From the NCBI GenBank assembly GCA_951406725.2, contig OX597823.1:3968001-4032000 (forward strand): a stretch of DNA of 64,000 bases, written 5' to 3'. This DNA comes from Octopus vulgaris. Its lineage: Eukaryota. Below the pieces are notes generated by a model, which was not told the DNA's origin, did no database searches, and worked only from the letters and a program-made list of their open reading frames with translations. Shown in pieces: positions 1-64,000 of this stretch (the stretch's first letter is position 1; each line of letters opens with the position of its first letter). The position numbers were made by a program, and so were the translations under genes.

Positions 1-351
1 TGATACTGCTAGTATATATATATTACACAAGAACAAATAAATGATAATGCCAACAGGAAGGAAACCATTTCCTGTAAAAATTTATAATCATGTAACTACC
101 TATTCATCTACATCTAAAAATGTGTGTGTGTGTGTGTATGCTCTTAGGTACAATTCATATGAGTAGATAGGTAAGATGAACAGCAGTATAAATATAGAGC
201 AAGATATACTGATAAACAGACAAGAGAACAAATGGATAGCTACAATGATAAACATTAACACACACGCATTTATATATTTAGTTTTACTGAAGCTGAAAAG
301 ACTAAACTGTTACTCAAACCTTCACTTAACTGATCATCAGACAATATATTT

Positions 352-741
352 TTGGATCTTTTCGGTTTGAATGGCAGTTTTTAACATAATTTCTAGGTAA
401 CTAAAAAATTTTAAATTTCGTATGCTGGTAGGATGTGTTTATAAAACATCTTTTTCTCTTGGCTTTATTGAGGAAATTCTATAGTTTGTAAGATATTTGT
501 TGTTGTTTTTCTTCAATTTCTGCAATTTCAACCAATCACCGACGTCTATTGAGGGAAAAAAACATTCTGTGCCGTATGAATATATCCCTCGTTTAAGAAA
601 CAGATTGGATTTATTTACATTTCTGAAGAAAAAAGATACCCTTCCTCCCGGAATCCTAACCCTAACCCTAAAACAGATTGAAATGCAATAAATCGATACT
701 AGGGTCATAATTATGGGTGACAATTTCATATGACACCGCTA
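352..741. mobile_element. Non-autonomous interspersed repeat containing (CCCTAA) motifs
   Basis: GGATCTTTTCGGTTTG start and CCTAACCCTAACCCTAA block resemble the starts and GGGTTAGGGTT motifs at 15700-15760. Class not determined. Confidence 0.4.
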
Positions 742-2254
742 TTTCCAACAGATTCCTGTTAGTTTCAAAAGTATGAATGCCCTGTCTGATCAGCTTTTAA
801 ATGTTTCTTTGATGAGTTGCTAAATAATTATCACTGCCACCATTCATATCTATTTACAAATGATAGTAAGTGTTCAAAATACAACTGTCTGATGATCAAT
901 TATATAAACTGGAGTAACAGTTTGTGAAGTCTTTACAGCTTCAATAAAACATCGATTTTCCCTACTTATAAATATATATATATATATACATGCACACACA
1001 CACATATATACATGCACACACACACACACACACACATAAAATGACAGATTAAAATAGATACTGTAACATAGATGCATATTTATGCCTGGATGAATAAGTA
1101 CTTTTATAACAATATATTTTTGCCGGAAGTCTTTTTCTTCCGGTTGGCATTCAAACATAATTTTATGTGTTTGTGTGTGAGTATGCTTACAAGTGTGCAA
1201 ATCCTTGCGAATGCATGCGTGTGTGCGTGTGTGTGTGTGTTCCATGTTGCTTTGGTTGCTACAAATAAACATTTATGCATATGTGTAATCTTGTAAAACC
1301 TGTAATATGGTTAGACAGTGACTAAACTCACATCCTCAACTTCTATCCCACTGTGTCCCAGTTCAGGTTACATGATTAGGAAAAGGTAGGGACCAGGGAT
1401 AGACTCAGTACTAACTTATTCCTCTTAAAGCAAAGTTTTTGTGCAGGTTTTTTAGTCACCATGTTTTCTTTTTGTTTTGTTTTTTTTATCTCAAATTCAG
1501 CATTATTCAATGTGGGTTGCTTACATTTTTATGCTCCTAGGGTGATTTGAAGGAGATATTCAGGGCAGACTCAATTATTATACATCTGAAAAAATTCACT
1601 GAAAACATTTTATAAACTTTAAATCATAGTTCAAGTTTGACCGATGACTTCATTTTATTGTGATATGGTCAAGAGGAGTAAGTTGGTAGGACTTCTTGAG
1701 ACAACCAGATGTGTTGAGTTTTGTAAGTTCAAAAACAGTGTTTCTTTCATTTTATTTCTTTTTTTATTACATGAATTTGTGAAAAATAACTTGGATGTTA
1801 TGAAGTGGTTTCCGACAGACCAACAGTTTCAAGAGGCAAAAGTTTAAGTGAAAAGGTCTAGATATAAATGGCAATATCAGAATTATAAAAATTAGCCCAT
1901 ATTAAATTTATGAGTACAGGCAGCAAGGCCAATAGAAGAGCAGAAAAACCAGCAAATGGATAGTTTGTCTATTGTTATACTGTTAGAGGATCTGGTTCAA
2001 GTAGATAGCCAATATGTTTAATCTCCAAAAGGCTTAACCCAACTAGACTGTTCAGTTTTATAAAACTAATAGGTTTAATACAGAGGGTTTTTTTTCTTTT
2101 GTTATTCATTAATTTTTGCCACTTTTTTAAGTCATTCATAAAAAAAAGTAACCTCAGTTATGTTATGAAGTGAAAGAGGTTTCAAAGGGGTCTGAAAAGA
2201 AGAATAAGTGAGATATAACTGATCATATCAAAATTATAGTAATTGGCTAATATT

Positions 2255-2474
2255 TATTTCTTTATTGCTCACAGGGGGCTAAACATAGAGGGGACAAACA
2301 AAAGGATTAAGTCGATTACATCGACCCAGTACATAACTGGTACTTATTTAATCGACCCCAAAAGGATGAAAAGCAAAGTTGATCTTGGCTGAATTTGAAC
2401 TCAGAACATAGCGGCAGCAGAAATACGGCTAAGCATTTTGCCCAGCATGCTAACGATTCTGCCAGCTCGCCGCC
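2255..2474 (-). mobile_element. tRNA-derived SINE family A (GGCGAGCTGGCAGAA head; CCTTTCATCCTTTCGGGGTCGAT core)
   Basis: Reverse complement of the family seen at 5016, 14112 and 26596; B-box-like GAGTTCAAATTC. Confidence 0.85.
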
Positions 2475-2549
2475 AATATTAAATGTAAGGATGCAGACCA
2501 CTGGGCTAATAGTGGCGCACAAAACCAGCCAATAAATAGATAACCTTGC

Positions 2550-2862
2550 ACTCCATTTGTTACAACAATGAGGGTTCTAGTTGATCGAAACAACAGAACA
2601 GCCTGTTTGTGAAATTAATGTGCAAGTGGCTGAGCACTCCACAGACATATGTACTCTTAACATATTTCTCAACGAATCAGCATGACACAGAATCTGACAA
2701 GGCTAGCCCTCTTGAATTACTGGTACAACTCATTTTTGCCAGCTGAGCAGACTGCAACAGCATGAAATAAAGAGTCTAGCTCAAGGACACAATGCATCAC
2801 CAGGAATTGAACTCACAACCTTATGATCATGAGCCAATTACCCAAACTACTAAGCCATGTGC
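2550..2862 (-). mobile_element. tRNA-derived SINE family C (GTGTCCTTGAGCAAGACAC core)
   Basis: Homologous to 20775-21090 (-) and 53835-54150 (+); A-box TGGCTTAGTAGTT and B-box GAGTTCAATTCC on the minus strand. Confidence 0.8.
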
Positions 2863-3419
2863 CTTCCCAATAAATAGATAGACAGTTCATACATTGTTAT
2901 AGGCTCTGTTCTGGTTCTTAAGCCAATAAACTTATTCCTCAAAAGGTTCTGTTTGCCTGTCTGAAAATAGTAACTACAAAGCAAGAACAAATTACTTTTA
3001 TTATTGTTGTTTAGCTCCAGGTCAACACTGGTTGAGCAGACCTATGATCAAAATCATTCCAGTCTTGACCATCCTGTCTTTAGGGAATTAATTAGACAAC
3101 ATTATATAATGTTTGTTCTTGCTTTTATTGTCATCATGTAGGATAATGTTCCCTCTTAGTTTTTTACTGTAGATGTGTGCAAATCTTGACTTCCTTTGCA
3201 AAGTATGTTTGCATCTATGCATGAATCCATCACTCAGATTTCTTCAATTAAAGACAAATTGATTTCATCTCAAAAGTTTTGTGCAACTTGTAAAATGTCT
3301 ATGCATGCATAAGTGCACAGCTTAGAGGCAACTAGAGTAGGATAGCTTAAGAGAGATGTGGATGCTATTTCTTACAGGTGAAGCAACCATGTTGAAGTCC
3401 CCTGTATTTAAATTAATGG

Positions 3420-3925
3420 GAGATCGTAACCGTGGCCTATGCCTGTGCAGCATAACCAGCCCGTCTAAGAGTACCCTTCAATCTTTGGGCAATAAACTGC
3501 ACTTGTGAAGACCTGTTGAAGTGAAGTTGTTGTGGCACCTATGCTGGTGGCACGTAAAAGGCACCGTTTTAGCATGATCAATGCCAGTGCCAACTGACTG
3601 GCTTCCATGCCGGTGGCATGTAATAAGTACCATTTGAGCGTGTTCGTTGCCAGTGCCGCCTGACTGGCTCCCATGCCGGTGGCACGTAAAAAGCACTATC
3701 CAAGCGTGGCTGATGCCAGTACCGCCTGACTGGCCCTCGTGCCGGTGGAATGTAAAAAACACCCACTACACTCTCAGAGCGGTTGGCGTTAGGAAGGACA
3801 TCCAGTAGTAGAAACATTGCCAGATCGGATTGGAGCCTGGTGCAGCCTTCTGGCTCCCTAGCCCTCAGTCAAACCGTCCAACCCATGCCAGCATGGAAAG
3901 CGAATTTTAAACGCCAATGATGATA
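3420..3925 (+). mobile_element. RTE-LINE 3'-UTR-related repeat with internal ~60-bp tandem units
   Basis: Ends CCATGCCAGCATGGAAA...ATGATGAT like the RTE tail at 51284. GCCGGTGGCACGTAAAAAGCAC-like unit recurs about four times at 3540-3760. Confidence 0.7.
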
Positions 3926-4847
3926 ATGGTTCTTTGTTAGCTTGTAGTTCTCAACTGAACTCTTCTCATGGAGCTGGAGATGGTCCTGCTCATATTTTGA
4001 GTTGAAATCCTGCTGAGTCAGTTTTGTTGATAGAATATAGTTCTGGTCCAGGGTGGTGGATTGAGGGATTTGGCTTTTTAAGTTCTAAGTTGCTGATGAA
4101 ATGCTTGTCAACCTGTAAAACGTGACAGATTTGTGCTGTATCTCATACATATATGCGTGTGTGAATCGGCCATGACCAACGACTTCATAAAATATTAACT
4201 GCTCAAAACAAACAAAAATTAGAGTGTGCTTTTTTTCAGATGTATGAACAACTGACTCACACACATATCCTATTATCAATTACACTTGCATTCGTCTTTC
4301 ACCTCTTATCGCTATTCTCGAATAGAAATAATGAGTTGTCAATTTAGTTGTCCCTCATCAAGATGACGGGGGGGGGGATGTAATAAAGATACTGTGACAG
4401 CAAGCAGTGATGAAATAGACATCTTAGCGCCTTCAATGGTATTTTGAAACTATTTAAAGATTGAGTATCTTAGTCGCTTGGTCTCGCATACTTCATAATG
4501 AACGCCTTAGTGATTAGATAGAATTACTCTTGTGTATTGAAGCAGAAGATTACAAGATACAAGACACATACATACACACTCACGCATAATCACTACTATC
4601 ACCATAACCCCAAACCATAGACATTCACACACCTACACATAGACATATATTAACAGACATTCATACACACATATGTATCTGTATGTTTAAGTGTGTGTGT
4701 GTGTGTGTGTGCCTGTGTGTGTGTGTGTATCGTTTGTAGAAAATATAAATCCGAAAGAAGCACACTAAGATGTAATGCGGTATATATTAACAATGGAAAG
4801 GCCGGTTTATGTGATGTTATGAAATCTTTTATTTATTTATTTATTTA

Positions 4848-5410
4848 TGGCTGTGTGGTATGTAACATGCATACCAACCACATGGTCCTGGGTTCAGTCC
4901 CACTGCGTGGCACCTTGGGCAAGTGTCTTCTACTATAGCCTCAGGCCGACCAAAGCCTTGTGTGTGGATTTGCTAGACGGAAACTGGAAGAAGCACATTG
5001 TATATGTGTGTGTCGCGGCAAGCTGGCAGAAACATTAGCACGCCGGGCGAAATGCGTAGCCGTATTTCATCTGCCGTTACGTTCTGAGTTCAAATTCCGC
5101 CGAGGTCAACTTTGCCTTTCATCCTTTCGGGGTCGATTAAATAAGTACCAGTTACGCACTGGAGTCGATATAATCGACTTAATCCGTTTGTCTGTCCTTG
5201 TTTGTCCCTCTGTGTGTAGCCCCTTGTGGGTGATAAAGAAATAGGTATTTAGTCTGTTTTTATGTTCTGAGTTCAAATTCCGCTGAGGTCAACTTTGCCT
5301 TTCATCTTTTCGGGGTCGATAAATTAAGTACCAGTTGCGTACTGAGTCGATCTAATCGACTGGTCCCCCCTCCCCAAAAATTTCAGGCCTTATGCCTAGA
5401 CTAGAAAAGA
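4848..5410 (+). mobile_element. CORE-like SINE B followed by a family A SINE dimer
   Basis: GGCTGTGTGGTA...GGCACCTTGGGCAAGTGTCTT (4848-5010), then GGCAAGCTGGCAGAAACATTAGC with two copies of the CCTTTCATC core. Confidence 0.85.
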
Positions 5411-6071
5411 ATATATGTAGGTGCATGTATCTATATATGTGAGTGTGTGTATTAGTATTGTTGTGCATGCATCTGTGTGTATATGTGTGTGTGGGTGTAT
5501 ATATATATATTCATAAATACATACCATACTACACATACGCACGCATACACACCCACACATACATACGTACACGCACAAACACACGGAAGTTGAGTGTTTG
5601 CTCTGGCTGACATTTTCGGCAAAGATCAGCCCATTTCAAAAGAATTAACATCCGCCTTGCTACTCTATAATGATATTACATACAATAAAGTGACTACAAT
5701 AAAGAAATTGTGAAGGGCGGGATGAAACTTTTCACTTCATTAGTTCTCATGTTAAACACAATTCAATGAATTCATTATATAAACCCTTCTTTTTACAAAC
5801 CTCAAACTATTGACGGCTCATAATGAAAGTCTTCATTAATAAGCACTGTTAACGTGTACTTGGCTTGACTTCAAAGTGTGCGGCCCCAGTAGTTGAGGTT
5901 TCAACAATGTCTTGAAGCAGGTTTTATAGAGCAATGGTGTCTGGCTTTTTAATTTTATGCCACGCAGAGGATTAAATTAAAAACAAAAACAATTAAAGGC
6001 ACATTTTCCAAGAAAACTTAAAAAAAAGGAAAAAAATAGGTAAATTGCCAGAGGATGTTCTCTCTCTCATC

Positions 6072-6073
<2 letters not shown>

Positions 6074-6102
<29 letters not shown>

Positions 6103-6145
6103 TGTATGTATGTATGTATGTATGTATGTATGTATGTATGTATGT
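6074..6145. repeat. (TATG)n microsatellite
   Basis: Direct observation; explains the VCMY/YIHT ORFs. Confidence 0.95.
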
Positions 6146-6349
6146 ATATGCATATATACATGCATATATGGGTACAGAACACAAAAAAAAACATAGACGC
6201 AATGAGAAATGAAAACATAAAAACAAAAACAGAAAACGAACTTTTTTTTCGAACAACGAAAAAAAAACGAAGAAACGAGACAAGCAACATAAAGAACATT
6301 CCCTTCATCAGTTGTCCCCTGTTTTATCTACTCCGCATTTCGAAGGTAA

Positions 6350-6399
<50 letters not shown>

Positions 6400-6407
<8 letters not shown>

Positions 6408-6781
6408 CTGAAGTTGTCTGTGTATGGCAGGTTTGGTAGCCTTCAACGAACACTATCTCCTCTGAGATTTTGTGGTGCAAGTTGACCAAAATTGAGAGTA
6501 TGGTAGAAGAAGGCTTGCTCTTCCTTCCGTAGCAGATAAAATTCAAATCGGACCATGTTAACACCAAAAATTATTTACATGAAAAAGGTGCTTTTTTCTA
6601 TGAAAATCCCTATTTTTTACGTTTTTTTGACTGCTGTGTTGCCATTTTTCGGTGTATTTCAACCAGAAAAATGTTCACTTAAAGAAAATAACAAGCTACA
6701 TGATGCAAAATTTTTACTTTTCAAAAATTTCAGTTCTAAAGGGTCAAAACAAACCCGAGCAATGGCGGGCGATACTGTTAG
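6400..6781 (+). mobile_element. Non-autonomous Helitron-like element in (TA)n
   Basis: 3' GC hairpin CCCGAGCAATGGCGGG (6754-6769) then GATACTGTTAG|T. The same 3' end with intact CTAG (GATACTGCTAG|TATATA) is at window positions 2-12. Starts TATATAAAGCTG out of a TA run. Confidence 0.65.
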
Positions 6782-7081
6782 TATATATATATATATATAT
6801 TATCTAAAACAGTTTGATTCGGTTCAGTGCTACTTCAAGTTTCGCAGGCCCCGAACGGGAGCCCGATTCCTTCAGGCTTCTGGAATGCCGAATGAAGAGA
6901 CCAGTAAACGTGTGTGTATACACGCACAATATTTAGATTTGCCTATTTAGTGACACTGGTGCAACGTGGGTATATTGGCAACATATATGGAGAAAATGAG
7001 CATATGTATAAATAAATATTTATTTATTATATGTGAATATGTGTGTGTGTGTCCAGCTATGGACACACACATTATATACAA

Positions 7082-7124
<43 letters not shown>

Positions 7125-7126
<2 letters not shown>

Positions 7127-7552
7127 AAGCAAAAAAAAATTTTAACCCCCAAAAATTTTAGGTTGAAAATTTTGTGGCACTGGGAAACCACTCTAATGAC
7201 TATTGAGGCACACCAACACGCTTGCAGCATTGGCGAGGCTGATGCGCTGGAAAAACCTAGCGTCCTCATTTGTGTAACATTGTCCGTTTTTTTCCGTCCT
7301 TGTTTTTGTATACATTCGCCGCTTTCTTCCAAGGAATCTAATGCTCTTAGCTTAGTTTTTCCTTGAGGCTGGCCAGATTGGAGCAATCTCAAGAATAATC
7401 AGCCGGAATTGTGAGGATAATCTGGTGTTTAACTGAGGAAAGAAAATTTCGAATGACCCGTCCTTGTTTTCTTATATCGTTTATCTGGATGTTTTGTTGT
7501 CCTTTTTTTGTATCACCTAGCTGTCCGGATGTTTTGTACTCTTGTCCCATTT

Positions 7553-7555
<3 letters not shown>
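7125..7555 (+). mobile_element. Interspersed repeat in (TA)n, possibly Penelope-like pLTR fragment
   Basis: 7390-7550 is homologous to 8820-8945 in reverse orientation (TAATCAGCC..AATTG.GAGGAT...GAATGACCCGTCC); flanked by TA microsatellites. Confidence 0.5.
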
Positions 7556-7594
<39 letters not shown>

Positions 7595-7648
7595 AAATAT
7601 TAAAATTACTAAGTCTCTCTAAAAGAGATTACGACAGCGTTACTGGAA

Positions 7649-8069
7649 ATTAATTGTTATCGCCATATTAATATGGCAATCTTATAGATATAAGACTAAA
7701 AGCTGTCGCTGATTAGCTCCATGAGGCCATCGCCTTAAGCTAGCTATATGACACACAAACTATGTCCATTAGAACCTTCGAACAAGGGAGGTCAGCCGCT
7801 TCACACTGATAGTCAGACAGCTACAGACGCGTTTCAGGGTATTTGCCCCTTGTCAATGTAGCAAATACCCTGAAACGCGTCTGACTAGCAGTGTGAAGCG
7901 TCTGACTAGCAGTGTGAAGCGGCTGACCTCCCTTGTTCGAAGGTTCTAATAGACACAGTTTGTGTGTCATATAGCTAGCTTAAGGCGATGGCCTCATGGA
8001 GCTAATCAGCGACAGCTTTTAGTCTTATATCTATAAGATTGCCATATTAATATGGCGATAACAATTAAT
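7649..8069. repeat. Long near-perfect inverted repeat (~200-bp arms, 14-nt spacer 7847-7860)
   Basis: ATTAATTGTTATCGCCATATTAATATGGCAATC... is mirrored by ...GATTGCCATATTAATATGGCGATAACAATTAAT, with few mismatches and a small duplication in the right arm. Confidence 0.95.
7820..7862 (-). ncRNA. Degenerate minimal type I hammerhead ribozyme (Penelope-like element type)
   Basis: Minus strand GCTACA-TTGACAA-GGGGCAAATACCCT-GAAAC-GC-GTC-TGTAGC: perfect 6-bp stem I, stem II, GAAA, palindromic ACGCGT stem III, GUC cleavage triplet. The core differs from CUGANGA by two transitions. Confidence 0.65.
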
Positions 8070-8072
8070 ATA

Positions 8073-8126
<54 letters not shown>

Positions 8127-9439
8127 GCTTACATATACACACATTTTTTGTTGATGTATACTGATAAAGGATGAGAAAATTGTAATTTTTTAAAGATATA
8201 TTAATTCTACCTATGTATGCTTAACAAAATTATGAATAACAGTTTTTCTAGATATAAGAGCAGTAATATGGATTTTCTAAAACCTTAAATGATATTTTTT
8301 TAAATGTAGCACATTTAGGTGCTCTCAACAGTCAAAGTTCTCAATCTTTTTTAAAATGTTTTAAATTAGATGTTTGAAACAAAAATTTTGAATAATGCAA
8401 GTGAGGAGATAAGCAAAATATGATGACATCAATAAATGAAAGCAAAGAGAGAAGATACTGCCCAACACAGATTATTAATGATCTTATAACATTTTGGAGA
8501 AAATTCCCCTTCTCAAATAGAAAGAAAATGAAGAATTTACTGTTATTGAAGCCACTCTAGTGGGTTGTAAGATATAAAGTTAAACATTTATTTAAAAAAT
8601 TAATAAAGAAAATTATTGCTTATAATAATTTCACTTCTATGTAACAAAATATAATTCATTTTCCACCATCTAAAAAATCAGTATGGAATGCAGTATAAAT
8701 ATAATTTTTACCCCCATATAGTGAGCTTAATTTATATTTCCTTTGAGTAATTTTGTAAAAAGACATTTCATATATATGTTTGTGTGTGTGTGCACGTGTG
8801 TATGTATATATATAAAAAAAATTCAATTGGGACAAGAACGCAAAACATCCAAATAGACGATACAAAAAATACGGACGGGTCATTCAAAGCCTTTAATCTT
8901 CAGTCAAGAATCGGATAATCCTCGCAATTTTGGCTGATTAATCTTCACACACACACACACACACACAACTTTTTTCCATGTAAAAAATTGTTTGCATGTA
9001 TATAGGCAGTTCCTGTGATGCAACTGTTGTGACACTGGCTGCCACTTACAAGACTACTTGTTCAAATCACATTGGATTTATAGATTTCTTGTCTAATCAC
9101 AATACAAACCCACTGACCTAAACTTTTAAACGATTATATTTCCATATATATTTATACACCTGTAAAGAGAGAGTGAGAGAGACAACCATTAAAAATTTAA
9201 CTACAAAAGATCAAAGCAAGCAAGTATTTTTAATATCAGCGTAAAACCATGTTTAAAATTAATGCTGAACACATTTTATGTCTAATACCTCCTTGGACAC
9301 ATATCTTTATTTATTTAACTGTTTTACATCATGTTACATAGTACTTCACTATATTTATTCAACTAGAATTTTTTGATGTATGACAAGATATACAAATTAC
9401 CTTAATCTCTCTCTCTCTTTCCTTCCTTCTTACTAAGGT

Positions 9440-9826
9440 ATACATTGTTTGGTTGGTGTTTGGCAGAATCATTAGAGAAATTAGGCAAATTGCTTTGCAG
9501 TATTTGTTCCAAATCTTTTATGTTCTGAGTTCAAAGCATTCCAAATCATTGCTTTTAATTCTTGCAGGGTTGATAAAATAAACATGAAGTAACAGGGTCA
9601 GTATTGGTTAATCCCATCCCCTAAAAATCACTGGCCCGTGTGTCTAAATCAGAAACCATTATTATTCAAAATTCATCAAGGTCAACTTTGCCTTAAATTC
9701 TTTTGAGGTCAATAAAATAAAGTACTAGTCAAGTACTGAGGTCAGAAGTATCAACTAATCCCTGTTGCTCAAAATTTCTGGCCATGTGCTTAAATCACTA
9801 ACTATTATTATTATTATTAATTATTA

Positions 9827-9870
<44 letters not shown>

Positions 9871-10320
9871 GGCAGCAAGCTGGCAGAACCATTAGTATAT
9901 CAGACAAAATGCTTAGCAGCTTTTCATCTACCATCGTGTTCTGAGTTCAAATGCTGTCAAAGTCAACTTTGCATTTCATCCTTTTGGGGTCAATAAATTA
10001 AATACCAGTGAAACACTGTATCGATGTAATCGACTAACCCCTGCTCAACAAATTTCAGGTTTTGTGTCTTTAGCAGAATGGATTATTATTATTAATATAA
10101 TTATTATTATTATTAAAGCAACGTACTGGCAGAATTGTTGGCATGTCAAACAAAATGCTTTCATCTGCCTTTGCATTCTGAGTTCAAATGCCGCCAAGGT
10201 CAACATTGCCTTTCATCCTTTCGGGGTTGATGAAATAAGTACTAGTTATGCACTAGAGTCAATGTTATCAACTTGCCCCCACCCTCAAAAGTTCAGACAT
10301 TGTGCCTATAGTAGAAAGGA
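9440..10320 (+). mobile_element. Head-to-tail array of diverged family A SINEs separated by (ATT)n
   Basis: About four repeats of TGGCAGAA...TTCTGAGTTCAAA...CATCCTTT.GGGGT. Confidence 0.8.
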
Positions 10321-11128
10321 TTATTATTATTATTATTATTATTATTGAGGGAAAGAACAGTGCATGCCATCAAAGTAACACTGAGGTACAAATATACGAA
10401 GCTCACTATACCCATCATGACTACCTGTCTAATAAGGTTACGCCAGGCGCATGCATCACAACCATATATGCGCGACATAGTAATTTCATATTAAGATATA
10501 CAGCACATGACCTTGCAGGTGGGACCCAGTTAGAATTTTTTCAGATTGAGTAGCCCATCCTGCTCAAAAGGTCCCTGAATAAGGTTTGTTTAAGGATGAT
10601 GAACAAAACACCCATGTTTCCAGAGGTGAATTATTCACACCCCAAAGAATTCCTCTCAACACATGGCTATGATGCTCCATCACTACTTCTTATTTCTTTA
10701 TTGCCCACAAGGGGCTAAACATAGAAAGGACAAACAAGGACAGACAAAGGGATTAAGTTGGTTACATTGACCCCAGTGCATAACTGGTACTTAATTTATC
10801 GACCCTGAAAGGATGAAAGGCAAAGTCGACCTCAGCGGAATTTGAACTCAGAACGTAACAGCAGATGAAATACTGCTAAGTATTTTGCCCAGCATGCTAA
10901 CATTTCTGCCAGCTCCCCCACTACTTCTGCTCGCGATCAGAGATGCACATATCATCAGCCACTAAGGGACATGCTCAACTGGTGAAGGTCAAGCAACTGA
11001 CAAGTAAATCTGTGGTATTGAGCAGAATATTTGCTGTAGCCCATCTTTTATACCAAGACAAAACAATGTACATGATAACACTTCCAATCAGTTAAGAACA
11101 AAAGCCATGAGAGCCACTGCCTGGTAAT
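10320..11128 (-). mobile_element. Non-coding retroposon-like repeat with (AAT)n end, interrupted by a family A SINE (10691-10915)
   Basis: Homologous to 27585-27870 in the opposite orientation. The inserted SINE is bracketed by the duplicated target CACTACTTCT (10681-10690 and 10919-10928). Confidence 0.75.
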
Positions 11129-11147
11129 TACTATTGTAACATAATTA

Positions 11148-11960
11148 AAGCAGTGAGCTGGGAGAATTCTTAACATACCAGGCAAAAAACTTATTGGCAT
11201 TTCATCCAGCTTAACATTCTGAGTTCAAATTCCACAGTCGGTGACTGTGCATTTCATCCCCTTGGAGTTGATAAAATAAATACCAGTTATGTACTAGAGT
11301 CAATGTAATCAACTAGCACCTCCAGAATTTCAGGCCTTACACCTATAATAGAAAGGATTATTTTTATAATTATTCAAATTTTTTATGTTCTGAGTTCAAA
11401 TTCCAACAAGGTCGACTTTGCCTTTCATCTTTTTGGGGTTGATAAATTAAGTACAAGTCACATACTGGGTCGATCTAATTGACTGCCCCCCCCCCTCTCC
11501 CTCAAAATTTCAGGTATTGTGCCTAGAGCAGCAGAAAAGAATAAAATAAAATACCAGCCAAGTACTAGGTCAGTGGTATTGACTAATCTCTTCTCTTTAA
11601 AATTACAGGCATGGCTGTGTGATAAGAAGCTTGCTTCCCAACCACATGGTTCCGGGTTCAATCCCACCGTGTGGCACCTTGGATAGGTGTCTTCTGCTAT
11701 AGCTTCAGGCCAACCAAAGCCTTGTGAGTGGATCTGGTAGACAGAAACTGAAAGAAGCTCATCATGTGTGTGTGTTTGTGAGTCTGTGTTTGTCCACCCA
11801 CCATTGCTTGACAACTGATGTTTGTGTATTTACATCCCCATAACTTAGTGGTTCAACAAAAGAGGCTAATAGAATAATTACTAGGCTTACAAAGAATAAG
11901 TCCTGGGGTTAATTTATCCAACTAAAGGTGGTGCCCCAGCATGACTGAAACAAATAAAGA
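11148..11960 (+). mobile_element. Family A SINE copies followed by CORE-like SINE B
   Basis: Family A cores at about 11250 and 11420; GGCTGTGTGATAAGAAGCTTGCTTCCCAACCAC head at about 11613. Confidence 0.8.
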
Positions 11961-13360
11961 GTACATGCCTTTAAACCAGCCATATCCTGCTTAAATATCC
12001 TACTCGTTTTATATTTAAACTGATCAGATCCAGCCTCTCACTCCTACCCTGCAATGCCATTTGAAAGATAAACAATCACATCAGTGAAATGTCAAAGCCA
12101 TGATTAATTGAAAACAATCTGAATAAATAAGCATTACCTGTGACAGTGTAATCCATATGTTAAAGGGTTAAATTCATCATCATCATCGTTTAACCTTCTC
12201 CTTCCATACTGACATGGATGGGACGGTTTGACAAGAGCCAGCCAGGCAGAAGCCTGCACCAGACTTCTGCAACTGTTTTGGCAGGATTTTTACAGCTGGA
12301 TGCCCTTCCTAACACGACTCAGCAGAGTGGACTGTAACTTAGTGGTTCAACAAAAGAGGCTAATAGAATAATTACTAGTGCTTTTTAGATGGTACAAGCA
12401 CAGGCAAGGTCAGTGTTGGTAAGGTTTTTATAGCTGGATGCCCTTTCAAATACCAACCACTTTACAGTGTGGACCGGGTGCTTTTAAGTGGCACCTGCAC
12501 CTTTCATTGTTGCTTAACTCCAGGTGAGACCTCATCCAATAGACCTATGACTAAAGGTGAGCTATTCTTCAGGATGTACATCTGTTTTCATTTAAGATGT
12601 AAGGAGTGTGTGTGTGTGATTTGAGGTAAAGTCGTCAGGTTTTTCAAGCAGGTCGAAGTCGGTTCGTCAGACATATGTTGGGTTTGGTTGGTATGTTCCT
12701 TTCTCTAAGGTGTGGTTCTTTAAACAGTAAATCAGGAAAAGTAATATAGATATGTTTTGATAGGTAAACCAGTATTTTAGAAATTTCATCTGAAAACGCT
12801 GTAAAGCTGTTATACATACATGAGCATGTGTGTGTATGTATATAAACATAGATGTATATGTATGTATGTATATATAACATATATATATATATATATATAC
12901 CTATATGTGTGTGTATGTAAGATATATATACATATATATATTCACATATGCATTACATCCATATACAAACATAGAGATGAGTGTATATATGTATATACAC
13001 ACATACATGGATATATATGTATAACACACACATGCATGTATATTTTTCCTTTTCCTCTTTCTTCACCCTATCTGTTTACGCTTCCTTTACCGTTTCTGCT
13101 GCTGTTACTTCTACAATACTTATCCTTGATGTTGTTGTTTTCCTTGTTCTTGTTCTTGCTGTTATGTTATTCATGTTGTTGTCAGTCTTGTTCTTCTTGT
13201 TGATTTAATTTCTATTTCTTCATCATCTTTTCCATCCTCATCATCTTCTCCACCTCCTCTTCCTTCTAAAAATTTGTTTTGATACTTAAGCCAGTGTTTA
13301 AGAGAAACTCTTCTGAATGGTATAATGCTGTAATGTATCTTACCCCTTTCCCATAACCTG

Positions 13361-13393
<33 letters not shown>

Positions 13394-13649
13394 TCACTTT
13401 TTATTTTACATATTGCTCTGGCTTATCTTTTTGGTGTTGTTATTATTAATAGTACTTCTTGTTCGTGCTTTTTCCCCCCACCATTCATTTTATATTACTT
13501 ACTTAGTGTTTTTGTTTTTATGTTCTCCATGTACTATTCAACAAAAAACAATAAAAAGAAAAGGAAAAAATTGTATATTTTCAGAGCAACCAATGAGTAA
13601 CTTCAACACACCTACAAAATCAGTTTTCAATGTTTTCTGTAGGTATTTG

Positions 13650-14830
13650 TTATCCTTAGGGCAGTGGATTGCAAGAATAAGATAGACTGCCCAAGCAAAT
13701 GTTTTGTAATATCAAGTTACATTCTTTCAAGTTCTGAGATCAAATCTCACCAAAGTTGATTTGTAACTGTCATTATTCAGTTGTGAAGCAGTGAGCTGGC
13801 AGAATTGTTAGCACGCTGGACGAAATGCTTAGCGGTATTTCGTCTGCCGCTACGTTCTAAGTTCAAATTCTGCCGAGGTCAACTTTACCTTTTACTCTTT
13901 CAAGGTCGATAACTTACGTATCAGGTGAGTACTGGGGTCGATGTAATCGACTGGCCCCCTCCTCGAAATTTCAGGCTTTGTGCCTATAATATAAAGGATT
14001 ATCTGAGAGTTTTAAAATAATCACTAGTCAAGCACTGGATTGATACATTTGGCTATTCCTTCTTCCAAATTTATAACATCTAAGTTATTCATCAATTTTA
14101 GTTATCCTTAGGGCGGCGAGTTGGCAGAATCGTTAGCACGCCAGGTGAAATGGTTAATGGTATTTCGTCTGCTGTTACGTTCTGAGTTCAAGTTCCGCCA
14201 AGGTTGACTTTGCCTTTCATCCTTTCGAGGTCAATTAAATAAGTACCAGTTACGCACTGGGGTCGATGTAATCGACTTAATCCCCTTGTCCTTATTTGTC
14301 CCCTCTTTGTTTAGCCCCCTGTGGGCAATAGAGAAATAAATATTAGTTACCCTTGAAGACAGTAAGCTGGCAGAATTGTTAGCACGCTAGGCAAAATGCT
14401 TAGCAGCATTTTGTCTATCATTATGTTCAGAGTTCAAATCCCGCCAATGTCCACTTTTCCTTTCATCTTTACAGGGTTGATAAAATAAGTACTGGAGTCA
14501 GTGTAATCAACTTACCCCCTCCCCTAAACTGGCTGGCCTTGTGTCAAAATTTCAAATCATTATCAGTTATCCTTTAGCTGCCAGAATTGTTAGGATGCTG
14601 AGCAAAATGCTTGGCGACATTTATTCTGTCTTTACATTCTGAGTTAAAACTCCAAGTGGTCACTTTGCCTTTCATCCTTTTGTAGTTCACAAGTACCAAC
14701 TGAGCACTGGGGTCGATGTAATAGACTTATCCCTCCCCCGAATTGTCTGGCCTTGTGCCAAAATTTGAAATCAATATTAGTCATCCTTTAGGGCCTCGGT
14801 GGAATTGGTAGAGCACAGGACCAAAAGACT
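13650..14830 (+). mobile_element. Tandem array of 5-6 family A SINEs
   Basis: Heads at about 13660, 13788, 14112, 14358, 14575 and 14790; most are preceded by an AGTTATCCTT-like motif. Confidence 0.85.
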
Positions 14831-15163
14831 TGAGGGGTCTCGCTTGTGTCTCTTCTGCCATGCTTGACAAATTTTATCTTTCTGAGCTAGAAAATTAAAG
14901 CTAATCAAGAATTGTTGTCCCTCAGCTTCCATGGTTTCCCTTTAGCACGATTTTGGTTTGGGTCTTTTTTTGTTTCAGTCATTTGACTGCGGCCATACTG
15001 GAGTATCGCCTTTAGTCGCGTAAATCGATCCCAGGATTTGTTCTTTGCAAACCTAGTACTTTTATCGGTATCTCTGCCAAACCTCTAAGTTACCGGGACC
15101 TAAACACACTAACATCGGTTGGGAAGCAATGGTGGGAGGACACACACAGACACACAAACATAT

Positions 15164-15610
15164 GTTAGTTAGTTAGTTAGTTAATTTGGCTCAAAAGCAA
15201 ATAGCAAGGCCATGTAGGGGGACATGGAGTTAAGTACAGGGTGGTGTTCATGTAAAGAGTTCAGGCCACTTGAGGTCCAGGGAGGCTTTGAACAAAGCGG
15301 TCGTCGGCATCTTCACCATCTCGTCTGGCAGCTTGTTCCACGGATCCGCAACCCGGACGGAGAAAGCTCCTCTCCTTCGATTGAGATGAAATCGTCGCAG
15401 GTAGAGCTTTTCGGAATGACCCCGCAGCCGACGCTCTGGAGCAGGAGTGAAGAACAGCTCTTTCAAGAGGTTACACTTTCTGCTTATGATGTTGTGGGCG
15501 AGAATGAGATCACCACGGCGGCGGCGTTTTTCAAGAGAATAAAGGTCGAGCGTCCTCAGCCTTTCTTCGTAGGACAAATTTTTGAGACCATGAACCATGA
15601 ACCATGGCAT
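15164..15610 (-). mobile_element. 5'-truncated CR1/L2-group LINE, ORF2 C-terminus and (CTAA)n tail
   Basis: ORF 15248-15610: GLKNLSYEERLRTLDLYSLEKRRRRGDLI...LRGHSEKL...FSVRVADPWNKLP, the typical CR1 ORF2 end. Tail TTAGTTAGTTAG at 15164-15184. Frame open and CpGs intact, so probably young. Confidence 0.9.
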
Positions 15611-15744
15611 TCTTTCGATATGAGTCCCATTTACATCACGTGTATTTGTTTACATTTGAAGAAGATCGTCACTTTCCGTAAAATTTTATTTTTTTATATA
15701 TGTGGGTTAGGGTTATGGTTAAGGGTGGAGGAAGAGTATCTTTT

Positions 15745-16428
15745 GGCGATCTTTCGTTTGTAGTAGCACGTTTCCGTCGATGATTTCCGTAAAAAACTTT
15801 TATTTTTTTACATATGGGCTTGCGGGAACATTTGAAGTAATGAGAGCGAAAGAGACTAAGAGAAAGCGATTTTATGACGAGGGAATTTCTTTTGAAGTTA
15901 CCGAAGCATTGATGTACATGTGCGTGTGTGTTTGATGGGGTGTGGGAGACAGACAGTATGTTGTGTAAGTGAAGTGCTTCTGTTAGTGTGTGTGAAGAGA
16001 CAGAGAGAGTAATGTGTGAAAGAGAAAGAACTGAAATTTTTTACTCGGTGTATGTGTATATGTATGTATGCATGTATGTGTGTGTGTGTATGTATCTATG
16101 TATGTGTGTGTGTATGTATCTATGTATGTGTGTGTGTATGTATGTATGTATGGCCGATTCAGTGTACACTGAATCGGCCATACATACAGATACATACACA
16201 CATACATACACACACACATACATAGATACATACACACACACACACACACACACATGTACATCAATGCTTCGGTAACTTCAAAAGAAATTCCCTCGTCATA
16301 CAATCGCTTTCTCTTAGTCTCTTTCGCTCTCATTATTTCAAATGTTCCCGCAAGCCCATATGTAAAAAAATTAAAGTTTTTTACGGAAATCATCGACGGA
16401 AACGTGCTACTACAAACGAAAGATCGCC
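15745..16428. repeat. Foldback structure: ~185-bp inverted arms with a nested inner palindrome centred at 16165/16166
   Basis: GGCGATCTTTCGTTTGTAGTAGCACG...(15745-15930) is mirrored at 16243-16428. The inner TGGCCGATTCAGTGT|ACACTGAATCGGCCA has no spacer. Confidence 0.95.
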
Positions 16429-18821
16429 CTTTAAGATAAATGAATTTTTCATTAATTATACTCATTAATTTTATTTTAGCAATTTACATGATGAAGGTCG
16501 ATAAGTTATCAACGATTCCAGAAGAGATCAATGATATAAGAAATGTGCCGACCCCTGGTTTTAGATAGGGTAGTCCTAGATAACCGCAGCTAGAAACAGC
16601 TACCAAATCTCCTTCAATTTAAAGAACTTGAAGAAAATAAAAATGCTAAAGTATTATCAAACTGTTTCGATGTGAATAATTTCAATTCGTTTGTATACAT
16701 CTTGTAAACATGTAGCCCCAACCAGTTGATTGTAGGCACACCTACACAACTGTGACCCTCCACCCATCGACTTTGTTTCCTCATAACTTCCAGAACAAAT
16801 GGATATTTTTTAAAAATTAGATTTTCTAATACGCTTTAGATTGTGTAGATTCCGGTTATATCGAAATTTGTGGTGAAAAATCTTTTCCGGGGATGGAATG
16901 AGGAGTTTCGGAAAATTCACACGACTCGGCTTAAAACTTTCAGAAAAATGGATAATGTTTCAATGGAATTTTTCTATAAATACCTTTGAAAGAGTGTAGA
17001 TTACGATGGTGAAGGTAAAGAATACGCACACCCAGTGTTTAGGGATTAGGGTTACGCCGAAAACGGGTGGTTGCGTATTCTTTACCTCCGCCGATTACGA
17101 TTACATCAGAATTTAATTTTGGGGGGGAAAATATGGCGAGTTCGCACGCAGACGACACACTTTACACATATTTAATAAAATGGAACTTGAAATTTCGAGG
17201 AAGAAAATTGTGATATGTATCAGTATGTGTGTGTGTGTGTCTGAGTGCAGCATTTAAAATTTTTGTTTTTCATATTAAATTCTGATAGAAATCGTAATCT
17301 GAAATTTCATTGAAAAATATCCGTTTTTATGAAAGATGAGGAAACAAGGCTGCCTCGTGTGAATCTTCCGAAACTTCCCATTCCACCTTTGGAAAAAAAA
17401 AATTGTAATCTGCGCCATCTAAAGCATATTTTGAGAAAATTTCATTGAAAGAAAATCCCATTTTTCTAAAAGTTATGAAGAAATAAAGTCGGAGGCGCGG
17501 AGACATTTATGAATGTCAAAAGCTCTCTGTATGTCAAAGGCTTTCAGTAAAGACATTAGAAACCTGCAAAGAAGAAAGATCATGTCGAAAGGGTTTACTC
17601 AAATCGAAAACATCTAAATAAAAAAGCAAGAAAGGTTTTAATTCTTTTAGGGTCTTGAAAAGGATTAAAAAGCGAGCAAATTTAATAAGTCTTAAAAGAC
17701 CCACCAATGGCGATTGTGAAGGCAGGTTGAAGACATCATACACGATTCCATTTAATATAGCAAAGGAAACTCATATACTATTGGCGAGGATATTAGAGAT
17801 ATTAAAAAAAAGTGTGAAAAATGCTCTCGAACTGCTTACCTTGAACTGAAAGGAGAGTGAGTGGACATATCAATGAAGTGTTCGCTGATGCGGAGAAAAC
17901 TTTGGGGGTCAGTGCTTCAACATTTCAAGTTTTCTACCCAACTTGAGTTAATATTCGGTAATTTAAATATTTTCATGGCCTATGAGAGGTACAATAGTGT
18001 TCTGTTGATGAATTTTTGTTTGCTAATTAACTTAAAGTTGATCCCATAAGGATATTTAAGAATATTAAGTGCAATGTCTACGGACGATGTCACCAGGTTG
18101 GTCGTTGCAGAGGAATAGCTTGGTTGTTCAAGAAAAAGAGGGGGGGGGACTTCGGAAAAGTTCTTAAGAAAAGCGTGAAATTTTTTGTTTGTCTTTTCTT
18201 TTTTGCGCTATTTGTCGGTCATTTTATGATATCCCACATCTTAAAACGTAATCCCCATTAAAAAAAAAATCTTTTTTTTTTTTCCAAATGACTGTTTAGC
18301 GAGTTCCGCAACCCGGATCTCCTCGTGGCGCCTTCGGATTAAAATAAATTATTCAGGTTTTAGAAATTTCGTAACTGCCGCATCCCCATCTTATTACATC
18401 TTCCAGACCTTTCACAATGTTAATATTTGGTCATATACTTGAAACTATCATTCTTCACAAAAAATCTTCAAAATATCCTTTTTTAAATACCTTTCCTACC
18501 GCCCCTCCATCACCCTTTTCCCGTTTCTTTCCTCATTTTAATTTTTTTTTAATTTCTTCTGACTTTCGTCCCATTCTATAAATCTTTTGTTTTTCTCCAT
18601 GACACAAACATTAAATGAATTTATGAAGCCGCTCATGATCGTTGGAGCTGCTAAGCATAACAGTTGAACCATATCTTTTATATTTTACTTGGTTCAGTTA
18701 TTTGACTGCGGCCACCGTCTTAAAGGATTTTAGTCGACCAAATCGACCCCTTTTTTATAAAGCCTAGTACTTATTACTGGCATTGCATAAAAGATGAGCT
18801 CATTGATATGTGTATTCAGCG

Positions 18822-18894
18822 ATGGATTATCCATTAAGCATAATAAGCACGAGCTTCGGGCATCAAGGGAAAGGCGGGGAGCACAAGAGAACTG
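18822..18894 (+). CDS. Candidate distal alternative first exon (MDYPLSIISTSFGHQGKGGEHKRT + G, phase 1)
   Basis: ATG in CAGCGATGG context after an in-frame TGA (18804-18806). 24 codons + 1 nt, donor CTG|GTAAAT, phase-compatible with the 39419 exon, inside a CpG-retaining zone. No homology recognised. Confidence 0.2.
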
Positions 18895-20774
18895 GTAAAT
18901 GGTTTGCGGCACAAAAGAAATCACTTTAACCGTGCTAGAATAAAATTCGAAGTGGTTTCTATGATCGACAATATAATATCAGTGTTCATAGTGTCGTGGT
19001 AAGGGCCTGGTCAAAGTATTTTCAATTAAAGAAAGTAGGAGAAAACTTTTCAAATGGAAATAAAGTGGAGATATACATAAATAATCATTATTTTCCATCT
19101 TAAATGTTAGTTTTGTTTCATTTTATGGTTTAATATTGTTTATATTTTGAATTACAAATATTTGGGGTTCACCAAAATCTTTTAAGTGCGTAGAGCTTAA
19201 TCCGGCCCAATGTGTATGGATCTTGAAGCTAAATTCTTATCTAAAAACAAAAGTGCAGCAGTTGAGCAGAATTTATTTACATTTTCAAGTTCAAAAATAG
19301 TTAAAGCTGGTTTTAGCCATGAAAATTTGCTTTAAACGAAGGAGATAAATGGAATGAATTTGGAAGTATGCGGTAATTTAAGCTAAAACTCACTAATTCC
19401 CAGCCAAATGTCTGCGTAATTAGCTTAATATTCACCAAACGCACTTCACATCAAATATTCCATGTCAATATAACTTCACTGAAAGTTTATTGTTCTTTAT
19501 CAGCTTCGTTAATTATTTTCGATATATTTTAATATTTCCTCGTAAAAAGTGGTAATGACATAACAGAACGAAGGAATTGTTTTTAAATCAAGTAATTTTT
19601 TTTATTAATTATACTTTTTACTTTTATTTTAGAAACCTACATGACACGGGTCCATTATTTATCATTGACCTCTGGAATCGACCAATTCCAGAGGTCAATG
19701 ATACAAGTTTGCTGATCTCTGCATTACGTGATGTAGTTCTAGAAAGCCGTGGCTAGAAATAGTAGCCAAATCTCCTCTGAATTACACTCGACTATCTTCA
19801 AAAAAGAAACTGAAGGATATATTACATATAGTAAAACTAGATAACCGAGGCAATATTTCCCTTAAAGGACAACCTACTGTCTTAAAAAGAAGGGCATTAG
19901 ATCATGTAATCCTAGATAACATACGCGCTGGCACACACACACACACACACAAAGAAGGGATTGTTAAGTGGCTGAAACATCTTTGATCACAGGTCTACTG
20001 TTCATGGCTGGCCTTGCAACAGTATCCCCAAAGTATTTTATCCTCTTCTGTTTTCCTTTTATTCCCGAAACACGTCTTCAACAGTTTTTCCTGTTCTCAT
20101 AATACGATGTGAAACGGCTTTCAAGTGAGGAAGGAAACATCTCTCGGAAGCCATTTCCGAGCACTTCTTTCCTCCCTACTTGTTCAATGAGCACCTTTTT
20201 GCATCGAAGTTTTTGCTTTAGAATATGATTAAATATTAGAGACAACGAATTGGTTAAAAGTCTTTTGAGAATCTTGCAGTATTTCTGTTTGAGTAACTGA
20301 ACTTAGAACAGCAAGCCAGCTAATCACTGGCCAACGGGAGCTTCTAAGTGGTCATTCAACCAGCAATAACAGTTAAAAATAGCAGTCAAATCTCCTTCAA
20401 ATTACACCACCGCCAGCTTAAAAGGCAATACACTAAATAATGTAATCGTGGGTGCTTCCACTTAGTAAAAAAATGGGAGGGTCACAAATGGAACGTTTTT
20501 GAGCATTGGTCTGCTGGATCAAAGTTAACTTAGGGCTAAAACAACAATAATTCGGCACTACTTAAATACAGTGGTCCCGATGCATCTACATAACGATGTT
20601 TTACAGTGCACACTCGTTAGGGGGTTGGGATTAGGGTTAGTTTTAGGGTTACTTGCTTAGAAGTTAGGGAGCATAAGTCTTAACAGCTAAATGTTTGGAC
20701 CACAGATGATCAGTTCCTGTAACATCATTCGAACCATCGACGCCTCACTCCAGGTGTTGACCCATTTCACCTAG

Positions 20775-21090
20775 AACTCCATCGGTTACGACGACGAGGG
20801 TTCCAGTCGATCCGATCAACGGAATAGCCTGCTCGTGGAATTAACGTGCAAGTGGATGAGTATTCCACAGACACATGTGCTCTTAACGTAGTTCTCAGGG
20901 AGATTCAGCGTGACACAGAGTGTGACAAGGCCGGCCCTTTGAAATACGGGCATAACTCGTTTTTGCCAGCTGAGTAGACTGAAGGAACGTGAAATAAAGC
21001 ATCTTGCTCAAGGACACAATGCACCATCAGGAATCGAACTCACGATCTCGCGATCATGAACCGAATGCCCCTAACCACTAAGCCACTAAG
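20775..21090 (-). mobile_element. tRNA-derived SINE family C, CpG-intact copy
   Basis: Same family as 2550-2862 but retains CpGs (GAATCGAACTCACGATCTCGCGATC). Confidence 0.85.
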
Positions 21091-22639
21091 TGATCCAATG
21101 ATTGTCCCTGGGTGTTGGAATAGTTTCCATACACAATATTATGGTGAACGTTTTTTTTTCTTGAATTAACTCCCTTTTGTCCTCGACGGCGCTATATCGA
21201 ATATGAGCCAACAAGGAAACCTCCATGTGGTCCATCAATCTGCAAGAAACAGCAGCTAAGCATCGCTCATATTATTCCCCATCGTCGTCATTTTCGTCAT
21301 CGTCATTATCGTCGTCGACACCACCACCATCATCATCTGTTTCCTACAATATGATTTCCAGCTTAGACACAAAGCCTGCAATTTTAAGTTCCTGATAATA
21401 AGATAGCTGGGTAACATGTTGTGTCCTTGAGCAAGACACTTCATTTCACATTGAACCAATCTACTCAGCTGTTACAAGTATCAGCCAACTACTGAAGCAA
21501 CCGTCTCTCTTTCTCTCTCCTTTCCTCTCTCCCGTGATATTTTGCTGGGTCAAGTATGAGGGGTTTGAGTGACTACATGATACATATTACCCACTTATAT
21601 TCACATACCAATGATATCTGGTTGTAAATTTTCCTTCAAATGTGCTGCTTCTTGCCAAAACTGGGATTCGTTTTTGGCAAAATAGAATTGTACTGACTTC
21701 CAAAACACTATCATCTGCAAGCTAAATATAATATTAGTAAAAACGATTCCAAAACATTGTTGATAAAAATGTTAATGCAGAGTTTTGTCTATAAATACAG
21801 ATTTCTAACAAAGTTAACCGTTTTGAGAGAGGAATAGTAAAGTACAGTCACCACTACTTGTGAGCAAATTCTGTTTGATAACAAGTGTTATGCTTTCATT
21901 TGTAGCAGGAATGTGTAGCAATCAAACCGGGACCACTATATCCATTGCAAAAACAGCAATTCAAGAATACAATCATGATTTGCTAGAATATTACCAACAC
22001 CATCAAAGAATCTGACCTTTCAAGACTTCATGTGAAACCGGATCTAACAGCATCATCCTTGGTGTATTTTTTCTTAGCAAGACCACCACTATGTCTTCAG
22101 TGCATTTTAGCCACTAAAGACAGATGGTTGATGGTACACAGAAGCTGGCTAGAATGCTGTCACAATACAAAAAACACAATGGCTGGATGGTGATAGCAAC
22201 ACAAGGATCAGTTAACATCATGACAGTGACTACTATCATACTAAGTCCAGGAAGAATAAGCTTCAAACTACCTCGGTTCTTATTGCTTGTAGTTATGATA
22301 TTTTTTTGTTTATGATGTAAATTAATATTTTTTTAAATCAAAAATCTCAATTGTAACAAATTAATTGTTTTAGGTGCCTGTGTAGTTACAAGCAGACATA
22401 GACATTTTCTTGGCCCTCTCAATATTTCACTCAATGGTGCATCCAGGATGTGGGAGCTGGGAGGAGAGAGAGAGAGCTGAGCTAGCATCTGGTTGGTACT
22501 TATGGCTGAGTAGACTGAAGCAATGGAAAACGAAATGCTTTGTTGAAGGACAAAATACTCTGATTCAAGAATTGAACCTGTGGCCATAAGATCATGAACT
22601 GAACCATGTAACTGCTATGACATGTACCTTCACTTGAGG

Positions 22640-23336
22640 TGCAGGAGTGGTTGTGTGGTAAGAAGCTGGCAGAAACGTTAGCACATCGGGCGAAATGCTT
22701 AGCAGTATTTCGTCTGTCTTTACGTTCTGAGTTCAAATTCCACTGAGGTCAACTTTGCCTTTCATCCTTTTGAAGTCGATTAAATAAGTACCAATTACAC
22801 ACTGGATCGATATAATCAACTTAATCCGTTTGTCTGTCTTTGTTTGTCCCCTCTGTGTGTAGCCCCTTGTGGGCAGCAAAGAAATAAGAAGCTTGCTTCC
22901 CAACCACATGGTTCTGAGTTCAGTCCCACTGCATAGCACCTTAGGCAAGTGTCTTCTACTATAGCGTTGGGCTGACCAAAGCCTTGTGAGTAGATTTGGT
23001 AGATGGAAACTGAAAAAATCCCATCGTATCATCATCATCATCATCATCATTTAACGTCCGTTTTCCATGCTAGCATGGGTTGGACAGTTCGACTGGGGTC
23101 TGGGAAGCCAGGAGGCTGCACCAGGCTCCAGTCTGATCTGGCAGTGTTTCTACAGCTGGATGCTCTTCCTAATGCCAACCACTCCGTGAGTGTAGTGGGT
23201 GCTTTTTATGTGCCACCGGCACAGGGGCCAGGGGAGGCTGGCATACAGCCATGATCGGTTGGTGCTTTTTACGTGTCACCGACACGGACACCAGTCAGGC
23301 GGCACTGGCATCAGCCATGTTTGGATGGTGCTTTTT

Positions 23337-23367
<31 letters not shown>

Positions 23368-23590
23368 GTATTTGTGTGTTCATGTTTGTCCCCCACCCCA
23401 CCACCACCATCACTTGACACTGGTGTTGGTGTGTTTACATCCCCCGTAACTTAGTGGTTTGGCAAAAGTGACCAATAGAATAAGTACTGGGTTTACAAAG
23501 AATAAGTGCTGCGGTCGATTTGTTCGACTACAGGTGGTGCTCCAGCATGGCTAAAGTCAAACGACTGAAATGAGTTAAAGAATAAAAGCA
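22640..23590 (+). mobile_element. Nested cluster: CORE-like SINE B interrupted by family A SINE (22663-22888) and an RTE-tail repeat (23028-23340, minus)
   Basis: TAAGAAGCT is duplicated on both sides of the family A insert; SINE B resumes with TGCTTCCCAACCAC and again after 23370. Confidence 0.8.
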
Positions 23591-24023
23591 ATGATTGGAA
23601 GCCATCTGTGTTGCTTGTGTTTAATTAACAGATTCCATAACGAACATTGAATAATGTGGTTTATGTGTGGGTACATTGAAACATATTGACAAATATAGAT
23701 ATATTAAATACAATACAACACAGATTCTTGATCTATTAAAACAATATCAACCTCTAGAGGATGTTTTGTAATTACTAAATAGCAATTAAGATCAGCTGCA
23801 TATGAGATGGGGAGTAAATCTCAAGATTCAAGAATTTTTCCATTAAGGGAAAAATAGGTTTATTGGAGACAAGATGACAGACATGGACGTGTGTTTCTGC
23901 CTCAGTAAGCATCATCAGCTTATTGTCCTAAACAATCTCCAATTGCAAAGGGACTTAGATTTATGCAAAACAGTGCAAAACACATTTGTGCCTTTGGTAA
24001 TTTGCATAATTTAAACAATAACA

Positions 24024-24112
24024 TGTATGTATGTATGTATGTATGTATGTATGTATGTATGTATGTATGTATGCATGCATGTATGTATGTATGTGTGTAT
24101 ATATATATATAT

Positions 24113-24201
<89 letters not shown>

Positions 24202-24235
24202 AAGAAAGATAGATGGATAGATAGATTGACAGATA
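24024..24235. repeat. Compound (TATG)n-(TA)n-(GATA)n microsatellite
   Basis: Direct observation. Confidence 0.95.
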
Positions 24236-24384
24236 AATAGATAAAGGTATATCAAATACCATACAACACAACATGGATTCTTTTTATTAAAATTTCTCTG
24301 TTCTCTGCTTCTTGAGGATGTATCATAACTACCAAATGGCAATTAAAACTAGTCTAGGAAAATATATGCACACGCACTCACATG

Positions 24385-24415
<31 letters not shown>

Positions 24416-25043
24416 ATGTGCACACATGCATACACACACACACACACAGACACAAACATATACACACACACACCTATATGTAAAGTACCTACCCATGGCA
24501 CAAAATATGAATGCTATGTAGAGAAAGCCCCTTACTGTAATTTTAATTCTAATACCTTGATGCTAATTATATTCAAGGATGGGAGAAGGAAAAATAAAAT
24601 TACCAGACAAACACATCATTTTGTGTTTGTTTTTCTTAGTATTGATAATATCTCTAGTTTCTTTTCTCTCTTTCACTCTCTCTCACACACACACGTATGT
24701 TTGTGTGTGTGTGTGTGTGTGCATTTATTTATATATATATATATACACATACATACACATATACATATACATATATATAATTATCATCATCAACTTCATT
24801 TAATATTCCTTCTTCCATCTTGGCATGAGTTGGACGTTTTGACTGCAATGCAGTGTCTGTATACACACACACACAAATATTATATATACACACACACGAA
24901 TATATATATATATATATATATACACATACACACACACATATATTTATATATATATATACTTACATATATTAATACACATACATGCACACCCTGCCATCCA
25001 CACAGAAATGCAAGTATATGAATATATATATACATAAACATAT

Positions 25044-25083
<40 letters not shown>

Positions 25084-25084
25084 C

Positions 25085-25116
<32 letters not shown>

Positions 25117-25118
25117 TG

Positions 25119-25181
<63 letters not shown>

Positions 25182-25859
25182 ATATACTATTAAGGAACGT
25201 GTCTCATGCAGATGAGGATTGTTTTGTTTTCCAGACACTTAACTTTCTGTGCCGTGGCAAGTTCTCGTGTAAACATACACTTGCTTACATTGCCTTAGAG
25301 TACACCTTGAAGACGTAGGGTCACAGCCATCCTTGTTGTGGGTGTTGGTGTCATTATCATCATCACCACCACCACCACCACCACCATCATGATTACTGTC
25401 ATCATCCCACCCATCATCATTATCGTCCTCATTCCAATTAGATGTTTTAATTTGAATGTGGTGGTGGTGGTGGTGGTGGTGGTATCTGCAATCCAAGTGG
25501 GGAAAGAAGAGACCTGGGTTCTACTCTCCACCCCAAAGTGGAGGATAGAAGAGAAAAAGAAAGCAAACTTTTGAAAATATTTGAAATCTATTCAGCAGCA
25601 AAACCAGAAGTGGAGGGCATGGGGGGCAGGGCTACCCTTTACCCTCGATTTTATCCTCTTCTTCCTCGTTGTTTCAATGTTCACTTTTCCAGACAATGCA
25701 CCCTGACTGTTGTTGGACTTTTGTCATGTTTGCAACTGTTGTGAGTTGATACAAATTATCAAACTGCCTCTGGCAATTCTACTTGAGCGAACCCAAGATA
25801 TAAAGATTTCTAGCATAAGATCAAGGGTCACACATATTTAGAGAAAAGGAACTGTCAGC

Positions 25860-26090
25860 TATTGAAGGTCATGTTTTCTAACTGCCAAAAAGAATGAATT
25901 CGCAAGGCAGCAGCTATACAATGGGTACAGGTTTAAGGATGGAAAAAGAAGGGAGATCCAAGAAGACATGGCATGCCACCCTCAGAGAGGATCTGAAGCA
26001 CCGTAGCATCACCTGGGACGATGCTCAAAATCTAGAGGATTGAAGATGTCTTGCTGTCTGGTGGACATGCCAGCTGTTCAGCAAGAACTA
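25860..26090 (+). mobile_element. Degraded RTE-like LINE 3' fragment
   Basis: Translates GRSKKTWHATLREDLKHRSITWDDAQNL, resembling an RTE ORF C-terminus. Confidence 0.55.
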
Positions 26091-26156
26091 AAATGGTAAC
26101 CAAAACTAAATAATCTAATGTTTCTTTATCCCCCTCTCTCTCTCTGTTTTTGTTGA

Positions 26157-26282
26157 TCTTCTTCTTCTTCTTCTTCTTCTTCTCCTTCTTCCTCCTCCTC
26201 CTCCTCTTCTTCTTCTTCTTCTTCCTCTTTGTCTTCCTCTTCTTCTTCTTCTTCTTCTTCTTCTTCTTCTTCTTCTTCTTCT
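26157..26282. repeat. (TCT)n/(TCC)n trinucleotide microsatellite
   Basis: Direct observation; source of the poly-E/poly-R/poly-F ORFs. Confidence 0.95.
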
Positions 26283-27314
26283 ACACCATGTCTTCTTTGG
26301 CCAGCCTCTTTTTCCCTCAACTTCCTGTGGCATCCAGCCCATGGCTGTTTTAGCAATCTGCTTCTCTGGCAACCTTAGTATGTGTCCAGCCATTCTCATT
26401 CGTCTCTCAGTTACAATTGCATGCAGGGGCCCTACTCTTGCTGCTTGGAGAATGGTTTCATTTGTCACGCTGTCTCTATAAGTGATTCTTAGGATCCTTC
26501 TGAGGGACTACTGATGAAATTACATCATGTTGGCATGTGATTTTTGCTGTCATTTTCCAGGTCTTGGCTGCATAGATCTCTGTTGCTGTTTTGTAAGGTG
26601 AGCTGCCAGAATCATTAGCACATCGGGCAAAATGCTTAGCGGTATTTCATCTGCCGCTACGTTCTGAGTTCAAATTCCATCAAGGTTGACTTTGCCTTTC
26701 ATCCTTTCGAAGTCAATTAAATAAGTGCCATTTATGCACTAGGGTCGATATAATCGACTTAATCCATTTTTCTGTCCTTGTTTGTCCCCTCTGTGTGTAG
26801 GCCCTTGTAGGCAGTAAAGAAATAAAAAACATTAGCATGCCAGGCAAAATGCTTAGCGGTATTTAGTATGTCTTTATGTTCTGAGTTCAAATTCGGCTGA
26901 GGTTGACTTTGTCTTTCATCCTTTCGGAGTCAATAAATTAAGTACCAATTGTATACTGGGGTCAATCTAACTGACTGGCCCCCTTCCCCCAAAAAATTTC
27001 AGGTCTTGTGCCTAGAGTAGAAAAGAATATTGCTGTTTTGTATAGATGAATCTTCAGCTCTACATTTCTGTCATTGCTACACCAAAATGTTGTCAGTCTT
27101 CTAAATACTGCCACTGCTTTGCCAATTCTGCAGCTTCTGTCTGTGCATCGCCGTTGCTTGTCACTATACTTCCCGGATATGTGAAGCTTGTAAATTCATC
27201 AACTGGTTCTTGTCCAACTTTCAGTAGTACATTTTCTCCTTGTTTCTCAGCTTGCATTTCCTTTGCTTTTTGACTGCTGATTCTCAACCCAGTCTTTGCT
27301 GCTCTTTTGTACAT
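26283..27314 (-). mobile_element. Degraded RTE-like LINE RT C-terminal region, interrupted by a family A SINE dimer (26596-27030)
   Basis: AAKTGLRISSQKAKEM...FTYPGSIVTSNGD (27093-27314) and RRMRMAGHILRLPEKQIAKTAMGW...KRGWPKKTW (26283-26468). TTGCTGTTTTGTA occurs on both sides of the SINE. Confidence 0.8.
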
Positions 27315-27533
27315 GGTAGGTTGTAAATAGCAGGTAATTTGGCTGTTATTTTTAGTTGTTTGATTCCCGCCTTCACCTTAGATGCACCTGGTGTTTGTTA
27401 AAGGTGGTTTAATTGTCACAGTGAACAGATCAAGTACCTTTATCAAAGCTCTTGAGTTTGTATTAAACAGTATATCAGAACAATGGACTTGTATATAGGA
27501 CAAATAATAATAATAATAATAATGATAAAGATG

Positions 27534-27578
<45 letters not shown>

Positions 27579-27981
27579 TACAGAACCAGGCACCGGCTCT
27601 CATGGCTTCAGATCTTAACTGATTGGAAATGTTATCATGTACATTGTTTTGTCTTGGTATAAAAGATGGGCTACAGCAAATATTCTGCTCAATTCCACAG
27701 ATTTGCTTGTCAGTTGCTTGACCTTAACCAGTTGAGCATGTCCCTTGGTGGCTGACAATATGTGCATCTCTGATCACGAGCAGAAGTAGTGGGGGAGCTT
27801 TATAGCCATGGGTTGAGAGGAATTCTTTGGGGTTTGAATGATTCACTTCTGGTAACATGGATGTTATCAATCATTTATGAGCAGTAATACCAATGCTCAT
27901 CATTAAATACAGGTAATACACCAGTGGATTCACTGGATACAAGTATCCCATAGAAGGTTGTTATAACCTCTAACTTAACTC

Positions 27982-28053
<72 letters not shown>

Positions 28054-28094
28054 AATAATAATGATGATAATGATAATAATAATAATAGATAGAT

Positions 28095-28477
28095 AGAGAA
28101 TAGGAAACCAGACATAGTGTTAATTGAGAAAGAAAACAAACTATGCTGGATCATAGACATAGCATGCCCAGCTGACAACAAGGTATGCGATAAGGAAGAA
28201 AGAAAAGTCGATAGATATAACAGGTTAGCTTGGGAAGTTAAGCAGTTGTGATCGATGAAAAAGGTAGCAGTAGTACCAATAATTGTCAGAGCCCTGGGAG
28301 CAGTGAGCAAAAATCTCGAGAAGTATGTGGAACAAATTGGGGCTGCAATAAGGGTGGAGCACTTGCAGAAAACAGCACTGCTTGGAACTGCTTGAATACT
28401 CTGGAAGATGCTCAAAAAATAAGGGGTGTTACCTTAGTTCACAGCATTAGAAGCTGTGCAAAGGCAATAATAATAAT
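28095..28477 (+). mobile_element. R4/Dong-like RLE retrotransposon 3' fragment (family 2)
   Basis: RKPDIVLIEKENKLCWIIDIACPAD...LQKTALLGT. Near-identical to 31011-31414; follows (AAT)n/(GAT)n and ends in (AAT)n. Confidence 0.85.
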
Positions 28478-28721
28478 CCCTTCTACTATAGACACAAAGC
28501 CTGAGATTTTAGGGGAAGGGGCTAGCCAATTACATTGACTCCAGTGCTTAACTGGTACTTATTTTATTGACTCCTGAAAGGATGAAATGCAAAGGTGACC
28601 TTTGCAGAATTTAAATTCAGAATGTCAAGGCTAGAAGAAACACAGTGAAGCTTTTTGTCTGACATGCTAATGATTCTGCCAGCTTGCTGTCTAAATATTA
28701 ATAATAATAATAATGATGATG

Positions 28722-30745
28722 AGGATAATTTACAAAGCCTTTACTGCAATAATATCGCAGAAAATGAGCAAGCATCTGGAAGAAAACAACCTGTTTCCAG
28801 AAGAGCAGAAGGGATGCTGCAAGGGCTCATACAGCTGTAGAGATCAACTAATGATCAATAAAGTCATAACTGAAGACAGCCACAGAAATAAGTGAGGTCT
28901 AAGTATGGCCTGGATCAATTACCAAAAGGCTTTTGATAGCATTCCCCACACATGGATCCTAGAAACACTAGCCATGAACAAGGTAGCATCAATAATCATA
29001 AAACATATAAAACACTCTGAATAAATGGCAGACAGTGCTACAGCTCCAAACAAAAAAGGGACTCATAAAAACCAAAGCCATCTCCATTAGAAGAGGAATA
29101 TTCCAGGGAGACACACTCTCTCCACTCCTTTTCTGCTTGGCACTGACACCTTTATCAGGCATGCTTAAACAGAACTGGATGTGGATACAACTGTTACTAT
29201 AAAACAATCAGTCACCTCATATATGGATGACCTAAAACTGCATGCTACAAATGTTAAGCAGCTGGAAACATCACTACAGACAGTACATGGATTTACCAAG
29301 GAAATAAATATAAAATTTGACCTAGAAAAATGTGTCAGGGTAACCTTGAAAAGAGGAAAACTAGTTAAGAGTAGCAACATCACATTAGATAAAGCAAATG
29401 AAATAAGAGAATTAGACCGAAGCCAGACATACAAATACTTAGGAATCAATGAACTAGATACGATTACAGATGAAAGAGAAAATATAAAAAGAATAGTATA
29501 GGCGAGTTAGATTAATACTGAAAACAGCTTAATGCGAAAAACAAGATAATAGATATCATCATTCTTGCCGTCCCAGTTATAAGTTACAGCTACAATATCC
29601 TTAACTGGACACTAAATGAACTAATCAAAATAGACAGGAAAACAAGAAAAATGACAGGATTTAGGATGCACCACCCAAAATCTGACATAGAAAGGTTATA
29701 TATATTACGTATAGAAAGTGGTAGAGGCCTTATACAACTAAAAATACTATTACAAAATAACCAGCATAGGACTACAAAAATACCTACTTCATAAGCAAGG
29801 AAAACTAATACAGATAGCCACAAAACAAAAAACTGTTTTCAGTCTTTAAGGAAGTTGACAAATTGACAAATACAAAACAAGAAGTCATACTACCTAACAA
29901 CTATGAAGAAAAAGAAGAAACAACAAAAGCTGTAAAACAAATGAAATCCAAGCGAAAACTAGAACAGCAACGGATCATGATAAAATGATGGCAAGAAAAG
30001 CTCCTTCAAAGCAAATACTGGACTAATCTAAACGCAAAAGAAATAGACAAAGCAAAATCCCAGCAATGGCTGAGAAGCTCAGGACTCAAAGCAGAGACAG
30101 AGGGATTTTTAATTGTAGCACAAGACCAAAGCCTCCCCACCAGAAATTACCAAAAACATAATAAAAAGAAACATAGCAAGTAACTGCAGAATATGTAGAG
30201 ATGGACAAGAAACAATAAATCATATTATCTCTGGCTGCCCAGTCCTGGCTAAGAAGGAATATATTCACAGACATGACAGAGTTGGGACCTACACACACTG
30301 GAAGCTATGCCAACACTATAGAATAACAGAAAAAAGATGGTATAGGCTCAGGCCAGAAAAGGTCACAGAAGATGAGAAAGCAACCATGGGATATGCCAAT
30401 ACACACAGAGAAATTAAGGCCAATAGGCCAGATATAGTTGTCCGAGATCATGAAGAAAAAAAATGCTTTCTAATTGAGGTATCAATATCAACAGATGACA
30501 ATGTGTCTCTAAAAGAAATGGAGAAACTTGCAAAATATAAAGATCTGGAAATAGAGGTAACTAGAATGTGGAATCTAAAAATAGAAACAATTCCTATCAT
30601 AGTAGGTGCATTAGGCATGATAAAAAAATATACAGACAAATACATAACGAATACACCAGGACTTACAAACACATATAACATACAGAAAATAGCACTCCTA
30701 GGCACTGCACACATCCTACGTAAAACACTTTCAATATTGTAACTA
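28722..30745 (+). mobile_element. R4/Dong-like non-LTR retrotransposon (RT + CCHC finger + restriction-like endonuclease), 5'-truncated, disabled
   Basis: EEQKGC...DQLMINKVI, MAWINYQKAFDSIPH (about 28905), RGIFQGDTLSPLLF (about 29095), YMDDLKL (about 29220), CRICRDGQETINHIISGC (about 30185), RPDIVV...IEV...KLAKY (30386-30742). Contains stops and frameshifts. Confidence 0.92.
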
Positions 30746-30764
30746 TTAGATAATGATAAAGGGA

Positions 30765-31435
30765 TAAGCGCAGAATCTGTGGACAAAATGGTGAAACCGT
30801 ATGGCATTTTACCAGCCAATGTACGCCACTAGCCCAGAAAGAATATAAGAGATGCCACAACAGTACAGCCAGGCTTGTCCATTGGACACTTTGCAACAAG
30901 TATGGACTTGACAGAACAAAAAGTTGGTACAACCACAAACCTGAAGGCATTGTCGAAAATAGAAACGCAAAGATCCTATGGGATTTTATGATTCAGTGCA
31001 ACCATGAGATGGAGAATAGGAAACCAGACATAGTGTTAATTGAGAAAGAAAGCAAACGATGCTGGATCATAGACATAGCCTGCCCAGCTGACAACAAGGT
31101 ATGCGATAAGGAAGAAAGAAAAGTCGATAGATATGACAGGTTAGCTTGGGAAGTTAAGCAGTTGTGGTTGCTTAAAAAGTAGCAGTAGTACCAATAATTG
31201 TCGGAGCCCTGGGAACAGTGAGCAAAAATCTCGAGAAGTACGTGGAATAAATAAGGGCTGCAATAAGGGTGGAGCACTTGCAGAAAACAGCACTGCTTGG
31301 AACTGCTCGAATACTCCGGAAGGTGCTTGAAAAATAAGAGGTGTTACCTTAGTTCAATGGTAGTGAACAGCTGACACTGCAGTACATCTTCAGCATTAGA
31401 AGCTGTGCAAAGGCAATAATAATAATAATGATAAT
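30765..31435 (+). mobile_element. R4/Dong-like RLE retrotransposon 3' fragment (family 2) with (AAT)n tail
   Basis: RICGQNGETVWHFTSQC zinc knuckle remnant and RKPDIVLIEKESKRCWIIDIACPAD endonuclease; 3' end GCTGTGCAAAGGC-AATAATAAT. Confidence 0.88.
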
Positions 31436-31439
31436 GTTT

Positions 31440-32190
31440 TCTTTATTGGCCACAAGGCCCTAACACAAAGCAAAAAGGGACAATACAAGACAAGGGATAT
31501 AATAATAATGTTTAATAATAACAATGAATAATTCCCCAAAAGAGGGAGTCTTCCTTGGGTTGCTCATGGAAACCCTATAAAAAGCACTGTCTCCCTGACC
31601 ACTAAGTAAAATGCCCTCTTCACACTGTCCATCTCCAACTTACAGGTTCAAGTAGGTCTGTTCACTTGCATCATTCTGGCAACATTCACCTACCTTTTAA
31701 CAAAATTGCTGCGATGCAGAACTTTCTTTTCCATCCTCACTTTCCTTTTCAAGTGAAACTTGATAAAATTGATGAGGGCTTGGCCAAAGAGGTAAGTATC
31801 TGTCTTCAGCCTTTTCAATCTGGTCCACCACACAACCTCTTTTGCTAAGGCTGCCAGACAAAGAAAGACAGCCTGCCCTTCCTGGCTAAAATAAAACTGT
31901 GGGTTCAACATAAACCCACATATCGGAAATACATGGGCACTGAACGAGAACATGCAGAACAGTTTTGGCACTCTGTGTGCATCTCAGGCACGCCCAGCCG
32001 ATGGCAGTTCCATACCTATAAAATTTATCCCAAACCAACAATGCTTCTGGTAGCACTGCCAGGCCAAGGATTTCTGGAAATTATTCATAGGCCTCATCCC
32101 AAAAGTCATCCAGAACAGACCAGCCAGTTGATTCTTATTGAAGCCCAGAGTCTTTATTAACCACAAAAGGTTTACATTAAGCAAAACATT
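31440..32190 (-). mobile_element. Tx1/L1-like LINE 3' fragment
   Basis: Minus ORFs SLAWQCYQ and AKEVVWWTRLKRLK...FIKFHLKRKVRMEK resemble the Tx1/L1 ORF2 C-terminal region. Confidence 0.6.
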
Positions 32191-32414
32191 AAGGAAGGCA
32201 CAGGACAAAAATATTGAGTGTGTGTGTGTGTATGTTATTGTGAGGGTTTTGCATGGAAACAGGTAAGAAAAAAGAAGAGGAAAAAAGCAAATGGTAGTAC
32301 GGTAATCCCTCAACCATCGCGGATAATGTTCCAAACCTCCCACAGAAATAATTAAAATCTAAAAAAATATAAATACTTATCAGCCACAGAAACCCGCGAT
32401 ATACTGAGGAGTCT

Positions 32415-32922
32415 CTCTTTTACTCTTTTATTCTTTTACTTGTTTCAGTCATTTGACTGCAGCCATGCTGGAGCACCACCTTTGGTCAAGCAAACCGATC
32501 CCAGGACTTATTCTTTGTAAGCCTAGTACTTATTCTATCGATGTCTTTTGCTGAACTGCTAAGTTACGGGGGACGTAAGTACATCAGCATCAGTTGTCAA
32601 GCAATGTCGGGGGTACAAACACATACACACACACACATATACACATATATACGACGGGCTTCTTTCAGTTTCCATCTACCAAATCCACTCACAAGGCTTT
32701 GGTCAGCCCGAGGCTATAGTAGAAGACACTTGCCTAAGGTGCCACACGGTGGGGTTGAACCCGGAACCATGTGATTGGTAAGCAAGCTACTTACCACACA
32801 GCCACTCCTATGCCAAAAGCAAAGCTGACTTCGGCGGAATTTGAACTTAGAACGTAGCAGCAGACGAAATACTGCTAAGCGTTTCGCCCGGCGTGCTAAT
32901 GATCCTGCCAGCTCGCTGCCTT
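32415..32922 (-). mobile_element. Full-length CORE-like SINE B plus family A head, inside a small TIR element (32293-33012)
   Basis: Reverse complement of the SINE B consensus. Flanking GTACGGTAATCCCTC...ATCGCGG and CCACGATATGGCGAGGGATTACTGTA are inverted termini with TA ends. Confidence 0.75.
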
Positions 32923-33716
32923 CTGTGAAATAAATTTACATATATTAGCCAGAAAAATCTGCGATGTACTGAGTGTGTGATAGATGAACCACGATATGGC
33001 GAGGGATTACTGTAATAACATTTTAACTAGAGTATTCCTCATTAGGGAGGAGATGTACAAGTGCTGATCATGGTAAATCTCCATAAAACAATGGGTGTCC
33101 TGACTTCTGGGGCAGGTGTCTTTTCTCAGTTTCTTATCTCTAATTTACTTACAGGCATATGCTAACAATAACTTTCAAATTAGAAAATAAGTGAATCACA
33201 AATAAAGATTAAATTTAAGAAGTTTTAGATCTAAAAAATAAAAATTTTTTGGGAAAAAAAATGAGTTTGAAAAATAATAAAAATAAGAAAGGAAGAGAAA
33301 ATCAAGGAAATTAAAGAAAATGAAAGTGAATTGCCACAAGCAACTAAATGAGTTAATTATATCCTGACAAAAATAAGTCTGACACTCAATGAGATTGCAA
33401 CTGCGTTTAGTACCTGTCTGTCTGTCTATTTAGCTATCTATCTACCTGTCTAAATAGTGTATGTATGTATATATGTTTGTATGTATGTATGTATGCATCT
33501 ATCTATCTATCTATCTATTTATCTATCTTTCTATCTATATTTCTCTCTCTCTCTGTCTCTCTCTATTTCTTGCGACCTTTCAATTTAATATATTTTTAGT
33601 TTGTCTTAGATTTAAGCCAGTCATTTCTAAAAGAAATTAATGTTTATTTTTCACAGTTCACTGCAGTTCTTTCTGGGGTAAAGAAAAAGAGAAAGAAAGA
33701 AAGCAATCAAGCTAGC

Positions 33717-33718
<2 letters not shown>

Positions 33719-33760
<42 letters not shown>

Positions 33761-33770
33761 AAAGAAAGAA
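33719..33770. repeat. (GAAA)n microsatellite
   Basis: Direct observation. Confidence 0.95.
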
Positions 33771-34949
33771 AACCTTTTGCTGATTTATTTATAAAGAAAT
33801 AATACAAATCAGTTTTTTATTTACTCAGAAATAAGTTGATACTTTTCAGTGAATCACTTTGTACTAAGAGATATTTTGTAAGTTACAATTCAGTACAGTT
33901 TGTTAAAACCAGGTCCACATAGATTGGTACAGGTGAATGAGTTGTGGCTTATTTATTTATTGTTATCAGAGAGTCTATGGGAGAGAAAAAGGGCAGAATC
34001 AATAAGCTTTTAAGCTTCACCTTAGACGGGTAGGAGTTGGTGGTGATGGTGATGTGATTTACAGTTGATCTTCACCACCACCACCACCGTCGCCATCACC
34101 ACCACAATCATCATCATCACCATTCATTTGACTAAAATTCTTGAAGGCAGTGCCCCAGCATGGCCACAGTCTAATGGTTGAAACAAGTAAAAGACCAGAG
34201 GAGTGAGGTGCTGTGACATGAAGAGAGAAGCTCCTCTCTAATGAACCAGTCATAGCAGAACTTTAATCTGTAGATAATCCAAGGTATATGTGGCTTAATC
34301 TTTGGACAAAAGGAGTCTGTTTTTCATTGTCCCTTTATGTCCCTTTGTCTATTTACTTAGCTATCTTAAGATAATGTGGGTACCTTTACACCAGTCAAGG
34401 GTAACTCATTTGACAAGTGGGCTACATGGCTCATTATGGGATGGGCCACACTACCAAAAAAAAAGGGTCCAAGGTAACTTTTCGTTAGGCTTGCTGTTCA
34501 GAAAGTCCTGTGGGCTGCAGTTTGTACATGACTGCTTTATGCATTCACTAAACATGCTAGAAAAAGCAGCCAAATCTCCTTATCTCAGCCAACAGTATTT
34601 TTTTTAAAAAATGGGTGACATACTATAATCGCTAATATAAGTGATGGGCACAGTTGGAAAGCCTTTTGTCATATGTCTATTTGATCAAGGCTGACCTAGG
34701 GCTAAAGAACAACAATAGCAACATGCCTTGTGCAAAGAGTGAGATTTACATAGACGTTCAAAGTGCTAGAAACAGCAGTCAATTCCACCCCCTCACAATC
34801 ACACCCAGGCGTCTTTAAAAAGGAAAGACATTGAATAATGTAGTCTTCGATAAGAGGATCACAATTGGAACGCCTTTGATCATAGGTCTGTGGAGTTGGG
34901 GCTAAACCACAATAATCTACCTGTCTGTAACTATTCACATATCAGTGTC

Positions 34950-35033
34950 CGTCTATCTATCTCTGTCTGTCTATCTATCTATCTCTCTCTGTCTGTCTAT
35001 CTATCTATCTATCTCTCTCTGTCTGTCTATCTG

Positions 35034-35066
<33 letters not shown>

Positions 35067-35105
35067 ATCTCTCTGCCTGTCTATCTATCTATCTATCTAT
35101 CTATC
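34950..35105. repeat. (TCTA)n/(TCTG)n microsatellite
   Basis: Direct observation. Confidence 0.95.
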
Positions 35106-35975
35106 TAACGGTCTGTCTGTCACTTTGTCCGTCTATGTATGTATGTATCTGTCTCTATGTCTGCATGCCTATCTGTCTGATAATCTGTTTACCTTTCTTG
35201 TCATCATCAGGCTGCCTTCATCTATCAACCGATCTGTATTTCTGCTTCCCTGCTTCCTTGTCTTCGTCTACCGGTCTATCTGCCTTTTTGCCTATTATAC
35301 GTATCAACCCATTCAGTAAATTAATACTGGGAACGGGAAAGCAATCACCGACGAGCGCATCGAAAAATAAATAAATAAATAAAAAGGCGGGGAGGAAGGA
35401 AAAGATGTGGAAGGAGACAAAACAAAGATAATTAGACGTGAATGTAATGCCAAGGAGAGAAGTACAGCGTGCCAGTCGCATCATGCAACAGTAGGAGACA
35501 AGAGCTTCGTCGGTGAGTTGTATTGGCATGGTAACGCTGCACGGACGCTTTTCTAAAAATCAATGAACTGTGTGTGTGTGTGCATATATTTATGTGTGTG
35601 TGTGTGTGTTCGCGTATTAGTGTGAGAATGGAAATATTTCGGTGCAAACGTGCCCGTAGGAAGATGCGAAAATGCATTCTTGAATATAAGTGACGTGTTT
35701 CGTGAATGTTAGTATTTACGTTTTTAAATGTGTGTGTGTGTGTGTGTGTGTGCGAGGGGTGAATGCGTGCGTCGTCTGTATTTGCTATAAGGAAATACTT
35801 AGGAATTTATATGTAAAAGAAATCATTATTGCACATGATTACGTGCGTGCATATATGCCAACTTAAATATTATCTATCTTCAAATGTTTGCATGTATAAA
35901 TGCGTGTGAACTGTCTTGTTTGTGTACGCGCAACAAGAGAAATACTCTGCATGCTTAGAAATATATTGACGCGTG

Positions 35976-36006
<31 letters not shown>

Positions 36007-36919
36007 CTCTATAATGTGTGTCGCCGTGTGTGCGTGTGTAGGTGACACACATCGTTCGAGATAGAAGGAAAAAAAAAAATACATCATGTGATTAATAACT
36101 AAAATATGTGTAACGTAACAAGTGCTGTTTCGGTATCAACGATCTACGTTTTAGAAAACGAAACCATGAGCCTACTACTTATCCCGCTAACCTTTCTTTT
36201 ACTCTCTTTCTTTCTCTCTTTAACTGATCCTTCTTATATCGTATATTGTGTTTTATATTAAAGGTTTTAATCCAAATCAAAGCGATAAAGTTTAACGTGG
36301 GTCTCTCAATTAAGACCGTTGCGCTTTTAGACGACGGGAGACAACCGACTAATGCAACGCACTTGTCACTTTCACATTTTTAGCGCTCAATCGCATCTAA
36401 TTTTTTAAACGAAGAATTTAAATTAAATTAATTAAAAAATATTCAATACCTGTATAATTTCTAATAAAATAAAATATTTATTTAAAACAATACACAAGTA
36501 GATTATTTCTCAATTTATTTCAAATTTATTTTAGGGTCGAATAAAAACATGCGATATAGATGTGTTGTTTTTATGAATGACTAAGTAAATTTATAAATGA
36601 TCTATGAATTTATAAAGTGCAACTACGTATCTGTTATCGCGTAAATTTCATTTATCTGAATTTCTTCATGACATCATTATTATTAATCGCTGTTGCTTGG
36701 TCAAAGGCCAATTAAATAGCCATTGCTATGTGGCTATTCTACTATTTGGATACCGCCCAGAATTGTTTTTTTTTAGATTTTATTTTATATTAGAAATTCA
36801 ACAGATAAGAATTTTAGCTGTGCAAGCAAAAATTCAATGACAACCCTTAATTATTTTTTTTAAAAAAGCAACAAATATATTTCTAATCGCTACATCAAAT
36901 TCTTGTACTTTTTTTTTTT

Positions 36920-37020
36920 TATTAGCAGCCAATCAACGAATATCATTTATAAAGTTTAGGTCGAGGAAAGGGTAAGTCGTCTACTTGGAATAGCCAAAGG
37001 CAGCCATCTTTCTGTTTTCC
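36920..37020 (+). promoter_or_regulatory. Putative proximal promoter of exon A (CCAAT/NF-Y box and YY1-like motif)
   Basis: AGCCAATCA at 36927-36935 and CAGCCATCTT at about 37000-37010, 300-380 nt upstream of the exon A ATG in repeat-free, CpG-retaining sequence. Confidence 0.45.
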
Positions 37021-37308
37021 GGTAGAGTAATAACAATCATAAAACTATCTTTATTTTTCAAGGTTCATTAAGCTGCTGAGGATGCTGGAAAGAAAAATAT
37101 TGACACACAGAAGAATAGAAAAACCATGGATGAATATTTCGTTAGAATTATTGTTTGCTGGCAAAATTTTTCATTGATAAGTCGTAGCCTGGGTGTTAGC
37201 CGGCTGGTGCGCTCCTCGACTCCAGTCGCTTGACAGATGACACAGGCTGGGACATTCGCTCGGATTTACTCATAAAACACCTGTACAGTCTAAACGGATG
37301 CGTGTATC

Positions 37309-37408
37309 ATGGATCTAGGAATAGACTTTCAGGATTATAGGGACCTGCAGCTTCCCTTATGTATTTTACAACTGGACCCTGCAGACAGAGCAGTTTTGAG
37401 AATTGCAG
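37309..37408 (+). CDS. DST/MACF1: Spectraplakin alternative first coding exon A (MDLGIDFQDYRDLQLPLCILQLDPADRAVLRIA + G, phase 1)
   Basis: First ATG after an in-frame TAA (37291-37293). 33 codons + 1 nt, ending at the strong donor CAG|GTAAGT (37409). Joined to 39419 it reads LDPADRAVLRIA-DERDAVQKKTF, matching the LDPAERAV(L/I)RIADERD motif I recall from vertebrate DST/MACF1/plectin. Confidence 0.9.
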
Positions 37409-38279
37409 GTAAGTGTGACAGATTCTTTATATAAAACTGTTGAATTCCATACATTTTCACCACTTGTAGCATCTATATAGCTATGCCTTATTTTAGACCC
37501 CATTTTCTTGTATTTAACACTGTAAATGTGAAACAGCTAACGTCGTAATTCTACCGTGTTAATAATATATTCCGAAATATTTCTCTGACTATTTAATTCC
37601 AACTCAATAATTACTGTTAACTGTTGCAATATTAAGAGGGCATAACTACACATTAGTGCTCCATCGATTTTGTTTCCGCATAACTTTCTGATAATTGCAT
37701 AATTTTAAAAGAAATCTTGCAGAAATACATTTTCAAGGGTGTAGATTACCGTTATGTTGATAATATTAAGAAAATACAAATATTTGTTGAAGTAGTTTCG
37801 AATCATTCTCACCCTCTCCGAAATTCGTTTCCACGTAACTCTTGTCTTAAAATGCGTATCATCAAATGACATTTTGCAGAAATATGATTTGGAAAGTGTA
37901 GATTGCATAATGTTGATGTTTCAAACGTAGAAATCTAATGAAAAAAGGTGTAAAATGCTAAAGTTACCGAAATAAATGGAATACTAATCTAGAGTTAATG
38001 CTTATTAGCATTTCCGTTGTTAAACTGAAAGTACAAGCTACATTCTCCTTGAAACAAAACCTTCGAATTTTCTTATAAATAATCTTTATTATTAAATTCT
38101 TTAAAACAGTCAAATAGATTTTTTAAAAAAGAAATATATTCATCTTTTAATTTTCGTTTATTATTTTTTCGTGAATAATTTTTGCGTTGCAGTTTATTTA
38201 GTAAGGCACATATTTCACGTCGCAATTTATTGCATCTTCCTTCAATATTAAACAGTTGGAGGTTACAATCAGTATACAA

Positions 38280-38318
<39 letters not shown>

Positions 38319-39149
38319 AATACGTTTGTTATATCAAAGCTGAAATCTAAGTCCTTCCACGCCCCCTTATCTCTCTCTATCTCTCTACATTCAATTAAAA
38401 CCCCAACCACTATGATAAAATAACTCCTGACACAAATATAAATACAAAGAATAATTGATATTACTTGTCGTGTAACATCTTGTGTTCAGTGATTATTTCT
38501 TGGATTCTGTTTCTAAGTCACGCCATCGTCTGTCTGTGCATCATCATTGATAGGAAGGAAGCTGCGAGAAGCCCATTCATAAGCTGCTTGTTTAATAATA
38601 CCCGTAGCCTAACCTGTTTTATCTATTCGGTCCGACCCAGCCTTCCCCCAAAGCATACGCCAGTAGTGAGAGCAACAGCAACATCTATTTTCGTCCTTCC
38701 TCGCTTCTAAGACATCATATTCACTCCTGCCAAATATATATATCTTAAACATCGACGTTGTTTTCTCGTTTTTCTCATTTTCAAGAGGGATTTTCTTTAC
38801 CTCGACAAGTTTCTACGAACTCACACCTTCGATCTCTATTCTGTTATAGCCACCTTCCCGAAAAAACCTACATTCTGCGCCATGGTTTAGGCCCCTAATA
38901 TGCAATGTATCCATTGAACCCAAATTTAATAACCAAGCGGGTAGAGGTTGGGTAGTAACTTTTGGTATCTAAACCTTTTGATCTAGTCAATCTGCACCCG
39001 TTTGCATCTGGTAATGGAAATGGATGTTTTCGGTGTATGTGGCCATCAGTAGGGTGTGCCCAGCGTAGCCGAAGGTCCTAATATTTCTGTCGTAGGATTG
39101 TACCTTTTACTCGGATTTACCTTCCTAAGCAGCCTGTTTTGTTGCCAAA

Positions 39150-39228
39150 ATGGATACGCCTGGTTATATGGACCCTGAAATGCCTGATGTGATGGTTCAG
39201 TATGAAGAAAATCGGAAAAAAGACACAG
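39150..39228 (+). CDS. DST/MACF1: Spectraplakin alternative first coding exon B (MDTPGYMDPEMPDVMVQYEENRKKDT + G, phase 1)
   Basis: Good start context GCCAAAATGG after an in-frame TAA (39126-39128). 26 codons + 1 nt, donor CAG|GTAACT at 39229, 190-nt intron to 39419. YEExRxK sits at the same distance from DERD as in plectin-1f as I recall it (YEEVREKYK-DERD). Confidence 0.8.
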
Positions 39229-39418
39229 GTAACTACAATAGTTGACGATATCGAACTAGAGTAAAAGTAGTGTTTTAGGTTCTAGCCACACTCTTGTTGC
39301 ACACACACACAAACAGTCACACCTGCATACCTGCCATTCTTCCCTGAAGAAAGTCCTTCAGGTAATCTAATAACTAAAAAAAAAAACTCTACTAATTGTC
39401 TTCTTGTTTCTATTTCAG

Positions 39419-39480
39419 ACGAGAGAGATGCGGTACAGAAAAAGACTTTCACCAAATGGGTGAATAAACATTTACTTAAG
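39419..39480 (+). CDS. DST/MACF1: Spectraplakin (dystonin/MACF1/plectin/Short stop family) common exon, start of calponin-homology CH1 actin-binding domain: (D)ERDAVQKKTFTKWVNKHLLK
   Basis: Branch point TACTAAT (39390-39396), pyrimidine tract and acceptor TTTCAG|AC, 62-nt exon, donor AAG|GTATGT. The translation contains the actinin-type ABD signature QKKTFTKWVN, preceded by the DERD typical of spectraplakins. Confidence 0.95.
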
Positions 39481-40863
39481 GTATGTATATATATATATAT
39501 ATATATAAAATAATAATAATAAAGTGTCGTGTCTATTCACTGTTCTTAGAGCTAAGACGGGTTGCTCTGCTATTCCGAACTATCATTATTTTCTAGGTAC
39601 TGTTAATTAATTACTAGCTTACTATAATAATTATACTACCACCAAACCACCTTCATGCAAAAACCTCATTTCTTTGACGATTCGAAAGCTTATTCAAATC
39701 CCGCTCAGGTTAAATTTGCCTTTCGTCTCTCCCGGGTCGACTGAATAAAGTATCAATCAAGTACTGCGATCTGTGATATCGATTAGCTCCCTCCATTCCA
39801 AATTACCGGCCTTGTGTCTAAATCAGAAACAATTATATTATCTGCATAGTGATAAATATCGATGCCGTCTATGAATTTATACCTCGTAAATTTGACACTT
39901 ATACACGTGTGCGTGTATCGACGTCCTCGCATTTCTCTCCATATCGCTTTCTCCATTCTAAAAGACACGTACCAACTCATTGATAAGATATTTCACAGAC
40001 ACACGTGTTCTAACACCAATTGGTTTTCCAGTTTCTGCTTCATTGTGGAGGGTGGGGGCACCGATATATCATTCATAAAATTGAGTGAACACAGTTGGGA
40101 GTAAAGCTCAAATACCTGCTATTAAGATTGGAAACCATTTCAGAGACACGTCTTCTGAAGTGTCTCGTTACCTTTACAAGTGTGTGTAATATATGTAACC
40201 CCATATCTGCCTCCCTTTCTCTCTACTCGCTTGCGCACTTACTCTGCATAATATATATCGTATATATACATATATGTATATAAGATTGATTTTACTTACG
40301 AATGATACACAATATATGTTATGAAATATGCATTATAAAATACATGTACTACACACACACACACACATATGTGCATATATGCATGCACATACACAACGCG
40401 ATTATCAAGTCTTACCCAAATTCACCGACAAGCTTATGGCTTCGATACGAGACTATGATAAAAAAAAAAAAAAACGATTGGGGAGGGTGCTGCGCAGCGA
40501 GTTCGAACCCCTGAATGTTTCATGTAAAGTAAAATAATTTGTGCGAAGCTGATGACTCACTCCACCGCTATTTAAGTTTTTGTTTGTTTTGCTTTTCTTC
40601 TCGATGCAACACATGAATGCATACGTGTGTGTGGTTGAATCTAGCCATACAAATATATCGACACGAGCGCAGCACCGATATAGGTTAACGATTTACGTAC
40701 AAGCCCAGCTGATTGATTACATTTTAGACTGGAATCCATTTTCGATTTCGTGCACATCATTAACCGATCATGTTGCATAATGTCTCGGTCTCTCTCTCTC
40801 TCTCCCCCCCTCTCTTTATATACATAGCAAGCGGGAGAGAGGAAAGCACGTATGTATGTGTGT

Positions 40864-40894
<31 letters not shown>

Positions 40895-41556
40895 GGTGCT
40901 GTCTCTTGCTTGCCAGTGTCTGTCTTACGCTGTTTCTCTCTCTTCAAAACGAGAAATTTAATAAGCCAGATTTGTTCAACAAAATGTCTTGGGATTACCT
41001 TGAATTATGTGTACGTGTATGGATGTACGTATATTGTCTGTGTGTACGCACATATTGTGTGTGTGTGTGTGTGTGTGTGTATGCATACATATAAATGGAC
41101 TATAATACAAATATGTGCGATGATGATGTATGTTGAGATCGATCCCTCACATTCGCTATTGCCGAGTGACGTTTTTCTCTGATCAAAAATTCTGATCTTA
41201 TCCTTCCCTACACTTCATTGATTTCATTTCAGCTTCATATTTATTTATTTATCACCTGTCTAAATTAGGTTTTCACCTGCTCAACGGGGGCCACTCAACC
41301 TGTTAAAACAGCAGCTACATCTCCGCCTTGAAAAGAAAAAAAAAAAAGGACCTTGAATAAAGCAGTAGTCTTGATGGTCACAACATTATTATTGATCGTA
41401 GATCTGATGTATAAAGCTAAAATGGGGTTATTACTACAATACCACCTTAGGTTTATCTTTTCTTGGATAAAACAAAGTTAATCCAATTCATCGGATTATT
41501 TAATATAGATTTTCTGTTAGACACTTGTTACCTTAGTTTGTCTTATTTGGTATTAG

Positions 41557-42030
41557 GCATAACTACAGATTAGAGCCCCAGCGACTTTGTTTCCGTCTAG
41601 CTTTCAGGAAAAATGCATGTTTTTAAAAAAATTTTCAGTGACACATTTTTGAGTGTGTAAAAAATTTGCTGATATCTTTAAAGAAGATATACTTTTTTCT
41701 CTTTTAAGGAATTTCGGATCTTTCTCGTCTCCTTCCAATTGTCTTTCCTCGTAATTCTCTTTAAAATGCATATCTTTAAATGACATTTTATATACGTGTC
41801 GATTATGTAACGATGATTTGAAAAAAAGTGAAAAACGCTGAAATTTGTAATTTCGGGCCGGGTGGAAAATAGCCTGAAAATATTCCTTCCAAATTTTTGT
41901 TTTATTAAATTTTATTAACATTGCAATCTACATTCTCGAAACCGTAGCTGTAAAGCTTCACGAAAAAAAAATGCTCTTTACAGAAAGTTACGGACAAATA
42001 AAGTCGGTGGGGCCCTAATCTGTAGTTGCG
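41557..42030. mobile_element. MITE with ~45-bp imperfect TIRs
   Basis: Left AACTACAGATTAGAGCCCCAGCGACTTTGTTT; reverse complement of right end AACTACAGATTAGGGCCCCACCGACTTTATTT. Related termini at 37640 and about 16750. Confidence 0.75.
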
Positions 42031-42186
42031 CATCACAAATTTTCCAGTATGTGTTATATATTCTACACGTCTATCACTTGACAGAGATGATGTGTTGCAT
42101 GGGTGTGACGCAGAAATATTTTCTTCTGTTCTTCTTTAACACATGATGAACGAACGATAGATAGAAATCATATGAGAGGCTGACAC

Positions 42187-42684
42187 AACTGCAGTTTGAT
42201 GCCCCGGAACTTGTTTCCTCATAACTGTCTGGAAAACGCCTAGTTTTTAATGAAATTTTGCAGGGATATATTTTAGAAAAGAAAGAGAACATTTTGCAAG
42301 TGGATGACTTTTGGGTTATTCTTCACCATTCGGATTTTTTTACCTTCAGTTTCCGTAATTTTAGCATTTCTCATTTTTTTTCCCTGATTTATATGACTGA
42401 AACATCTTTACATAATATCGACTCTTGAAAATGAATTTCAGTCAAATGTCATTTTAAAAGATACGTTTTAGAGTTATAATGAAACTAATTTGGGAGGGGT
42501 TAGAATGATACGGAATTCTCTCCCTCCCCATTTTAAAAATATTATCAGCACAATCGTTATCTATGCCATCGAAAATGTGTGTCTGCAAAAATTTCATTAA
42601 AAAATGTTTAATATTGATTTAATTTTTTTTAGAAAGCTATGCAAGAACCTAGGCAGAAGCGGGGCATCAAACTGTAGTTATACT
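42187..42684. mobile_element. MITE, related family
   Basis: Left AACTGCAGTTTGATGCCCCG; right end CGGGGCATCAAACTGTAGTT. Confidence 0.7.
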
Positions 42685-43537
42685 GAAGAGGCTCTTGTTG
42701 GCATGTGGGGGAATGTAATTGTGATAGAATAAATGAAATGAATATGTGTGTGTATAGAGGCATGGCTATGTGGTTAAAGTTTCGTTTCCTGACCACATAG
42801 TTTTGGGTTCAAACCCACTGCATGGCTCTTTACGCATGTCTTTTTCTATAGCCTCAGGTTAGTCAGGGTCTTATGAGTGCATTTGCTAAGTAGAAACTGA
42901 AAGAAGCCTGCTACATATATATGTATGTATATACCTGTGTGTGTGTGGGGTGTGTGCAGATATGTGTGTCTGTTTGCCTCTCTTTGTATTGGCATCAAGC
43001 AATCGTTATCAATAACGTCATACAAGTGATGTCATATATTTGCAATCTTCTACAAAAACGTACTTGGCCATTATGCTGTTCTTGTTCAAAGAACAAATGA
43101 AGGTTGGTGACAAGCAGGGCATCCAGTCATAGAAAATCTTAACAAATTCCACCTGATCCATACACAAACAAAGCTGACTGAATGAAATGTACTTAGTCAT
43201 CCTTGTGTTTCAGCCATCAATGTATTCCAGTTAACATTCAACTGTTTTTAGGGTGGCAAATATTATGGCACGAATTTCTATCATTCCTACCTTATTCTTT
43301 ATCTTGCTCACGTTCTGTTATTAATAATTTGGACAATAAATTGACATTGACACTTATTTATTGTCGTGTGTTTTTTTTCATTTTAATCTAAATATTCCAT
43401 TTTGTATGGGTTAAACAGTTGACATCTCACACGCAATGTCAGACCTCAAAACAGTTTTATTTAAAAAAAAAAAAAAAGAAAAAAATGCTTATAAACTTGT
43501 GATACCAAACAGTTGTTTGGTGGAGTCTTTCAGATGA

Positions 43538-43925
43538 TTCATCATCATCATCATTTAACGTCCACTTTCCATGCTAGCATGGGTTTGACAGTTTGACTGA
43601 GGGCTGGCGAACCAGATGGCTGCACCACGCTCCAGTCTTGATCTGGCAGAGTTTTTACAGCTGGATGCCCTTCCTAATGCCAACCACTCCGAGAGTGTTT
43701 AACTAATGAATATTGGTTTCAAATTTTGGTACAAGGCCAGCAATTTTGGGGGTGGGGTAAGATGATTACATTGACCTGCCCCCTCCCCACCTCTTGCAAT
43801 GCTCAACTGCTATTTGAATTTTATTGGCCCTGAAAGTATGAAAGGTAAAGTTGACCTCAGAATGTAAAGATGGATGAAATGCTGCCAGGCATTTTGCTTG
43901 GCTTGCCAACAGTTCTGCCAGCTTG
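43538..43925 (-). mobile_element. RTE-tail repeat plus family A SINE
   Basis: CATCATCATTTAACGTCC...CTGGATGCCCTTCCTAATGCCAACCAC, then reverse family A ending TTCTGCCAGCTTG. Confidence 0.75.
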
Positions 43926-46900
43926 CTATATTGATTAACCAATCAATGGTAACGCCAGCATTATGATGCAAGAGCTTCCAGAATCCTTGTATTTGGTTGA
44001 CATGATGCTGTGAACAATAACGATGATAATCATCATCGTTATCACTTTGACTTTCAATATTCGATGGGTGAGACGGAGTTCGTTAAAGCAGATTTTCTAT
44101 AGCTGGATGCCTTCTCTGTTGCCAACCCTCCCTTGTTTCCAAGCAAGGTAATACTTTGCCATGGACAGATTTATTTTTCACAAAAGACTGGAAACGAACA
44201 ACCTCACTTGTATGATGGAGACGCTCATTTACATCTACACGTGGGTCCAGTCCCCCATATATCATCATCATTTAACATCTGTTCTCCATGTGGGCATGGG
44301 TCGGATGGTTTGACAAGAGCTGGAGAGCTGTGCCAAACACTGTTGTCTCTTTTGGCATGGATTCCATTCCTGGGTGCCCTTCTTAACACCAACCACTTTA
44401 CAGAGTGGGTGCTTTTTTTGTGGCACTAGTGGGGATCACTAAGTAACTTGTATAACTCACCCTTGACTGGGTGAGTAGTATTGAAGAGGATGGCTTTGTG
44501 CCAGTTGATGAGAGGTTAAAAGAATAAGAGAGAGAGAGATAGGTATCTTGCTGTAGAAGAGAATATCCCAGTTAAAGAAGGGAGAGAAAGAGATTCAAAG
44601 AGAAAGATAGTGTAGGAGAGAAGGTGGTGACTATACATCAGAACAAGGTACATTGGTGGGGGTGAATATAGGTGAATGATACAAAGGACTGGACTGGGTG
44701 AGGGGTCAGGGGAAAATATATATATATATGATAATGATGCACACATAATGAGCTTCTTTCAGTTTCTGTCTACCAAATCCACTCACAAAGCTTTGGTTTG
44801 TCCAGGGCAGGAGTAAAAGACACTTGACTAAGGAATCCCACATTTATACATATATGATTTGTTTATATGTGTATGTATATCTGTGCCTTCTTGACATCGT
44901 GTGATAGTTGTCACTGACATAAAAGCTGTTGTGCAGTTTGTCCAGCCCCAGGTTAACCATGCTGGTCACAGGTATTCTGATCATGTTTCTATTCAAAGTT
45001 AGGACTGTATCAACCAATGTCCCCTTTGCATTTTTTAGGTATGTAATTTGAGAGAGATGTGGCTGCTATTTTTAGCAGATTGTGTGACTACAATAGTTCC
45101 TTTAGATCACAGGTAATGGTGAAGGTCTTCATTCTGAGAGAAGTCAGTTTTCTCTGAGAATTAGGTCCTTCATTGCACTCCAGCTGTGTTTTATGTTTTT
45201 GAAATCACTTGAAACATAGGGTATATTGGGTGCATTATTTCTAACTTACCGAAATCTAGAGTAGTCATAATTACAGAGACAAAGGGAAAATAATTTATTA
45301 ACGAATATTTACATTTCTGCTTCCAAAACTGTGTTTTGAATTTGTGTGTGTTTGTAATTCTGAAATGAGTGAAGGTTTTGTAATAATATCACAAGTTTTG
45401 TATCCTGCTTGTCCCTTGTTTCCAATGTTGATGTCAAGTCATGAGTGCTAACTTGTTTATAGGAGAAAGGAGTGAGTTTGTGATAAAATAAAGAAAAGCA
45501 AAATACAAAATTTGGAGCAATAATTTAACTTTGCACCCTTTTAAAAACCAATCCTTTCTGAGTTGTGTACATTGTAGAGGACTAATCTATTTTTAAAACA
45601 CACAAATTATATATAATTAATTGACATCCGTATCCCATGCTGACATGAGTTGGAAGATTTGACCAAGACCCAACAAGCCAGAAGACTGCATTGATCTCTG
45701 ATGTCTCCTTTGACATGGTTTCTATGGCTGGGTGCCCTTCCTAATGCCGACCACTTTACAAGAGTGGAGTGGGTGTTTTTATTGCGTCTGAACCACATGG
45801 TACCAAGCTTAATCCCACTGTGGCACCTTGGGCATGACTTCTGCTATAGTCCTGGGCCAACCAAAGCATTTTGAGTGGATTTTGTAGACAGATACTGAAA
45901 GAAGCCTGTCATATATGTGTATGTGTTCATATTTGTCCCCACCACTGTTTGACAGCCAGTGTTGGTTTGTTTACATCCCCTGTAATCTAGCAGTTCAGCA
46001 AAAGATACTGATAGAATAAGTACCAGGCTTTAAAAGTAAGTCCTGGGGTTGATACATTTGACTAAAATTTCTCAAGGCGGTGCCCCAGCATGAGCTGCAG
46101 TCTAATGGTTGAAACAAGTAAGAGCTATACATCCATTATTGATCAGCTGAATGATCAACTCATTAATGACCAGAATGCCTGAGTATTCCACAGACACGTA
46201 GTCTTTAACTCTTATCATCATAAACCTCTCCAATCTGCGGGAGACACTTTCATGAACCCTGTGCCTCGTCACTAGGGACACAAATGGGTTGCCCAGGATA
46301 CGACCCGTAACATTTCAAGGTCACGTATGCACACAGAAGGTTTCATAAAAGTTATTACCTTCTCAGCAGCCATTTTTAGTCTCTTTTGCCAAATCCTTCT
46401 ATGAACAAGAAGGAGTTGAAACAGAGAACTGTACATGGGAGTAAGAGTGAAAGTAGTTCTCAGGTAGAATCAGCATACCAAGGTTATCCCTGTGAGTTAC
46501 AGGCATCGTTCATCAGGCAAGCTTCTACAGTTTCTATCTTCTGAGCTTCACTTGCAAGGCTTAGATTGACCTGAAATTATGGTAAATACACTTGCCAAAA
46601 CTGCTGTATAGTGAACCCTGGACCGTATGGTTCTGAAGCAAACTTCTTAACCAGTCAACCATATTTATAGACTCTTTGTGTGTGTATAAAAAAAAATCAT
46701 CATCATTTAATATTTGTTCCCCATGCTGGTGTAGGTTGACTGTTTGATAGGAACAGGCAAGTTAGAAGAGGGTAGCAAGCCCTGCTGTCTGCTTTGGCAT
46801 GTTTCTACAGTTCGGTGCCGTTCCTATTGCCATGTGCATGCACACGCACGCGCATGGACAGGCATGGCTATGTGGTTAAGAAGTTAGTGTCCCAATCACA

Positions 46901-49900
46901 TGGTTTCATGTTCATTTCTATTATGTGGTACCTTCACAAATATCCTGTATGATCTTGGGTCAATAATGCTTTGGGAATAAAGTTGGTAGATGGAAACTGA
47001 AAGAAGCACATCATACAATATGTGTGTTTGCACATGCATATATGAGGTCTGTGTTTTCATTTCCATTTGTACTGTATAAAAATCACAAGTGAGGAGTGAT
47101 GGTCATGTCATCACTTCACTTTTGCCAACAAATGCTCTACATGCTTTGCACCTTTGAAGACACGTGAAATAAAAGATCCCTTGAGAAGCAATGAAGGGTC
47201 TGCAGCAGGAAAGGTATCCAGCTGTAGAACAATGGCTCAGTGTATTTATCTAACCCATGCTAGCATGGAAAAGGGATGCAACATAAATGGAGTGTGTGTG
47301 TGTGTTAATAGACTGAGAACATTACAAATATTCCAGAGTTTCCTCTTTCTATCACAAATATATCTGGCCAGCAGAATGACCTGATCGTCCTCTAATGGGT
47401 TAAAAACAGGACATTATGTCTAAGCAAGAGGAATAATTACACAGAATCATTTAAAAAGGAAATAAATATTTCTTATCAGACAATCTTCCCTTTATCAAGC
47501 AGACAATTGCTGCTCTTCCATTGACCAATTCAGGTTTTTGCTTTTGTTTTCTGAATTTTATGTTCATGTTTTGATATTGAATTACAATATGATAATATGA
47601 ATATGAAATTATTGAATATTTATAGAATTTGTAAGCTTCATGTAATAATAGATGGTAAATCAATCATTAAACTATCAGAATGGTTTCCAGGTCTTGTAAG
47701 GGTGAATGACTTTGTTTGTCTTATCATCTTTTTCTTAGCATTTGCATTTCATGTTTACAAAAAGGTGATGTGGTGTGCTCAAGATTATTTTCTTTTGTCA
47801 TCTTTAATCAATTAAACACTGTTGTACCCTTCTGATAGTAACCCCCTTTTGTTCTGTGATACAAACTTTATGTTTGAAGTGATCTAAATTAAAATCTCCC
47901 AACAAAATTTCTTTCTAATTTATGAGTTCCAAACATCATATTAATAATTCTTCATAATTTTCAAAATTGATTGAAAGTAAGGCAGTATAGTTCTAACGAA
48001 AGGGCTAAGTGAAATTGGATAAAGGTCTATATCGCATATTGTTGTTTAACCACAGATCAGCCAGGTTCCAGTTATGACCATCTTGTCTTTAAGTCAGTCT
48101 GACTACATTATCAAAAGTCTTTCAGTTCTTTTAGACAGTAAGGTAAAACTTGGAGATTTGATTGCTATTTCTAGCAGGCTAACCAACTGCCAAGAGGTTT
48201 GAATTGTGAGTGGGTTTATCAAAGACATGATGATGATGAAGAATTGAGCTTGACACTGCATTCTAATAAGAATCTTCAGTTAAAACAGATGTATGTTGCT
48301 TCTATTGTTTACGGTAGTGATCTACACTTCCTCAATGGCACCCATTGGTTATTGTGTTTGCCACACAGTACAGCTTGTAGTGATATAAGATTGAACTATC
48401 CACCCTTCAGACAGTGTTCTAAGTACTCTAATCACTCCCTTATAAGTTACTTTGTTAAAATAATCATCAATATTTTTCTGTAATTTGTTGTACTGTTATT
48501 ATCTGTGTGTCTATATCTTGTTTTTATGTACAAAAGTTGAACATTTTCTATTTTCACTGACCCCAAAAACATGCTATGAATTTTGAAATTTTGCCCATTT
48601 TTTAAATCCTAGTTAGAAAGTGTAAAATTTCTTTGGAATTATTCACTCCCAATCTACCAGAACATTCCTGGATATAGATTAGGAGATTCTTTTACATCTA
48701 TTAAATTTCCAACTTATTTTAATGTGTAGGAATTCACCATTTTTATTGACCTGGTCCTGTTGGAAATTTCAAATATTCTTTTTTACTCAGACTTATTGTT
48801 TTAGCAAAGAATCTATGCTTTCATTAATTCAATTAGTTCATCAGAAACTTGTCAATAATTTTTTGTAATCTATTATGTAGTTATTGTTAATGTGATTGTG
48901 TGTGAGTATATATATTTTATATGCTATGTATAGATGTAAACAATTCATCAATTTTCATTGACCGTGGATGTTTTAGAAATTTGAAAATTTGCCCAATTTC
49001 AACCGTTTGAATTAACGAAAACATCAGTTCTCTGCAGAAACAAATCTATAAAATAGAACTCTTCACTTTTCAGTTATCTACATAACTTCTATGGAATCTT
49101 CTACATATTTCAGCTTCCTTGATCGTGGATTCTAGTCTCTCTTTCTCTCTCTCCATCTCTCTATACTCACACACATGTTCATATTTCCATGCTGACAGGG
49201 GTCAGGCAGATCTCACAGTATCTTTGCATTTATATCATTCCTTTGTCATCCGATGCAAACAACTTGGCAAATGTCCCACTTTGTTGCTGTGTGTGTCTTG
49301 TATTTTGGACACCTTTCCTATCATCAGCCACCTTACAATAACGAATGGTGCATTTTATCATACTACTGCCAGCAACACAATGATGGCTGTTACAACAAAG
49401 CTTAGGAATATCCTTTTATACTCTCTATTTTTCTGATTAGTTATTAGAACAGTCGTATTGAATAAATTACTGAGCTTGATTTTTTTTTTTTTAAAATTTA
49501 TATCTGCACCCACCACCCTTCTTGATCCTGTACCCCTATTGTCTTATACTCACTTTCTTGTACCTTGAGGATACATGCTGACACCTTGTCACCACCATCT
49601 TTGTCCAGCCAATTACTCCTATCCTTATATATATTTTCCCCTCTACAGTTACCACATGTGCCTCCTCAACATCTAGGAGAAAGCCACCCCTTCTCTACTC
49701 TAAACCCACTCAGTTGATGGGGTTTTTTCTTATGTATTACTTGAGACCTCACTAGCATCAGTTCTACGAAAAATAGCACCCAGTCCACTCTGTAAAGTGG
49801 TTGGTATTAGAAAGGGCATCCAACCATAGAAACTATACCAAAGTAGAGATCAGAGCTTGATGCAGTCTTCTGGCTCGTTAGATTCTATTGAACCATCAAA

Positions 49901-51283
49901 CTCATCTTAATGAAAAATGAACATTAAATGATAATGAGGATCTGCACATAGTTTCATTCGGCATATTCTTCTATCATTATTTCAATTTCCTAATTGGCAC
50001 AGGTCGACCAGGTCTGCACAATGAGGTCATCCTAACCGCTCCTCTTCACCCTGTGTTGTCTTTCAGGTCTCGCATGCTTACTCCTGTCCTCATGCAGTGA
50101 TCAATGAACTGTGAGGCTGTTTGTCATGAGTCTCATCCTGCTTTTTCTCCGTACATCTAAAGGTGAAATGAAGTTAATAAACCCAAACAATGCATATTAA
50201 AGGTTTAACTTCTCTGAATCAGTTGATTTCCATGAAGTCACCAGTCAGTAGCAAAAGTGAATGTTGTTCAGGAAGTTATAGAGTCAGAAAGACAAAAACC
50301 TATTTCCTTTGTGATAAGAGGCTTTTAACAACCGGGACTTACACTTGACACCATGAAAGTACTGTTGTGAATGTGAAATATCCTGAATGAATTGGCTGCC
50401 ACTTGTTGTGTGCTGACCCTTGTTCCAGTAAATCCAGGATCAAATGCATTTCAGCTGGAACCATTCCGATTTTTTTCTTTCTTTCCAGACATAGTGTATC
50501 TAGGATTACATTATTCAATGTATTTTCCCATATGTCACAGGTCATCTGACCACATAGATGTTCTCCCATTGGCTCCTAGGATATCAGTCTGTATGAAAGT
50601 TAATACAGATTTTTAAATCTGTTACTAGCCAACAAAATTTGGGGAACAGTTACAGTTAATGGGATAAATACCATTTTGTTACTGGTGCTTATTTTAGAGA
50701 TCATGGAATAGTAAAAAGTAGAGTCCACTCTGGCAACATTTGAACTTGGAACACACAGAAATATTGCAAAGTGAATCTGCTACTGTTTTTGTCAATCTTC
50801 TTCCATTTATATCACAGATAACATTGTCTCTAATAATATAGGACCTAGTTACAGTGGCTGGGTGAACTAATGTAGAATAACATGCCCCCCTTCGCTACCC
50901 CCACCCACCAACTCGGACACAGCTGAGTAAACCAAGGAAGTTCTATGTCAGTAAATTGTGAGTCTCAAGTCCCTTAAGTAAATAACTGCAGCCCACATAT
51001 GAAATGCACATATATGTGCATGTATGCACCCACATGTGCATGCATATACTTGCATATATACACTTTTGAAGGTTTTCCACAGAGGTCCTGTCTGGCCAGA
51101 TCTTACTAGGCTTTGACTGACAAGATATGATGATGGAAAGGAGGTACTTGCTTAAGATAGAGCACAGTAGGACTGCAGCCAAACCAGAGAGTTGTAGGCT
51201 TCTTAACCACAGGTGTGTGTGTAAATGCACATGCACAGACATGTGTAATTTATACACAGCATAGCATAAATCAGAAATGAAAT

Positions 51284-52605
51284 CATCATCATCATCATCG
51301 TTTAACATCCATTGTCCTTGCTGGCATGGGCTGGATGGTTTGACCAGGCTGGCATGCTGGAAGGCTGCACCAGACTCCAGTCTGATTTGGCATGGTTTTC
51401 TATGGCTAAATGCCCTTCCTAATGCCAACCACTTCAAGAGTGTAATGGTGCTTTTACATGCCACCAGCATGGGTGCCAATTTGCGTGACGCCAGTATCTG
51501 CCACAACTGCAATTTTGCTTGGCTTGATGGGGCTTCATGGAGGCAATGACCAAGACAAAGGCCTTGGTCATTGCTTCTATGAGGCCCAACACTCGAAAGG
51601 AACTTAGCCACTTTGTCTCTGTGAGGCCCAACACTTGAAAGGTGTTCTTTGCATGCCACCAGTATGGGTGCAATTGGCTTGACGGGTCCTCTCAAGCACA
51701 GCACATTGTCAAAGGTCTTGGTCACCAGTCATTGCCTTTGTGAGGCTCAAAGTTTGAAGATCGTGCTTCACTACCTTGTCCCATATCTTTCTGGGTCTAC
51801 TTCTACGACAGGTTCTCTCCACTGTTAGAGATCAGCACATCTTTACACAGCTGTCCTTGTCCATACATATCACATGACCATACCAGCACAGTCGTCTCTC
51901 TTGCACACCACATTTGATGCCTCTTATGCCCAACTTTTCCCTCAAGATGCTTACTCTCTCCAACATGCACACTGACATTGCACATCCAGTGAAGCATACT
52001 GGCTTCATTTTTTCCAAGCCTACGCATGTCCTCGGCTCTCACAGCCCGTGCAGCATAGCTGTTCACACACAGGCATCAAACAATCTGCCTTTCACTCTGA
52101 GAGAGAGGCCCTTTGTTGCTAGCAGGGGTAGGAGCTCTCTGAACTTTGCCCAGCCTAATCTTATCCCCACAACTACACTCTTGCAGCATCAACCTCCACT
52201 ACTAACTTGGTCACCTAGATAACGGAAGCTATCTGCTACCTCTAGTTTGTTCCACTTGCAGTTGATGGAGTCCATTTTCTGTACATTTTCAGTGTTTATT
52301 GTACCTGTGCATCTTCCACACACAAAAGCTATTTTCCCTGTAAACCCTCCTCTAATATTGCTTCACCTTTTGTGTCCAAAGTTTACACCGGGTGCATCCT
52401 ATGGAATTCCTACCTACACCTTTTCTACAGATTGAGCAGGGCCATCTACCTGAAGGGATTTGTGATTTGTCTGCCTTCCTACTTACTAAGACTTAGATTT
52501 TTGCTTGGTTACTCTAAGGTCCTTTGATTCTAGACCTTGCTTCCATACTTGGAACTACTTCATTAGTTCAGGTAGTGATTCAGCTATAAGAGCAAGCTCA
52601 TCAAC
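51284..52605 (-). mobile_element. RTE-clade LINE 3' part with long 3' UTR and (ATG)n tail
   Basis: Minus-strand fragments EDMRRLGKNEASMLHWMCNVS, LREKLGIRGIKCGVQERRLCWYGHV and DELALIAESLPEL. The 3' end is the same CATCATCATCGTTTAAC tail found dispersed through the window. Confidence 0.85.
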
Positions 52606-52739
52606 TTCTATATAAATTAGTTATAAATTAGGCTAGCACCATAGTGGATAACGTAATTTACCTATTTGTACTTTTTGACAGCTAATCATTAAGCAATAAA
52701 TCAGACCTGAAATGTATTTAAACATAAAACTTCACTGTC

Positions 52740-53150
52740 ACCATCATCATCGTTTAACGTCTGCTTTCCCTGCTAGCATGGGTTGGACGATTTTGACTGA
52801 GGGCTGGCGAACCAGATGGTTGCACCAGTCTCCAATCTTGATCTGGCAGAGTTTCTCCAGCTGGATGCCCTTCCTAAAGCCAAACGCACGTGTGCGCACA
52901 TGGAAACATTAGCACTATATGTTATTAGATTTAATAAAAGTTGCCGGCTGGGACCATTAGGACACTGGACAAAAATGCTTGGAGGCATTGGATCTGTCTT
53001 TACATTCTGAGTTCAAATTCCACCAAGGTCATCTTTGCCTTTCATCCTTTTGGGGCTGATAACATAAGTACCAGTTAAGTACTGGGGTCAGTGTAATTGA
53101 ATTCCCCCTCCCCTCAAAAACTGCTAGCCCTGTGCCAAAATTTAAAACCA
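52740..53150. mobile_element. RTE-tail repeat (minus) and family A SINE (plus)
   Basis: Family motifs as above. Confidence 0.75.
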
Positions 53151-53834
53151 TTATTATGCTTAATAACATATGCAGAGAGTTTAGCTTTTTCTCGATTAGG
53201 TTTTGTGAGAGATGCTAATACTCTGTTGCAACGAGTTTAATAATTACATTAATTATAAAATAACTATCCTCAGGGTGTGTGTGTCTGCATGTCTTTCATT
53301 TGGATTGTGCTCGTTACTCCAGCTTACCATTGGCACACCTTATTTGTTATTATCATTATTATTAACTAATGTTATTGTTATTCGTGATTAATGTTATTAA
53401 AATTTAAAGAGGCCTGTTTGACGAGCAGAGATCCACATACATTCAGCCTGAATGATTTAATCTGCTTTTGTGACTGCATTTCTAATGAGTTGTAGACTGC
53501 CAAAGTATTTCAATTAATTCTTCTATATAATAAGGTCCCTGGAGGAATTGAGTGAAGTCATTTGTAACTCTAGATTGCGATATGCTGTCATTTGGTCCCA
53601 TGTCAACCTGGCTGGGGGTAAATCTAGAAACAGAACATTTTAGCTGCAACTACCCTACCCTACTCTTTTTCTTTTAAGTCATACTTTATCTAGGATGTAT
53701 TATTCACTATCTTTTAGTATGTATGTCACTTGAGGTGAATTAGGTTGTTATTTTTAGCAGTTCAAGAAAGTACCTACAGGTTCCTTTGTTGGTTTATGTC
53801 TATTAAGTTGGATTTTGATCTTGTATGAGTGACG

Positions 53835-54150
53835 GCATGTAGCTAAGTGGTTAGGGGTATTCAGCTTGCGATTACAAGGTAGTGAGTTCAATACCTGGTG
53901 GGGCATTGTGTCCTTGAGCAAGACACTCTATTTCACATTGCTCCAATCCACTCAGCGGATAAAAATGAGTTGTACCTGTATTTTCAAAGGTCCATCCTTG
54001 CCACACTTTGTGTCATGCTGAATCTCCCTGAGAACTGTGTTATGGGTATATGTGTCTGTGGAATACTCTGCCACTTGCACATTAATTCACAAGTGGGCTG
54101 TTCTGCTGATCAAATAAACTGGAACCCTCATCGTTGTGACCAGCAGATTA
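53835..54150 (+). mobile_element. tRNA-derived SINE family C
   Basis: GCTAAGTGGTTAGG...GAGTTCAATACC...GTGTCCTTGAGCAAGACAC. Confidence 0.8.
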
Positions 54151-55289
54151 CCAGTGAAGTTTGAGGGAAATTAGCCTGTTATTTTAAGCAGTTCACAAAG
54201 CTACATACAGGTTCCCTTGTTGGTGCTGATCTTGGATGACCTTTTTAGTTGAAATGAGTGATTTTGTTTAAGATTTAAATCTGACTCCTTTCATCTGAAT
54301 CTGCTTCAAACCACTCCTGGTCCTGTGATGTGAATTTACTGTTTTAAAGCAATCTAAAACTTACATTGAAATTTCACTTTGTTCCAAACGCCAGCTTAAT
54401 AAGGACAAACCTAGTTTAAGCTTAAAATGTGATTCAAGCAACGGCAATGTACTTTAGTAAATATGATAACGAAAGGGTTAAATATGAACACCTTACTACA
54501 TAGGATGGTCTCGGGTAGGTTTCTGAATCTAATGTCGCTGTCATACATTGGAATCTTGTTTAACAAGTATTGGGTTTAGCTGAGGTTTTAACTTTGCCTA
54601 CCACGTTCCACAATGTAGTTGAAGAGTTAACAAAACAAAGAGGTTCCTTGTTCTAATGTGTTGACTTCAAATATTTGTACATGTATTTTGGAATTTGACA
54701 GGGGGACAGAGAACAAACAGTCTTTCTAGGCTATTCTAGACATGGCTGGTGGGGGTTAAGTAGATGTAGTTGGTATGACAATATTGGTGGATGTTCAAGT
54801 TAAGACAAAATGCCTTTTAGTATTTACTACATCCTTTATATTTTTCAAGTTAGCTTTGCTTTTTATTTTGTATGAGGATTGAAATAAATTGCTTGTATTT
54901 CTACAATGCACAAAATATTTCAATTTTTTATATAAATCTTAATATTTAATCACAAAAATATGGTAGGATTTGTATTGATATACATGGAATGACTATAAGG
55001 GTCCAGGAGTGTAAAATAGGAATCAAAAGGGTCCTTAGGCAAAAAATGGTTGAGGTTTACTGGCAAGAGTTTCTACTACAGCTGGAGACACTTTCTCTCA
55101 CTAACCTTTACTTGTTTTCCAAGTAATGTATATTTTTCATTTCACTCATAGACACATTGAAAATTGGAACTATGGCACTTTTCATTTGTCTGAGATTATA
55201 AACAGACTCTGCTGTTATTCAAACTTACTGTCCTCCTTTCTCTGATGTTTTCTAGGACTACTAAAATAGCCTCTGCTCTCCCAGAGCTG

Positions 55290-56055
55290 GTTGGCTAATG
55301 CGACCACCAACCACTCGGGCATTTCTGATTCAATCACCTCTTCTCTTCACTGTTATGTCCCACCTTCCAGACCCTGCACTAAATACTACACCCAGTCCTT
55401 CCTAACCAGACTGTCAGCCTTTTGGAACTCCCTCCCTTTTCATGTCTTTCTTGCAGGTGTTGACTTTCAAAGATTCAGGAACAACATTAATGGCATCAAG
55501 CAAATTGGTCTAAGAGGACCTGTAAAAGCCATGAGCATTTCTCTTCTTTCAGACCTAACAAATAATGTTGTGTGTGTATGAGTAAAGGAGCAGTTGGACC
55601 CTTTATTAGCATCATGTGAGATACATTCTGAAAATTGGCTGGTCCTTGTGAACTTCGAACATAGAGGTTTTGAGGGGAACTAATGTCCCGAGCATTGAGG
55701 TAATGGAACACAAACACCATTTACGTTGGACCTTATTCAGATGAATGATTGGAGGATCCCTAAGCAGATGCTACATGGTGAACTTGTTTGTGGAAAGCAC
55801 CCCCAGCAGAAACCAAGACTATGATTTAAGGATTGTGAGGAGTTCATGTTGAAAGCATGTGAAATATGGGAGGTCAGTTGGGAAGCAATATTTGTTACTA
55901 GCACCAGTGGAGGAAAATAAGTATAGAAAGGAGTGGACGTTTTTGCAAAAACAGACTGGGGCCTGGTGCAGCATTCTGGCTTCCCAGATCCTGGTCGAAC
56001 CGTCCAACCCATGCTAGCATGGAAAACGAACGTTAAATGATGATGATGATGATGC
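55290..56055 (+). mobile_element. Old LINE fragments (CR1/L2-like 3' end, RTE-like fragment) and RTE-tail repeat
   Basis: TKYYTQSFLTRLSAFWNSLP (55291 ORF); RIPKQMLHGELVCGKHPQQKP at about 55755-55815; tail ending TTAAATGATGATG. Confidence 0.65.
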
Positions 56056-57419
56056 ATTTCTCATGTAGAATTTAAACAAGCTGCTCTAAAACATTGCAGT
56101 GAATGGGGGGGAGCTTGGTTTCCAATATCTGCGAGCGTGTATGTTTATCAGGAGCTGGGCTTATTTGTCACCAACAATCACGAGTGGTCAGCCATCACAC
56201 ACACACACGTGTGTGTGTGTGTGTAGATAGATATAATGTCTCTTGCTCCCATAATTCACATCTACATATGATGGTCTGGCCAGTGTAAGCGTCCATGAAT
56301 TAACATTTCATTATCAAATACGCACTTCATTGCATCAAATCAATATTCCTTAGATGTATTCGGGGCTAAACACTAATGTTTTCACTATAAATAAGTTTAA
56401 AACTGCTCAACAAACAGGTCTATTATTTATCTATCTACAGTGTTGACATTAATAACAACTGGCATTATTTATTTACCTATTTCGCTATTTTACACCCAGT
56501 TTTACTTGCTTACAGAAGTCGGATGTTGGAGTAAATGTTATTTACTGAAGGATGTCCTTTGTTCTGCTAAATACTCAACCATGAAATAAATGTGATTTAT
56601 TTCTGTCGGTCAGGCAAATTAGCCCAAGTGTTGTTGCTTGACCCCAGGCCAGTCTGGATCAAGCTGACCCATGATCAAAAGCATTCAGTTTTGACCATTC
56701 TTACTGTACGTAATTGATTACGTTCAATGATGTATCTAAAATTGATAGGTGTCACTTAAAGATTTAGTTGCTATTTTTAGCAGATCAAACAACTATACAG
56801 AAGGTCTCTTGTTGATTGAAGCAAGAGATATGTCTTTCTTAGTGGCTCAAAACCAGCATCTGTTAAATCTCTTCCTATGTCTTCCTGTTTTTTAATTAAT
56901 AACGTAGGTCTATCATGAACCCCTAGGACTCATAAAACCAGAATTTAAACTGGTTTCCATGGTGTGTAAGTGATTGAGATTACAATATTCCCCCATGGAC
57001 AAGATGCTAGTCCATCACAGGGTTAACTTCCTAATTATCACTGGGACTTGTTTACAGCTGAGTTAGCTGCAGCAATGTGAAATGAAGCGTTTTGATCAAG
57101 AACTCAACACACCACCCACTGCAGGAATTGAAACTATGATTGTAAGATTGTGAGTGCAACACCCTAACCACAAGGCCATGCACCTTCTTAATTACTAATA
57201 ATGAAAAATATCTGAGGCATATTTGAGGGAACTTGGCTCATGCTAGCATGGAAAACGGATGCTAAACGATGATAATAAAATTTTCTACAATTCAATTGTT
57301 TTACCTTTTTTTGTTGTGGCCCCTAAAAAAATCTAGGTTTTGGATCTGGCTCTTTTATTAAAAAAAGGTTTGAGAATTACTGATAAAGAGACTTCATAAT
57401 TGACTCTTCTTTTTCATTA

Positions 57420-57612
57420 TCTATTTCTTTACTACCCACATGGGGCTAAACACAGAGGGGACAAACAAGGACAGACAAACGAATTAAGTTGATTACATTG
57501 ACCCCAGTGCGTAACTGGTACTTAATTTATCGACCCCAAAAGGATGAAATATGATGAAATATGGCTACGCATTTCGCTCGGTGTGCTAACGTTTCTGCCA
57601 GCTCGTCGCCTT
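57420..57612 (-). mobile_element. Family A SINE with internal deletion
   Basis: Reverse complement of the family A head and tail; B-box region missing. Confidence 0.8.
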
Positions 57613-60109
57613 GTTTCCTTTTCCTTTTCATTATCACCATCATCATCATTGCTACCCTCATCATCTTTTAATGACCATCTTCCATGCTGGCATGGGTGAG
57701 ATGGCTCAACAGGTCTGATAGGTCCAAGGAGTGTAGTGTGTGAGAGGCCAGAACAGGTTTCTTGCTGTAGAGAAGCTGCATTATTTAACTGAAACAACCA
57801 GCAGGCACCATTAATAACGATGACGTACATCCATTCCAATAGTCTGGCATTAAGTGTTGTCCCTATTTTCATAAATTATCCATCTTTGCCAGAGTCTATT
57901 TATCACATTTAGTTTGCAGGCTCCCATTGCTATTAAGCTAATGGGTTTTTTGTGATAGGGTTTCAAGATGTTTCATCTGGATGCATCGCAATGTGAAGGT
58001 CATTCAGTGAGATTTTCATAGCTGTAGAATGTAAGTAAACCTACTTGAAATGATATTACAATGTGTGTTTGTGTGTGTGTATTATGTATATGGTAGGGTG
58101 AAGTGCTGGCCAGTATTGCTTGTGTATCATATGTTAATAACTTGACCTTGATTTTGGAATTGTGCCAAATATGCTTATCTACCTCTCACCATCATTATGA
58201 CACAAAACATATTTATGCTTTATATTTAATTGTCATTACTGACATTATTAGTGCCATTGTGACAAATACAATTTATGGGACAAGAGGAGTTGATATTTTC
58301 TTCAAATGGCTTTGTGAGTGTGTGTGTGTGTGTGTTACTTGAAGTGTTTCCAGCCCAACAGTTGTAAATAGTTTAACCGTGAGACCAATTTTTTCTCTCC
58401 CTGCCAACCTCGATTTGATCTATACTACTTTGTGTCCATAGAGACTATTTTTTTTTTTACTATCTCTAGGTGAAAGAAACATTTATAGAAGGGTGTACTC
58501 AGTTGAACCAAATCTAGCAGTACTTCATTAGTACTCTCTGGATCCCAGAACTGAATTCCGGTTATCTTTTTATATCACTAGAACAGTTTTTTTTTAATGC
58601 ATAAATACATATGCAGCAATGTGTGTGCGTATATTATTTTAGAGGCTGTTGGTGCCTGCATAACATTTCGTAAGGACTGCAACACACTTGAGAATCACTT
58701 TTATATGAGTCTCGTGTTGTCAGTAAGTGATACTGATAGTGGTTGTGATGGTATTTAATAACTATGACAGTTAAGGAAGTAGTAGGGGTTATTGCAGGAT
58801 GAGTGGTAGTAGTAGTAGTAGAATAATAGTATTAATATTAGTAGTAAGTAGTAGTGGTACTGAAGGTACTGAACCCTGTGATCTCACCAATCTTGGATGG
58901 CATGGATTCTGTTCTTTCCATCCTGACTGAAATAATAAATAAAAATCGATTTCCACAATGGCAAAATAGACAGTTATCAAATAGCTTTACCCCAGGATGG
59001 CTGATCTGGAATTTCTGTACCCAACTCCTCTTCTTTATCTTCTCTGTTTAACTTTACAATGTTCAATGTGGTTCAGATTCCATGTCTGTTCTTGTTTCCC
59101 ACTTTTACAGTCTCTAGTCTGGCTGAATATACCTATATTTGTATAATTAGAAATAGCATTACGATTAGATTAACATGATTGTCACACCGACCTTCACTGC
59201 TACTATAATTAACACCACTGTTACTATTAATACTGCCACTAAGCCTTACTGTAACTACTATTACTACCTCTTTAACAGTCATAATCGTTATCATCCTCAC
59301 TATACCACTGTTACAAACATAACTACCTCTGCTGCCATGGCAACCATTATCCATACTCATTCACAAAATGGGACTCATTTGAAAGCAAGTTTCAAATGTG
59401 TGCTATGCTTACAGTAAGAAGCCTGTTCTGTTCTGGCCCCTTCTTTCATGCTTTAACCCCTCATCTCCTAGCATAAGGCACCTCGCTCTCTTCTTTGGAG
59501 TTCATAGTTCTCTGAGCTGCATGTGCATAGCAACTTAACAAGTGCTGGTGTCGTGAAAAAAGCACCCAGCACACTCTGAAAAGTGGTTGGCATCAGGAAA
59601 GGCATCCAGCTGTAGAAATCATGCCAAAGCAGACACTGGAACACTACATAGTCCTTGGTCTCTTCAGTTCCTTTCAAGCTGCCCACCCTAAGCCAGCATG
59701 GACATTCACTGACATTCATGACAATGAAATGAAAAAAATTGGTGAATTACTTTTAAATGTTTATAAAAAAGATAGAAATATGTTGTAAAACAACTTCAAA
59801 ACGATTAACCAACTGCGAAGGAAAAAGAGAAATCAAAAGTATAAAATAGTGAAATGTTATATGTAAATATTTCCTTCATTTCTTTGAAACTGTAATTGCT
59901 ACGAATCTATTGTCCTGGCAGTGTATGTTAGACTGGCGAGTGGAGGTAACAAAGAAAGGAATCTGGGTTTCAAGATGGAGACATGAAAATAGAAGTGATT
60001 GTAATGAAAATTGTTTTAAGATAGTGTTTAAAATGTAAATATAAAGCAACGTTTTAAATACAATTGGAATTAAGGTTTTACTGTAATCTTAGCTTACTAT
60101 AAAAGGTTG

Positions 60110-60308
60110 TTTAACCCTTTCACATTCAAATATAATGCTTATTCACGTTGTTTTGAATTAATCCTGTATTATCTTATAGCTTCAAGATTTCAGTGATGTG
60201 ATTGTTTATTTTTAGAAATAACATTGCAGGGTAGGTGTGAAAGGCCATATCTAACCAGTTTCCACATAGAACAGAATATTTAGTCTGAATCGAATGCTAA
60301 AGCATTAA
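60110..60308. mobile_element. piggyBac-like MITE (TTAA CCCTTT termini)
   Basis: TTAACCCTTTCACATTC...GAATGCTAAAGCATTAA; AGGGTTAA ends recur near 12170, 54480, 61243, 63546 and 63696. Confidence 0.55.
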
Positions 60309-60338
60309 AGATTTGGTTTTATTTATATATATATATGT

Positions 60339-60642
60339 GGAGGCACAATGGCCCAGTGGTTAGGGCAGCGGACTTGTGGCCGGAGGATCGCGGTTTCAAT
60401 TCCCAGACTTGGCGTTGTGTGTATTTATTGAGCGAAAACACCCAAAAGCTCCACGAGGCTCCGGCAGGGGTTGGTGGTGACTCCTATTGTACTCTTTCAC
60501 CACAACTTTCTCTCACTCTCTCTTCCTGTTTCTTGAGTAACGCTGTGATGGACTGGCATCCTGTCCAGCTGGGAGGAACATATACGCCACAGAAAGTGGG
60601 AAACCGGGCCCATGAGCCTGGCTAGGCTTGAAAAGGGCAATG
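60339..60642 (+). mobile_element. tRNA-derived SINE with V-SINE-like central motif, inserted in (TA)n
   Basis: A-box TGGCCCAGTGGTTAGG, B-box GGTTTCAATTCC, central GATGGACTGGCATCCTGTCCAG; TTTATATATATATAT on both sides. Confidence 0.7.
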
Positions 60643-61377
60643 TTTATATATATATATATATATATATAAATAGAAAGAGAGGTCCATTTAAGATCAATAT
60701 TTATGAAACGTATATACAGCAAATTTCTGCATTGTTTCCATTTGCCAAGTTCCACTCTCTTGAATTGCCTAAGGTGCCATGCAGTTAGAATGAGCCTGAA
60801 ACCATTTAGTTGTGAGGCAAACTTCTTAACAACTGTGCAAGTTGCAAGGAAGAAACTTTGAGCAACTTCTGCATTATTAACTTTTTGTTACTAGATTTCT
60901 TTTGAAATCTGCTGCCTTTATTGCAATTAATTTTGAAAATAATAAAGAATTTAGCAGACTAACTTCATTATTAAACTGTTGTTTCAGACATAAATTAATG
61001 AGATTTTGATGGAAGGTTTTTAACTCAAGTCACCAACGTACCGGAGACCATTCATGGTTCCATGAGTCAAACTTCCTCTTTTAAAGTGATCTAAATTAAA
61101 AACCTCCATCAAAATTTCAGGTTAATTTATGTTCAGAACACCAGCTTAATAATGGAAAAATTATTTACCTAATTCTTTATTTTCTCAATCAATTGAAACA
61201 AACACACCATATTACCACAGAAATATGGTGACAAAAGGGTTAAAACAGAAAGTTTGTACCAAAGAACCAGGGCCATTTTGGGAGGGTTGGTATCAAAAGG
61301 TTTAAGTTAAGAAACAAAACTTCATGTTGTGGTCTCATTTATTAAATGTTTTAGCATAAAGTCCTGAAATATCTTAA

Positions 61378-61562
61378 TCATCATCATCATCATCATTTAG
61401 CGTTCGTTTTCCATGCTAGCATGGGTTGGACGGTTTAACTGGGGTCTGTGAAGCCGGAAGGCTTCATCAGGCCCAGTCAGATTTGGCAGTGTTTCTACAG
61501 CTGGATGCCCTTCCTAACACCAACCACTCCGCGAGTGTAGTGGGTGTTTTTTACATGCCACC
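61378..61562 (-). mobile_element. RTE-tail repeat
   Basis: Closely similar to 23028-23215. Confidence 0.8.
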
Positions 61563-62939
61563 ATCTTAATCATTTAATATTAGTTAATTTGATAAATCTT
61601 GTGTGTTTAAGCCAGGTAGATTGCTTGATTTTTGTTTACCTGGTTGAAAGTAGCTATCATAGTGTTTTCACTTTATTGGCAGTGTTGACATTTGGAGGGA
61701 ACAGCTGTGAAACCCTTTTAGAATTTACATTTACATTATCTATATCAATCTCATTACGTTTCAAATTGATTTATCTCCAATCATTGTTGGGTATTTTATT
61801 CCCGGATGTGCGCAATCCCAGGCTGGACTAGATTCAAGCATTATCGGCCAACCAGGAACAAAGCCTAACATTTTGAACAAGCTGTTCAAAATGTAATTAG
61901 GCACTTTAAACGATGAAGTTAATTATATTATAATTTTGCAGGCTTTTAATAATTCATCTTTAGACATTTAGCAAACACATATTTCAACAATTTAAAGCTG
62001 TATCGAAATAGGTAGCCATTTTGTTGTAATATTGTTTCTCTCTTAATGGTGCAAAAGTGAGCTCTGTCCAATAAAAGGGCAGGTTTCCCAGTTGGCTGGT
62101 GCAGGGGTTCTGAAAGCGAGAAATATGTTGTGAGTGGGTATCTGCATATGTTTGGTGTGTGTGTTTGTGCATGTGTTTGGCATCTGTGTATATGCATGCA
62201 TGTTGTGTGTATGCAAATGCAGTGCATGTGCAGTGGGTGGATGTGCATGCATGTGCATATGTGGTTGCGTGCATTTGTGTATGTACCATTTATACATACA
62301 TACACACACACACACCTAACATTGACCTCAATTACATATTTACCCTTCATCAAAGATTCCCTTTTGTTCAAAGACTCCAAAGTGGAAACCCAGTTTAAAC
62401 AATACTATTTTTATGACCCTTTCCTAACCCTTTCACCGTTAACAAGACAGAATTCCCCACCAGCTTGGCCCTTCTTCACGAAAATCAGTCGGGTTGTTTC
62501 TTTATTGATTAGTATTACTGTGAAGGAGGATTATTAGGAAAATAGTAATACTAACACTACTAATCAATAAGCAATAAGTCAGCTCTTGTGACCGAGCAGG
62601 ACATTGTATGATTGGCTGGCGTATTTTGATGTGTGTGTGTGTGTGCTTGTTGCTGTGTGCGTGCGCATATGTTTGTTATTGTGTGTGTATGTGTGTGCTT
62701 GTTATTTTGTGTGTTGTGTGTATGTGTGCTTGTTGCTGTGTGCATGCGCACGTTTGTTATTGTGTATGTGTGTGTATTTGTTAATGTTGTTTGTATTTGT
62801 TATTGTGTGTGTGTTCATGTAATGTGAGTGAGAAAGTCGTGTAAATAAGTTCATGTGCTTGAGAGTATGTAAGAGAAAACCTGTTCGTGTGTAGAAGTGT
62901 TTGAAGTAATGTATATCATTCCATGTGTTCTTAAGAGGT

Positions 62940-62979
<40 letters not shown>

Positions 62980-64000
62980 ATTGGTCATGTGACAGACACC
63001 ATGACACTCTACCTTTTAACAAATGTGGTCATGGTGGGAGAAAATCCTGGTAAAAGAAGTAGAATAGGAAAATATTAAATGGAATGGTTAAACTAGATTG
63101 AAGAATGGATAAGGAGGGGGGAAAGCAGCACAGAAAATTGGTCAGAGACCAGGGCAGATGGAGAAGTAGAGTTGGTTGTGTTTCTTTTGCTCTGTACACA
63201 CAAACCTGTCTGAATTATAGAATTGGGTTGATTGATGATGTGTGGCTGAATCAGACCATTGCAAATGGTCATTAACAAAAAATTATTTTAAAACTGTTTG
63301 ATTCCATTCCATCTGAGACCACCCAGCCTTTCAGCATTCACATTATTCTATCAAAAGTAATGCTCATTTATTCACATTGTTTTGCATGAATCATGTGTTC
63401 TTGTAGCTTTGAGATTTTGATGAGGCAATTGTTAATTTTTGGAATGATATTGTAGGGTTGTGTGAGAGGCCAGATCTAGTCAGTTTAAGCATAAAACTGT
63501 GAGAATATTTTTGCAGGGTGGGGCCAGTATAAATACTAAGGGTTAAATGAATCCTTCCTTCAAAATTTCATTTCCAATTTATGTTCCAAACGCTAGCAAA
63601 ATTGTGACAGTTATTTTGCTAAATCTTCATTATTTTCAAAATTAATTGAAACAAACACAATGTATTTCAACAGAAATATGGTACCAGAAGGGTTAAATAG
63701 CAAATTTAACTCTCCTCTCTTCCTGCTTTCATACGTAATATTCTAAGATGTAATTTTTTTCATATTTCATTGACGAGAGGACTGAACAAAAGCAAAAACA
63801 GTCACTTGTTGGTTATCATCAACAATACACAGATACATGCATTGTACTTTCTTCATTTTTGTTCATACATATGAACACAATACATACATATATGCATACC
63901 CTTACACATTCACATACACACTGTGCTTCAAACACACACACACACACACACACATGTATACAGGATCATGAATACACATATGTACTCATGTCAATACACA

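Follow-up and report, generated by a model that had tools for sequence, protein, structure and literature searches.

The window examined here, a stretch of 64,000 nucleotides from contig C10 of the 2.8-Gb Octopus vulgaris genome, contains the 5' end of a spectraplakin gene, in which two alternative leaders, A and B, are joined to a single CH1 exon. The two leaders are likely to be orthologues of the vertebrate type-2 and type-1 leaders, respectively, and a promoter of its own is likely for each; the prediction is that both lengthen the first CH1 helix in a way that would alter actin binding; the probability of this reading is put at roughly 0.7. The features concerned, with their positions in the window, are as follows.

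36746..36971, + strand, probable 5' exon without coding sequence, ahead of exon A (run X1 contig 36746-36973; 5' end undefined)
37063..37308, + strand, 5' untranslated region of exon A (contigs run on into the coding part; the ATG is preceded by an in-frame stop)
37309..37408, + strand, coding exon of leader A, 33 aa, type-2 / plectin-1c / Shot-B class, spliced to 39419
38515..39149, + strand, 5' untranslated part of exon B (run X1 contig 38515-39225, joined to the 39419 exon; the 5' end is that of the contig only)
39150..39228, + strand, coding exon of leader B, 26 aa, type-1 / Shot-A class, spliced to 39419, with Tyr-Glu at -9/-8 from the junction
39419..39480, + strand, exon used with both leaders, where CH1 begins; corresponds to plectin exon 2 (best PDB matches plectin and MACF1)

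Assignment of the Locus

The CH actin-binding domain is of the plakin-type tandem kind, plectin and MACF1 being its top PDB matches in both sequence and fold. Its CH1 and CH2 exons lie in order downstream on contig C10 in the + strand, and beyond them are two adjacent SH3_10 pieces, both weak (C10:4160711-4161059), and GAS2 exons (C10:4287503-4287856, + strand) that are about 280 kb downstream in the same locus, their transcript linkage being putative. Because all of these follow on the same strand, the window is assigned to a spectraplakin locus; a search for plectin repeats gave no match anywhere and is uninformative. The Octopus bimaculoides RefSeq models P0005 and P0036-P0041 are named "plectin" and end just past CH2, and the octopus genome studied here continues beyond that point to the GAS2 domain. 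Elsewhere in the genome, a stop-containing SH3_10 match (C22:42190806) and GAS2 exons (C22:42359597-42361292) lie 170 kb apart on one strand and probably represent a GAS2-like gene plus a chance SH3_10 match.

Splicing and Annotation of the Two Leaders

The first-pass annotation, which was made from the letters alone, proposed two ATG-initiated, phase-1 exons, each after an in-frame stop, that share a single acceptor; the coordinates, the ATG starts, the in-frame stops before them, the phase-1 GT donors, and the AG at 39419 are all confirmed. The junction 37408>39419 is present in contigs of runs X1, X5, and X10 (three of four runs; four studies), and 39228>39419 in contigs of X1 and X5 (two of the four) and also of X11, which is from a third study and another organism. 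It should be noted that the RNA nature of the runs is a guess (X11, and X10 in the second set); the joints are nevertheless exact GT..AG. The B joint is absent from the contigs of X10 and X9, an unspliced X10 contig spans B, and in the genome-sized run X18 the B stretch is in one unspliced piece. No joint from A into B is found among the contig joints listed, and no third leader in the window among the matches listed from a short-match tblastn search with 105 leaders. Contig depths, which are not taken as expression levels, are 287 for A and 9.5 for B in X1, and 7 and 11 in X5.

The description of both as first exons needs one correction: exon A probably comes first among the coding exons but not among all exons, because an X10 contig splices 36971>37063 through GT..AG. 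This joint is weak, being seen in one contig, which is from a related organism and has 27 letters on its shorter side. In run X1, the contig that covers exon A begins at the acceptor, 37063, and a contig of run X5 reads through unspliced from 36966. Upstream ATGs with short frames are present in both 5' untranslated regions, five in that of exon A (37082-37298) and seven in that of exon B (38882-39037), and could damp translation.

The expectation that automated annotation might capture only one isoform proved wrong. Neither leader was missed, because the nine O. bimaculoides RefSeq isoforms comprise six with leader A (X1, X3, X4, X5, X8, and X9) and three with leader B (X2, X6, and X7), both peptides being identical to those of the window. 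In related organisms, exon B has four changes, by eye three synonymous and one Lys to Arg, and no insertion or deletion.

Leader A across Bilaterians

LQLDPADRAVLRIA is present in all 33 matches of a homologue search. Where it adjoins the CH1 exon, the end of the leader, LDPA[DE]RAV[LI]RIA, gives scores of 41-43 (p 0.0002 against the nulls), and it hardly varies from molluscs and arthropods to a hemichordate and the plectin of vertebrates. Named carriers include Nucella, Tegillarca, Haliotis, Ixodes, Leptotrombidium, Anopheles, Clonorchis, Saccoglossus, chicken plectin, and, in diverged form, lamprey. The placing of exon A in the plectin-1c / type-2 class is borne out by plectin chain 3f7p, which is identical to it at 10 of 12 residues, through LDPAERAVIRIA, and the vertebrate type-2-like end, LDPAERAVLRIA, is identical at 11 of 12; that these vertebrate sequences are of types 1 and 2 is assumed. 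From these alignments, the homology of leader A across bilaterians is not in doubt. Searches of the PDB with exon A alone or exon B alone gave nothing at E ≤ 10.

Leader B and Its Tyr-Glu Register

Exon B carries Tyr-Glu at -9/-8 from the CH1 junction, the register expected of a type-1 / plectin-1f / Shot-A leader, in which the pair would lie within an acidic-then-basic helix; the significance of the match comes through arthropod intermediates. [YF]EDVLERYK is the end shared by all 120 vertebrate matches listed of 1449, which are dystonin or MACF1 where they carry a name. Compared directly with this dystonin/MACF1 type-1 motif, exon B is identical at 2 of 10 positions, with a score of 7 (p 0.010, 0.043, and 0.038 under three nulls), a weak and marginal match that, taken alone, is suggestive only. 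When compared with the vertebrate motif, four arthropod-type leaders, chosen by eye as B-like, reach scores of 17-30 (p ≤ 0.002 with each of three nulls). When they are compared with exon B, three reach 19-20 (p ≤ 0.001) and the fourth, the drosophilid-type leader P0172, reaches only 4 (p 0.02-0.06). P0172 is identical to dystonin type 1 at 5 of 10 positions.

The register was counted in the 60 of 149 representatives whose CH1 starts in plakin fashion and whose leader has at least 10 residues. Twenty-nine of the 60 are without the vertebrate signature and 8 of these are class A, leaving 21 non-A invertebrate leaders, among which [YF]E is found at -9/-8 in 11 and at five neighbouring registers in none; the count is biased towards B-like rows, because the query behind the 149 contained exon B. 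The pair occupies a fixed register in protostomes and vertebrates. Exon B shows no match (p > 0.08) to six further vertebrate plectin leaders that adjoin this junction. Among named taxa, class B is carried by Pinctada, by Capitella, in which the junction is odd, and by a nematode, Rhabditophanes; homologue searches recovered no B leader from an invertebrate deuterostome. A search with the B junction among proteins of 488-2000 aa returned mostly beta-spectrins, and hits in the ESM Atlas were all under 0.9. Three arthropod-type models (P0164, P0203, and P0224) have an additional Trp/Phe-rich segment after the B motif and ahead of the CH1 exon, which may represent a third leader or else a cassette.

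The earlier assignment of exon B to the class of plectin-1f and dystonin isoform 1 therefore stands in part: the type-1 (dystonin/MACF1) link holds through the arthropod leaders, but the direct match, at 2 of 10, is marginal. The plectin-1f match proposed in the first-pass annotation is kept here as an assumption, homologue searches having returned no plectin-1f sequence. The first exons of P1f and MACF1 have been described as highly homologous (PMC4263455).

Predicted Helix Extension and Actin Binding

In the AlphaFold model of the O. bimaculoides protein with leader B, CH1 helix A runs on into the leader, spanning residues 12-48 with good confidence (pLDDT 73-86); in the model with leader A it does so as well, spanning residues 24-55, but with poor confidence within the leader (pLDDT under 50 at residues 28-33). 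Tyr20 of plectin-1f is presumably at position -9, that of the exon B tyrosine. In beta-III-spectrin, a matching extension folds on F-actin and is needed for binding (PMC5676748, PMC8810934). In plectin-1f, the leader and the domain act jointly, phosphomimics of Tyr20 are no longer targeted to focal adhesions and show reduced actin binding, and an effect of the P1f leader on binding and localisation of the actin-binding domain is reported in mouse cells (PMC2947472). Separate putative promoters are likely to drive A and B. By analogy with these proteins, and from the models, the choice of promoter would determine which helix precedes CH1, and the leader, by its predicted extension of the first helix of CH1, would alter actin affinity and partners. 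We infer that the leaders may tune the actin-binding domain in octopus in this manner.

An unlikely alternative is that both leaders are ancestral and that the switch sets the tissue or timing of transcription, the two ends being interchangeable extensions of helix A with equal effects on actin binding. The lead sequences of Shot are without reported function in the accessible text of 10.1101/122010, and both octopus leaders are modelled as one kind of helix, as such interchangeability would predict. However, two distinct motifs are each retained in parallel across phyla, and P1c is no substitute for P1f at focal adhesions (PMC2947472), which argues for leaders with different effects.

Exon Order and the Origin of Leader B

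Exon A was found in 22 metagenome loci, of which 4 reach the CH1 exon (L008, L009, L020, and L025) and 18 do not and are uninformative on the complete order. The order A>B>CH1 of the window recurs in three of the four spanning loci (L008, L020, and L025), and in two loci that stop short of the CH1 exon (L007 and L010) B also follows A. The B-type phase-1 donors of L008 and L020 score 31-32 against vertebrate type 1, and all 8769 control donors score lower (maximum 19.5). In the window, exon B stands at the top of 54 candidate donors, and the B-type donor of L025 likewise leads those between A and CH1, each with a score of 10, which is close to the 9 or more that approximately 0.8% of random donors reach. 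In L009 (731-1000), A and CH1 are about 0.2 kb apart with no B between them, and B is presumably lost or elsewhere in this lineage. In two gene models from vertebrates, in which the leaders are fused, A is also ahead of B.

The common descent of B, as inferred through the arthropod intermediates and the exon order, would make it likely that both leaders go back to the ancestor that flies share with molluscs and vertebrates. It is distinctly unlikely that only A is ancestral and that B-type leaders arose repeatedly, converging on an acidic, Tyr-bearing helix under a shared constraint from CH1 helix A. Such convergence would account for the weak direct octopus-vertebrate score, for the lack of an invertebrate deuterostome B leader among the homologues recovered, and for the aromatic-Glu pair in the leaders of beta- and betaH-spectrins, which is one position further out. 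It accords poorly with the single register of the 11 leaders among 21, with arthropod-vertebrate scores of 24-32, with the position of B between A and CH1 in three of four spanning loci, and with the six vertebrate plectin leaders that are unlike exon B at the same junction. Finally, the reading of exon B as a leaky, lineage-specific cryptic exon without function, to which the missing B junction in X10 (with its unspliced contig over B) and X9 might point, is scarcely credible, as B is spliced in three studies and two organisms, and it appears largely refuted by conservation, exon B being identical in O. bimaculoides and having homologues in Pinctada (E 2e-7 against the window) and in loci L007, L010, and L025.

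A Microexon in the CH Region

An optional microexon (C10:4054284-4054331; L003:1473-1520) is located outside the window, 47 kb downstream, after the first CH1 exon, and has two acceptors that give an insert of 16 aa or of 6 aa (HWRFSQ). The same slot holds HWRFSQ in Haliotis (where the long form is also found), an optional HWKHDE in Saccoglossus, and inserts beginning with HW in further proteins of invertebrates; in fish plectin, as in PDB entries 1mb8 and 1sh5, it holds HWRAE, suggesting that a plectin-2alpha-like microexon is shared; we take HWRAE to be plectin exon 2alpha. The five-residue length used in equating the two is from PMC8391331. O. bimaculoides also has an optional 15-aa insert between CH1 and CH2. 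Its identification as a counterpart of plectin 3alpha was rejected: the two inserts do not correspond because their positions differ, the octopus insert being after CH1 and the 12-aa insert of plectin inside CH1.

A more tentative proposal is that the last ancestor common to bilaterians had a three-part kit, comprising A and B in fixed order and the HW-microexon, and that the near-invariant B tyrosine is equivalent to plectin-1f Tyr20 and part of an ancient phospho-switch in actin binding; this is possible, though we would not favor it.

Relation to Published Work

The conclusion of the first-pass annotation that the switch predates the protostome-deuterostome split is supported in part, but it is not new, the fly forms dating from 1998 and the pairing with types 1 and 2 from 2017. 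Two alternative starts of kakapo, form A with 143 aa and form B with 32 aa, were described in 1998, with plakin similarity beginning at residue 135 of form A (PMC2133084), i.e. at position -9. A 2017 review places leaders in all spectraplakins and equates A and B with types 1 and 2 (10.1101/122010); its supplements may bear on the comparison of leaders. Several start sites in fly and mammals (PMC3352950) and the first exons of plectin (PMC3695321) have also been described. A 2022 paper states that the Shot A* and C* leaders lack informative homologies (PMC9320987). By eye, published primers show that Shot form A begins like P0172 and ends in LTQFK before DER, the LTQFK end of A* being given by a primer in that paper, and because of this start and end, Shot form A is assigned to class B. 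The parts seen of PMC2199363, PMC2168091, PMC4171495, and PMC8468861 contain nothing on leader homology, and a cross-phylum homology of motif, order, or microexon was not found in print in a search that key subscription papers lay outside.

Exon-level homology and a candidate conserved tyrosine are thus a modest, testable addition, the ancestral switch architecture being already in print, and the octopus locus itself is an ordinary example that is annotated already. How first-exon peptides prime the plectin actin-binding domain was described as unexplained in a 2021 review (PMC8391331). If the last 9-12 leader residues are conserved across bilaterians, the active part would be narrowed to a short helix, and the standard fly construct, Shot-PE, would be a model for the leaders of dystonin type 1 and of plectin-1f, in which mutations of exon 1f lead to limb-girdle dystrophy (PMC4263455).

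Comparison with Known Systems

Drosophila Shot/Kakapo resembles the octopus gene in having two alternative leaders on a single spectraplakin CH1 exon. Shot form B, like the class-A insect leader P0165, has 32 aa as compared with 33 aa in octopus leader A, whereas octopus leader B, with 26 aa as compared with 143 aa in form A, is much shorter and is diverged over its five final residues; Drosophila Shot also has CH2-only starts and starts that lack the actin-binding domain (C and D). Dystonin and MACF1 resemble octopus in their type-2-like end, LDPAERAVLRIA, and in their type-1-like end, YEDVLERYK, which is in the same register, but vertebrate class-A leaders are about 80-210 aa in length. Plectin resembles octopus in the LDPAERAVIRIA end of 3f7p and in having HWRAE (1mb8 and 1sh5) where octopus has the optional HWRFSQ, but differs in having about 12 first exons in place of the octopus pair of leaders.
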